A DNA stretch of 64,000 bases from Eledone cirrhosa (taxonomy: Eukaryota), in the NCBI GenBank assembly GCA_964016885.1, contig OZ024742.1, positions 176,514,001 to 176,578,000 on the forward strand. Direction: 5' to 3'. Below, piece by piece: positions 1 through 64,000 of the stretch. A model generated the notes under the pieces. It was not told the DNA's origin. It did no database searches and worked only from the letters and a program-made list of their open reading frames with translations. The translations under genes and the position numbers were made by a program. Position 1 is the first letter of the stretch. The number at the start of each line of letters is the position of its first letter.

Positions 1-731
1 TAGAAAGCATTACAATAATTCCAAAAACCAGAAAAGAAATAGAACTAGAAATATAATATGGTTTGCCCCCCCCCCCTTTCTCACTAAACATTAAAACACA
101 CATCGCTAAACTATTTTTTAATGCTCTTGACAAACGCTTCCCTAGAACACATAAGTATCACTCAATTTTCAATAGACATACCATAAAATTAACATACTCG
201 TCCACCAAAAATTTAGCACAAAATATTAATAGAATAAATAATAGGAATCTAAAACCTAGCCAAAATACCGAAAATAGCCTAAACAATATTCAAGTAAACA
301 ACTGTAACTGTAGAGATAGATCTAAATGTCCGCTAAATAACAATTGCTTAGTTAAAAATATAATATATAACTGTAATGTTAAAACTGACTTAAATTCTTT
401 TAATTATGTTGGTTCCACCTCGACAGAATTTAAACTTCGCTATAATAATCACAAGAATTCTTTCACGGATCCAAGTAAAAAATCTTCAACATCACTATCA
501 GGTTTACTCTGGCAACTTAAACATGATAACGTTGGATATTCGATGGTTTGGAATATAGTCTCAAAAGGGATTCCTTTTAATTCCTCTTCTGTGACATGTG
601 ACCTCTGCGCGGAGGAGATATTCTTTATACTAAAATCTAAAAATTCCCTTAATTTACGGACCAATTTATTCAGCTGCTGCAGACATAGATTGAACTCAAC
701 TTTTAAATATAGATATAAATTTAAAATGTAG
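1..731 (+). pseudogene. Penelope-like element, C-terminal linker plus GIY-YIG endonuclease (5' part runs off the window)
   Basis: The translation has (I)W.PPFS...FP..HKYHSIFNRHTIKLTYS, CNCR....CPL...CL, the GIY-YIG motif IIYNC...YVGSTSTEFKLRYNNHK, and CDLC..E and CCRHR. It is paralogous to 6380-7160 and 53250-54060. Confidence 0.9.
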
Positions 732-1592
732 TATATTTACTTAAGATTGTTAACTATTTATGAAACTTGCCGATAAATCTTTCGATTCCTTCAATTTTTT
801 TTTAAAACCTTCTGCATGAGTATATAAATTAATAAGATTAATTAAAGTACCCTATAATGGTGATGTTCCCAATCTATTGAATAAATGTTTAAGCTAGATA
901 AACTTCTATAATAAATATAAGAGCATTTGTCGAATAAATTGTTTTTGAATGATTTCTGCTAAGTAAGGTTTGTTGAATAATTTTGGTTTAGTTTACTTTT
1001 GATTATGATTGCTTCTAATGAACTTGACAATATATTGTCAAATAAATTTGAAGGGTGGTTTTCTGTTGTTGATATGCGTGGCATACTATGTTTTATTGCG
1101 TCCCTAGTTACTCTGTGGAGTGACGAAGATATTCTTGGCGTTTTCAATACATTTTTTTAGTATATTTTTTAAATATTTTTTTAATATATTTTTAATATAT
1201 TGATATCTGTTGTCTATTCTAGGCTTGAACGATAATCATGTAAGTGAGGGCAAGAATATTATTATTAATATTAATGTACACTTTATGTCTATATATATAT
1301 GTATGTACATATATGTATGGTGGAATCTTTTGTAACGCAATGAAGCTTTTCATGAAAATATGATTTTACAGAGCCGATCACGTAAATTCACATGTGTGTC
1401 CTTAATTGTCAACTTGAATTTGAGATAACCTTCTCTTTTTCTTTTTTCATGAAAATACATATATACTTATGTATTTCAGTATTTTTGAAGTTTTATCTCA
1501 GATTTTGCTTATAAACCTAAGAATTTTTAAACTAAACATGGGGTCATTACTTTTTCATTTTTTCATATTTATAAAACGGTTTATATATTGTA

Positions 1593-1655
1593 TTTTGTCT
1601 GAGGAAGGCATACCATATTTTTAATAATGGTATCCCTGAAATATATATAATGAAA
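1593..1655 (+). ncRNA. Type I minimal hammerhead ribozyme in the 3' pLTR
   Basis: ttttgt-CTGAGGA-aggcataccat..atggtatccct-GAAA-tatata-TA-atgaaa; helix III is short and palindromic. Confidence 0.75.
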
Positions 1656-1697
1656 TAAATATGGTTTTATAAATATAGTTTCCATTTGTCTAATATC

Positions 1698-1698
1698 G

Positions 1699-1758
<60 letters not shown>

Positions 1759-1760
1759 TG

Positions 1761-1794
<34 letters not shown>

Positions 1795-1902
1795 CCTATA
1801 TCCATATACGTATATCCATATACGTATATACACATATATACACATGCACACATACATATATATATATACTTACATACATGAAGATATATATATATATATA
1901 TT

Positions 1903-1988
<86 letters not shown>

Positions 1989-2122
1989 AGTGTGTGTGTG
2001 TGTCTATATGCGTGTATGTGTGTGTCTGTGTGTGTATAGATACGTATATGGGTATAAGAGTGTGGTTTTTTGCGAATGTGTATATATATATATATATTTG
2101 TGTGTATATATATATATTCATG

Positions 2123-2185
<63 letters not shown>
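1698..2185. repeat. Compound (TA)n/(TG)n microsatellite, representative of dozens in the window
   Basis: Dinucleotide runs seen directly; they explain the [12 protein letters not shown] ORFs. Confidence 0.97.
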
Positions 2186-2188
<3 letters not shown>

Positions 2189-2700
2189 AATATAACACAG
2201 AGTTATTAACTCATACTGAAACCCTGCAATTAACAAGCTCAAAGTATAAATACTGAGTATTATATATAATAATATATGGAGAAATAAACACAGTAAATTG
2301 TGTGTCTAAAATTACGAGGGTTGAAATAACTCATTGGTTTGATAATTTTAACCTGAAGCAAACGGAAGATATAGAATACGGACCGTCTCAAAAACTTTTT
2401 CATCTCTCGGACAGAATAGAGATTTAATCTGTTTCGTCCTGAAAATTGTGTTTGTAACAGATAATTTTTTGGCTTTCCTCAGTGAGAGACAAGATCGAAT
2501 GGAACAACCACTTACAACGAAAAGCCACACGAATGAATATCTCACCTCGTGTGCCGGACGCTAGAAGTGGTGTGAGTGGATATGCTAAACATAATAGCAT
2601 TAATACATCCAACTTATGAGCTCACCTAATTAGGAAGCCGAAATACAAATAAAATACAGAGTTACTAACAACTGCAATTAACAAGTTCAAAGTATAAATG
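2183..2700 (-). mobile_element. ~460-bp non-coding HHR-bearing unit with terminal direct repeat (retrozyme-like or solo pLTR)
   Basis: 2183-2250 is imperfectly repeated at 2643-2700. A homologue lies at 31850-32215. Confidence 0.65.
2403..2489 (-). ncRNA. Type I hammerhead ribozyme with full helix III
   Basis: Reverse complement: tctctca-CTGAGGA-aagcc...ggac-GAAA-cagatta-aatctc-tattctg-TC-cgagaga. Confidence 0.75.
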
Positions 2701-2711
2701 TTTATTTCTAC

Positions 2712-2834
<123 letters not shown>

Positions 2835-3216
2835 TATATATATAAGTATGTATACGTATATACATATATGTATACAAACAAACAGTAGTATGTATATATA
2901 TACTTACATGCACACATATATATGTATGTACGTATAGATTTACCGAACATTTATTATAATGCTCGGTTTGTTTGTAAACACAATCTCGAATTAAACCGTA
3001 CAGTGTGTAGCAACCATCGTTGCTCTTTTGTTCAACACGGACAAAGGCACGATTGACTAGTTTCAAGCTTATTAGCTATCGTCAGCACCCTATACTTTCC
3101 TGCCAGATGATTTAACGTCTGAAAGTATATGCTTTCTTTATGCATATTAACGGCTGAGCAGCCTAATTTGCATATCGAGTGAGTTAATCGGCCGGGCGCA
3201 CCGTTTCATTTTTTCC

Positions 3217-3281
<65 letters not shown>

Positions 3282-4292
3282 CTAGCACCAGTACCCAGCG
3301 TTGCCTGGGTAGGTAAAATAATATCTGCTTTGATGAAAAGGTGTTGATTTTAGCTACTGCTTCTCGATGACTCATCTATGGCTACTTACAGACCATGCGG
3401 GGGAGGGTAGTGATGACCTCTATCACCGAGAAACGCGTGTGACTGACGAAGGGGCATGCTGGGGGAGGGAGGTAATGACATCTAACACTAAACCAAATTT
3501 CCTCACGCTACTTGATTGGAAACCGATGAATTCTCAAATACACAGCTAAAAGTTCAGATGACGTCAGTTGCCATCGTTTTGCCTTTGACCATCTATAAGA
3601 TGTGCAATTATAGGTTCTATCGTAGTATAAAAGTTGAACAAAATAAATTGATTCATGCGTTAGGTGGAGCCGAAGTTTCGAATTTGAACGAAATCGGTTG
3701 AAAAATGTGGGAGCTAGAGCCGAAAAGGCGGAAATTTGAGTGAAAAGATGGTATTTCCGAATATTTAAGCGGCTGTCACGCCGTCCCTGAACAAAACATC
3801 CAAAATGTAAAGCCACCTTAAGACGTAAAATAATCAGATCTAGCGTAGTGTAAATTCTGAACAAAGTCGGTTGATTAATGTTGGAGCTAGAGCCAAAAAA
3901 GTGGAAATTTGAGTCTAAAAGTGGTTCATTTGAATATTTAAGCGGCTGCCCCGCCGTCTCTGAACCACAAATGCAAAACATAAAGCTATTAGAGAATGTG
4001 CAATGATAAATTCTATTTTGCTTTAAAATTTGAACGAAATCGGTGGCAAAATGGGGAAGCTAGAGCCAAAAATCTTACTTTTCGATACCTAAAAAAAGCT
4101 GATCCCCTATGGATTTTTTTCTGCAGAATGACCCCGGAATAAAAAGACCGATACATTGATATATAGAAAACACTCCCTGATGACTAATCTATGAGCCTGT
4201 AAAGTATCATGAAAATCGGTCGTAAGATATAGGCTCCTATAGGTAATACACAGACACACACACACACATACTTAATTCTATATATATACAGA
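3282..4292 (-). mobile_element. Non-autonomous Helitron
   Basis: On the minus strand: 5' TC(tgtatatatatag), 3' hairpin acccaggcaacgctgggt, then CTAG, inserted at A|T. Internal ~180-bp imperfect repeats at 3680-4072. Confidence 0.75.
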
Positions 4293-4300
4293 TATATATA

Positions 4301-5118
4301 TATAAATCAAAATGGCGAGCTGTGTTGTTGCAATGAAGTATAATGAAAAATTAGAAATTATAAGTTAGGATTATCCGTCATCGATTGTCTACTAGGCATC
4401 ATACTGTTAGCGATAAGATACCCCAGCCTAGGGCGATTCAATAACTAAAATAAGTTATTGGGATAAAAAGAAGTGGGTAGAGAAAGAGAAAGACATGTAA
4501 ACAGACACGAAGGGTGAAACAACGCAAAGAGAGGAAAATTAGGACAAATATCAAGTCAATAATTCATTTTGAACATAAGAACAGGTGTATTTTGACGAGA
4601 GAGAAAAAGACAGCGTCTTGACCGTAGCAGTGTGAGTGAGAAGAAAGACCGCGTATAGTGCTGGACGATGGAGGAAGTGAGAGAGAGGGTGAGTAGCAGA
4701 GAGTGAGTGAGTGAAAGTGCGAGGAAGAGGCTAGCCGAGAGAAGGTAACTAGCAGAGGGGGTGAGTGAAAGTAAGAGGAGGAAGGAGAGAGAGAAGGGGG
4801 AGAGAAACGGATAGCATCAATGGAAGAGAAAAAGACGGTCACAGCAAAGGGGGCAGCTTATATGAATCAAAATGGCGAGCTGTGTTGTTGCAGTTAAGTA
4901 TAATGAAAAATTCTCTTTACCTTGCTTCAACCTTCGTGTCTGTTTACATCTCTTTCTCTTTCTCAACCCACTTCTTTTTACCCCAATAACTTATTTTAGC
5001 TATTGAATCACCTTAGGCTGAGGTATCTTGTCTCTAACGCGAAGAAATACCTATGATGCTTATTAGACAACTGATGATGAATAATCCTAACTTCTAATTA
5101 CTAATTTTTCATTATATA
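4301..5118. mobile_element. ~560-bp purine/pyrimidine-skewed non-coding element with a 52-bp terminal direct repeat plus an inverted arm
   Basis: 4301-4352 recurs at 4861-4912, and 4913-5118 is the inverted copy of about 4340-4535. Homologues at 43900-44385, 45230-45790 and 48990-49610. Confidence 0.7.
5021..5077 (+). ncRNA. Hammerhead-like motif with reordered (pseudoknotted) strands
   Basis: aggta-TC-ttgtct-(10 nt)-GAAA-tacc-(13 nt)-agacaa-CTGATGA. Confidence 0.5.
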
Positions 5119-5165
5119 TACCAAGATATTAATAAATGGAAACTATATTTATAAAACCATATTTA

Positions 5166-5225
5166 TTTTATTATATATATTTCAAGGGCGACCAAGCAAA
5201 CTTGGTGCGCTTTCATCAGATAAAA
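5166..5225 (-). ncRNA. Type I minimal hammerhead ribozyme (inverted pLTR)
   Basis: Reverse complement: ttttat-CTGATGA-aagcgcaccaag-tttg-cttggtcgccctt-GAAA-tatata-TA-ataaaa. Confidence 0.85.
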
Positions 5226-5744
5226 TACAAAATTAGTTTTATAAATAACGACATACCCATGGAAATCGACCTTAACGGTCGGAAATTCGCTGGATAGTGG
5301 AAAATTATTAGGGGTAATTCAAAGTTATGTGTAAATATGCAAATGAATGTATGAAAAATTGAAAAAAACAAGAAAGAGAGAGAGAAAAATAGAGAGAGAA
5401 AAAATTACTGTTATGGGCGAGATAGAGAGAAGAAAGAAATTTATCAGAGGATGAACTCATGTAACGTAAATACGTCTTAAGTTTTTATTAATATTACGTA
5501 TATTTACTAATTATTGTTAGAATTATAATATAAAACAATATAATATTTACTATTATAAGTATATAGAGAAAAATTAGATATATAGAAAAAATAAATATAT
5601 ATAAAGATATATTTAAAAATAAATATATTGAAAAATAAATTAAAATAAATAGATATACAGTAGAAAATAAGTGAATCAATAGATATAAAAATAAAGCCCT
5701 TATCTATGCATCTAAATATACTGATTTGCATATCATTTTAACTG

Positions 5745-7160
5745 CACGGAAAACCTTAAATAAATTCAACAACCATCTCTGGACTAGAGCGGATAGAAAA
5801 AATTATTTCGATATCACCATGGGGTCATCGGTCTCGGCGCAGATAACGGATCTTGTGGGGCTATTTATTAATAATGCACTACATAGAAAACTGAGATGAC
5901 CGGTGGTTTATATCGTGATGATATGTTGCTTTTAATTGGAAATAATAGTACTTGTGAAATTAATAGTAAATGAAAATCAATAATAGACTTTTTTAATAGC
6001 TACAATCTTAAGTTAGAAATAGAGAATAACTATAATATTGTTAACTTTTTAGACGTAACATTAAACCTTAATACAGGGCTCTACTATCCATTCCATAAAA
6101 TTAATGAGAACTTAAACTATGTAAGCTTCAACTCTAATCATCCTAGATCCATTAAGAACACTATTGTAAATTATGTACAACAACGTATTTCTCGAATCTC
6201 TGCGAATAAAAACACATTTGACGATAAGGCAGAATATTATAATGAAGCTTTAATTAGAGCAGGCTATATTAATACGATTAATTACATCGACAACAGTGAT
6301 AAGGCAAATAACCCTACTATTAATTATAATTACAGTAAGAAACCTAACATAAACTCTAAAACTAACAAGAAATATAACTAGAAATATAATTTGGTATGCA
6401 CCTCCATTTTCACTAATTATTAAAACACCTTTAGCTAAACTATTTTTTTAAAGCTCTAGATAAATGTTTTCCCAAAGCCCATAGATACTACTCAATTTTT
6501 AACAGACATACAATAAAACTATCTTACTCTACTACTATAAACTTAGCACAAAATATACATAGAATCAATAATTGTTTCTACTTTTGGCACAAGGCCAGCA
6601 ATTATCCCAGAGTATTACTGGTACTTTATTTTATCGACCCCGTAAGGATGAAAGGCAAAGTTAACCTCGGCGGGAATAGAAATCTAAACCATAACCACAA
6701 TAGCACTAATACCTTTAGCAATATCCAACATAATAATACCGTTCTGAATAGCATCAACTCTGCTAAATGTAATTGTAGAATTAAATCTAACTGTCCTTTA
6801 AAAAATAAAGATGTGGTCTATAAATGCACTGTTAAAACGAATGATAATATATTTAATTATATAGGTTCAACTTCTACAGACTTCAAATCTCGTTTCAATA
6901 ATCATAAATGCTCGTTTAATAACATTGGTAAAATATCTTCAACTTCTCTATCAAACCTCATATGGAACTTAAAATCTTAAAAGAAACACTATAAAGCACC
7001 TGCCTACAGAAACAGAGCTTTATCTAGATTTTGCAAATTGTGTGTTGAGGGAATTTTCTTCATATTTAAATGTAAGGACTCTATTAATATACATATGAAT
7101 TTATTTAGTTCTTGTAAACATCGCCTAAACTCAACATTTAGAACTATATATAAAATATAA
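5745..7160 (+). pseudogene. PLE RT (YRDD type, possibly Naiad-like) plus GIY-YIG, with stops/frameshifts and a SINE insertion
   Basis: FDITMGS..SAQITDLVGLFI, GLYRDDML, VNFLDVTLNL, SNHP, CNCR...CPL, VVYKC...YIGSTS..FK.RFNNHK. Confidence 0.88.
6570..6675 (-). mobile_element. 5'-truncated tRNA-derived SINE inserted in the PLE
   Basis: Reverse complement of the family core tcccgccgaggttaactttgcctttcatccttacggggtcgataaaataaagtaccagtaat...ggccttgtgcc. Confidence 0.88.
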
Positions 7161-8386
7161 TTACACTTATAATCTTTTCTACATAATGTTTACTTTATTC
7201 CAATGCCTATAATTTCATTTATTAACATTTAAAAAAAATTTAAGTTTAACTCTAATTTTAATATTTTTTATTTCTTAAATTTTTATTTTTTACTGCTTAA
7301 ATCTTGCATGTTTTATTTACTTCTAAAATATCTCATTTTTAATTTTATTTCTAAAATATCTCATATATTTAAAAATTACTCATTTTTAAAAGTTACTTGT
7401 TTCTTAAAAAAATAGTTTTAAAGATTATCTAAAATTTTCTAATTATTTTTATTTTTTTTAAAGGGTTTTTGCGTATCTTCCGTGATTTAAAAAAATTTTT
7501 TCCAGAAACGTTTTCCAGGAATTTTTTCAGAAATTTTAATATATTTATATTTTTTAATATTTTTTAATACTTTAATATTTTGTAATTATTTAATATTAGA
7601 GTTATAACCAATAATTAACTAATTCTGGCTAAATATTTCTTTCAACATTTATATCTTCGTCAAAATGGTCTCATACTAGCTAATAAATAAACAAAACTGG
7701 GATTTTCACTATCTTCTCATTTTAAAACATTAAAAACATATAAATAATCTTATTAACTCAGTTAATGTTATTACTCACACTAAATATAAACCAGTATGCG
7801 TCACAACTTATTAATACAATTATCTATAAGATGATATACCCATTTATCCACTCATATATCTATTATTCTATCTACATTTTTCTATCTATTGATTCACTTA
7901 TTTTCTACTGTATATCTATTTATTTAAATTTATTGTTCAATATATTTATTTTTAAATATATCTTTATATATATTTATTTTTTCAATATATCTATTTTTTT
8001 TCTAATACTTATAATATTAAATATTATATTGTATTAAATTATAATTCTAACATTATTAGTAAATATACGTAACATTAATAAAAACTTAAGACGTATTTAC
8101 GTTACATGAGTTAATCCTTTGATACATTTCTTTCTTCTCTCTATGTCTCTAATAACAGTAATTTTTTCTCTCTCTATCTTTTCTATCTCTCTTTCTTGTC
8201 TTTCTTCCCTATATTTCACCAGCGTAATTTAAATAAACGGTTGTTTTTTTCAATTTTTCATACATTCATTTGCATATGTACACATAACTTTGAATTACCC
8301 CTAATAAGTTTCTACTATCCAGCGAATTTCCGACCGTTATGGTGGATTTCCTTGGTTATGTCGTTATTTATAAAAATAATTTTGTA

Positions 8387-8446
8387 TTTTATCTGATGAA
8401 AGCGCACCAAGATGGCTTGGTCGCCCTTGAAATATATAGAATAAAA
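8387..8446 (+). ncRNA. Type I minimal hammerhead in the 3' pLTR; cleavage-site U mutated to G
   Basis: ttttat-CTGATGA-aagcgcaccaag..cttggtcgccctt-GAAA-tatata-GA-ataaaa. Confidence 0.75.
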
Positions 8447-8599
8447 TAAATATGGTTTTATATATATATAGTTTCCTTTTCTTAATATCTTGGAATATTT
8501 ACTCCAGTTACTTGTTGAGTGCTATATATCAGTTATAAACATTTATATTTGTCGGAATTCCACCAAATAAAATATAACTTCTACACACACACATACACG

Positions 8600-8683
<84 letters not shown>

Positions 8684-9104
8684 CATATATATATATATAT
8701 ATATATATGTATGGGTGTGTATATATGTGTATATGCGTATATGTGTATAGGTATATATATATATGTGTGTGTGTGTGTGTATATATATATATGTGTGTAT
8801 ATATATGTATATATATATGTGTGTATATATGTGTGTATGTATATATTATATATGTATGTATATGTGTGTATGTGTGGGTGTGTATATATATATGTATATA
8901 TATATATGTATATATATGTATATATATATATACACACATATATATACATATATATGTGTGTATGCATGTATATGTGTCTGTATATATATATATGTATATG
9001 TGTATGTACACATATATATATAAGTGTATGTGTATGTATATGAGTGTGTATGTATATATATATATACATATAAGTGTGTGTGTGTGTGTGTGCGTGTGTG
9101 TGTA

Positions 9105-9145
<41 letters not shown>

Positions 9146-9567
9146 ATGTGAGTGTTTGCGTGATTGTGCTTGTAGACACCTGAAAATAGATTAAGAGAAA
9201 CTTAACAATAAGGAGAGGCAACACAAACTTGAACCTGCTTATAGATTTCTTTCTGCCTTTGTCACTCTAAATACAGTTTTAAAGAATTAGCTTTTAAAGA
9301 AATCCCCTTTCTTTAAACCCATCAAGCATAGACCTCCACTCATCCTGTAGACACCTGAAATACAGGCATTGTTAGCTTAAGAGAAACTTAAAAATAAGGA
9401 GTGCTCCTCCAATCTCAACATGTTTATATTATTCTTTCTGCCTTTGTCACTTTAAAGAATTCCCCTTTCTTTAAACCCATCAACCAATAACCTCCGCCCA
9501 TCCTAATGCCCACCCTCTCCTACCACCAGAAAAGATATAAATACCACCATATTTACTTGGACAGTCA

Positions 9568-9616
9568 GCTTCCTCATGATTTCGCATGACTGAAACAGTT
9601 CTAATTCTGTAGAAGC
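9568..9616 (+). ncRNA. Degenerate type I hammerhead (G5 to C)
   Basis: gcttc-CTCATGA-...-GAAA-cag-ttctaatt-ctg-TA-gaagc. Helix I covaries with the 49701 copy (gattc/gaatc). It follows a ~177-bp tandem duplication at 9170-9500. Confidence 0.6.
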
Positions 9617-9628
9617 TTTTTATATTAA

Positions 9629-9699
<71 letters not shown>

Positions 9700-10331
9700 T
9701 AAAAGGAAAAGAAAATGCTGACAAATTGTTCCCAGTGAAAAATAGTTTAAATAGGAATAAGTAAAAATTAGTAATATTATTGGTTAGTATTCAGTTTTGG
9801 TTTTAAGTTTTACCGGTTGTGCATTTCTAATGCTTTTCAAAAATAATTTTGAGATAGAGCGCCCCTGATATTTGCTCTAATCTGATTAGTTTTGGAAATT
9901 ATACCTGTTTTACGTAAAAAAAAAGTGGCTACAGATGTATGAAAAAGTTCTTGTGGTCAAAACAATTTTGATTGGTCGGTAGAGGTCATGTGAATGTTAA
10001 AAATTGATTTTGCGCCAAATGTAGGTTTCTCTCGGCTGATTGAGAAGTCACTGAAAAATAAGTCTTTCAAGACAAATATGTGTGTGTGTGTGTGTGTGTA
10101 GTAGTAGTAGAAGTAAAGAAGTTCGTTGTTGTGATAATGGTCAGCAGGGATGTGTGTGCGAACCGCATCCTGTTGACAGTTCAAATGCCTATTAAGACAA
10201 GTGTGTGTGTGTGTGTGTGTAGCAGATTAATTCGTGGTAGAGGGATGGTCAGTAGGAATGTGTCTGTACGTGTGTGGGGGATATTTTAACATGTTAAAAG
10301 ATCTTTTTCAGCTCTTGTCTTATACAGAGAA

Positions 10332-10453
<122 letters not shown>

Positions 10454-10559
10454 GAAATAACAAGGACGATTGGTTCAAATGTACAGCATACTTTTAAACG
10501 TGAGGTTGTGGGGTCGAATTCTGGATCGGCCGATTCTGGAAATTCTGCTTCGTAGAAGT

Positions 10560-10850
10560 GGTTGCCGTATTTGTCTAGAACTTTGCGGCAGAGAATGGTT
10601 TCCAAATATCCCATGACATGGTTGGCGTATTTGGGGGCCACTTTCGTGCTCATGGCAGTCCCAGATTTCTGTCTGTAGTATTTGGCATTGAACTCGAAGA
10701 AATTGTTTTCCAATATGAATTTGAGTCCCTCCAACACAAATTCTTTAGGGATGCGCTGTGGGAGTTCACTAGGGAAGTTTTCCATCCAGAATCGTATTGC
10801 CTCTATAGCTAGGTTGTGTGGGATATTGGAATATAAAGAGCAACACTTGG
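10560..10850 (-). pseudogene. PLE reverse transcriptase fragment
   Basis: LYSNIPHNLAIEA and FILENNFFEFNAKYYRQKSGTAMSTKVAPKYAN.MGYLE. Confidence 0.85.
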
Positions 10851-11337
10851 TATCGGTTGAACGGCTATATATATATCAATACTTGTGTAAATATTTATAT
10901 TTAATTAATTTATAATACACTCGCTTATGGTAGAGTCAATATTTGGCCGAATCGGATTGCTTTATCCAGCAGCACGCTACCTACCAATGTCCACCTTTAC
11001 TATCCTCCTGTTAACCGCTAATAACGTGACATTTCTTCCATTTGAAATTATCGCTGATAGCGAACAACACGTAAACATTTTCTATATATTGAATTTTCTT
11101 TCTGGATTGAGAAAAGTATCCTGGTGATTTGAGATGTCTCACAATCCTCAGAGTATTGTTATTTTCTCAATGAAACTGCAGAAGGAACATCAAAGTAAGT
11201 AAATAAAGATATTTTTCTATTTTGTTCGCTTTTCCCAGATATGATTATATATATTTATATAAACACACACACACACACACACACACACCACCCCCACACA
11301 CACATATATATATATATATTAATAGACTATACATAAG

Positions 11338-11426
<89 letters not shown>

Positions 11427-11464
11427 GATATAAATAACATATAACACTGTACATAATATTACAG

Positions 11465-11760
11465 TAGAAAAAACTCTTCTCTCAGATCATGACATGGTTC
11501 TTTGTAACTTGAGATTCCATCAGCCGAAAGCTAATCCTAGGGAACTCTTTCCAGCCCACACATTTGATAACACGGATCTCTATATTGCCAACTGGGATTC
11601 AATCATGAACGAGCTATCACATGTTGACTGGTCTTTTACACTCACACTCATTTCCACCAACATCAAAACATCCTGGCAGATCTTTGTAGACATTGTCACA
11701 AATATATTTGGAACACACACCCCACCAAAACCTGTGAACAAAACTAATAGAAATATTGAA
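11465..11760 (+). pseudogene. CR1/L2-like LINE ORF2 fragment (endonuclease end plus linker)
   Basis: LSDHDMVL (APE end motif), followed by ANWDSI..ELSHVDW..W..F..I......HTP. Confidence 0.6.
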
Positions 11761-12120
11761 TCTAGTAGTTCATTTCATTTCACTTCACTTCTCTGGTGGC
11801 TTCCCATTTTGAAGGAAGAGAGACATCATATCCTCTGGCCGTATTCAACGCTATGACGATTGCTACATGAGCAGATCCGCTTCTGTTTGCCAGCTATGAA
11901 TAGCAGTTGAAAAACTGGCAGTAATGATAATTCTGAAGATCTCAGCTCCAGGTGACCATTATCGATTTCATGTGAGAAGGTAAAATATGATAAGAGCAAA
12001 CATTTAGAACTATGTTTGCTTAAAGGACGGCCTCAACTTTGTTGGTGAAACTTGCTTAAAGCCATTCGGATGTATCTCTCCTCCTCTCTCTATACATATA
12101 TATATATGTGTGTGTATGTA

Positions 12121-12193
<73 letters not shown>

Positions 12194-12284
12194 GTGTGCG
12201 TGTTTGTGTGTATATATGTTTATGTATATATATTAGTATATAGATGTATGTATATGTTTATACTTATATATATATATATATATA

Positions 12285-12595
12285 TTGTTATACTTGGGGA
12301 GGGTCATATTGTTGAAATAATATTGTCAGAAACAATGACAGAACACACTCACTGTTTGGCTGGTTTTCGCTTCTGTATATTTTATATCTCCACAGTTAAT
12401 TCATTTGATCCTTAATATTTATCATTGACTGACGAACGGTTAAAAATACAGATATAAACACATACATATATAGTCTAACATAATTCTTTCGTTGCACATC
12501 TGCAACATCATCAGGGGTACTATTATGTTTCCTCCTGTTGTATTGTATGTCTACGCCAAAATGGCGATTTCATATAAAAAAACCTCGAAAACATA
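12285..12595 (-). mobile_element. Solo PLE pLTR 3' end with degenerate hammerhead
   Basis: Homologous to 24120-24450. Reverse complement has CTGATGA-t-gttgca-gatg-tgcaac-GAAA at about 12487-12514. Confidence 0.7.
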
Positions 12596-13110
12596 TATAT
12601 ATATATTTGATTTGTGCAGTTTTTGCAATAATTGCATTAATTTTACACTTACTGAATTCATTAGCCAATATCTGGGGTTATCTCCCCTGCATAGTTACAC
12701 ACGTGGTATTTTACTACTACATGTTACTGCTTAATCCCGCTTGCTGGTGTAGAACAAAATACCTGTTGCCGAAGTGACAGCCTTGTTCGATCATTATATC
12801 AAAAGCTTATTATTGAAGCAGACAGTATATTTGATTTAGGTGTCGCAGAAACCCTTTACTGGATTATACCATATTTTTGTAGAGTCCGGATAAATATTAT
12901 ATTCTCTTGTTTGCCCCGTTTAGCTTGCCTCGTCTTTTTGGCTTAGGTAGTTGATGGCTTCTTGACCGCCATCTCAGTTTGTTTGGCCTTTATAACCTAT
13001 GTTTATTGCTCTTGTCTTTATTTAGTCCATGGAGCGCTTGCCAGCATAACTCGGATATTGCGTTTCGCTTTGTTTTCAATCACAGCTGAAATTCGATCTC
13101 GCTGAAATAA

Positions 13111-13151
<41 letters not shown>

Positions 13152-13479
13152 GTGAAAATATATCCTTATATATTTATATGTATATACACAAGGGCAAAAT
13201 ATTGAATGATCATTTGAGTGAATATATGCCAGCAAATTTCACGCTCAGTGTTGAACAACAGCCCATTCATCCAGTGTGTTATACATATGAAATAATGAAT
13301 TAAACTTTGAATAATCAAATCTCGAGTGTTCTATGAATGCATGTGGACAGAATCTTTCAATAATATATGAAACAATGAAAGACATTTTTTTCTAATACAT
13401 GTTTCAATACGAGACATATGAAATGGCAAGACTGTCTCTTAAGGTCAATTTCTAATATATAAAGTTATGTCTACATATA

Positions 13480-13703
13480 AAGGTTTCTAATTTAGGCACA
13501 AGGCCAACAATTTCAGGGGTGATGAAAGTCGATTTCATCGAACCCAAGTGCATTACTGGTGGGTGCTTTATTTTATTAACCCCGTAAGGATGAAAGGCAA
13601 AGCTAATCTCGGCGGGATTTGAACTCAGAACATAAAGGGCCGTAACTGTAGGCTGCAAATCATAGTGCCCAACGCTCTACCGATTCTGCCAATGCACCGC
13701 CCT
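13480..13703 (-). mobile_element. tRNA-derived SINE
   Basis: Full family sequence including the A-box and B-box (gagttcaaatcc) head. Confidence 0.85.
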
Positions 13704-13741
13704 TCGCCTATATATTATAATGCGAGTAGAAATAATTATTA

Positions 13742-13958
13742 GTGTGGATTATCAGTATCGGTAAAGGGTCGGATGCCATGCTTTACAGCATAGAGTTACG
13801 GCCGTTTACGGTCTGAGTTCAAATCCTGCCGAGGTTAACTTTGCCTTTCATCCTTACGAGGTCAATAAAATAAAGTACCAGTCACGCACTGGGTCGATTT
13901 AATCGACCTTCCCCGCCCCAAAATTGTTGGCCTTGTGCCTATATAAGAAATTATTATT
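13742..13958 (+). mobile_element. tRNA-derived SINE, head-to-head with the previous copy
   Basis: gagttcaaatcctgccgaggttaactttgcctttcatcc...ggccttgtgcc. Confidence 0.85.
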
Positions 13959-14806
13959 AGTGTAAAGACGTTATGGTTAATATGATGCAGTCACATTGCT
14001 TGAAATTTCGTATTTTCAAGAACGTCCTTCTAATGTAGTTTTGTGCAGTTTGTTAATTAATATGTTTATTGTATCCTTAATATTGGACAACTCATTGTGA
14101 AGATTAAATCAAAACAAAATGAAATGAAACAGATTTACTTTTCATTTGCCATCAAAACGGTAAAATATATACCGTATACCAGAGAATATATGTATTACAG
14201 GTGAAGAGTTACACTGTGTGGTTACTGAAAACGAAGGGCTAGAAGGTAAATGGGACGTAAACAAGAGAAGAAAGTAACTCTTCATCAGCTGTTTACTACA
14301 GATCAAAATGGTTCGGTGCTTAAAACAGAACATCGATCTGTAGCGCGCCCATGGCCTTTTATCCATCAAAAGGCCACGAGGGAAAGAAGTGATAGTGAAG
14401 AGAGAGGAAAAAAAAAAAAAAAGGGAAAACAGGAAAAAATGAAGTAAACATACTGATATAAGTTGGGACACAGCGCAATAGCACATATATGTAAAGTAAC
14501 CGAAGAGAAAGAGGGACAGAGAAATTAACTTTCTTCTGGGAATGAACATGTACGTGAAAATAAATTTGTCTTCCCCTTTCAATTTTTTTATTATTATTAT
14601 TTTCACTATTTGTACAAATATGCATCTTAACAATATTCGACATATTCGCAATTGACAATGCATATATTGCTGAAACCGGTACCGTAAATAAATTAATGTT
14701 TTGATATTTCATTGAAAAATCTTTTCAACATTTTCTAGTGAAAAAATCCTTTTCCTTTCTACTATTTGTTGTTATATATATCAACTCGTGTGTTACGTTT
14801 CTACAT

Positions 14807-14869
<63 letters not shown>

Positions 14870-14877
<8 letters not shown>

Positions 14878-15711
14878 CTGTGTGTATGTGTGTGTGTACA
14901 ATTTGTTTGTTAAAATAATCAAATTAAATTAATTCAACAGTTAAATACACATAGGATTATAAAGGTTTATAAGCCAGAACATTGACAAGTCGACCCTAAA
15001 TTTGATTAATAGCTCTAGGAAAGCTATAAGCGATACCATTTCCTTTTAACTTTGATTTTTAAAGTACGTTTATAATAATTAATTTTCATTATATTTTCGT
15101 AGCTGTCTTGGAGGCCTAGTTGGAAGAATCGTAGACGGTGGTGAACCTAGTTTGAATTTCGATCCTGGTCAGGAGTAGGGTTCTGGATAAACCTTCTCAG
15201 TTAATTTCTATGGGATGGAAAATAAAATCTGAAAAAGATTACATGCACCTCTCGACCAGTATTGAACCCAAGACCAGGATCTCTGCCGTCTCTCGTACCT
15301 ACTGCTAGTCCACTGAGACAGCTACGAAAGTCTACTGAAAATTCATACTTATAAACCTACTTTCAACATTTTCAAAACAAAGTATTGTGGTGTCGTTCAT
15401 GTCTCTCTTAATGTTATTGCACCTCCTTAAGGTCGACTTCAAAATCATTTTTGTGTTCCATGAACTGTGACCTCGTTTTGTTTTTCATCTATCTAGACAA
15501 TATTTTCACCTGTAATCCATGTTTCATTTCTGTTGCACCTCATTCTCCCCCTCCCCTCACCCTCCTCTCTTTCTTTCTGTAATATATGAATCTACTATAA
15601 TTTGGACTTACCTTATTCATATATATTTTTTTTGCATGACAGTTGCATTCAAACTTAGAGTGATTGGCATTATCTATCCATCTATAAAGATCTCTCTCTC
15701 TCTCTCACTCT

Positions 15712-15767
<56 letters not shown>

Positions 15768-16157
15768 TGGCGGACTCGGTCTAAAAATATTGGTTGCCAG
15801 GAGATGAAGGGGCCCACCTATATATAGAATGCAATAACTTAATATTTATAATGAATAAATAACATTTTCAAAAAATACATAAGTGGAAACAAAACTGCAA
15901 TCAAATTTATCCGGAAAAATATGCCTCTCCAATAAAAAATATTATGCATTTTGCAAAATCCAGAGACTTTCAACAAAGAATAATGACCTTTTGTCTTTCA
16001 CACTCACTCAATATATATATATTGAGAACTCTATGCTCCTTCGGAACAGAGTATGATAATATGGAAAACGAAGAATCAATGATGTATCGGAACACAAATT
16101 TACGTAATTGGCTTTGATAAGTACCAATCAGTACGAAACAGAGCTCTGTCAGGTTTA

Positions 16158-16225
<68 letters not shown>

Positions 16226-17073
16226 CTGTATGTATGTGTGTGTGTACAATTTGTTTGTTAAAATAATCAAATTAAATTAATTCAACAGTTAAATACACAT
16301 AGGATTATAAAGGCCTTTTGAAAATAGGTTTATAAGCCAGAACATTGACAAGTCGACCCTAAATTTGATTAATAGCTCTAGGAAAGCTATAAGCGATACC
16401 ATTTCCTTTTAACTTTGATTTTTAAAGTACGTTTATAATAATTAATTTTCATTATATTTTCGTAGCTGTCTTGGAGGCCTAGTTGGAAGAATCGTAGACG
16501 GTGGTGAACCTAGTTTGAATTTCGATCCTGGTCAGGAGTAGGGTTCTGGATAAACCTTCTCAGTTAATTTCTATGGGATGGAAAATAAAATCTGAAAAAG
16601 ATTACATGCACCTCTCGACCAGTATTGAACCCAAGACCAGGATCTCTGCCGTCTCTCGTACCTACTGCTAGTCCACTGAGACAGCTACGAAAGTCTACTG
16701 AAAATTCATACTTATAAACCTACTTTCAACATTTTCAAAACAAAGTATTGTGGTGTCGTTCATGTCTCTCTTAATGTTATTGCACCTCCTTAAGGTAGAC
16801 TTCAAAATAATTTTTGTGTTCCATGAACTGTGACCTCTTTTTGTTTTTCATCTATCTAGACAATATTTTCACCTGTAATCCATGTTTCATTTCTGTTGCA
16901 CCTCATTCTCCCCCTCCCCTCACCCTCCTCTCTTTCTTTCTGTAATATATGAATCTACTATAATTTGGACTTACCTTATTCATATATATTTTTTTGCATG
17001 ACAGTCGCATTCAAACTTAGAGTGATTGGCATTATCTATCCATCTATAAAGATCTCTCTCTCTCTCTCACTCT

Positions 17074-17127
<54 letters not shown>

Positions 17128-17521
17128 TGGCGGACTCGGTCTAAAAATATTGGTTGCCAGGAGATGAAGGGGCCCACCTATATATAGAATGCAATAACTT
17201 AATATTTATAATGAATAAATAACATTTTCAAAAAATACATAAGTGGAAACAAAACTGCAATCAAATTTATCCGGAAAAATATGCCTCTCCAATAAAAAAT
17301 ATTATGCATTTTGCAAAATCCAGAGACTTTCAACAAAGAATAATGACCTTTTGTCTTTCACACTCACTCAATATATATATATTGAGAACTCTATGCTCCT
17401 TCGGAACAGAGTATGATAATATGGAAAACGAAGAATCAATGATGTATCGGAACACAAATTTACGTAATTGGCTTTGATAAGTACCAATCAGTACGAAACA
17501 GAGCTCTGTCAGGTTTATCTC
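14870..17521. repeat. Tandem duplication of ~1.36 kb (about 14870-16161 and 16212-17521)
   Basis: The copies are near-identical, differing by one ~16-bp indel and a few substitutions, with a (TA)n junction. Confidence 0.95.
17470..17514 (+). ncRNA. Hammerhead variant with U3-A8 core (also at 16110-16154 and 17790-17834)
   Basis: ggct-TTGATAA-gtac-caatca-gtac-GAAA-cagagctctg-TC-aggt; helix I is weak. Confidence 0.55.
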
Positions 17522-17959
17522 CCTTTTTTGCTGAAAATTAAAAGTAAGTGAGACTGTCACTACTCTAAAACAATAGTGTAAGGTCTTCGAAATGCTTTTA
17601 ATTAAGCATACAGTGTATTTTAAAATACACTATATATACATTCATATATATATCGCTATTTGAGAGCACCAATTCTAATTTTCAATTTCTGCTTGACCGG
17701 CAACCGCTCTGTATAACCAGTTCCTGATTATTACTAGAATTCTATAAGAATCAAACATTCATGATTTTCAGCAAACAGATGGAATACTTGGCTTTGATAA
17801 GTACCAATCAGTACGAAACAGACCTCTGTAAGATTTATCTCCCCAGTTTGCTGAAAATTTAAAGTAAGTGAGACTGTCACTACTCTAAAACATTAGCGTA
17901 AGGTCTTGGAAATGCTTTTAATTATCATACAGTGTATTGCAAAATACACTGTATATACA

Positions 17960-17999
<40 letters not shown>

Positions 18000-18133
18000 A
18001 TCAAAAGATGGTTAAAAGAGTTCCATCGTTTGATCTTATATATTATGTATACTCCAGTCCTACAAACTGTAGAGTGCTTCTTATCCGATATCTGCATTGC
18101 TTTATTGTACTACAATAAAACTCACCTCCTACG

Positions 18134-18188
<55 letters not shown>

Positions 18189-18826
18189 ATATATATATAT
18201 TTTTTTTTTTTTCTTTTGGCCGTTTTGGAAGCCTCAACAATGCAGATGGGTAATTCTCCGGGTAACATGATCCAGTGGTGGAGAGAGAGATGTAAGTGAA
18301 TGCAGGATGAGATGTATAGTGTGTAGAAGAGCGTAGGAAAGAGCGTAAAGAAATAAAAATAACAACACGAGCTAGAGTTACCTTGGGAGAGATTTAATTG
18401 TCGCTATATTTCGGAATCACATCAATCCACTGGAAAGTTTTCCGGGGGGGGGGGGGTTTATATGTCGGAGAGGAGCGATAAGTGTCCTCAACTGTTCGTT
18501 GTTTTGAATATCTGAGGTATTCAGCAGACCGCGCGCGCACGCGGAATGATTTCGTTTAATTAGAGGTCGACGGGCGAACTAGTTCTTTTAATTGTGGGAG
18601 TGTGGTGGCGTTAGCCGTCAACCCTTTGTATTATCTGCCTGTGGTGGTTTCTGCATTAGCAGTGTTGTATAGTGTATTCGTGTAGTGGTGGTATTCGCCT
18701 GCCTGTTTGGTGAATGCTACTGTGTGTGTGTGTGTGTGTGCGTGTGTTGTTGTCTCGCTTGTGTATGTGTGCGTGTGTTGTTGTCTCGCTTGTGTGTGTG
18801 TGTGCGTGTGTTGTTGCCTCGTTTGT

Positions 18827-21400
18827 TTAAACCAACCACCTCATTTCGCTTCTCTCGGATCGGTTATTTATTTGAGGCCCTATGCGTTTGATCCAAAGTG
18901 CGTCCTTGATTCGTAACGTGCCGACATTGCGTTCTGTCGCTAGCACTGAGACAATGGGCCTTCCGTCTTTGTTTCCGCATTTGGTTATGTGTTTCCGGAA
19001 AGACGAGGCCCTGGTGTTGATGTGATCCTTGATCCGGATGTGTAGCGGCCGGATTGTGCTACCGATATAGTAGTGGTTGCACTTGTCACATTCTACCTTA
19101 TACAGGACGCATGTGCGTAGGCAACAGTTCGTATAGTGCATCGGGCAGTTTCTGAGGGAGCACGCGTCAGTCGATTTGCTGGGTTTCCTGGAGAGGCATC
19201 TTCGCAGGGAGGGGCCCGTGTGGGCCAGTGGGATGTCGAGGCCCTCCCTCCGTATAGCCCTGCGGATAGCGTTGGTGGTATTCTCGCCCAGGTGTGGTAT
19301 TTTAAGGAAGCACTTGCCTTGGGTGTTTTTCCGCCTCTTGCGTTTGGTGTCTCTTATTCTGTTTGTAAGCGAAGCAGAGTACCCGTTCGTCTCCAGAACT
19401 TTGAGGAGTCGCTTGGTATGGGTGACACCACTTGCGGGATCGCTGCATCTGTTTTTAATTCGCGTGATCTCGTTCGTGACGTACCCTCTTTTAGCACTGT
19501 TAGGGACTTGTAGTAGACGAACAGGTCCCTGCAGGCTGATTTGCGGTAGAAATTGGTGTGGATCCCTCCCTGTTCCGTGATGTTGATTCGGAAATCGAGG
19601 AGGGCAAGTGACCCGTCTTCGCTGGGGTGTTCAACGCTGAAATCAATGTTCTCGTCCGTGTTGTTGAACGTCTCATATATTCTGCTCGCCATCTCCTGGT
19701 AAGATGTGAGGATGAGGATGTCGTCCACGTACCTTGAGAAAAAGGCGACGGCGTTGGGGCCGCAGGTGTTGAGTGTCTTGCGCTAAAGGCTGTCCATGTA
19801 TGAGATCGCTAGCACACCCGACAGACTTGAGCCCATGGGCAGTCCCGAGGTTTTCTGGTATGTTTGGTCAAGACATCCGAAGTATGTGTTGTCAACGACG
19901 ATGGATAGGAGTTGGTGGATGTCAGTGGGGATGAGCCCGAAGCAATGTAGATTGGACGCGTTCCATCAGTATATCAACGTCCGGGGGTGCTGGGACCGAG
20001 GTGTAAAGAGCGACTACATCTAGGCTGAAGGCATATCTGTTAGCCTTTCTGGTGTCGGGATCCATTTGCAGGCACTCCAATACCTCCTAGGAGCTGTTTA
20101 CGTGTCCTGGCAAGGTGTTTAGGATGGGTTTGAGTATTCTGGTTAGGATCTATGAATTTTGTAGAGCGGTCCTTCCACGTTCGACACAATGGTCTGATCT
20201 GCAGGTCGGGTCCCCTGTTTGTGTGTTTTCACAAGGTGGTAGAAGGCGGGTAGTCTGCTGTTCCTCGTGAGGAGGTTGTATCTCAGCTTCTTCAGGAACT
20301 TCCGCCGATCGCAGATGTTGGTCCAGGTGGCGTTGATGTGCTCCTCTATCTGCGCGGGAGTGATTCCGGTGACATTGGAGTAGAGGTTGTCATCGTCAAG
20401 GTGTTGGAGGGCCAGAGTGTTGTAGGCCTCTCTGCTGATGACGCAGAATTCTTTTCCTTGTCGGAGGGGCGGTAGATGAGGTTCGATTTCAGGTTGGAGA
20501 GAGTGGTGAGTTGAGATTTGGTGAGGTTGTATGTTGTGCGTGTGTGTGTGTTTTTGTGTAGAATATCCGAGATGGAGTGTTTTAACCTGATGAGTTTAGT
20601 GTCGAGTTCGTGGTCGGTGGGTGTGGAGTGGAGTGGGTTGACGATGTGGTAAGTGGGGAACTTGGGGTGGGTTGCGTGGGCGCTGTTAATTTCCGTGGCG
20701 CTGTTGATGGCGGTCACCCATTTAGGCTGGTAGGCGGCTCAACAGAAGTTGGCTTCGATGTCGTCGAGTCGTTGTGAGACGATGAACTTGGGTCCGAGGC
20801 GTAAGAGTTTCAGCTCGTCGTTCGTGAGAGTGCCGGTTAGGTCGGTGACCAGCTGCGTCGCATCGTTGAGGTGTGGATCGGTGTTGGAGGATGCGGCGGC
20901 GGCGGTTGTTACGCTGTTGTTTTCCACGTGGTTCTGGCCTGTCTCATTGTGGAGTTTAGACAATATCCACTCATATTTTCGCTTGAGCCGTTTTTTTTCG
21001 TGTTGGACTCTGGAGTGGTAGCACTGGTCGATTGCTTTAGTGATTTTAAGGAGCAAGTCGCCAGGTGTTATTGTCAGTCGATGTGTCCGCTCTGTGAGTG
21101 TCCGCTTATGCATGTGTAATTGGCGGTTGAGATGTCTCAGGATATGTTTGATACACGTGCGGTGTATGCGGCTAGTGATGTTTTGAAAAGCTGGTGTACG
21201 TAGGCATCCTGGTAAGCGGATATTCCTGATGGTGGTGGGGATGACATCGTTTTTTAGGCCACGTTTCAGGAAAATAATTTGACATAATGGCCCATTTCTC
21301 CGAGAGTCTAAACAGTTCCCTTACAGATGCAAACAATTCCTGGCTCAGGTGTAAGGATAAGAGAGTATTGAAGTTTGCTTGAAGTATTGTGGAATAATAA
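18827..21400 (-). pseudogene. Near full-length GC-rich PLE ORF (N-terminus, RT, GIY-YIG), disrupted
   Basis: LLRLGPKF, YRPSDK, SGLPMGSSLS, RYVDDIL, LALLD, VLYKVECDKCNHYYIGSTIRPLHIRIKDH. Confidence 0.9.
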
Positions 21401-21409
21401 GATATATTT

Positions 21410-22378
21410 TCTCCAACCTGAAATCGAAGAACCTCATCTACCGCCTCTCCGACAAGGGAAAATAATTCTGCGTCATCAGCAGAGAGGCCTACAAGACTCT
21501 GGCCCTCCAACACCTTGACAATGACAACCTCTACTCCAAGGCCACGGGAATCTCTCCCGCGCAAATAGAGGAGCACATCAACGCCGCCTGGACCAACATC
21601 TGCGACCGGCGGAAGCTCCCAAAGAAGCTGAGATACAACCTCCTCACGAGGAACAGCAGACTACCCGCATTCTACCACGTTGTGAAAACACACAAACAGG
21701 GACCCAACCTGAAGATCAGACCTATTGTATCGAGCGTGAAAGGATCGCTCTACAAAATTCAAGGCTTCCAGCCAGAATACTCAAACCCATCCTAGACACC
21801 TTGCTAGAACACGTAAACAGCTCCGAGGAGGTGTTGGAGCGCCTGCATCAAATGGATCCCGACACCAGAAAGGCTAACAGGTCTGCCTTCAGCCTTGATA
21901 TAGTCGCTCTTTACACCTCGGTCCCGACACTCCCGGCCGTTGATATACTGATGGAACGCGTTCAATCTACCGACCTACACTGCTTCGGGCTCACCTCCAC
22001 TGACATCCACCAACTCCTATCCATCGTCGTTGACAACAAATACTTCGGATTTCTCGACCAAACATACCAGAAAGCCTCGGGACTGCCCATGGGCTCAAGC
22101 CTGTCGGCTGTGCTAACGATCTCATACATGGACAGCCCCGAGCGCAAGGCACTCAACACCTGCCACCCCAACGCCGTAGCCTTTTTCTCAAGGTACGTGG
22201 ACGATATCCTCATCCTCACATCTTACCAAGAGATGGCGAACAGAATTTATGAGACGTTCAACAACACCTACGAGAACATTGATTTCAGTATTGAACACCC
22301 CAGCGACGACGGGTCACTTGCCCTCCTCGACTTCCGAATCAACATCACGGAACAGGGAGGGATCCACACCAACTTCTA
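21410..22378 (+). pseudogene. Inverted duplicate of the RT region of the same PLE
   Basis: Reverse complement of about 19552-20500; SLDIVALYTSVP, SGLPMGSSLS, RYVDDIL. Confidence 0.9.
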
Positions 22379-22379
22379 A

Positions 22380-24452
22380 GGTCATGGCGTTTCTAGTTTT
22401 ACAGTAGACCCATAAGAGGTAGACCCCCCACCATAACCTCAATGGCAAAAAAGACTCCCATGGGAAGGTGGATTGGGTGGACCAAAGATATACGGACCCC
22501 CCAAAACAATGATCAGGTAAGAAAAATGGTCGCACATGCAATAGGGGCTAGTATCAAAACTTCCCTAAAGGGCCACATATTTAAGTTCAACGAGAAGATC
22601 TACACCCAAAATGAGGGAGCAGCTATTGGCGTCAGCATAGCTGGTGATGTTGCCAAACTTTTCATGGTATGGTGGGAAAGGAGACTTAAAGATCTCCTTA
22701 ATGAGAGCTCCATAGACCTCATCATGTACTCTCGTTACGTAGACGATATCAATATAGAACATCCCCACTAGAGAGCACTAACAAGTTTGATTTAGAACGT
22801 AGCACAATGGGAAGCATCCAGCAGATAGCTAATTCCATACACCAGTGTATAACTGTAACTATCGACTTCCCTTCCAAACACCCTAACAATAGACTATCTG
22901 TATTAGACACGGAACTCTGGATTAAAACTATAGACGAGAGAGCCCAAATTTTCCACTCACACTGTGCTAAACCCATGGCCTCCAAATACCTGATACTAAA
23001 AAATTCAGCAATGTCCAGTAGTGCTATGTTTAATATTCTGATCGCAGATTTGGTACGAGTGATGAAGAATGTGTCCCGCATGTGCGACCCAACAGAAATG
23101 GAAAGACACATCCAACACTTCATCAACCGCATGCAGTTCTCTGGCTACAACCAAAGAGGCAGAGTCAGAGTATATGAAGGAGCCATGTAGAAGTATAAGA
23201 CCCTCATAGAACTGGACATGAAAGGAATTTACCCATTATACAGGAGCAAATCATGGAATAGCTTAGATAGGGCTAGACATAAGATAGGGAAAGCCACCTC
23301 ATGGTACGACAACCAGAGATACCAGCGTGTCATGTTTGTGGACGCTACCCATGGAGGGAAATTAGCTAACCAGTGTAGCAAGGCCCTGAGAAAGACCCAC
23401 TTAAAGATTAAGGTGGTAGAAAAGCCAGGAACCACCATAAAATCCCTGATCAGCAAAACCTACCCTTTTAAGAAAACCCACAGTACTAATAGGAAATGTA
23501 TCATATGTAAGGTAAACCCCCGGATAAACTGTAAAACTAGAAACGTAGTCTATAGCATAAGATGTACAGAGGGTACTTGCAGAAACATGACAACATCATA
23601 TATAGCCGAGACAGCTCGTAGCATAGGTGAAAGGATAGACCAACACAGGGGGGGAACTAAAAGGACGAAAAAACGGGTCAGTACTATACAAACATGCCAG
23701 ACAACACCACACGGCAAAATAGACAACAGAAATTAGAATAATATCTAAAAATAGAAATGACCCAGCAGATAGGCAATTCAGAGAGGCCAGTGAAATAGAA
23801 CATAGAAGGCCAAGACTAAACAGAAAGAATGAATGGAATAACAACAACACCCAAACAGACAACACTGACCTAAGAGAAGTATAAATAAATAAATAAATAG
23901 ATAAATAAATAAATAAATACATACACAAGCACAATAACAACAAACACATGTACACACACACTAGTAACGATAGAATACATTAACCGATACACAGTCACCC
24001 AATCACGAACACACATCAAACAAAACACTATACACACACGCAAACGCATGCGCAAAGAAGACAACATAAAATAAACAAACAAACAAATAAATAAATAAAT
24101 ATATAGACAGACTAAATAAAAATGGCGTAGACATACAATATAACGGGAGGAAACAATAGCACCACTGACGATGTTGCAGATGTGCAACGAAAGAACTTTG
24201 ATGAACTATATATATGTGTTTGTGTCTATATTGTATCTGTATTATTTTTGACCGTCGGTCAGTCAATGGCAACATTGAGGACCGAATAAATTAGATTACC
24301 GATATAAAAGACACAGAAGCGAAAAGCGAAAACCAACCAAACAGTAAGTGTGTTCTGTTATTAATTCTGGCAATATTACACAAATATGACCCTCCCCAAG
24401 TATAACAATATTGTTTCGACACACGATTTCATATAAAAAAACCTCGCAAAAC
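22380..24452 (+). mobile_element. 5'-truncated PLE of a different lineage (GAAIG RT motif) with 3' pLTR
   Basis: FKFNEKIYTQNEGAAIG, SRYVDDI, DFPSKH...LD, CIICK...CKTRNVVYSIRC...YIAETARSIGER..QH. Confidence 0.88.
24160..24203 (+). ncRNA. Type I minimal hammerhead in pLTR
   Basis: cacca-CTGACGA-t-gttgca-gatg-tgcaac-GAAA-gaac-TT-tgatg. Confidence 0.72.
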
Positions 24453-24596
24453 TAATTCATCGCCGTTATATATATATATACATATATACATATGTATATA
24501 TATATATATATATTTATATATGTGTGTGTATATATGTATGTATATATATATATATATGTATATACATATATATATACACACACACACTCATATATA

Positions 24597-24627
<31 letters not shown>

Positions 24628-24665
24628 GTATATGTATATATACATATATATATATAGATATATAC

Positions 24666-24703
<38 letters not shown>

Positions 24704-24716
24704 ATGTGTGTGTCTG

Positions 24717-24814
<98 letters not shown>

Positions 24815-24859
24815 TATACATACACACACACACACATATCTATCTCTCTCCCTCTCTCC

Positions 24860-24965
<106 letters not shown>

Positions 24966-25557
24966 ACAATTTAATTTTAGGTTTAATCAATTCATATAAA
25001 ATGTATATAGATAATGTTTCTCAGTGCAAAGCTCAATAATCTTTTGTTCAGAGCCATAAATATAAGAGTATAAACCATGTGTAAAAGAATATATCAATTG
25101 AAATGCAAAATATTAATAGAATATATATGCAAAACAAATAATATGTAAATTCAAATACATAGACCTAGGAGTATGCATTATCTGTATATATGTAACAAAA
25201 TACTAGTTCTTTCTCAATTGATATATCCTGTTATATATCGTTTATACTTATATATACTAGCACAAAAGCCACCCTTGGGTGATTTTCTGCTAGCATGTGT
25301 AGTGTGTATATTGGTATTATACACAAGTATATATACATGTAGATATGATACATCAAATAAAATCGTCACCGGAATTGTTGACATCACACACTCTCGATTT
25401 TCTATATATATGGTAGTTGAAGTGGCGGTGGTGGTGGCAACGATATACCGGAAGTGCAACTTTGAAAAGAAGTCAATTTTAAATTATTTATTTTTATGAA
25501 ATTATATTTGTTTACGAAATTTAGTAGATACATTATGTAATATTCATTCAAAGTAAT

Positions 25558-25748
25558 GGCCTGTGAATTGGCAGTATCGGTAGAGAATCAGACATGCTTT
25601 CCACCATAGTTACGTCCCTTTACAATATGAGTTCAAATCCCGCTGAGGTTAACTCTGCCTTTCATCCATATGAGATCGATAAAATAAAGTACCAGTAATG
25701 TACTGGTGTAATTTGCTGGTCTTGTGCCAAAAGTAGAAACAATTATTT
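25558..25748 (+). mobile_element. tRNA-derived SINE
   Basis: Matches the family consensus, including B box and tail. Confidence 0.85.
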
Positions 25749-26360
25749 ATTCAAAGTAATCCAACTTATTTGACCAACGGGATAAAAAAAATAAACCGTA
25801 CGCAGTCTCGCAGACCTTCCTGTATTATAGTTTAGGTGTACATATTTACAAAATACGATTTTTTAAAATCATGGAGTGAGTGGCGTACCGCGATCTAGGA
25901 CGAATTCTATTTGTCTGGTTCGTTAAAATGAATATCTCATTCCTCCCCAGTAACGGATTTTCCTATGATCGTGAGTTGTATGTTAAAGATCTTATATTAA
26001 TTCGATTTCTGTGTATAATTTTCTTTTCTTGTTTTATAAAACATTTTTGGGGTGAGATCTTCTGGCAACATTTTCAAGCAGTTTGAATTTAACCGCCAAA
26101 TGTGAGATTAGTTATATTGACTAAGTCTGACAGTCTTTCCGTTTGGAAAGTCACGTAATGCTGCTGCTGTCTTTGACTGTTATGTTCAGTCACTGCTGCA
26201 GTCGCGTACAGATCTCCTCGATAGAATAATAGGACTAAATTCCGTTGATAATTCGCTCCAACAGTCCTTGTTGCGTAAATTATCTGAATGTTTTCGCAAA
26301 TAACGCGGGGTTTCCGTGCATGTTGTTTTGCATATGCACTCGTTAAAATTAATACATACT

Positions 26361-26424
<64 letters not shown>

Positions 26425-26427
<3 letters not shown>

Positions 26428-26565
26428 CATTACTGGTACTTTATTTTATCGACCTCGTAAGGATGAAAGAGAAAGTTAACCGCGGTGGGATTTGAACTCA
26501 GACCCTAAATGGCCGTAACTCTCTGCTGCAAAGCATGGTGTCCGATCCTCTACCGATACTGCCAA
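26425..26565 (-). mobile_element. tRNA-derived SINE (partial)
   Basis: Reverse complement of the family head and core. Confidence 0.8.
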
Positions 26566-27567
26566 AGCTTACCAAACGTTGTCTACTTCAAAATAATGAA
26601 CTCCCACATATATTCACTTTCTTATGCGTCATCCCATCTCCCCGAAAACCTCCTCCCTTCTCGTTCTTCTAGTATCCCCTCAGAAAATACACCGAGGCTT
26701 CCTTCAGCTCTTGAGTTCACTGGAATCTGATATCCCTGAGGCTATATTCATGCGTATACTCTTGATCAAAACTGACGAATTAATATATTTAATATTTTCA
26801 TTAATTTACATATGAAATATGAGAATGGGGTTAAACTTTTGACGAAAAATAAACTTTAGAAGTTCATCATACGCGAGGGGTTAGTTGCAGAATCATTTTG
26901 TTCCCAGAGCAACATTTGGAAATTTGGCACTTTCTACATATTTCTCGGATGGCTGTTAAACACTCTATTGAGTCAAACTTTTTAACGACATCTACATAAA
27001 ATATTTTCAGAATATCTATGATAGAAACAAAATAACTAACCAGATAAAATGAATAAATATTTGCTGAAATTGTCGAGTGTAGTTTGAGAAACACGTAAAA
27101 ACTGTCTGTTATTTTTTTAATTTATAATTTTACCAGGAGGCAGACGATTAGTTTAAACAAAACTATATCAAATATTAAAAAGAAAATATATATATATAGA
27201 CATATTTGTAATGTAAAAAAAAGAATAAATAAACGTTTATACAAACGTACAGAGATTACACATATATGCAAACATAAAAAAAGACAGACAAACAAACACA
27301 CACAAAATCAAATAAAGACACACGTACAAAAACAAAACTGACCTACACGTACACAGAATCACAAGCACACACAGACAGTCAAATGGCCAAAGACATTGCT
27401 ATAAATGAACCATACACTCAAACATAATTACATGGATATACTCTCAATAATATTATATATATAGATACAGTGATATTTATGCAGACATCGAACAATATTC
27501 AGACACTCATATGTATATTAAAAGGAAATCTTTTTTCACATTACGATATATAATTCATACAACACAC

Positions 27568-27623
<56 letters not shown>

Positions 27624-30028
27624 ACAGACACACATATATATATATATATTTATATATATATATATAGCATAGTTATATCAAAGACAAAATATATATGATA
27701 TTTGAAAGTTGATTCGTCCACCAAGGTCTGTTTATCAGTGTTACTAGATTGTAATTGATGCCAATATATTGGTTTATTTGATTGGAATGATAACGAAATC
27801 CTATTAAAACCAGAAATATACTAACTGCTCCTGACAGCTTCCATAAAAAGAATGGCCTCTTTTTGTATCAACCAAAAGTCTGGAAGTTTAGCGTAGATGA
27901 TGAGGGGTGAATGATTTTGTTGGATTGCAGACGTACCAATAACAGGACAGAGAACGTTCAAATGCCATATTGTATACTTGGCAGACTGTTTACAATGTTA
28001 CAGATTTGAGATAAAATCCAGACAGCAATGTATATAATATACATGTTAAAGGGACTATTTGGGAAAGGAATAGTCGATTACTTTAGAGCTGGAGAGGAGA
28101 ATTGATCGGCCAGATTAAAAAAGTACCCAAGAAAAGCTGTATGTCACTACAGCGCTTTTACGAGTCCACCAGAAGTTACCGGCTAAAAGAAATGAAAAAT
28201 AGGTTTCTCTAGATAACCATTTGCAGAACATCGTTACTTGGATGCAGATCCTTCAATTCTCCCCGTCCGAAGGGGAGATCTCCCACCCACTTTAAGGTGG
28301 GTGAGAGATGTCTTCTCTTGTGAAAATGGGTATAGTTTTCATGATGTAAAATCTCTCCATTTTTCCCCCTTTTAGGGCACTTTTTTTCATGGTACGCCCC
28401 ATTTGGTTGGCAGTTCTATGGATGTGCACTCTAAATTTTCATATCCTGTCTCCAGTGAACACCATTGTTCGTTTTTCAGGCTCGATAAAATAAGTATCAA
28501 GCGTCTTGGAAAGTGTCGTCTAGATATTAGAGTTGGCCTAAACATTAGTGTTAAATTTGGTTGGTGGAAATTGTGAAGAAGTTCATTGGATGGATTGTAT
28601 CACTATTTTAAATCTTCAACCTTGACATTAACTGCTTTGCTGAATTGTGAATTATGCTATGTTGAAATTATGTTAAGGATGCATATATTTGTTGAATACT
28701 TAACCCCCCACATTATTCCTCTAACTAAATATCCCAACTTTGTAGTGTCATATTGTGTCTGTGGAATACTCAGCCATTTAAAATATATATGTAAATCAAT
28801 TGATCAGTATAGTCCCATTATATCAAATTTTCTTGCAAATTATGTTATGCTAAAGGAGCAAGTGTCCGTGGAATACTCAGTTATTCACCGAATACATGCC
28901 CTTCAAATGTCAGGTATTGTCAGTGTGTGTCATATTGATTAAAATAAATATGTTAACGTAAGGGTGTCTCTGACATACTCAGCTTCTCCCATGTAATCTA
29001 ATTGTTCAGTATTGTGGCAATGTATCACATTAATTTGTTAATTATGTTATGTTAAAGGTAAGGGTGCATGTGCCTGTCACAGGCTCACCGCCAGGCTTTG
29101 GTGTCCGTGTTTCCTCCGAATGTTTTGGGTGGATAATTTAATTCTCTATGGATCTTTTTGACCTGCTGCCTTGGTTAATTTCCATTTATCTATTTCTGTT
29201 TTTATTTTGAGAAGATAAGATAGCAAAGACAAGATTTCAAGGAACGTATTTCAGTACATTTTTATAAACTTTATTTCTGAAACCTGAGGGTGTATTATCA
29301 GCTAGTGCTTCCACAATTCCTTGGCAATAACACCTTATTCATTAAATTAACTAGTAGGATATTCTATTGTTTGGAAACCTGAAAGTTCGTCTTAGCGACT
29401 GACGGAGGATCCATCATTTCCATCAGTTCACTAAATTTACTATATATAGAAGTTTAATCACGCCAAAATTTCTCTTTATCAAGGATACATTAGACACTCT
29501 TGTTCTAGGTATTTATTATATAATTAAACACCACTTTGCTAACAAATGCACGTTATGTAAATTAGATTGGCATTTCAATTAAGTTCTGGTTATATATCAT
29601 AATAGTAACGATATGCAACGATTTCTCTTTGTTCTTATAAGAGCAAGGGAGGTTAACAGGCCTATGGAATAACAATATCAAACGGGCGTCTGTCTCCATA
29701 TCAATACATTACAGTGGCTTACAAATGGATCAAATAAGGGGTTATTTGAAGACGTTGTAAAAGGATTTCCACCATGGTATTATAACGTAACAATTGCTCT
29801 AGTGAAATACGTATTATCACTATTTGCTTAATAAAATAAGCTATGAAATCTAGCCTTCGTATTGCATTATAATGTATTTAACTTCGTCCTGCTATACCGA
29901 TGCGAGACCACATTAAAATTGGTAGAATACACATGACGTCGAGCGCTTTGTTCCCTTATTATACTATGGTTTTGCTGTTTTGAGGACCTCAACCACAGCC
30001 ATAGCTACCACCCTAAAGCACAAATATA

Positions 30029-30124
<96 letters not shown>

Positions 30125-30158
30125 CATATATATATATATACATACATACATACATACA

Positions 30159-30192
<34 letters not shown>

Positions 30193-30427
30193 CATACATA
30201 CATACATACACGATGAACTCATGCACTTTCCGTCTACAAAATTCCACTCACAATACAACACAACGCCCAATCTAAGGGCACAGTAGAAGACACTTGCCCA
30301 AAGTTTTGCGTAGTGTAACTGAACCTGAAAGGAAATTCCGTGACCAATCAACCACACCTACCTGTATCAAACGAACATTGTATAACATTTGAATATAGTG
30401 TAAACTCATTATATTCTCGCGATATTA

Positions 30428-30646
30428 GGGCGGTGGATTGGCAGTATTGGTAGAGGGTCGGACGCCATGCCTTGCAACAAAGAGTTACAGTTCTTTATGG
30501 TCTGAGTTCAAATCCCGCCGAGGTTAAATTTGCCTTTCATCCTTACGGAGTCGATAAAATAAAGTACCAGTAATGCACTGGGATAATTGCTGGCCTTGTG
30601 CCATTATATCAAATTTATTGGCAAATTATGTTATGCTAAAGGAGCA
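30428..30646 (+). mobile_element. SINE with chimeric 3' end, flanked by a 17-bp target-site duplication
   Basis: atattctcgcgatatta at 30411-30427 and 30646-30662. Confidence 0.82.
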
Positions 30647-30904
30647 TATTCTCGCGATATTAACATGTGTTTTCGTCGCGACTCCTGTCAAAATCATCCT
30701 GCTAGTCGTGCTTATACTATTTTAAATCTTCAAACTTTTTATCTCGTGTTTCATAAAATATTCTAAGATTAACGAAAACATTTGTATTGGGGTTGGGTGT
30801 TAGAAATAACTTGATTGTGCCATTTATGAGATTATCAAATGAAACCAGATAATGATGTAGAACATTATACTTGACTTAAAACACAGAATATATTTATTAC
30901 ACGT

Positions 30905-31120
30905 ACCTTAGTTGTTATAGCGTTGAACTTACAATTGTTAGATTGTGATTTCGATTCCCGGATTTCATGTTGCTGCAGTTCATTCAGCTGTAGAAATGAG
31001 TTGCTACGTCACTGGTGCCAGGCTGTATAGGTCTTCATCTTTCGCTTGGACAACATTGGTGGCGTGAAGAGGGGAGTCCAGTTTGCATGGGTGACTACTG
31101 ATCTTCAACAAACAAGCTTA
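30905..31120 (+). mobile_element. Second tRNA-derived SINE family (degenerate)
   Basis: B-box-like ttcgattccc followed by gttcattcagctgtagaaatgag (CORE-like). Confidence 0.55.
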
Positions 31121-31258
31121 AACATACGTTGTTTTTTTTTGCAATGGAAATAGTCTAACAGGTTAAGCATATAAGCCCCTGGAGACGACAAATGTGAACA
31201 GCGTCACCTGTGGGGCTGGAACTTAGTCATAAAAGTACAATAAAGCTGCTTACAATAT

Positions 31259-31420
31259 CTAGGGCGGGTAAAATTCCTGAGATCCATGGACGAGTTCTCT
31301 CCAGTGGTCTCTATCCCTCATCCTCGGTGTCATCTCCTGCGTCTCCAAGAAACCCGTGTCTGTCCTTAGGGCATCAACATATGCCAACCTCGGTCTCCCT
31401 TTTCCAGTGTGTCCAACCGT
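31259..31420 (-). pseudogene. RTE-like LINE 3' end
   Basis: KGRPRLAYVDALRTDTG...MRDRDHWRELV. Confidence 0.7.
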
Positions 31421-31728
31421 AGAAACAATGCCAAAGATACGACATTTCCTTGTCGGAAAAATGGACGTTAAATGATGATAATAATAACAACAAGAGAATA
31501 TTTGTGCATATATGTATTGTTTATTTAGGTCTAAGTGATTATTCCTAGTATTCTGGGGGTTCACCTGTGTACTCAAAGTATTGTCAGACATCTGTTGATC
31601 CACTGAGTACACAGGTGAAACTCCGAAATACGAAAACTGATCACCCACCATTTAAACTCTACTTCGGATTTGAATACCCATTTCCACGTTCATCAATCTC
31701 ACAAAAGAAAAATATATATATATAAATG

Positions 31729-31832
<104 letters not shown>

Positions 31833-31957
31833 ATATGTAGTAATAAACCCAGTGAATCGTGTGTTTAAAATTACGAGTGTTGAAAACCACGTTTGTTTGA
31901 GATATTTAACCATGTAACAGACAGAAAAATATACAGACCTCCTCAATGACAATTACA

Positions 31958-32039
31958 TCTCCCGGACAGATTAGGGATTAATTTGTTTCGCCCTGAGTAT
32001 GTTTGTAACAGATATTCCTTGGCCATCATCAGCGAGAGA
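31958..32039 (-). ncRNA. Type I hammerhead with full helix III (same family as 2403)
   Basis: Reverse complement: tctctcg-CTGATGA-tggcc...gggc-GAAA-caaatta-atccc-taatctg-TC-cgggaga. Confidence 0.8.
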
Positions 32040-32408
32040 ATCAGATTAAATGCGACAAACACATAATGCTAACATTCACACGAATGAATAAATACTTCAC
32101 CTCGTGCGCCGTAAGTCAAACGTGGCGTGAGTGGATTGGCTAGAAATGATAGCCTAATACACACAACCTATAAGCTCATCTAGGAAGGGAGCCGAAATAT
32201 AAATAAATAATAGTTATTGAGGCGGTCCGTATATTTTTCTGTCTGTTTCATGGTTAAATATTTCAAACAAACGTGGTTATCAACCCTCGTCATTTTAAAC
32301 ACACGATTTACTGTGTTTACCACTACATATATTATAATTATAATGGTCTGTATTTATACTTTGGGCTTGTTAATTGCAGGGTTTCAGTATGAGTCACTAA
32401 CTCTACCT

Positions 32409-32468
<60 letters not shown>

Positions 32469-32489
32469 AATAAAAGGTAGAGTTGGAAA

Positions 32490-32556
<67 letters not shown>

Positions 32557-32577
32557 AATAAAAGGTAGAGTTAGTAA

Positions 32578-32702
<125 letters not shown>

Positions 32703-32739
32703 TTCGTTTCTGAATTTGTTTAGCAAGATTCTTTATCTG

Positions 32740-34485
<1,746 letters not shown>

Positions 34486-34490
34486 TTATT

Positions 34491-34521
<31 letters not shown>

Positions 34522-34624
34522 ATATATATATATTTATATATATTTATATAAATATATATAATATTTATATAATATATATATATAATCTATATAATATATA
34601 TAATATTTATATAATATATATATA

Positions 34625-35790
<1,166 letters not shown>

Positions 35791-35897
35791 TAAATATTTG
35801 CTCTACAGTTCTTATATATTATATATATATATATATATTTATCCTTATCGAGCACTCTTTGGATTTTAGTCTTCAAATTTATTATTACTATACATAT

Positions 35898-35962
<65 letters not shown>

Positions 35963-36649
35963 CAAGCATATATATATATGTATATATACATACATACACA
36001 CATATATGCATACATACATACATACATGTGTGTGTATGTGTGTGTATGTGGATAATATATACGAATATATTCACACATACCCCAAAAGTTATATAGATAT
36101 ATGGGCGAAAATATATATTGAAGGATTGATCTGATAATGAAAATCAAATACAACGTAGTTATCTGGAAACTGGGAAAGGCATGGAAATTATTACTTGGAT
36201 GGTTTAGGTTAGAAGAGATAATTATCACATCAAACAAAAGCGTGAAAAATACCTCTATGAACAATTCATGAGATATATAGTGTTTGTAATCAGCAATTTA
36301 TATATATCTACGCTCACTATGCCTCTTCAATTTATACACAAAGTTCTTTTGCACTTTAATCGTGGTCTTGTAAGGCCTATACAGCGACATTTCAGTATTT
36401 CAGTGAACGTAACCTATCATTTGTCATGTTGGTATATGCTTATTATGTAGACATTTTGAATGATGATGTGCAGCCAATACCTCCTACTAGAGACATATAT
36501 TTCTATTCATACACAAATATAGGTACATATAAATTGCTAGCAGGAAAAATTGGCGTTCAATGATGATGATTTATATATTATTATCACTGTTCCTTTTGTC
36601 ACGTAGTGTAGATGGAAAATGCATCGGTGTATTTAGTCATCTGTCAAGT

Positions 36650-36822
36650 CACAACATGGTGTCCAGATAGATAATACGTTCCTTAAAATGTACGCAGTGC
36701 CTAGCAAGGCTGACTTTTGTACGACATCATTCTTACATGGTATTTCCATCCCCTTTAAGAAGTCCTGAAGATTCCATGGGATTGATCGCAATGCCTCGAT
36801 CACAACTGATATTACATTCTCT
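36650..36822 (-). pseudogene. R4/Dong-like (REL endonuclease) non-LTR element 3' end
   Basis: The reverse strand reads VISVVIEALRSIP...VVQKSALLGTAYILRNVL. Confidence 0.65.
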
Positions 36823-36827
36823 TATGA

Positions 36828-37312
36828 TTAATCAATAGAGTCCCTTTACGATCTGAGTTCAAATCCCGCCGAGGTTGACTTTGCCTTTCATCCTTACGGG
36901 GTCGATAAAATAAAGTACCAGTAATGCACTGGGTAATTGCTGGCCTTGTGCCTAAAGTAGAAACAATTATTAATCAATGGAGTTACGGCCCTTTCCATTC
37001 TGAGTTCAAATCCCGCCGAGGTTAACTTTGCCTTTCATCCTTACAGGGTCGATAAAATAAAGTACCAGTAATACACTGGTTATTTGCTGGCCTTGTGCCT
37101 AACGTAGAAACAATTATTAATCAATGGACAACATCTTTTGCGACATAAATTGACGGCCCTTTACTTTCTCAGTTCAAATCCCGCTGAGGCTAGCTTTGTC
37201 TTTCATCCTTACGGGGTCGAGAAATAAAGTACCAGTAATGCACTGGGATCGATTTAATCCATTTTCTCTTCCTCTTCAAATTGCTGGCCTTGTGCTAAAG
37301 TAGAAACAATAG
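36828..37312 (+). mobile_element. Tandem array of three 5'-truncated SINE copies
   Basis: Three consecutive gttcaaatcccgc...ggccttgtgc...tagaaacaat units; another copy lies at 37535-37700. Confidence 0.88.
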
Positions 37313-38564
37313 TTTGTATTATTATTATTATTATTATTTGAAACTTCCTTTGGATTCTGCTTCTTTCCCAAATCATGCTGAGTGTCAAACTGGCACATGG
37401 GGCAAAATTTGATAATACACACATTTTACGATCAATTGCCATGCAAATGATGCCACAAGGGCACAAAAACAATAAATGTCTTTGCAAGGATTTTAAATCG
37501 ATAATGCCTCTTTGAGGATGTAGATAGTATCAGGCAGCATATCGGACGCCATGCTTTCCAGCATAGTTACGTCCCTTTATGATCTGAGTTCAAATCCCGC
37601 CGAGGTTGACTTTGCCTTTCATCCTTACGGGGTCGATAAAATAAAGTACCAGTAATGCACTGGGTGATTTCTGGCCTTGTGCCTAAAGTAGAAACAATTA
37701 TTTTTCTCTTTCTCTTGTAAAGATGGCTTTCCAGGTAACTAGTGGAAAAGGAATTTTATCCTTATGTGTGTATGTGAAATCTGTGCTTAATCAAATGCAC
37801 GATCACCTGAGTAATATATTGCCTTGTTTCGTACAATAAATATAATGTTTCATTAGTTTCTGTATGTGTGTGTTTATGGACGCGTGTGGGTGTTGGGGAT
37901 GGCAGTGGTGATTGTAGGAATGACAAACATCTATGAAAGTACCAAGTCGAAAGCTTAAAGATAGGCGATGATGACCCTTATACAGAGGGGGGGGGGAGTT
38001 TAATGTGTGATAATTAGAGACTGGCAGAGATAGATACGTATATAGTAGATAGCTACCTATATAGACAGAGAGGGAAGAGAGAGATTGAAATAATGTTAGT
38101 GAGCAATTAAGATAGAAATCGATCAATATCTATTGTATAGAACTGATATTTGCATAATAAAAATCGTTTAATTTGTTGACTGGATATAAGTAATTCATGA
38201 TATTTGAAGAGTTGTTGATGAGATATTTAAAACAATCGAAACGTAAAATGGTAGTGGTGAAGTCCTTATTAGTTTCGAGATGATAGATAAGTGATATAGA
38301 AGAAACTAGTGCAAAATATTTCATCGTAAACTATTCACAAAGTGGTGTTAGATTCATAGTTCATGTTGTTGAAGGATCTGTGTAATTGGGTGGAGAAGGG
38401 ACAAAGGAATTAGGAACGTCAGCTTAATTATCTCTATATTCCACCTCACTGCGTTCTGATTTCGACTCCCATCGAGGTCAATAAATAAAATACTAGTTCA
38501 ATGCTAGGGATGACCCTTTATATTTCTTTCACATAATTCTCTCTCTCTTTATATATATATATAC

Positions 38565-38601
<37 letters not shown>

Positions 38602-40394
38602 CTTGAAAAATCAAACGGGGTACTTTGAAGTAGCTGATTCGGTTCTGACCATTCTGGGTTCTAATTCCGCCTCCTTTTGCCATGAATTACAAACAGCATA
38701 TAGTATCAACATCAAGCCGATGAATGCATCGTCTCATTTGTCCGGCCCAACTACCGGAAACTTTCCTCTCCTTTTCATTAGAATATTTGATTGGTTATTG
38801 TCGATTGTATTTTACGTTGTATTGAAATATATTGAGTATATTTTGCCAATAACAGTTGAGGTATGATAGGAATAAATACAACATTTCTATATCACTGTGT
38901 CTTTAATCACTGTCGACAGTGCCATCGTTGTTCTGTTTTCTCTGTTTCTAAAGCATACCTAACGTCCACGAAATGGGAGAAATCTTCACAGTTCACCGCA
39001 CTCTAACTTATCAAACACTAGTTCGGTTGATTGCTAACCTCGACCCTATATTCAGATTAAGGACTTTACAATTATATTTAACACAACTGACATTTGTAGA
39101 TTAACTGTTAATGTTTATACGGGAAGCTTCCAATATTAGACGTTATTCTTCTGATAAATTCAGTAAATACAGTTTGTTTGTTTTTTTTCTTTTTAATCAA
39201 ATTCTAAATTAATTTCAACAACATAGAGTTTCCACTCAAGGACTCAACTGCAATGATAGCTCCAATAGTAATTTAATAATTTGGTCCGCCAGTGAAATAT
39301 TTTATCCAGACAGCTCTGCATCAATAGCTATCCACAAGTCAGAAGTGGAGCCGGCGTTGAGGTAGGCAGCAACACTGTGGTAGGTACTAATACTAAAAAA
39401 AAAAAAATAAATAAAAACAGCAGTGACAGCAACACATGTAGCTCTATACGGCAGAAAACATTCTACTTGATCAGGGTTTGGCTCTTGGCGTAAACAACAG
39501 CGTTAGCCATAACGTAAGCAGTTGTACGTTAAGGCTTGCCTCAGAGTAAGCAAAAAGAACAACAACACTAACAACAACAGCAGCAACACCGACAAATGAA
39601 ACAGCAGCAATAACAAAATCAACGACAACAGCAAAACAACAAAAACTAACGAACATATAGTATAAAAGTAAAACTCTATTTGATCATTAAATATATTCTT
39701 ACAGAAAATAATAGCCAAGAAAACTGTTTTCTTCTTTGAACCAAAGTTATGTTGTATTCTCACTGTATCTCTTCAACTGATTCTTTCATGAACTTTGATC
39801 TTCAAATCCAGCAAACTTTAGCTCACTGCCACTTCAATCCACCTATTCATGGCTTATCTCCTTTTGCTTTTTTTTTTAGCCATCCTGTTTTGTGGGTTTT
39901 TTTTTACCCGTAATCTTCATGGTAAATATGATTCGCTGTCGCACTTTTCAGCAACGTGCGATGAATTGAAGTTTATTCTCTCTCATATGTTCACGCCATG
40001 AAATATCTTCCAACTGGACAAACGCCATATTAGCCAAAACAGTTCCATTGAACCATATCATTCCTATGATCCGAAGATCTATGGACAAAGATTTTCCTTT
40101 TCAGACAAGGAATGAACAAAGGAAAGCACATATATACTCTATGTGTGTGCTTGTATATATATGTATATGTGTATGTAGGTATGTATGTATGTATGTATGT
40201 ATATGTGTGTGTGTGTATATGTGTTTAAATGTATGAGCATGCATGTGTGCATGCATGTGTGTATGCATGTATGTACGTATGTATATGCATGTGTATGCAT
40301 GTATATGCATACGCGTCGTGCCAGATGGATTAATAGCCGAAGAATGTGTAACATGTATGTATATGCAAATGTATCTATTTGTGTCACACACACA

Positions 40395-40484
<90 letters not shown>

Positions 40485-40587
40485 CATATGTTTATATATA
40501 TATATATATGTTTGAACATTATTTTTTCTATTCATAATATTTCATATTTAATTCTTTTTTTTTAAATATATCTACGCGGGTCTGTAT

Positions 40588-40618
<31 letters not shown>

Positions 40619-40707
40619 GTGTGTGTGTGTGTTTTCGGGTGTCTATACCCAGACAAACAGACAAACACACACACACACACGCATACATATATATGTGTGT
40701 GTATATA

Positions 40708-40741
<34 letters not shown>

Positions 40742-40750
40742 CCTAAAGAA

Positions 40751-40813
<63 letters not shown>

Positions 40814-41852
40814 TATACACACACATATATTTATGTGTGTGTGTTTGTCTGTTTGTGTGGGTATAGACACCCGCAAACACATATACACACGTGCACGCAC
40901 ACAGAAACACACACAATACGCGTACATACATATTTATATGGAATACATTTGCACACGTTATATTTACACATTTACATATATATACTTCTCATATACCCTT
41001 CTCATATCCGTACGCACACACACACACACACACACACAAACATACGTATAGCTCACTCACACACGGGCACTCGACACACAAACAAACACATGTATAGCTC
41101 ATTCATACATACACACACTTAAATATCCAGCACCGATCACTAATCTTAAAGTCAATCGGAACATTAGCTAAAAGGTCAGTCGACTGACATCAATGAAGTA
41201 GAATAATACGCTAGCTTTACATGGCGCCATTTTCTTTGGGAGCAAACCGAGTTGAACGACGTTGTGTTCTGTGGGAGTTCTGTTAGCTATTGATAAATCC
41301 TCTGGCTTCTACATAGATATATGGTTCTATTGTTAGTAGTAGCTCGGCTATTGCTATTACGGGTACGGGGAATGGGGTACAGGTGGAGCAAAGTATGGGG
41401 AAGAATAATAAACGATACGAAAAAGTAAAATAAATGAAGACGAAGGAAAAGCAACTATGGTGTCAAGATTGGTGTGGAGGGAGATATTGATGGAGCAAAT
41501 AAAGGGTAAAAAAATCGATAGAAATGTATAATGAATAAAAATGTAGGAAAATGGCAGGCGAGAGGGAGAGACATATAGATAGATAGAGAGAGAGAGGGAG
41601 AGGGGGCATAGAGAGAGAGAGATGGAGAGGGGGCATAGAGAGAGAGAGGGGGAGATATAGAGGAGAGAGAGAGAGAGAGAAAACAAGAGAGTGCGTATGA
41701 AAAAGAAAGTGATGGTGATTTTAGGAATAAAGACAAAAAAATATTCAATAAAGAAAAAGATAGGACATATATATATATGTTCTCTCTCTCTATATATATA
41801 TAAGTGTATATATATATGAATATATGTATATATGTACATATATATATATATA

Positions 41853-42155
41853 TCACAGAAAAAAAGGGAATCAGTGATGCGACGAATAGAATTTATTGGA
41901 CATATTACAATCGTTTCTCTGGCGACGAGCTCGAGGCACGATCGATGTGATGATCGAACCTGACTCTGAAAATCGCAAGGTCCTCAGATATGTCTTGATT
42001 CTACGAAGCGAATTTTCCTATAGGAAAATCTGCTTCGTAGAATCAGGTTCGATCATCACATCGATTGTGCCTCGAGCTGGTCGCCAGAGAAACGATTGTA
42101 ATATGTCCAATAAATTCCATTCGTCGCAACACTGATTCTTTTTTTTCTCTGTGAT
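41853..42155. mobile_element. Fold-back element derived from an HHR-bearing repeat end
   Basis: ~110-bp inverted arms plus an internal hairpin gattctacgaagc...gcttcgtagaatc. Confidence 0.75.
41899..41994 (-). ncRNA. Type I hammerhead with long helix II
   Basis: Reverse complement: gacatat-CTGAGGA-ccttgcga...tcgccaga-GAAA-cgattg-TA-atatgtc (7-bp helix I). Confidence 0.8.
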
Positions 42156-42446
42156 ATCATACTCTGCTCTATGAGAGCATCGAGTGCTCATACGGCTTAC
42201 CGCATACATTCGGACGCTTTAAGCATCCAACACGAATTACATATCAACCTGATTAGTTTTATCGTTCCTTTGGTATATATTGTGTGTTAGTTTAGCCTAC
42301 CACAATGTTCGATTTGTCAAGCTATTTAAACGTATGTTATAAATCTGAGACCTATCTTATCGAGTGATTTGCTAACTCATCACTTCATATAAGTAGGCCG
42401 AATTTACTTGTAAACCACCAGAGATTCGATTTTACTGATTTCCAAT

Positions 42447-42529
<83 letters not shown>

Positions 42530-42742
42530 CGGAGGAAATGTGGTAAGGAACCAGGTGGACCATAACGCACCAAAGTACTCAATACTTGAGGTAGTAGAGT
42601 GGGTAATAGGAACCAGTAAGACCCCGACAGCTGAGCTCAAGCCGTTTCGACGGCTAATTCTGGACTACTAGACTCCAGTATACAAGTATATGAGTATACT
42701 TGTACATACTCTCGCACACACACACATATATATATATATTAT

Positions 42743-42866
<124 letters not shown>

Positions 42867-43118
42867 ATAATATATATATATATGTGTGTGTGTGCGAGAG
42901 TATGTACAAGTATACTCATATACAAATACATTTAATCGTGTGTGTTTGTATGTATGTATTCATCCGTTGACTGAAGAAGCATCGGGGAAATTTCAAATGT
43001 AGTCATCCCAATGCAAATGAACATAATAATGATAGTCGAAGCATGGTTACATTTTTCACTGACATCTCTGTCCACTTTCTTTTCTTATACAATTCACTTC
43101 TGATTGAAATAATATATA

Positions 43119-43325
43119 CTAGCTGAACCTGCGGAGAGCGCTGGGCGATTTGAAATTTTTCAAAATGTGGAAATGACAGTCGATCGTTATAAACCGCGTA
43201 AAATACACTTAGAGAGGAAAAAGTGACCTGAAGCTATTATTTATAACGATCGATTGACGCTATAATTATTTTCTGTGTTTGGGATATTCACACACTCAAT
43301 AATAGCTTTTGCTCTATTATATAGA
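43119..43325 (-). mobile_element. Short Helitron-like element
   Basis: The minus strand starts TCtatataatag and ends in a GC-rich hairpin plus CTAG|T. Confidence 0.5.
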
Positions 43326-43768
43326 AATTACGTAATATGACATCTGCAGTTTGATGACGTCTGCCATATGCATTAGAATGTTATTATGGTCTGGTTGCGT
43401 AAAACGAGTTTGTTAGAATGTGTCATCCGCGTTTGATTTGCCAAATTTGGAGGGTGGGTACGATTTGCTTGGCAGGAGTCATTGGTACAGTTGGCGTTCG
43501 GTTTAGGGTATTTGCTGAGTGTTAGTAGACCGATTGAAGCAATTTGCACACACACACATACACACACGCATAATTAAATATATATCAGGATTAAACAAGT
43601 AGTAAACAAGTTAGACCATTATTCAACAGAGTACTCAATACATGATATAGTAGAGTGTGACTATTTTAGAAAGAGTCAGGGCCCAATGGCTGAGCTCTTG
43701 CCGGTTCCACAGCTAATTGAATCAGCTGTCGAAACGTCAAGAACTCTGCTGTCGGATCTCGAATATTC

Positions 43769-43836
<68 letters not shown>

Positions 43837-44279
43837 GAGAATAGAAATCTGCACTTTAAGTTACCTTAAATAGCAACTACACAGCCATTTCTATTCTCCA
43901 TATACTGTATTTCATCATATTTTTCCCTGTGACCATTCTTCTCTCCCCTTCTACCTACCTATTTCGCCACTTTCTACGTTCACCCCTCTTTCTCCCTCTC
44001 ACTTTCACCCCCTCGTCTGGCCGTTTAGCTGTTCTCTTCAGCACTTACAAATGCGGCGATCGGACGTGTGTCTTTTCCCTCGATTACTCGGTCTCGAACT
44101 TAAGTTCTTTTATCCAGTTGTCTTGGATTTCCTACCTATAGTTGCTCGCAGATTACTCGGTTTGTATTTTTTTATTCGGTGTTTTGCTATTGTTTCTCTT
44201 TTCTTTACCTTTGCTTTCCTTGCCTCCTTCCTCCGTTTTCCCAATAACTTATCCATTTATTGACGCCTTGGTGTGAAGT

Positions 44280-44335
44280 GGTATCTTGTCTTTAAAGCGT
44301 AGAAATATCCTAGACCCCCAGTAGACAACTGATGA
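44280..44335 (+). ncRNA. Reordered hammerhead-like motif, copy 2
   Basis: ggta-TC-ttgtct-(10)-GAAA-tatc-(13)-agacaa-CTGATGA, at the 3' end of the 43900-44385 element. Confidence 0.5.
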
Positions 44336-44381
44336 GGAAAACTCCCCTCCCTCGTTCTTGCTTTCTTCGTATTCCCACTGC

Positions 44382-44475
<94 letters not shown>

Positions 44476-44759
44476 TGTCCGCACGTGTGGAAACACCTAT
44501 TATATAATTACAAAGCTCCAGATTGACTAACATCACCAATCTATAATATTCTGAATAACTTGAATAATTTATTCAGGACATCCACAGTTATCTCCATACA
44601 TCGATCTATTTTGGGTTTACCTCCCCCAGGGGAAGTGACTCTTGTTTCTGCATATACGTATTCATACGGTTGTTTTTCCTTTTCGTACAAATTCATTTAC
44701 ACTGAGCTAAGGATCAGAATATGGTGAAACATTTGTTCTCCGTATGGTGAAGTAACTGT

Positions 44760-45140
44760 TGTGGAACTACATCTACACACAGCAAACATTATACACACAG
44801 CAAACATTATACACATACGCAAACGCATACGCAGAGACAGAGATAGGAATAAATAAATAAAATAAAATGGCGTAGATATTACAATACAATAGGAGGGAAC
44901 ATAATGATGGTACCACTGATGATGTTGCAGATGTGCAACGAAAGAACATTGATAGACTATATATATATATTTATATCTGTATTTTTAACCGTTGGTCAAT
45001 CAATGATAAACGTTGATTGCCAAATAAATTAACTGTGGAGATATAAAAGATAGCGAAAACCAACCAAACAGTGAGTGTGTTATGTTATTATTTCTGCCAA
45101 TATTATTACAACAATATGATCCTCCCCAAGTATAACAATA
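44760..45140 (+). mobile_element. Solo PLE pLTR 3' end with hammerhead (cleavage site mutated)
   Basis: Homologous to 24000-24410; CTGATGA-tgttgcagatgtgcaac-GAAA at 44916-44943. Confidence 0.72.
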
Positions 45141-45175
45141 TATATATATATATATATGTGTGTGTCTGTGTGTGT

Positions 45176-45208
<33 letters not shown>

Positions 45209-46384
45209 GAAAACGTAAGAGAAATACAAACGTAAACATAAGGACAGTTCCCGCTTGTCGGCTGTCTTCTGTGGATCACTGATTTTTAGATGCATTAAAG
45301 ACAATACATCTCACCACAGTGCACTCGTAACTAAGAAAAGTAGTTATCCGGGGGAAAAAAAGGCCAACATTCACAGAGAATAACGAAGATAACGACAACA
45401 TAAAAAAAATAAAAAAGTAAGACATACAGATAGAGAAGGGGAATCACAAGACTGTAGAACATGTAAGCAGCAGTAACCAGGAGGAGAGAGGGAGATGTTA
45501 ATACAGAGACCGAACGTAAGTCCTGAACCCGAGGAGAGCGCAGTAAAAAGAAAAACGTCTGATCATAGCGAGAACAGGCGCAATGAGAAAGAGACGAAGG
45601 AAAACGGAAGTGAGAGGGGGAGGTGGTAAGGGAGCAGAGAGAGAGAGAGAGGGGCAGAAAGGAGATAGATGGTAAGAGAGAATGAGAATAAATGAGTGGG
45701 AGTGAGAAACGGAGGGAAAGAACGAGAAGGAGAGAGAAAGGTAGAAGGAAACACAACGCAAAGAAATAAACCGAATCAATTTAACAAATGACTGATTCTA
45801 CCAAAATGGAAATCACAAAGAGAGTGTATGTAAACGCACACATTTATATAAGTGAAATATTAGGCAAGTCTTACACATTTCTGGATTGAAAAAGATGAAC
45901 AATTTGAACCGCATTTAATTTCACGTTGGAACTTTCTTCAGCAATATTCATAGAGAAATAAGATATAAATATATATATATAATTATTAAGGTCACTTACT
46001 ACAACAGTACTATACGTAGGTACTTTTCGTTGAGACCAACTTGTTCAACCTGCGCCGGTGTGTGTATTTATGTTTCTATCTGTATATATGTGCGAGCGTG
46101 TGTGTGTCTGCTGGTGAACTGTATTCATGTTTTTAGTATATGGGCATATACGTCTGTGCGTTTATATGCTTGTGGGTTCATTTCTTTATAATGATGCTCG
46201 GTTTAATTATTGGAGTGTCTTTTACACGATCGCAAAATTGTCAGTTCGATTCCTGATAGAATATTTTGGGAATAGGCCACGTGCCGCCAAAATAGACATT
46301 CATGCTTTTTAAGCTTATTTTACCGGTAAACTCTAAAGGGACGCAACTCTAACCGGGACCCCGGAAGTTTATTTTACCACTAAA

Positions 46385-46487
46385 TAATTGATTCTACTTT
46401 AGGCACAAGGCCAGCAATTACCCAGTGCATTACTGGTACTTTATTTTATCGACCTCGTAAGGATGAAAGTAAAGTCAACCTCGACGC
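46385..46487 (-). mobile_element. SINE fragment
   Basis: Reverse complement of the family core and tail. Confidence 0.8.
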
Positions 46488-47414
46488 TAAATAATAAACA
46501 GTGTTTAGAACTATCTTCCAAAATAATATTTGACTCTCTGCTAAAATTCTTAGTTTCCAAAATATTTGACTCTGCTAAAATTCTTAAGCCATGGAACTCA
46601 GTAGAAGTGTGTGTATGTAACTAAAGAATAACGTACGTTACGAATGTACAAAACACAAGCAGAATTATAATAAGATGACTAAATGATATTAACTTGGTTT
46701 TTAACCATTGATGGCCTCTTTCAATATTTTGTCTTTAACTATTTCTCTTCGCCCGAATCCACTCAGTTTTCAATGTTTAGTTTTCTATATAGATAATAAA
46801 CACAACCACAATGATATGGTCCGAAGGGGGAAAGGTCGAACTCCCACTGTCATCGCCTCCATCTCTCTCGCGCTCTCTATCTCTCTCTCTATGTTGAGCA
46901 AATGGGGTTCCACCTGCTGGCCTACCCACAGCCCCAGCGGATAGAATGGATAAGCCGTTTCCCTGCAGGATTGTAAGGGAGATGCACTGGAAGAGCCATT
47001 CCATCCCGTGTGGCTCCACCTGCAACTGGCCAGTTCAGCCTACGGTGGAGAATAGGGAGGTACCCCTAGTGCCAAGGATACCAGAAGTCTCCACTGCCAA
47101 GGGCATGACCGCAAACCTGTTGGTGAGTGACCGATACTTGGAGAGTTAAATTATAACTGTAATTCAAATGTCACACACATTTAATGTGTACGCGTCTGTG
47201 GAATGCTCTGCTGCTTGCTCTTTGATTTTATGAACATGTTGTTCAAACAATTAGAACACTTGTCAAATGTCTGTATGTGTGTGTTATGTAGGCATATGTG
47301 CGCGTTTATAAGCATATATGCAAGTTTGTTTGAATGTATGCATTTCTATGTTTCCATCTAAACTTATAAATTCGCACACACATGTATCTTCATCTGCATG
47401 ATGTATTAATGCAA

Positions 47415-47455
<41 letters not shown>

Positions 47456-47637
47456 TACACATATCTATATATATACATATGTGTGTGTATATATATTATA
47501 TATATATATATTTACATTAATACACCATGCAGATGAAGATACATCTGATTGCGAATTTATAAGTTTAGATGGAAACAGAAATGCATACATTCAAACAAAC
47601 TTGTATATATACATATATAATTGTTTCTACGTGTATA

Positions 47638-47818
47638 TAATTGTTTCTACTTTTTGGCACAAGGCCAGCAATCACCCAGTGCAATACTGGGACTTTATTT
47701 TAGGATGAAGGGCAAAGTTAACCTCGGCGGGATTTGAACTCAGATCATAAAGGGACGTAACTCTGTGATTCAATGCACCGTGTCCGACTCTCTACCGATA
47801 CTGCCAATCCACTGCCCT
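47638..47818 (-). mobile_element. tRNA-derived SINE
   Basis: Reverse complement of the full family; ctacgtgta(t/c)ataat on both sides is a probable target-site duplication. Confidence 0.85.
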
Positions 47819-48242
47819 ACGTGTACATAATGAATATCGTATATATATAAAAAATATAAACGATATACGTGTATATGGACTGCTAGTGTATGAGTGGTGT
47901 CATGTTTTTGTGTATTGAGGTATGTATAGTTTTATGATATGGTGTGTGTGTGTGTGTAGTTTATAATGGCGACGAAGGAGTGGTAGAAATTATTGAACGG
48001 AAGGAAGAACTGTAGACTGAGTGGTAAAGTTTCACGCTACGATGATTTGAAGCAATTTCCCATGAAATTAAAATGATAAAATTTAATATCACTACGTTCT
48101 TTCTTTTTAATATCACTACGTTCTTTCACTCGTTCATTTACATACACACATACACACATACACACACCCACACAACCGAATAGTCATGTACAACTCGAAC
48201 GCATGCACACTCATTCATCCCTACACACACATATATGTATAT

Positions 48243-48293
<51 letters not shown>

Positions 48294-48358
48294 TGGCAAT
48301 TATCATATACATACATACAAATATATATATATAAGTGGCAATTATCATATACATACAT

Positions 48359-48395
<37 letters not shown>

Positions 48396-48687
48396 TCTCC
48401 CGAATGAAACAGTTCTAGTCCTGTAGAAGCCTTTTCTATATTATATACACACACACACACACACACGCACTCACACACACCCATATATATATATATATAT
48501 GCGTTTGTGTGTTTGCAATTATAGATTTTTTTTCTGTGAAACAGATCATTACACAGAACATTTAAATATCACCGACTTTTGTATATTTATGTTGCAATAC
48601 ACTAAGTGCGGTACATTATATGTGTTTGTATTCGGCGAAACCTCGGTCTGAATACTTGTACGTGTGCAAACACCCACCTACACGCGT

Positions 48688-48816
<129 letters not shown>

Positions 48817-49009
48817 CGTATATACATATATACAAATATATATATATATATATATTGGTAAACGGAAAAGAAAATGCTGACAATTTGTTCCCAGTGAAAA
48901 ATAGTTTAATTACGAATAAGTGAAAATTAGTAATAGTATTGGTTAGTATTCAATTTTGGTTTTAAGTTTTACCGGTTGCGCATATATATATATGAATAAA
49001 TTTAGTCCT

Positions 49010-49066
49010 TCCTCAGTGATCTTCCACCTTTCATTGGTATTTCTTCGCTTTAAAGACCATATACCT
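49010..49066 (-). ncRNA. Reordered hammerhead-like motif, copy 3
   Basis: Reverse complement: ggta-TA-tggtct-(10)-GAAA-tacc-(13)-agatca-CTGAGGA. Confidence 0.5.
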
Positions 49067-49631
49067 CTGGTTGGTTCGAGCAACGACTAAAGAAGTCGTT
49101 GGGACACGTAAAAGAGGGGAACGAGCGAGACTGTAAACAATCAAAGATGGTAATGCAACGAAAAGTGAGGAAGAAGGAGTCAAGTCCCAGAAATCGATGA
49201 ATATAAGTTATGGGAAATAGTGGACGAGAGAGAATAAAGACCATCCAACCTGGTCGAAATGTGAGCAAGGAAAGAATTTCGCACAGGTTAAACGGGAGGA
49301 AGAAGGAGTCAAGTCCCTGAAATCGGTGAACATAAGTTCTGTGAAATCGTAGACGAGAGAGAATAAAAAACAACCGGCCTGATCAAAGTGTGCCTGAGGA
49401 AAGAATTTCGCACAGATCAAACGGGAGGAAGTAGGAGAGGGAGTAGCAGAGAGTGAATGAATGAAAGGTGAGGAAGAGGCTAACAGAGAGAGTGACTGTT
49501 AGAGGGGGTAAAGGGGAGTGAGAGATACAGAGAAAAGAGGAAGCAGTAAGAAAGAAACAGACGGGTCACAGCGGAGGAAAAAAATATATATGTGAATATG
49601 AAATGGCGTATATAAATATATATATATATAT

Positions 49632-49764
49632 TTTTAATATAGATGAGATTCTACAGGACTAGAACTGTTTCATTCTTTAGCAATCATCAGGAATGCTAAT
49701 GATTCCTGATGATTTCTAAAGAATGAAACAGTTCTAGTCCTGTAGAATCTCATCTATATTAAAA
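49632..49764. mobile_element. Near-perfect 133-bp palindrome of two opposed hammerheads
   Basis: gattc-CTGATGA-tttctaaagaat-GAAA-cag-ttctagtc-ctg-TA-gaatc at 49701-49749 (+), mirrored at 49647-49694 (-). Confidence 0.8.
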
Positions 49765-50332
49765 CTGTTATACTCTGCAATGTATTGAGTACCTTACTTA
49801 CTGTGGTTACCTCCGACTCAATCCGGAATAACGTATATATATATATATATATGTATATGACAATTGCCACTTCTATACAGAAGAGGGCCATCTCTTCAAC
49901 GTTGTGCTGAACGTCTATGAGCCCAGAGTTGACTCCGCAAACCTGCATCGCTCCTGCATACTGTTTTACAGATGTGGCTCACGAGGACAGTCCCGAAGGT
50001 AGCTTTCTCCTTATGCACAATAGCAGACCTAGTGGCTTTGTTGCAAAACTGAAACAAATACACCGTGGACCTGTCCAGGACAACAACATAATTTGTCCCA
50101 TACTGCTGATTATTGTGAACTTTAGAATGACTAGCTAGAGAAATAACTTGGTCGTTCTGACTGCTGCTAGTTATAGCGGTAGCCGACTGACCTCCTTGCC
50201 TCTGCCTCTATCTTTGCACTCGGCCCTTGAAAAAATTGATTCCACTTCATTTACTCTCATCTCGGGAACAGTTTTGGATAGCACTAGTTCGTAATTTAAA
50301 TTCAAGAATTTTATATTCTTTGAATGAAAAGA

Positions 50333-50416
50333 ACCTTCTGACGAGAATCTTTCTTTGCAACGAAGGCCGTATGGACTCCGTTTATTTTTGAGATTCGAAA
50401 CCGATTCGGTAAAGGT
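50333..50416 (+). ncRNA. Canonical type I hammerhead
   Basis: acctt-CTGACGA-gaatctt...gagattc-GAAA-ccg-att-cgg-TA-aaggt. Confidence 0.88.
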
Positions 50417-50486
50417 AACTATAGTAAGTAAAGTTAATTTTTTAAAATTTATTTTGAAACTTTTTCCTTATTTGCTAAACCTTCAT

Positions 50487-50540
<54 letters not shown>

Positions 50541-50600
50541 TGTTGATTGGCAACATGACCCTCCCAAAGTATAACAATATATATATATATATATATATAT

Positions 50601-51203
50601 GGTGGCTGCCAACTCGTTTTCGAGTACGGCCACTACTTTATATCCATGTAGGAGAACCTCTACCGATGCGCTGAACGAGTGTGACTTTTTAGTCCAGCCA
50701 GCGACTTGAAAACTCTGGTACAAACACTACACCTGTGACAATTATTGACACATAGTGTTGGGCCTTTGGTACCATGTGACGACAAGTGTAGAGAGATCTC
50801 CAGATATAAAGCAATGCCTGTGCCGTGAAGCTTTTATAGTGAGCAAAGGCACTGCACAAAGCCAGTCCCACTCTCTTAACCAAGATGATATTTACCAAAA
50901 AGAAGAATAAGTCAACATCATTGGATACCATCAGGGTTGCAGGTGTTATATCAGAGTTTTCCTTCTCTTAGAATTCTGCCTTGACAAAGGCTAAGGGGTC
51001 ATCTCTCCCGGTGATTTTGGATGGCCATTGACTCTTAAGATTTCCTTTGCCAGGTTTTGTTTTTAGTCCTGCAGGATGTCCAAAGTCACCCTCCTCACCA
51101 AGAAACCTTGGTGGGGTTGCCAGTTTAGTCGCCAACGACCCGACCATGGGACAGGTTGTACTGGGATACATGTTACCAGTAGCACCAACTGGTGACCTGA
51201 CAT
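50601..51203 (-). mobile_element. Non-autonomous RTE-like element (5'UTR-like part joined to a 3' zinc-finger tail)
   Basis: The reverse strand has a gtcg..ggcgactaaa 5' motif and a terminal CSVCTRVFKSLAGLKSHTRSAH C2H2-like peptide. Confidence 0.55.
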
Positions 51204-51271
<68 letters not shown>

Positions 51272-51273
<2 letters not shown>

Positions 51274-51441
51274 TAGTTCCACAATAGGTAATTCACCATT
51301 TCTGAGAACAATTTGTTTCACCTAAGACGTATCATCAGTTCGATTTTAATTAGATTATACGAATTAAACTGAGCTGATGATCCACCTTACGTGAAACAAA
51401 TTATTCTCGGTATTGGTGAATTAAATCTTGTGGAACTACTT
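51272..51441. mobile_element. Fold-back element with opposed hammerheads
   Basis: ctgag-CTGATGA-tccaccttacgt-GAAA-caaatta-TT-ctcgg at 51369-51410 (+), mirrored at about 51302-51342 (-). Confidence 0.7.
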
Positions 51442-51804
51442 CTATCAAACTCGTTCCATGGACTGAGTGATCTACCACTACGGATATAACCTACCATTGT
51501 TCTACTAAATATATATAGATGGTATGTTTATACACATTTTTCTTCTAACTTTGAATTTGTACCCAATTGTGTATGGTTGGCGATATATCTAATCGATTAC
51601 CACGGGCTATTAGAAATACTGGGTAAATATTCTGTGGCTGTTGATCGCGGATAGATAGGTATCGTTTATTTATCTATTGTTTCTTCCTAGGTGTCTTTTA
51701 ATCTTAGAGCCTTGTTTAAATGATTTTTTGTGTGGTTGATTATGCTGATAGGGAGAGGAAATACTTTATATATTTTATCAAATAATTCTATGGACGTACT
51801 TTCT

Positions 51805-51865
<61 letters not shown>

Positions 51866-53249
51866 AATAATACTATTTGTAATTATGTATGAACAACCAC
51901 AAACAGGTAGGGAAATAGCTCAGTGTATGAACATCAGTTGTTTTACAGAGCAGTTAACTCAATAAATTATACTATTATCAAAGATGTGTTCTAATCATTT
52001 AATATGTGACAATCGTTTCTTCCAAACTCTCCTTTGGAATCATCGGAGCATTATCAATGTTTGCACATATAATTCACCTCCTATTCAACTGAACTATAAT
52101 ATAGATACATATAAATTGATGTTGTGAGCAACAGTTTCGTATTTACAGGGTGGGATGTATGCGACATATATTTTACGAGAATTGTACCATAATTGTACAA
52201 GCATTCAAGTTCAAATTAAAACAAAATTAAATCAAAATCAAAATCAAAATCAAAAGCACGGGGTAGAATACATGCAACAGTTAAAACAAGGGAACAGTCC
52301 AAATATCAAAGAGGCATTGAGGAAGCAGTTTTGAGAAAGGAAGAGTGCGATAACAATTCATATGCAGGCGTGTGGATGCTGTGACTGCGTAGGTCATATA
52401 CATGAGAAGGAGACAAGCAAAGCTATTATGCATATATAGAAGAATAAATACTGCAGTTAGAGCAATTGTGTTAATGTATTAGAGTCTATGGTTGGTGTTG
52501 GATGTTTATGGTGTTCGAATTCATGTGTTGAGAATCATACAGTTTTTGCAGACCTTTCCATGACATTTGTTGAAATATATTTTAGTTGGTGTTTATTATG
52601 CGTGTTTTAAGTTAGTTAAAGGGAGGTAACTAGCTAATTAATTTCAGTTCAGTTATTAAAATTATTTGTTCTAATACACAATATAATGTTATACCATTGG
52701 ATCTCTGTTACATAACCATGTGTATTTATGCCTTATTTTACAATATAGTGTATTCTACTATCATACATTACAGACTTCTTAAGATTGTTATCTATTTGTT
52801 CCTGGACAAGGTATATGTCATGAAGGCTCATACAGCTGTTAATATGTCATAATAGATCTGCGACATGTGCAATAATATCATCCCTAACGTAGAATGCTAT
52901 CACATTTTATATTTAATTATAAATGCATATATTATGTTGTGCAATTTACTCATTTACTTATATAACCATAAATGCACACACAGTTCATCATCATACATTT
53001 CATTAAATGTCTCTACATACCAGGTGCCAAATATCCATTACTGTATATGATATAATTAATATATTGTAGTTATATAACAAGGTGGTAACTCTGTCTAATT
53101 CTAACTGTTATTGCAGTGCATAAGGTTATAGATGAATAGTAGTTGTGTAGCGGGAAGAATTGGTCAAGGGTTTTGTGGTTGTGGGTGCTGCTAAGTCCTA
53201 GATGTGTAGTGTTATTGGTGGTGGGGGATTCAAATCTTACATTGTTGTA

Positions 53250-55680
53250 TACTTACAGCTAGATTTAAAGTTATGGAACGAGTGTCGGTACCGGTGTTGG
53301 CACGAGGAAAATGTCTCTCACTTTCTATTAAGGAGGTCTACATTCGAAAAGATTATAGTATGGGTCCCCAGAAAGCAGAGATTACATAATTTATTCGGTG
53401 GTTTATACGATGAGGTTCTACCTATTACTTTCTATTGCAGTGTAAATGGTCTATTCCTAGTTTTCAGAGAGTGTATATAGGTAGATAAAGAAGTGGAGCT
53501 GGCTAGATTGTGTTTTTTGAAAGAGTAGAGGTGCGAGTTGTATCTCGTCTTGAAGTTGTTCGAAGTAGAACCTATATATGTTTTAGAACAGTTGTTTGCG
53601 TTGACGGTGCATGAGTAGATTATGTATTTGGTTAAGCAATTATTACCTAAGTGGCAAGTTCTATTAGTTCTACAGTTACATTTATTCTGGGTGTTAGCTT
53701 GCCGGTTTCTATGTTGTGAAGAATTCTGGTTGCTAGGGGTAGTATTAGGGTAATGATGCCTATCATTCGTATCGTTATTGATTTCATTAGTGCTATTATC
53801 ATTATCACCTTTATTACTACCATTGTTTACAGGTGCTAAGTTTACCCCCTGTTGTGTTTTAATTAGTTGGAAATAGCTATTAATCTTCCTTTTATTACTA
53901 CTAGCTATATGGTATGCTATGTTAGGTGTGGTGGAGTACGATATTTTAATTGTATTTTTATTGATAAGGCTATGATACTTGTGGCCGGTTGGGAAGTTTT
54001 TTTCTAAGATTGAGAAGAAAGCCTTAGGCAAGTTGGTAGAGACGTTTAGATTGAGAGGGGGTTTGAATAATGTATTAGTTCTCTTTCTATCTTTGTTTAT
54101 ATTATTGTTTCTTTATGTATTTATATTCATGTTTGTATTATTATTGTGGTGTTTACTTTGATGCGAGTTAAATGTGGTATCGGTCTTCTTCTTAGAGTTA
54201 TAGGGGCTATTGATTTTACTATCTTTCCTCATGGCCATATTATGAGAAATAATGTTGTAACTATGTGATTTTATAGGTAGGAATTCAATCTCATTCTTAT
54301 GTCCTGATTTAGCTAAGGCCTCATTATAGAATTGTGAATTATTGTTGAATATAGTTTCATTATATTATAGATTAGAGATTCTATCATATATTCCTTTGGT
54401 AATGGAGTTTAATATGGATTTAGGGTGCTTAGATTTGGTGTTCACATAAATTAGTTTTTCGTTAGGTTTATGATAGGGTGTGTATACTGTAGAGTCTAGG
54501 CTCAGGGTAGCGTCAAGGAAGTTGACGTTTTTAGTGTTTTTATCTAAGTTGATACTTAAGTTGTAGTTTTTGAAAATGTTGTGTAACTGTTTCCTAGTTT
54601 TCTCTATATTTAATTTGTTATAGTCTATAAGAAGAAGCGCATCATCGCGGTATAAACCACCGTTGAGGTAGGGTAGGTTCTTGTGGATTTCATTAAGTAG
54701 GTATAATCCCACCAAATCGGTGACCTGCGCCGAGTCACTAGGTCCGATGGTTATGTCAAAGTTGTTATGCTTATCCTTCCGGGTCGATAATTGATCTTCA
54801 AAAGAAATTATGGTTTTTGGGCCGCAAGTATGACATCAATTTGGGATCTAGTCATGTCACTATTGCTCATGGCCATAATTAGAGCCTTATTTAATATGAT
54901 AGGGGAATAGAGGTGTAGTATGAATTGATATCAAATTGTATACATTTTTTTATTTTTAAACTCTTTAATACACTTGAACCATTCAATAACCTCACCCGTA
55001 TTTCCCCATTCGTTAAGGTCAATTTTGTGCTTAAATTGTGGGATGATTTTATCTATTTTCTTGCTGATAATACCAATGTCAGACTTGGAAGGGCAAATAA
55101 GTCTAATTGAAGGGTTACTAATGAAGTCTTCCTTATGGTCTTTCAGTGAGAATCATGGGGAATTAGGGGTGTATGGGTGTGTATGTCTCTGAAGTCCTAA
55201 TTTACTCACTATATTACGGCCTTCAATATTTATATCTTCCAGGTTTTTACTAGTAGTTTTCTTGTAGCTCTTATGCAGTTCCTTATATATACATTTTTTA
55301 TAAGTATCGTAATCTAAGCTATATATTTTATTAGTTTTATCTGCATGCACTAGGACTTTTCTATTTTTATTAAATCCTTTAATAGTGGATTTAAGGTAGT
55401 TTTTGTGTATGTTATGTTCTTAACTAGTTTAATTAGATCATCTTTAAATGAGTTTAATAATGTGTTGTGGGGAGGGCTTTTAATTGTTTTAAAGCCGTAA
55501 TTGTCGAAGTTGTTCGTATCCCCGTATTTGTCTGGGCGCTTTCTATTGTAATGGAATTTGCTCCATCTCACTCTATTGATAAAAGAGTTGACATTATTGA
55601 TCAATAATTGTTCGTTTATATCCTTGGGTGGTTTGGTATGTTCTTAGTAGACATAGCAAGGTGATCTTTGATAAGCATAC
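53250..55680 (-). pseudogene. PLE RT (YRDD type) plus GIY-YIG ORF, disrupted
   Basis: HADKTNKIY, VGLYLL..GGLYRDDALL, VNFLDATL, KCNCR...C.L...CL...IIYSC...YIGSTSNNFKTRYNSH. Confidence 0.9.
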
Positions 55681-55904
55681 TGGTAATTTAATGTATGTTA
55701 TCTCAACTGTATGGAGCAGTAAATAATAATAATACTATTTCTAGTTTTGTATATAGTATAAACAACCACAAACAGGAAGGTCAGTAATTTCTTAATAAAC
55801 TTATTACCAGTAAAGGAAATAGCTCAATGTATGAACATCAGTCGTTTTACAGAGCAGTTAAATCAATAAATTATACAATTATCAAAGTTGTGTAAAAATC
55901 ATTT

Positions 55905-55956
55905 AATAGCCGACAATCGTTTCTTCCAAACTCTCCTTTGGAATCATCGGAGCATT
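55905..55956 (-). ncRNA. Hammerhead with U4C core (also 52001-52052 on - and 57131-57182 on +)
   Basis: Reverse complement: aatgct-CCGATGA-ttccaaa-ggagag-tttggaa-GAAA-cgattg-TC-ggctatt. Confidence 0.72.
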
Positions 55957-56849
55957 ATAAATGTTTGCACATATAATTCACCTCCTATTCAACTGAACAA
56001 TAATATAGATACATATAAATTGATGTTGTGAGCAACAGTTTCGTATTTACAGGGTGGGATGGATGCGACATATATTTTACGAGAATTGTACCATAATTGT
56101 ACAAGCATACAAGTTCAAATTAAAATCAAAATTAAATCAAAATCAAAAGCAAAATCTGAAACACGGGGTGGAATACATGCAACAGTTAAAACAAGGGAAA
56201 AGTCCAAATATTATAGAGGCATTGAGGAAGCAGTTTTGAGAAAGGAAGAGTGCGATAACAATCCATATGCAGGCGTGTGGATGTTGTGACTGCGTAGGTC
56301 ATATACATGAGAAGGAGACAAGCAAAGCTCTTATGCATATATAGAAGAATAAATACTGCAGATAGAACAATTGTGTTAATGTATTAGAGTCTATGGTGGG
56401 TGTTGGATGTTTATGGTGTTTGAATTCATGTGTGTTGAGAAACATACAGTTTTTGCAGATTTTTCCATGACATATGTTTAAATAAACTTTAGTTGGTGTT
56501 TATAATGAGTGTTTTAAGTTAGTTAGAGCAATAGATTGTAAATTAGTCTTAATGAATTCATATTCATAGACAATATTTGATCAACCGTTAAATTTTCAAT
56601 CGTTAATTTCCGGAAGGGGAAGTAACTAGCTAATTAAGTTCAGTTCAGTTATTAAAATTTGTTGGTCTAATACACAATATAATGTTATACCATTGGATCT
56701 ATGTTACTTAACCCCGTATATTTATGCCTTATTTTACAATATAGTGTATTCCACTAAAGGTTTCTTAAGATTGTTATCTATTCGTTCCTGGACAAGGTAT
56801 ATATCATGAAGGATCATACAGCTGTTAATATGTCATAATAGATCTGCTA

Positions 56850-56921
56850 CATGTATTAACTGTTGCATGTATTAAATGTTGCATGTATTAACCGTTGCAT
56901 GTATTAACTGTTGCATGTATT
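56850..56921. repeat. 16-bp minisatellite (catgtattaactgttg) x4.5 at the pLTR inversion junction
   Basis: Seen directly; the unit is a rotation of the reverse complement of pLTR segment atacatgcaacagtta (about 56173-56188). Confidence 0.9.
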
Positions 56922-57239
56922 CCACCCCGTGCCTTTGATTTTGATTTTGACTTAAATTTGATTTTAATTTGAACTTGTATGCTTGTACAATTATGGTACA
57001 ATTCTCGTAAAATATATGTCGCAGTCATCCCACCTTGTAAATACGAAACTGTTGCTCACAACATCAATTTATATGTATTTATATTATTGTTAATTTGAAT
57101 AGGAGGTGAATTATATGTGCAAACATTGGTAATGCTCCGATGATTCCCGACGAGAGTTTGTAAGAAACGATTGTCAGCTATTAAATGATTTGAACACAAC
57201 TTTGATAATTGTATAATTTATTGATTTGTTGATATATGT

Positions 57240-57315
<76 letters not shown>

Positions 57316-57323
<8 letters not shown>

Positions 57324-59469
57324 GATCGAGTATCGAAAAATCGGCGCACGAGTTCACGATAAACGAAATTCGATATGAGCGGCAGAGGGCTCAATAATTC
57401 AGATGAATCAGAGCTATAACTATCGTTAAAATACCGTCACATATAGAACAAGTCTACAATCAACCATACGATTTAAAATCGATAAAGGAAGATTCGGGCC
57501 AAACAGATAAAAAATATCAATAAAACAATACGTCAATAATTTAAATGAATGTAAAATCATACCCGGACCCACTAGAAAGGTGTTAAATCTAGCTTCATGG
57601 GTTTCTGTAAATCCTTAGACTGTACTCTATCAGCTCACATATAAATATAAAAGCCTACTAGAATAAGTGGAACGGAGTTTACGTTATCAACGAGTTTTTT
57701 CCTGGCGGCAGAGGAGTCAACTAGCGGTGAAAAACGCACATGGCATTAGACAAGGGAGATGACCCCTATATCCGCGAAAACAATTCGAGTGAATGTGGAA
57801 ATACACATATCGAATTAGAGTGCTCAATAGACATGTTAAAATAAAACAAAAGCTATTCATCACTCAATAGAATCGACAAAAAATGAGCAATAAAATTAAC
57901 TGGTGGATAGCTATGTCCAGAGCTAAATATATTAGAAAGATCGAGTATCGAAAAATCGGCGCACGAGTTCACGATAAACGAAATTCGATATGAGCGGCAG
58001 AGGGCTCAATAATTCAGATGAATCAGAGCTATAACTATCGTTAAAATACCGTCACATATAGAACAAGTCTACAATCAACCATACGATTTAAAATCGATAA
58101 AGGAAGATTCGGGCCAAACAGATAAAAAATATCAATAAAACAATACGTCAATAATTTAAATGAATGTAAAATCATACCCGGACCCACTAGAAAGGTGTTA
58201 AATCTAGCTTCATGGGTTTCTGTAAATCCTTAGACTGTACTCTATCAGCTCACATATAAATATAAAAGCCTACTAGAATAAGTGGAACGGAGTTTACGTT
58301 ATCAACGAGTTTTTTCCTGGCGGCAGAGGAGTCAACTAGCGGTGAAAAACGCACATGGCATTAGACAAGGGAGATGACCCCTATATCCGCGAAAACAATT
58401 CGAGTGAATGTGGAAATACACATATCGAATTAGAGTGCTCAATAGACATGTTAAAATAAAACAAAAGCTATTCATCACTCAATAGAATCGACAAAAAATG
58501 AGCAATAAAATTAACTGGTGGATAGCTATGTCCAGAGCTAAATATATTAGAAAGATCGAGTATCGAAAAATCGGCGCACGAGTTCACGATAAACGAAATT
58601 CGATATGAGCGGCAGAGGGCTCAATAATTCAGATGAATCAGAGCTATAACTATCGTTAAAATACCGTCACATATAGAACAAGTCTACAATCAACCATACG
58701 ATTTAAAATCGATAAAGGAAGATTCGGGCCAAACAGATAAAAAATATCAATAAAACAATACGTCAATAATTTAAATGAATGTAAAATCATACCCGGACCC
58801 ACTAGAAAGGTGTTAAATCTAGCTTCATGGGTTTCTGTAAATCCTTAGACTGTACTCTATCAGCTCACATATAAATATAAAAGCCTACTAGAATAAGTGG
58901 AACGGAGTTTACGTTATCAACGAGTTTTTTCCTGGCGGCAGAGGAGTCAACTAGCGGTGAAAAACGCACATGGCATTAGACAAGGGAGATGACCCCTATA
59001 TCCGCGAAAACAATTCGAGTGAATGTGGAAATACACATATCGAATTAGAGTGCTCAATAGACATGTTAAAATAAAACAAAAGCTATTCATCACTCAATAG
59101 AATCGACAAAAAATGAGCAATAAAATTAACTGGTGGATAGCTATGTCCAGAGCTAAATATATTAGAAAGATCGAGTATCGAAAAATCGGCGCACGAGTTC
59201 ACGATAAACGAAATTCGATATGAGCGGCAGAGGGCTCAATAATTCAGATGAATCAGAGCTATAACTATCGTTAAAATACCGTCACATATAGAACAAGTCT
59301 ACAATCAACCATACGATTTAAAATCGATAAAGGAAGATTCGGGCCAAACAGATAAAAAATATCAATAAAACAATACGTCAATAATTTAAATGAATGTAAA
59401 ATCATACCCGGACCCACTAGAAAGGTGTTAAATCTAGCTTCATGGGTTTCTGTAAATCCTTAGACTGTA
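57316..59469. repeat. 615-bp tandem repeat, 3.5 apparently identical copies
   Basis: attagaaagatcgag starts at 57316, 57931, 58546 and 59161; the array is bounded by (TA)n. Confidence 0.97.
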
Positions 59470-59538
59470 TATATATATATATATATATATATATTTAATA
59501 AAGAAGAAATTAAAAGATCATTCAAAGAGATCCATATA

Positions 59539-59606
59539 TTTTATTATGCACATTTCGAATACAAGATCATCCTGGGACAAACATTGTGTTCTCATCAGAT
59601 ATAAAA
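59539..59606 (-). ncRNA. Type I minimal hammerhead within fold-back 59495-59755
   Basis: Reverse complement: tat-CTGATGA-gaacacaa...ttgtattc-GAAA-tgtgca-TA-ata. Confidence 0.72.
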
Positions 59607-59834
59607 AGGTAATATGATATGAGGCATAAAAGCACTTGTTTACAGGAGAGTGCTAAGTCTACATATGTAGACTTAGCAATTTCGTATTCGAAATGCGCAT
59701 AATAAAATATATGGAACACTTTTAACGATCTTTTAAATTCTTCTTTATTATAAATATTTCAGTTCTACCAACTGTTGATTGCTACTTATCTGATATATGC
59801 ATAGTTTTATTGTTCTTCAATATTACTCACCTTC

Positions 59835-59948
<114 letters not shown>

Positions 59949-59973
59949 TATATACATATATATATATATATAA

Positions 59974-60742
59974 TCTATATATATTAAACTGTGGTTGTCT
60001 GTCTATCGATTTTTGGCACACATCTCCTCTTAGAATCTCTCACGGAATTGCACCGAAATTGCTATACTTGTACATTGAGCCCTAGCGAAGACATCGGAAA
60101 AAAAAATTTCAAATTGACCCACCCTATGTGACGAAATCGAATATAATGTATCGATTTTTGAGCGTAAGTTATCAGTTATTTCCCTTTTTTCTGTTTACAT
60201 TGAGCGTCTTACGTAAAAAATTACGCTGGCTTTCTCAGCGTTTAAAATGACATTAACACAATACACGAACATTCGAACACTTAGCTTCCGTTTAGCTTCA
60301 TTTCCATTTAAAAGCATTTTAAAACAATATTTTTACTTGAAAACAAGTCTATTTAAAGACTACGTAAAACAAGCAAATATTTCAGGCGTGCAGACAGACA
60401 GTCGTGCAGAGAGGTGATATAGGCGTGCAGACAGACATAACTGATAATTTGGTTGCGCTAATGTTTTTCTCTGCGTTGCAGTGTTTACATTTTCGATCTT
60501 TGTTAATAAATAACCAGTGCAGTTTTTATCCCCAGCATCCTCTTTTGTTATAACATTCGGGTTATCGTTATGTTTTCTTAACTTCATAAGGCATATTGTT
60601 GGTTGAGGGAATATTAATCAAAAACACCACATGCAAGTCTGCACAGTAGACACTACAGTTTTTAAGCCAAAAAAGAAATTTAACATTGTAACTTTAACAC
60701 AGCTACTGAGCGACCCCGAGCAACGCCGGGCTTTACTGCTAG
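59974..60742 (+). mobile_element. Non-autonomous Helitron
   Basis: A|TCtatatat... cccgagcaacgccggg hairpin, 8 nt, CTAG|T. Confidence 0.82.
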
Positions 60743-60807
60743 TATTATATATATATTTATATATACATATATATATATATATATATTTATATATACATAT
60801 ACATATA

Positions 60808-60920
60808 TCAAATCCCGCCGAGGTTAACTTTGCCTTTCATCCTTACGGGGTCGATAAAATAAAGTACCAGTAATGTACTGGGTAATTGCTGGCCTTGTGC
60901 CAAAAGTAGAAACAATTATA
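60808..60920 (+). mobile_element. 5'-truncated SINE
   Basis: Family core and tail. Confidence 0.85.
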
Positions 60921-60986
60921 TATATATATATATATATATATTACTTCAAAATATTAATAAATATAGACATTCATGTGATCCAATAT

Positions 60987-61050
60987 ATTTTATTATACAT
61001 ATTTCAGAGGTACTGAGCTATTTCAACAGTACGTCCTCATCAGATAAAAT
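60987..61050 (-). ncRNA. Type I minimal hammerhead (solo pLTR end)
   Basis: Reverse complement: attttat-CTGATGA-ggacgtactg...cagtacctct-GAAA-tatgta-TA-ataaaat. Confidence 0.8.
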
Positions 61051-61669
61051 AAGTTGATGCCTGACATACCTTGACTATGTTGATGGTTATAATTTAGTCA
61101 TATATATATATATGTTCCTTTTTATTACGGCTAAAACGTGAGTCATATTCTCTGGATTTTGGCCTTTTCATCACAGGGTAATCAGAATTCTCGTCTGATA
61201 ACACTCTGATAAGGAGGCGAAACTCCAACGTAACAAATTTCACATTTTAGCCTTGATGAAAATGATTATTAAAACTCTACTTTGGTATTGAGTACACCTT
61301 TCTGTCAGCCACCAATCACATACGGATATATATATAAATATATATATATAAATATATATATATAAATATATATATATAACTTTGATAGGTTTCGGCCAGT
61401 ATTGGCTCAAGCAATGTCTTACTTAACAGGACCACATGGCGAGTCTTTCAAATCAGGATTTGAACACAATGGCCTACTCATGTAGAGAGTTATTGTTTAC
61501 GGAGAGTTATTGTATACGGTTGTAGAAGGTTTATCCGGTATTCTGTGGAGGAATGTGAAGGGAAGGCGAAAGTCGATTAAATTGACACCAGTGCATTACT
61601 GGTACTTTATTTTATTGAGCCTGTAACGATGAAAGGCAAAGCTAACCACGATAATGAAAATATGTAGAC

Positions 61670-62016
61670 CCAGCACACTGTCTCCTGGAACACCACTACT
61701 GCTTTGTCTGTGCTTGATTGTAGTCCTTCGACTACAACATGTTGGGCTCTGATTGTTAGGGAACACTTGATCCACCGCAGAAACTTTCCAGAGACACCAA
61801 TTTTTGATAGGTTTGTCAAAGACCTTGCCGAAATCAGGGTTGATTATATCAATGTTGGAGCATTCCCAAAGCTCTTAACATTTTATCAAAGTGATCTAGA
61901 AGCTGCGTTAGGCAATCCTTTCCATTACGAAACCCATGTTGGTTGGAGTTCAGCAGATTGTTGTTTTTTAGGAAAGTGGGTTATTCGCGATCTCACCACT
62001 CTCTCAAATACTTTAA

Positions 62017-62018
<2 letters not shown>
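61670..62018 (-). pseudogene. CR1-like LINE RT fragment
   Basis: IIKVFERVV, QHGFR, NVDIIYPDFGKVFDK, GVSGKFLRWIKCSL..RAQHVVVEG across frameshifts. Confidence 0.75.
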
Positions 62019-62072
<54 letters not shown>

Positions 62073-62675
62073 CAAAGGAATTGTGGTAAGGAACCAGATG
62101 GACCATAACGCACCAGAGTACTCAAAACTTAGGGTAGTAGAGTGGGAAATAGGAAAATGTATGATCCCGACGGCAGAGCTCTGCTGTCGGTGTCATACTT
62201 TCGTCAAATCGGACTGAAGAAACAATGTTTCCATTGTTCTTTCTAATTGGTAATATTCTCTATCGGTTGTAACTCCAGGTAGAAGGAGCAACGTGAAAGG
62301 GATAAAGTGCCTTGCCCATCAAATATATTGCAAAATATATTTTCAAGGATAGAGTAATTGTGTATCTTGGATTCATAGGATCTAATGTGGTTTAATTCAG
62401 AGATTATATTTATATTTAGAGAAAGTGGACGAAATAAAACATATAACATCCTTCTGTTTTACAGGGATTAAATGGTAGGAGATATAGTTTAAGAAGTATT
62501 GTCAGTGTCACCCCCAGTCAAAAGAGTAAAATACATAAAGGGTAAAGACACCCTTTGTTCACAAAGAAATGATAGTATCATGTGGAAGACCAGACGTCTA
62601 TTGAAATATACATATATACATAAGTATGTAAAAAGTAAACAGAAATATCAAAGGAAACGACACAGTATGGCTGAA

Positions 62676-62742
<67 letters not shown>

Positions 62743-62758
62743 ATCTCTCTCTCTCTCT

Positions 62759-62874
<116 letters not shown>

Positions 62875-62911
62875 ATTAATAAATGGAAAATATCTTTACA
62901 AAATCATATTT

Positions 62912-62970
62912 ATTTTATTATACCTATTTCAAGGGTACTAACATTTAAGTACGCTTTCGTCAGATAAAAT
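62912..62970 (-). ncRNA. Type I minimal hammerhead (solo pLTR end, family of 1593/5166/8387)
   Basis: Reverse complement: attttat-CTGACGA-aagcgtact...agtaccctt-GAAA-taggta-TA-ataaaat. Confidence 0.8.
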
Positions 62971-64000
62971 ATAATATTTGGTGTTAAGATAGTGACATAC
63001 CTTCATGTGATCTTAATGGTATAAGCCCACAGATAAATATTATAGAGTGCTTCTAATCTGTTGTAAAATTAACTTTGTTGAATAATCAACAAATCATATA
63101 ACTCATTGTTTATATATATATATATACAGAATGATATAACACTATTTCAGTCATATTACACCTTTAATAGTTCAAAGAGCATATAGGTGAAAATCTATTA
63201 TGTGTGGAACTTCATTTTTCCAAAATTATATTTAGATGTAAACATTTAAATAATATTAAAAGTTAGTATTGCATGCAAAAAATACATTTTAAAATAAAAA
63301 ATATAATTTCACCTACAAATTCGTGTTTACACCACGATTTCGTTCAGATAAAGGAATATATATTAATTAATTAATAAATTAAGACGCCGAAAACTCATCA
63401 GTAGGCAATGTCTTAAAACATACCTTATGTCTTTTACAAGAAAATTCAATTGAAATACTTTGTGTTGTTACATGTCTAGACAGCAAAATCCTTCTCTCAG
63501 GAAAAGACATATTAATATTATAAATAAAATTCCACGGGCTTTTAGCTTTAAAACAGTAGACCCGATGTCAAAAGCGAGAGGTTAAAAGTGAAGGTAGAAA
63601 TAGACGCATGAAAACGTTTAATTAAAAAGAGCTCTACCTAGATTAATTTAATTTATTTAATTAAAGGGAGTAGCAATAATATGAGAATATACTAAAATAA
63701 AATTATTTCTGTCATACCTTAAATATCTCAAATACTATGTAGACTAAACACTATCAATTATAGAACTTCGCATTTTTCTAAAATTATATCTAGTAGTAGA
63801 CATTTACTGTATATATATATATTCAAAGAAAATCTCAAACACGAGAATAGCTGTGAAAACCGCTTTAGAAAAACAGCCTATTTACAAAAAAGTGGGCCAT
63901 ATCTTTTTTATTTCCTCTGGCCCCATATGCAGCGCAAAAGCATTGCGGAAGTGCGCATAATCAAATAAATTTCATTATGTAATAACTGTTTCTACTTTTA

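Follow-up and report, generated by a model that had tools for sequence, protein, structure and literature searches.

The question raised by this locus is whether a repeated sequence block in the 64,000-nucleotide stretch of Eledone cirrhosa DNA analysed here (the window) encodes a self-cleaving RNA and, if so, with which architecture and within which kind of element. A sequence-only reading had described a hammerhead-like core with its strands in a non-circular, pseudoknotted order at four places, and this description is borne out, as a knotted RNA fold bearing the full hammerhead core in scrambled order ends tens of thousands of repeat copies. The strand order itself, regarded in that reading as a new topology (CBA), is that of the published and experimentally validated type-SGC hammerhead (PMC10085705). 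With a probability of roughly 0.78, the locus is best explained as a hammerhead fold of type-SGC order with a rebuilt helix II region, predicted from its sequence to self-cleave after the NUH triplet and forming the 3' end of non-autonomous repeats which likely stem from Naiad-type Penelope-like elements (PLEs). The retroelement context and the link to Naiads, both overlooked in the sequence-only reading, carry most of the interest.

A genome-wide BLAST collection, as had been proposed along with the original description, was run against the 3.0-Gb genome, with the best 40 of 932, 1970, 3221 and 513 candidates being scored for the copies c1, c2, c3 and c4, respectively, and 30, 20, 20 and 20 loci being aligned per family; each of the four copies belongs to a repeat family (F1 to F4). 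An exact search of the genome with the pattern GAAA-N7-GA-N14-CTGANGA gave 25,677 matches versus 347 for the reversed control pattern, and one of the first 30 pattern loci seemed to be a chance match. A strict helix descriptor gave 132 matches in 0.99 Mb of fetched, motif-enriched DNA and none in the same DNA reversed, a covariance model detected five copies in 280 kb of DNA chosen regardless of the motif, and 3,842 exact genomic matches were counted for a single F3 anchor. The motif is genuine and occurs far above chance. An Rfam scan of the window gave no match at the motif and no hammerhead among the 150 of 157 matches listed, nearly all of which were microsatellite hits to miRNA models. 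A pattern scan of metagenomes yielded 23 loci, none with the helices and with a best model score of 25 bits, which were read as chance matches, and the viral contigs scanned for the motif contained none. More diverged families of the fold were noticed at L097:1429-1544 (+), L151:4128-4229 (+), L067:1267-1361 (+) and L020:1049-1167 (+), in some of which the hairpin PA is apparently lost or reduced.

With the covariance model, the window contains six motif copies in total (Table 1). The blocks are present at all four places initially named, with c4 being decayed as claimed, yet F4 as a family retains GAAA and C(C/U)GANGA; CUGANGA and GAAA are intact in c2 and c3 as in c1. The c1 copy shows breaks in P0, PA, PB and PC and is probably damaged. 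For c1 to c3, the NUH triplets, the 10-nt and 13-nt spacings and helices I and III are as described in the sequence-only reading. The 13-nt linkers, however, which had been called unrelated, make up the 3' side of a kink-turn together with that of a further helix (PC), and in place of the claimed 57 nt the real fold comprises about 110 nt, beginning about 45 nt upstream of the assumed start.

Table 1. Motif copies in the window and parts of the fold in copy c1, given as window positions.
Feature	Position	Strand	Remarks
c1 (family F1), core	5021-5077	+	CUGANGA and GAAA intact
c2 (family F2), whole fold	44231-44345	+	Core 44280-44335; 81 bits, covariance model; predicted cut after 44285
c3 (family F3), whole fold	49000-49112	-	Core 49010-49066; 105.6 bits, covariance model; predicted cut after A49060
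c4 (family F4), whole fold	45245-45361	-	Core 45255-45310, decayed; 74.5 bits, covariance model
Extra decayed copy, internally deleted	4368-4471	-	Found by covariance model; in the inverted partner unit of the c1 element
Extra decayed copy, L153-like family	14272-14390	-	Found by covariance model; plain 3-nt bulge in place of kink-turn
Inverted partner unit of the c1 element	4281-4908	-	Carries the internally deleted copy 4368-4471
P0, 5' strand	4978-4983	+	Pairs with 5079-5084 and closes the entire fold; 77.6% of cells paired; two-sided change in 3/4 pairs
PA hairpin	4984-5005	+	Right after P0; 7 bp, 8-nt loop; 92.6% paired; two-sided change in 5/7 pairs; also found by RNAalifold
PB, 5' strand	5008-5011	+	Pairs with 5039-5042 just 5' of GAAA; 95.7% paired; two-sided change in 2/4 pairs
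PC, 5' strand, and kink-turn short strand	5013-5021	+	PC 5013-5018, short strand 5019-5021; PC 91.4% paired; 13 independent compensatory events
Block S	5022-5033	+	Helix III 5' strand 5022-5026; unpaired C17 5027; helix I strand 5028-5033
Linker, PB 3' strand and block G	5034-5051	+	yUAAn linker 5034-5038; PB 3' strand 5039-5042; position 11.1 5043; GAA 5044-5046 (block G); helix III 3' strand 5047-5051
Kink-turn bulge (3 nt), tandem GA, PC 3' strand	5052-5063	+	The 13-nt linker of the sequence-only reading
Block C	5065-5084	+	Helix I strand 5065-5070; CUGAUGA 5071-5077; position 10.1 5078; P0 3' strand 5079-5084

From 5' to 3', the fold runs through P0, hairpin PA, PB, PC, the short strand of the kink-turn, helix III, position 17 and helix I, followed by the yUAAn linker, PB', GAAA, helix III', a 3-nt bulge plus GA, PC', helix I', CUGANGA and P0', with the cut site predicted between 5027 and 5028 in c1. 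The core is framed by helices I and III in the usual hammerhead manner, and P0, PA and PB meet at the position of helix II. The lack of a Watson-Crick helix II, conceded in the original description, is real, as the 10.1-11.1 pair, the only one left, is held in 20/29 rows of the alignment described below and fails in 9/29; this gap is explained by the three further helices which had been overlooked. Helix II is shrunk to 0-1 bp and opens into the junction of P0, PA and PB, where the strands after A9 and before G12 each pair with an upstream segment and not with each other; P0 or PB runs directly up to the core in families F2 and L153. The PB pseudoknot, showing one break in c1, likely takes over the role of helix II. 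Helix III continues past a kink-turn or bulge, predicted to bend it, and returns by way of the fourth helix, PC. A kink-turn consists of a canonical stem, a 3-nt bulge, tandem G-A/A-G pairs and a second stem, and its sequence pattern is present in most rows (2n G in 23/29, 1n A in 27/29, missing in two rows), from which the bending is predicted; in the L153 family the kink-turn is absent. The pairing figure for P0 (Table 1) is lowered by register shifts in some rows, and in c1 this helix has one decayed pair.

For the covariation analysis, 168 candidate copies were clustered and represented by 15 cluster medoids plus 16 singletons (31 in total), with 21 other singletons being discarded as chance matches, truncated copies or near-duplicates, and after removal of two decayed rows the remaining 29 were aligned by MAFFT without regard to structure. 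Seven helices were evaluated; the structure was derived from the same families, so that the control with slid partners favours it. Of 951 cells, 90.2% are paired, compared to 75.6% in shuffles and 31-44% with slid partners. Two-sided changes occur in 25/33 pairs, a value reached by none of 500 shuffles, and the count of further pair types was reached by 12/500. The claimed covariation of helices I and III is confirmed, with two-sided changes in 6/6 pairs of helix I (91.4% of cells paired) and 3/5 pairs of helix III. A tree-aware count, based on one Fitch resolution, gives 31 independent compensatory events (PC 13, PA 6, I 5, P0 2, PB 2, the 10.1-11.1 pair 2 and III 1), corresponding to 0.94 per proposed pair versus 0.033 for 5,876 other column pairs. 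By MI-APC, the proposed pairs are 10 of the top 25 among 6,216 column pairs, and RNAalifold, which cannot draw pseudoknots, recovered PA and PC alone (11 pairs). The structure is almost certainly under selection.

In the F1 to F3 family majorities from the BLAST-collected copies, C3, U4, G5, A6, N7, G8 and A9 as well as G12, A13, A14 and A15.1 are intact, and U4C is frequent in F4 and found in 3/29 rows of the alignment, in which the invariance of GAAA, CUGANGA and TAA is partly by construction, as the copies were collected with a pattern demanding these three. No such demand was made for U16.1, position 17 or the kink-turn short strand, and here too the hammerhead and kink-turn rules hold: U16.1 is present in 28/29 rows, N7 is variable and position 17 (A in 15, C in 12 and U in 2 rows, the latter being misaligned by MAFFT and appearing as G in the column count) is never truly G. 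Between helices III and I lies an NUH triplet with U16.1-A15.1. In an independent F3 sample of 75 copies anchored at their 3' ends (from 100, of which 78 were long enough and three fell below the identity filter), TAA and GAAA show at most two differences at any position, and variants present in at least five copies avoid GAAA, NUH, the G-A pairs of the kink-turn and the linker. Two common F3 variants, in 9/75 and 11/75 copies, break PC pairs.

Motif copies stop in (TA)n, 20-70 nt past CUGANGA, and have lost varying lengths of their 5' part, with upstream homology being gone at about 500-690 nt. F3 forms head-to-tail arrays of monomers of about 635 nt with one hammerhead each, and a sister subfamily consists of tandem, non-coding units of 654-706 nt; this corresponds to non-LTR retrozymes, whose non-coding monomers are arranged in tandem and carry a single hammerhead. 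Copies were seen to have an inverted unit at the 5' side and to end in (TA)n, c1 being the inverted partner of the unit at 4281-4908. The end of this F1 element (window 4281-4300) reads CGCCATTTT, which resembles a YY1 site, on the strand opposite to the one carrying it in L1. No ORF was seen in the repeat units read. Naiad-type (TA)n insertion, tandem and inverted units and the 3' tail are present, traits common to other PLE clades, and in the units read, the single ORF defining a Naiad PLE (N-terminal GIY-YIG, CxC and DKA motifs, RT) was not seen. The units are likely non-autonomous derivatives and are not filed as Naiads.

In searching for an autonomous partner, two short Naiad_Ovul-type motifs and one Naiad RT motif gave no genome match. 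A GIY-YIG search of the genome resulted in 150 matches, of which 50 were examined; the motif was found at none of 30 short loci and at 4/20 long ones, which is about background, in no case contiguous with an ORF. The long ORFs seen at these loci have the endonuclease C-terminal, and Neptune- or Hydra-like elements are present in the genome. Failure to find an autonomous partner fits the description of cephalopod Naiads as old remnants (Craig 2021, PMC8557442).

Other PLE traces were noticed as well. Broken Penelope-like RT/GIY-YIG ORFs of several clades, including Hydra-like ones, lie at window positions 57-731, 5974-6980, 18827-23736 and 53432-54835, none linked to the motif. PLE ORFs of up to 1096 aa with C-terminal endonuclease occur at L336-L351; several of these loci have very long microsatellite-rich 3' regions without a hammerhead in the first 700 nt, and others have a type I hammerhead. 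Minimal type I Penelope hammerheads at 1599 (+), 5219 (-) and 62963 (-) passed the descriptor, with similar ones at 8393 (+), 59598 (-) and 61043 (-), and the 150 of 157 Rfam matches listed do not include the type I hammerheads of the window. Repeats with CUGANGA, a hairpin and GAAA after a AAAATGGCG-type motif are located at 12514 (-), 24165 (+), 44916 (+), 32952 (-) and 34111 (+), some with an extra base after A9, and are likely other PLE hammerhead variants. Long near-perfect inverted repeats at 49620-49775 and 51270-51440 bear CUGAUGA on both strands of each.

Craig 2021 (PMC8557442) reports (TA)n targets and tandem and inverted structures for Naiads, which are described as devoid of canonical hammerheads, some having a core that fits no descriptor; in the metadata, HHR_core or HHR_half_core matches in 17 Naiads are left unexplained. 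The present fold offers a simple and direct way of testing this gap. File S5 of that work holds 54 Naiad consensus sequences, of which 53 were inspected by eye over their 3'-terminal 260-330 bases and, in part, over longer passages, without a program, and all following assignments are to be read as such. Complete P0/PA/PB/PC with S-G-C order is visible at 7/53 3' ends (Obim, Ovul, Amil, Aacu, Anas, Naiad-3_Chem and Naiad-2_Movir), with octopus, coral, hydrozoan and box-jellyfish as hosts and the three Acropora Naiads (Amil, Aacu, Anas) being near-identical to each other. The octopus Naiads Obim and Ovul agree with family F1 in the kink-turn, in the N7/N14 spacing and in a PA loop of 8 nt; the cnidarian Naiads have a 5-7-nt bulge or a hairpin in place of the kink-turn, and the UUAAU linker is kept in Acropora and Movir-2. 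In Esco and Bfor the S-G-C core is accompanied by some of the peripheral elements (helix I of Bfor has only 2 bp), and in Smim and Ptep S-G-C order is combined with other peripheries. The nematode Naiads Nbra-1, -2, -3, Hcon, Hpol and Asuum and one further passage, probably from Pristionchus, display type C-S-G, in which helices I, II and III are all cleanly formed; in the six named consensus sequences an extra long helix flanks block C. In total, permuted hammerheads (SGC or CSG) are visible in 18/53 Naiads, and 9 of the 17 HHR_core/half_core Naiads resolve into one of the two folds. In four Darwinula Naiads, GAAA precedes CUGANGA and block S was not placed, and no hammerhead was seen in the 3' part of the other 31 Naiads. 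A different conserved, helix-rich motif without CUGANGA lies near the 3' end of the bivalve and hemichordate Naiads CGi, Sglo, Olur, Tgra, Pmar, Skow-1, Skow-2, Pfla-1 and Pfla-2, at the place of the hammerhead in other Naiads, and might represent a further self-cleaving RNA, perhaps of an unknown kind.

From these comparisons, the fold is likely the ribozyme that Naiads were reported to lack. It seems fairly probable that permuted hammerheads are standard in large parts of the Naiad clade (cnidarians and cephalopods having junction-type SGC, a ctenophore and spiders other SGC forms, and nematodes CSG) and hence among the most abundant animal ribozymes, with the fold of the window being active without a true helix II and held by a four-way junction and kink-turn.

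In the hammerhead reaction, the 2'-OH at position 17 attacks, with G12 serving as base and G8 as acid. In the present fold, PB would stack on the core in place of helix II and P0 on PA, and the 5-nt yUAAn linker would tie PB to the far end of helix I, thereby replacing the loop I-loop II contact. The bend would turn PC back, so that 1-nt links may reach both helix I and PB, and the linker and the bent helix III would hold these two side by side. Each unit of a tandem transcript would cut at its own ribozyme to give RNAs starting at the cut, i.e., unit-length templates, which a Penelope-type RT/endonuclease supplied in trans might copy into (TA)n sites, as proposed for retrozymes.

Such templates bear on the 5' ends of the copies, which were mapped for 100 listed F3 copies relative to an anchor at the end of helix I, with the predicted site 42 nt upstream. 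By distance, 18 ends fall at 0-46, four at 47-107, 60 at 108-600 and 18 beyond, corresponding to rates per 1000 nt of 4.15 (0-46), 0.83 (47-107), 2.41 (108-300) and 3.16 (301-600); the excess at 0-46 is significant against the next 61 nt (p=0.001) and less so against the whole unit (p=0.033). Among the 18 near ends, two lie no more than 4 nt away from the site, and about five stem from internal deletions. An earlier survey (93/97 copies scored) pointed in the same direction, biased by its anchor. The step at the site lends weak support to a template starting there; stalling on structure would look alike.

Points against the preferred explanation are the helix II of at most one pair, the weak 5'-end excess, the PC-breaking F3 variants, the single event in helix III, the failure to find a Naiad ORF in the searches of this genome, a Naiad link read by eye from a published file and the absence of the kink-turn in the L153 family and the cnidarian Naiads. 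An unlikely but compatible reading is that of a hammerhead-derived fold which cleaves poorly or not alone, being retained as a signal by which the RT binds or primes, or depending for its folding on a host protein, e.g., a kink-turn binder. Hammerheads with helix II deletions are slow, and here helix II has just 0-1 bp, U4C is frequent in F4 and found in three of the 29 rows, insertions retain an uncut ribozyme at the 3' end and the 5'-end signal is weak. Low activity in vitro has also been reported for minimal PLE hammerheads (PMC4209133). However, diverged families have preserved the core nucleotides and obey the NUH rule, as do, by eye, Naiads from several phyla, and a binding signal would have no need for position 17 to avoid G.

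Even less probable is action solely as a dimer or strand-swapped multimer, as in many minimal Penelope hammerheads. PLE hammerheads are described as dimeric (PMC4209133), tandem arrays space the units about 635 nt apart and the monomer needs two pseudoknots, but dimer action, considered in the sequence-only reading, is probably not required, as all helices form inside one unit. All seven also covary within one unit, helix III has 5 bp plus PC and is not a short dimer-forcing palindromic stem, and monomeric SGC ribozymes cleave (PMC10085705, main text). SECIS elements with a GA quartet occur in some Naiads (PMC8557442). The resemblance of CUGAUGA to box C and the inflation of covariation counts by related copies might further be invoked for a chance likeness, a SECIS element or a box C/D motif, readings of very low probability that are largely refuted by the 25,677 versus 347 matches, the covariation and the tree-aware events still favouring the helices about 28-fold, as well as by a variable N7 and by the absence of any SECIS or box C/D family among the 150 of 157 Rfam matches listed. 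In the SECIS consensus, moreover, the AUGA and GA strands are in the order opposite to that of the present fold.

If the self-cleavage reading is true, non-circular RNA permutations move from environmental sequence to animal genomes, at high copy number and in named hosts, with a phylogeny being available for tracing their origin, and type CSG, so far backed by two similar sequences, gains several new natural examples. Helix II, which hammerhead descriptors hold fixed, may be replaceable by a junction, and ribozyme counts in animal genomes are therefore likely too low.

Among known systems, the PLE hammerheads of Cervera and de la Pena 2014 (PMC4209133) share the site in the terminal repeat of the element and the tandem and inverted copies, and differ in being of type I with circular order C-G-S, a long helix II, a minimal helix III and dimeric action. 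Non-LTR retrozymes, proposed to be non-autonomous PLE derivatives, likewise consist of non-coding tandem monomers with one hammerhead each, whereas the non-circular permutation belongs to the fold of the window; that preprint does not mention SGC, octopus, cephalopod or kink (bioRxiv 10.64898/2026.07.22.740005). Naiad PLEs have the (TA)n target, the tandem/inverted structure and, by eye, the fold at the 3' end of seven consensus sequences in common with the present families, but bear an ORF, none being seen in the latter (PMC8557442). In a literature search, with most subscription papers outside its coverage, no work was found that assigns SGC or CSG hammerheads to animals or to Naiads. The permutation as such is known from Eckert 2023. 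The same search, which covered Eckert 2023 by its main text, gave no precedent for a junction replacing helix II, for a bent helix III, for an animal retroelement as host or for the likely solution to the Naiad ribozyme question, and these features are likely new. This main text (PMC10085705), in which neither "kink" nor "transpos" is mentioned, names six block orders, of which SGC and CSG, found in metatranscriptomes and metagenomes, are validated, with natural S-G-C examples cleaving. Type-SGC HRIMA-1 from this work shares with the present fold the S-G-C order, the full core and a short linker connecting helix I with the strand that precedes GAAA. Type SGC there has, however, a real helix II and an interaction helix joining I and II, and the present fold has neither, with P0, PA, PB and PC instead, which may be why descriptors missed it. 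The fold of the window is predicted to work like an SGC ribozyme and is not a member of HRIMA-1, its host being an animal retroelement present in tens of thousands of copies.
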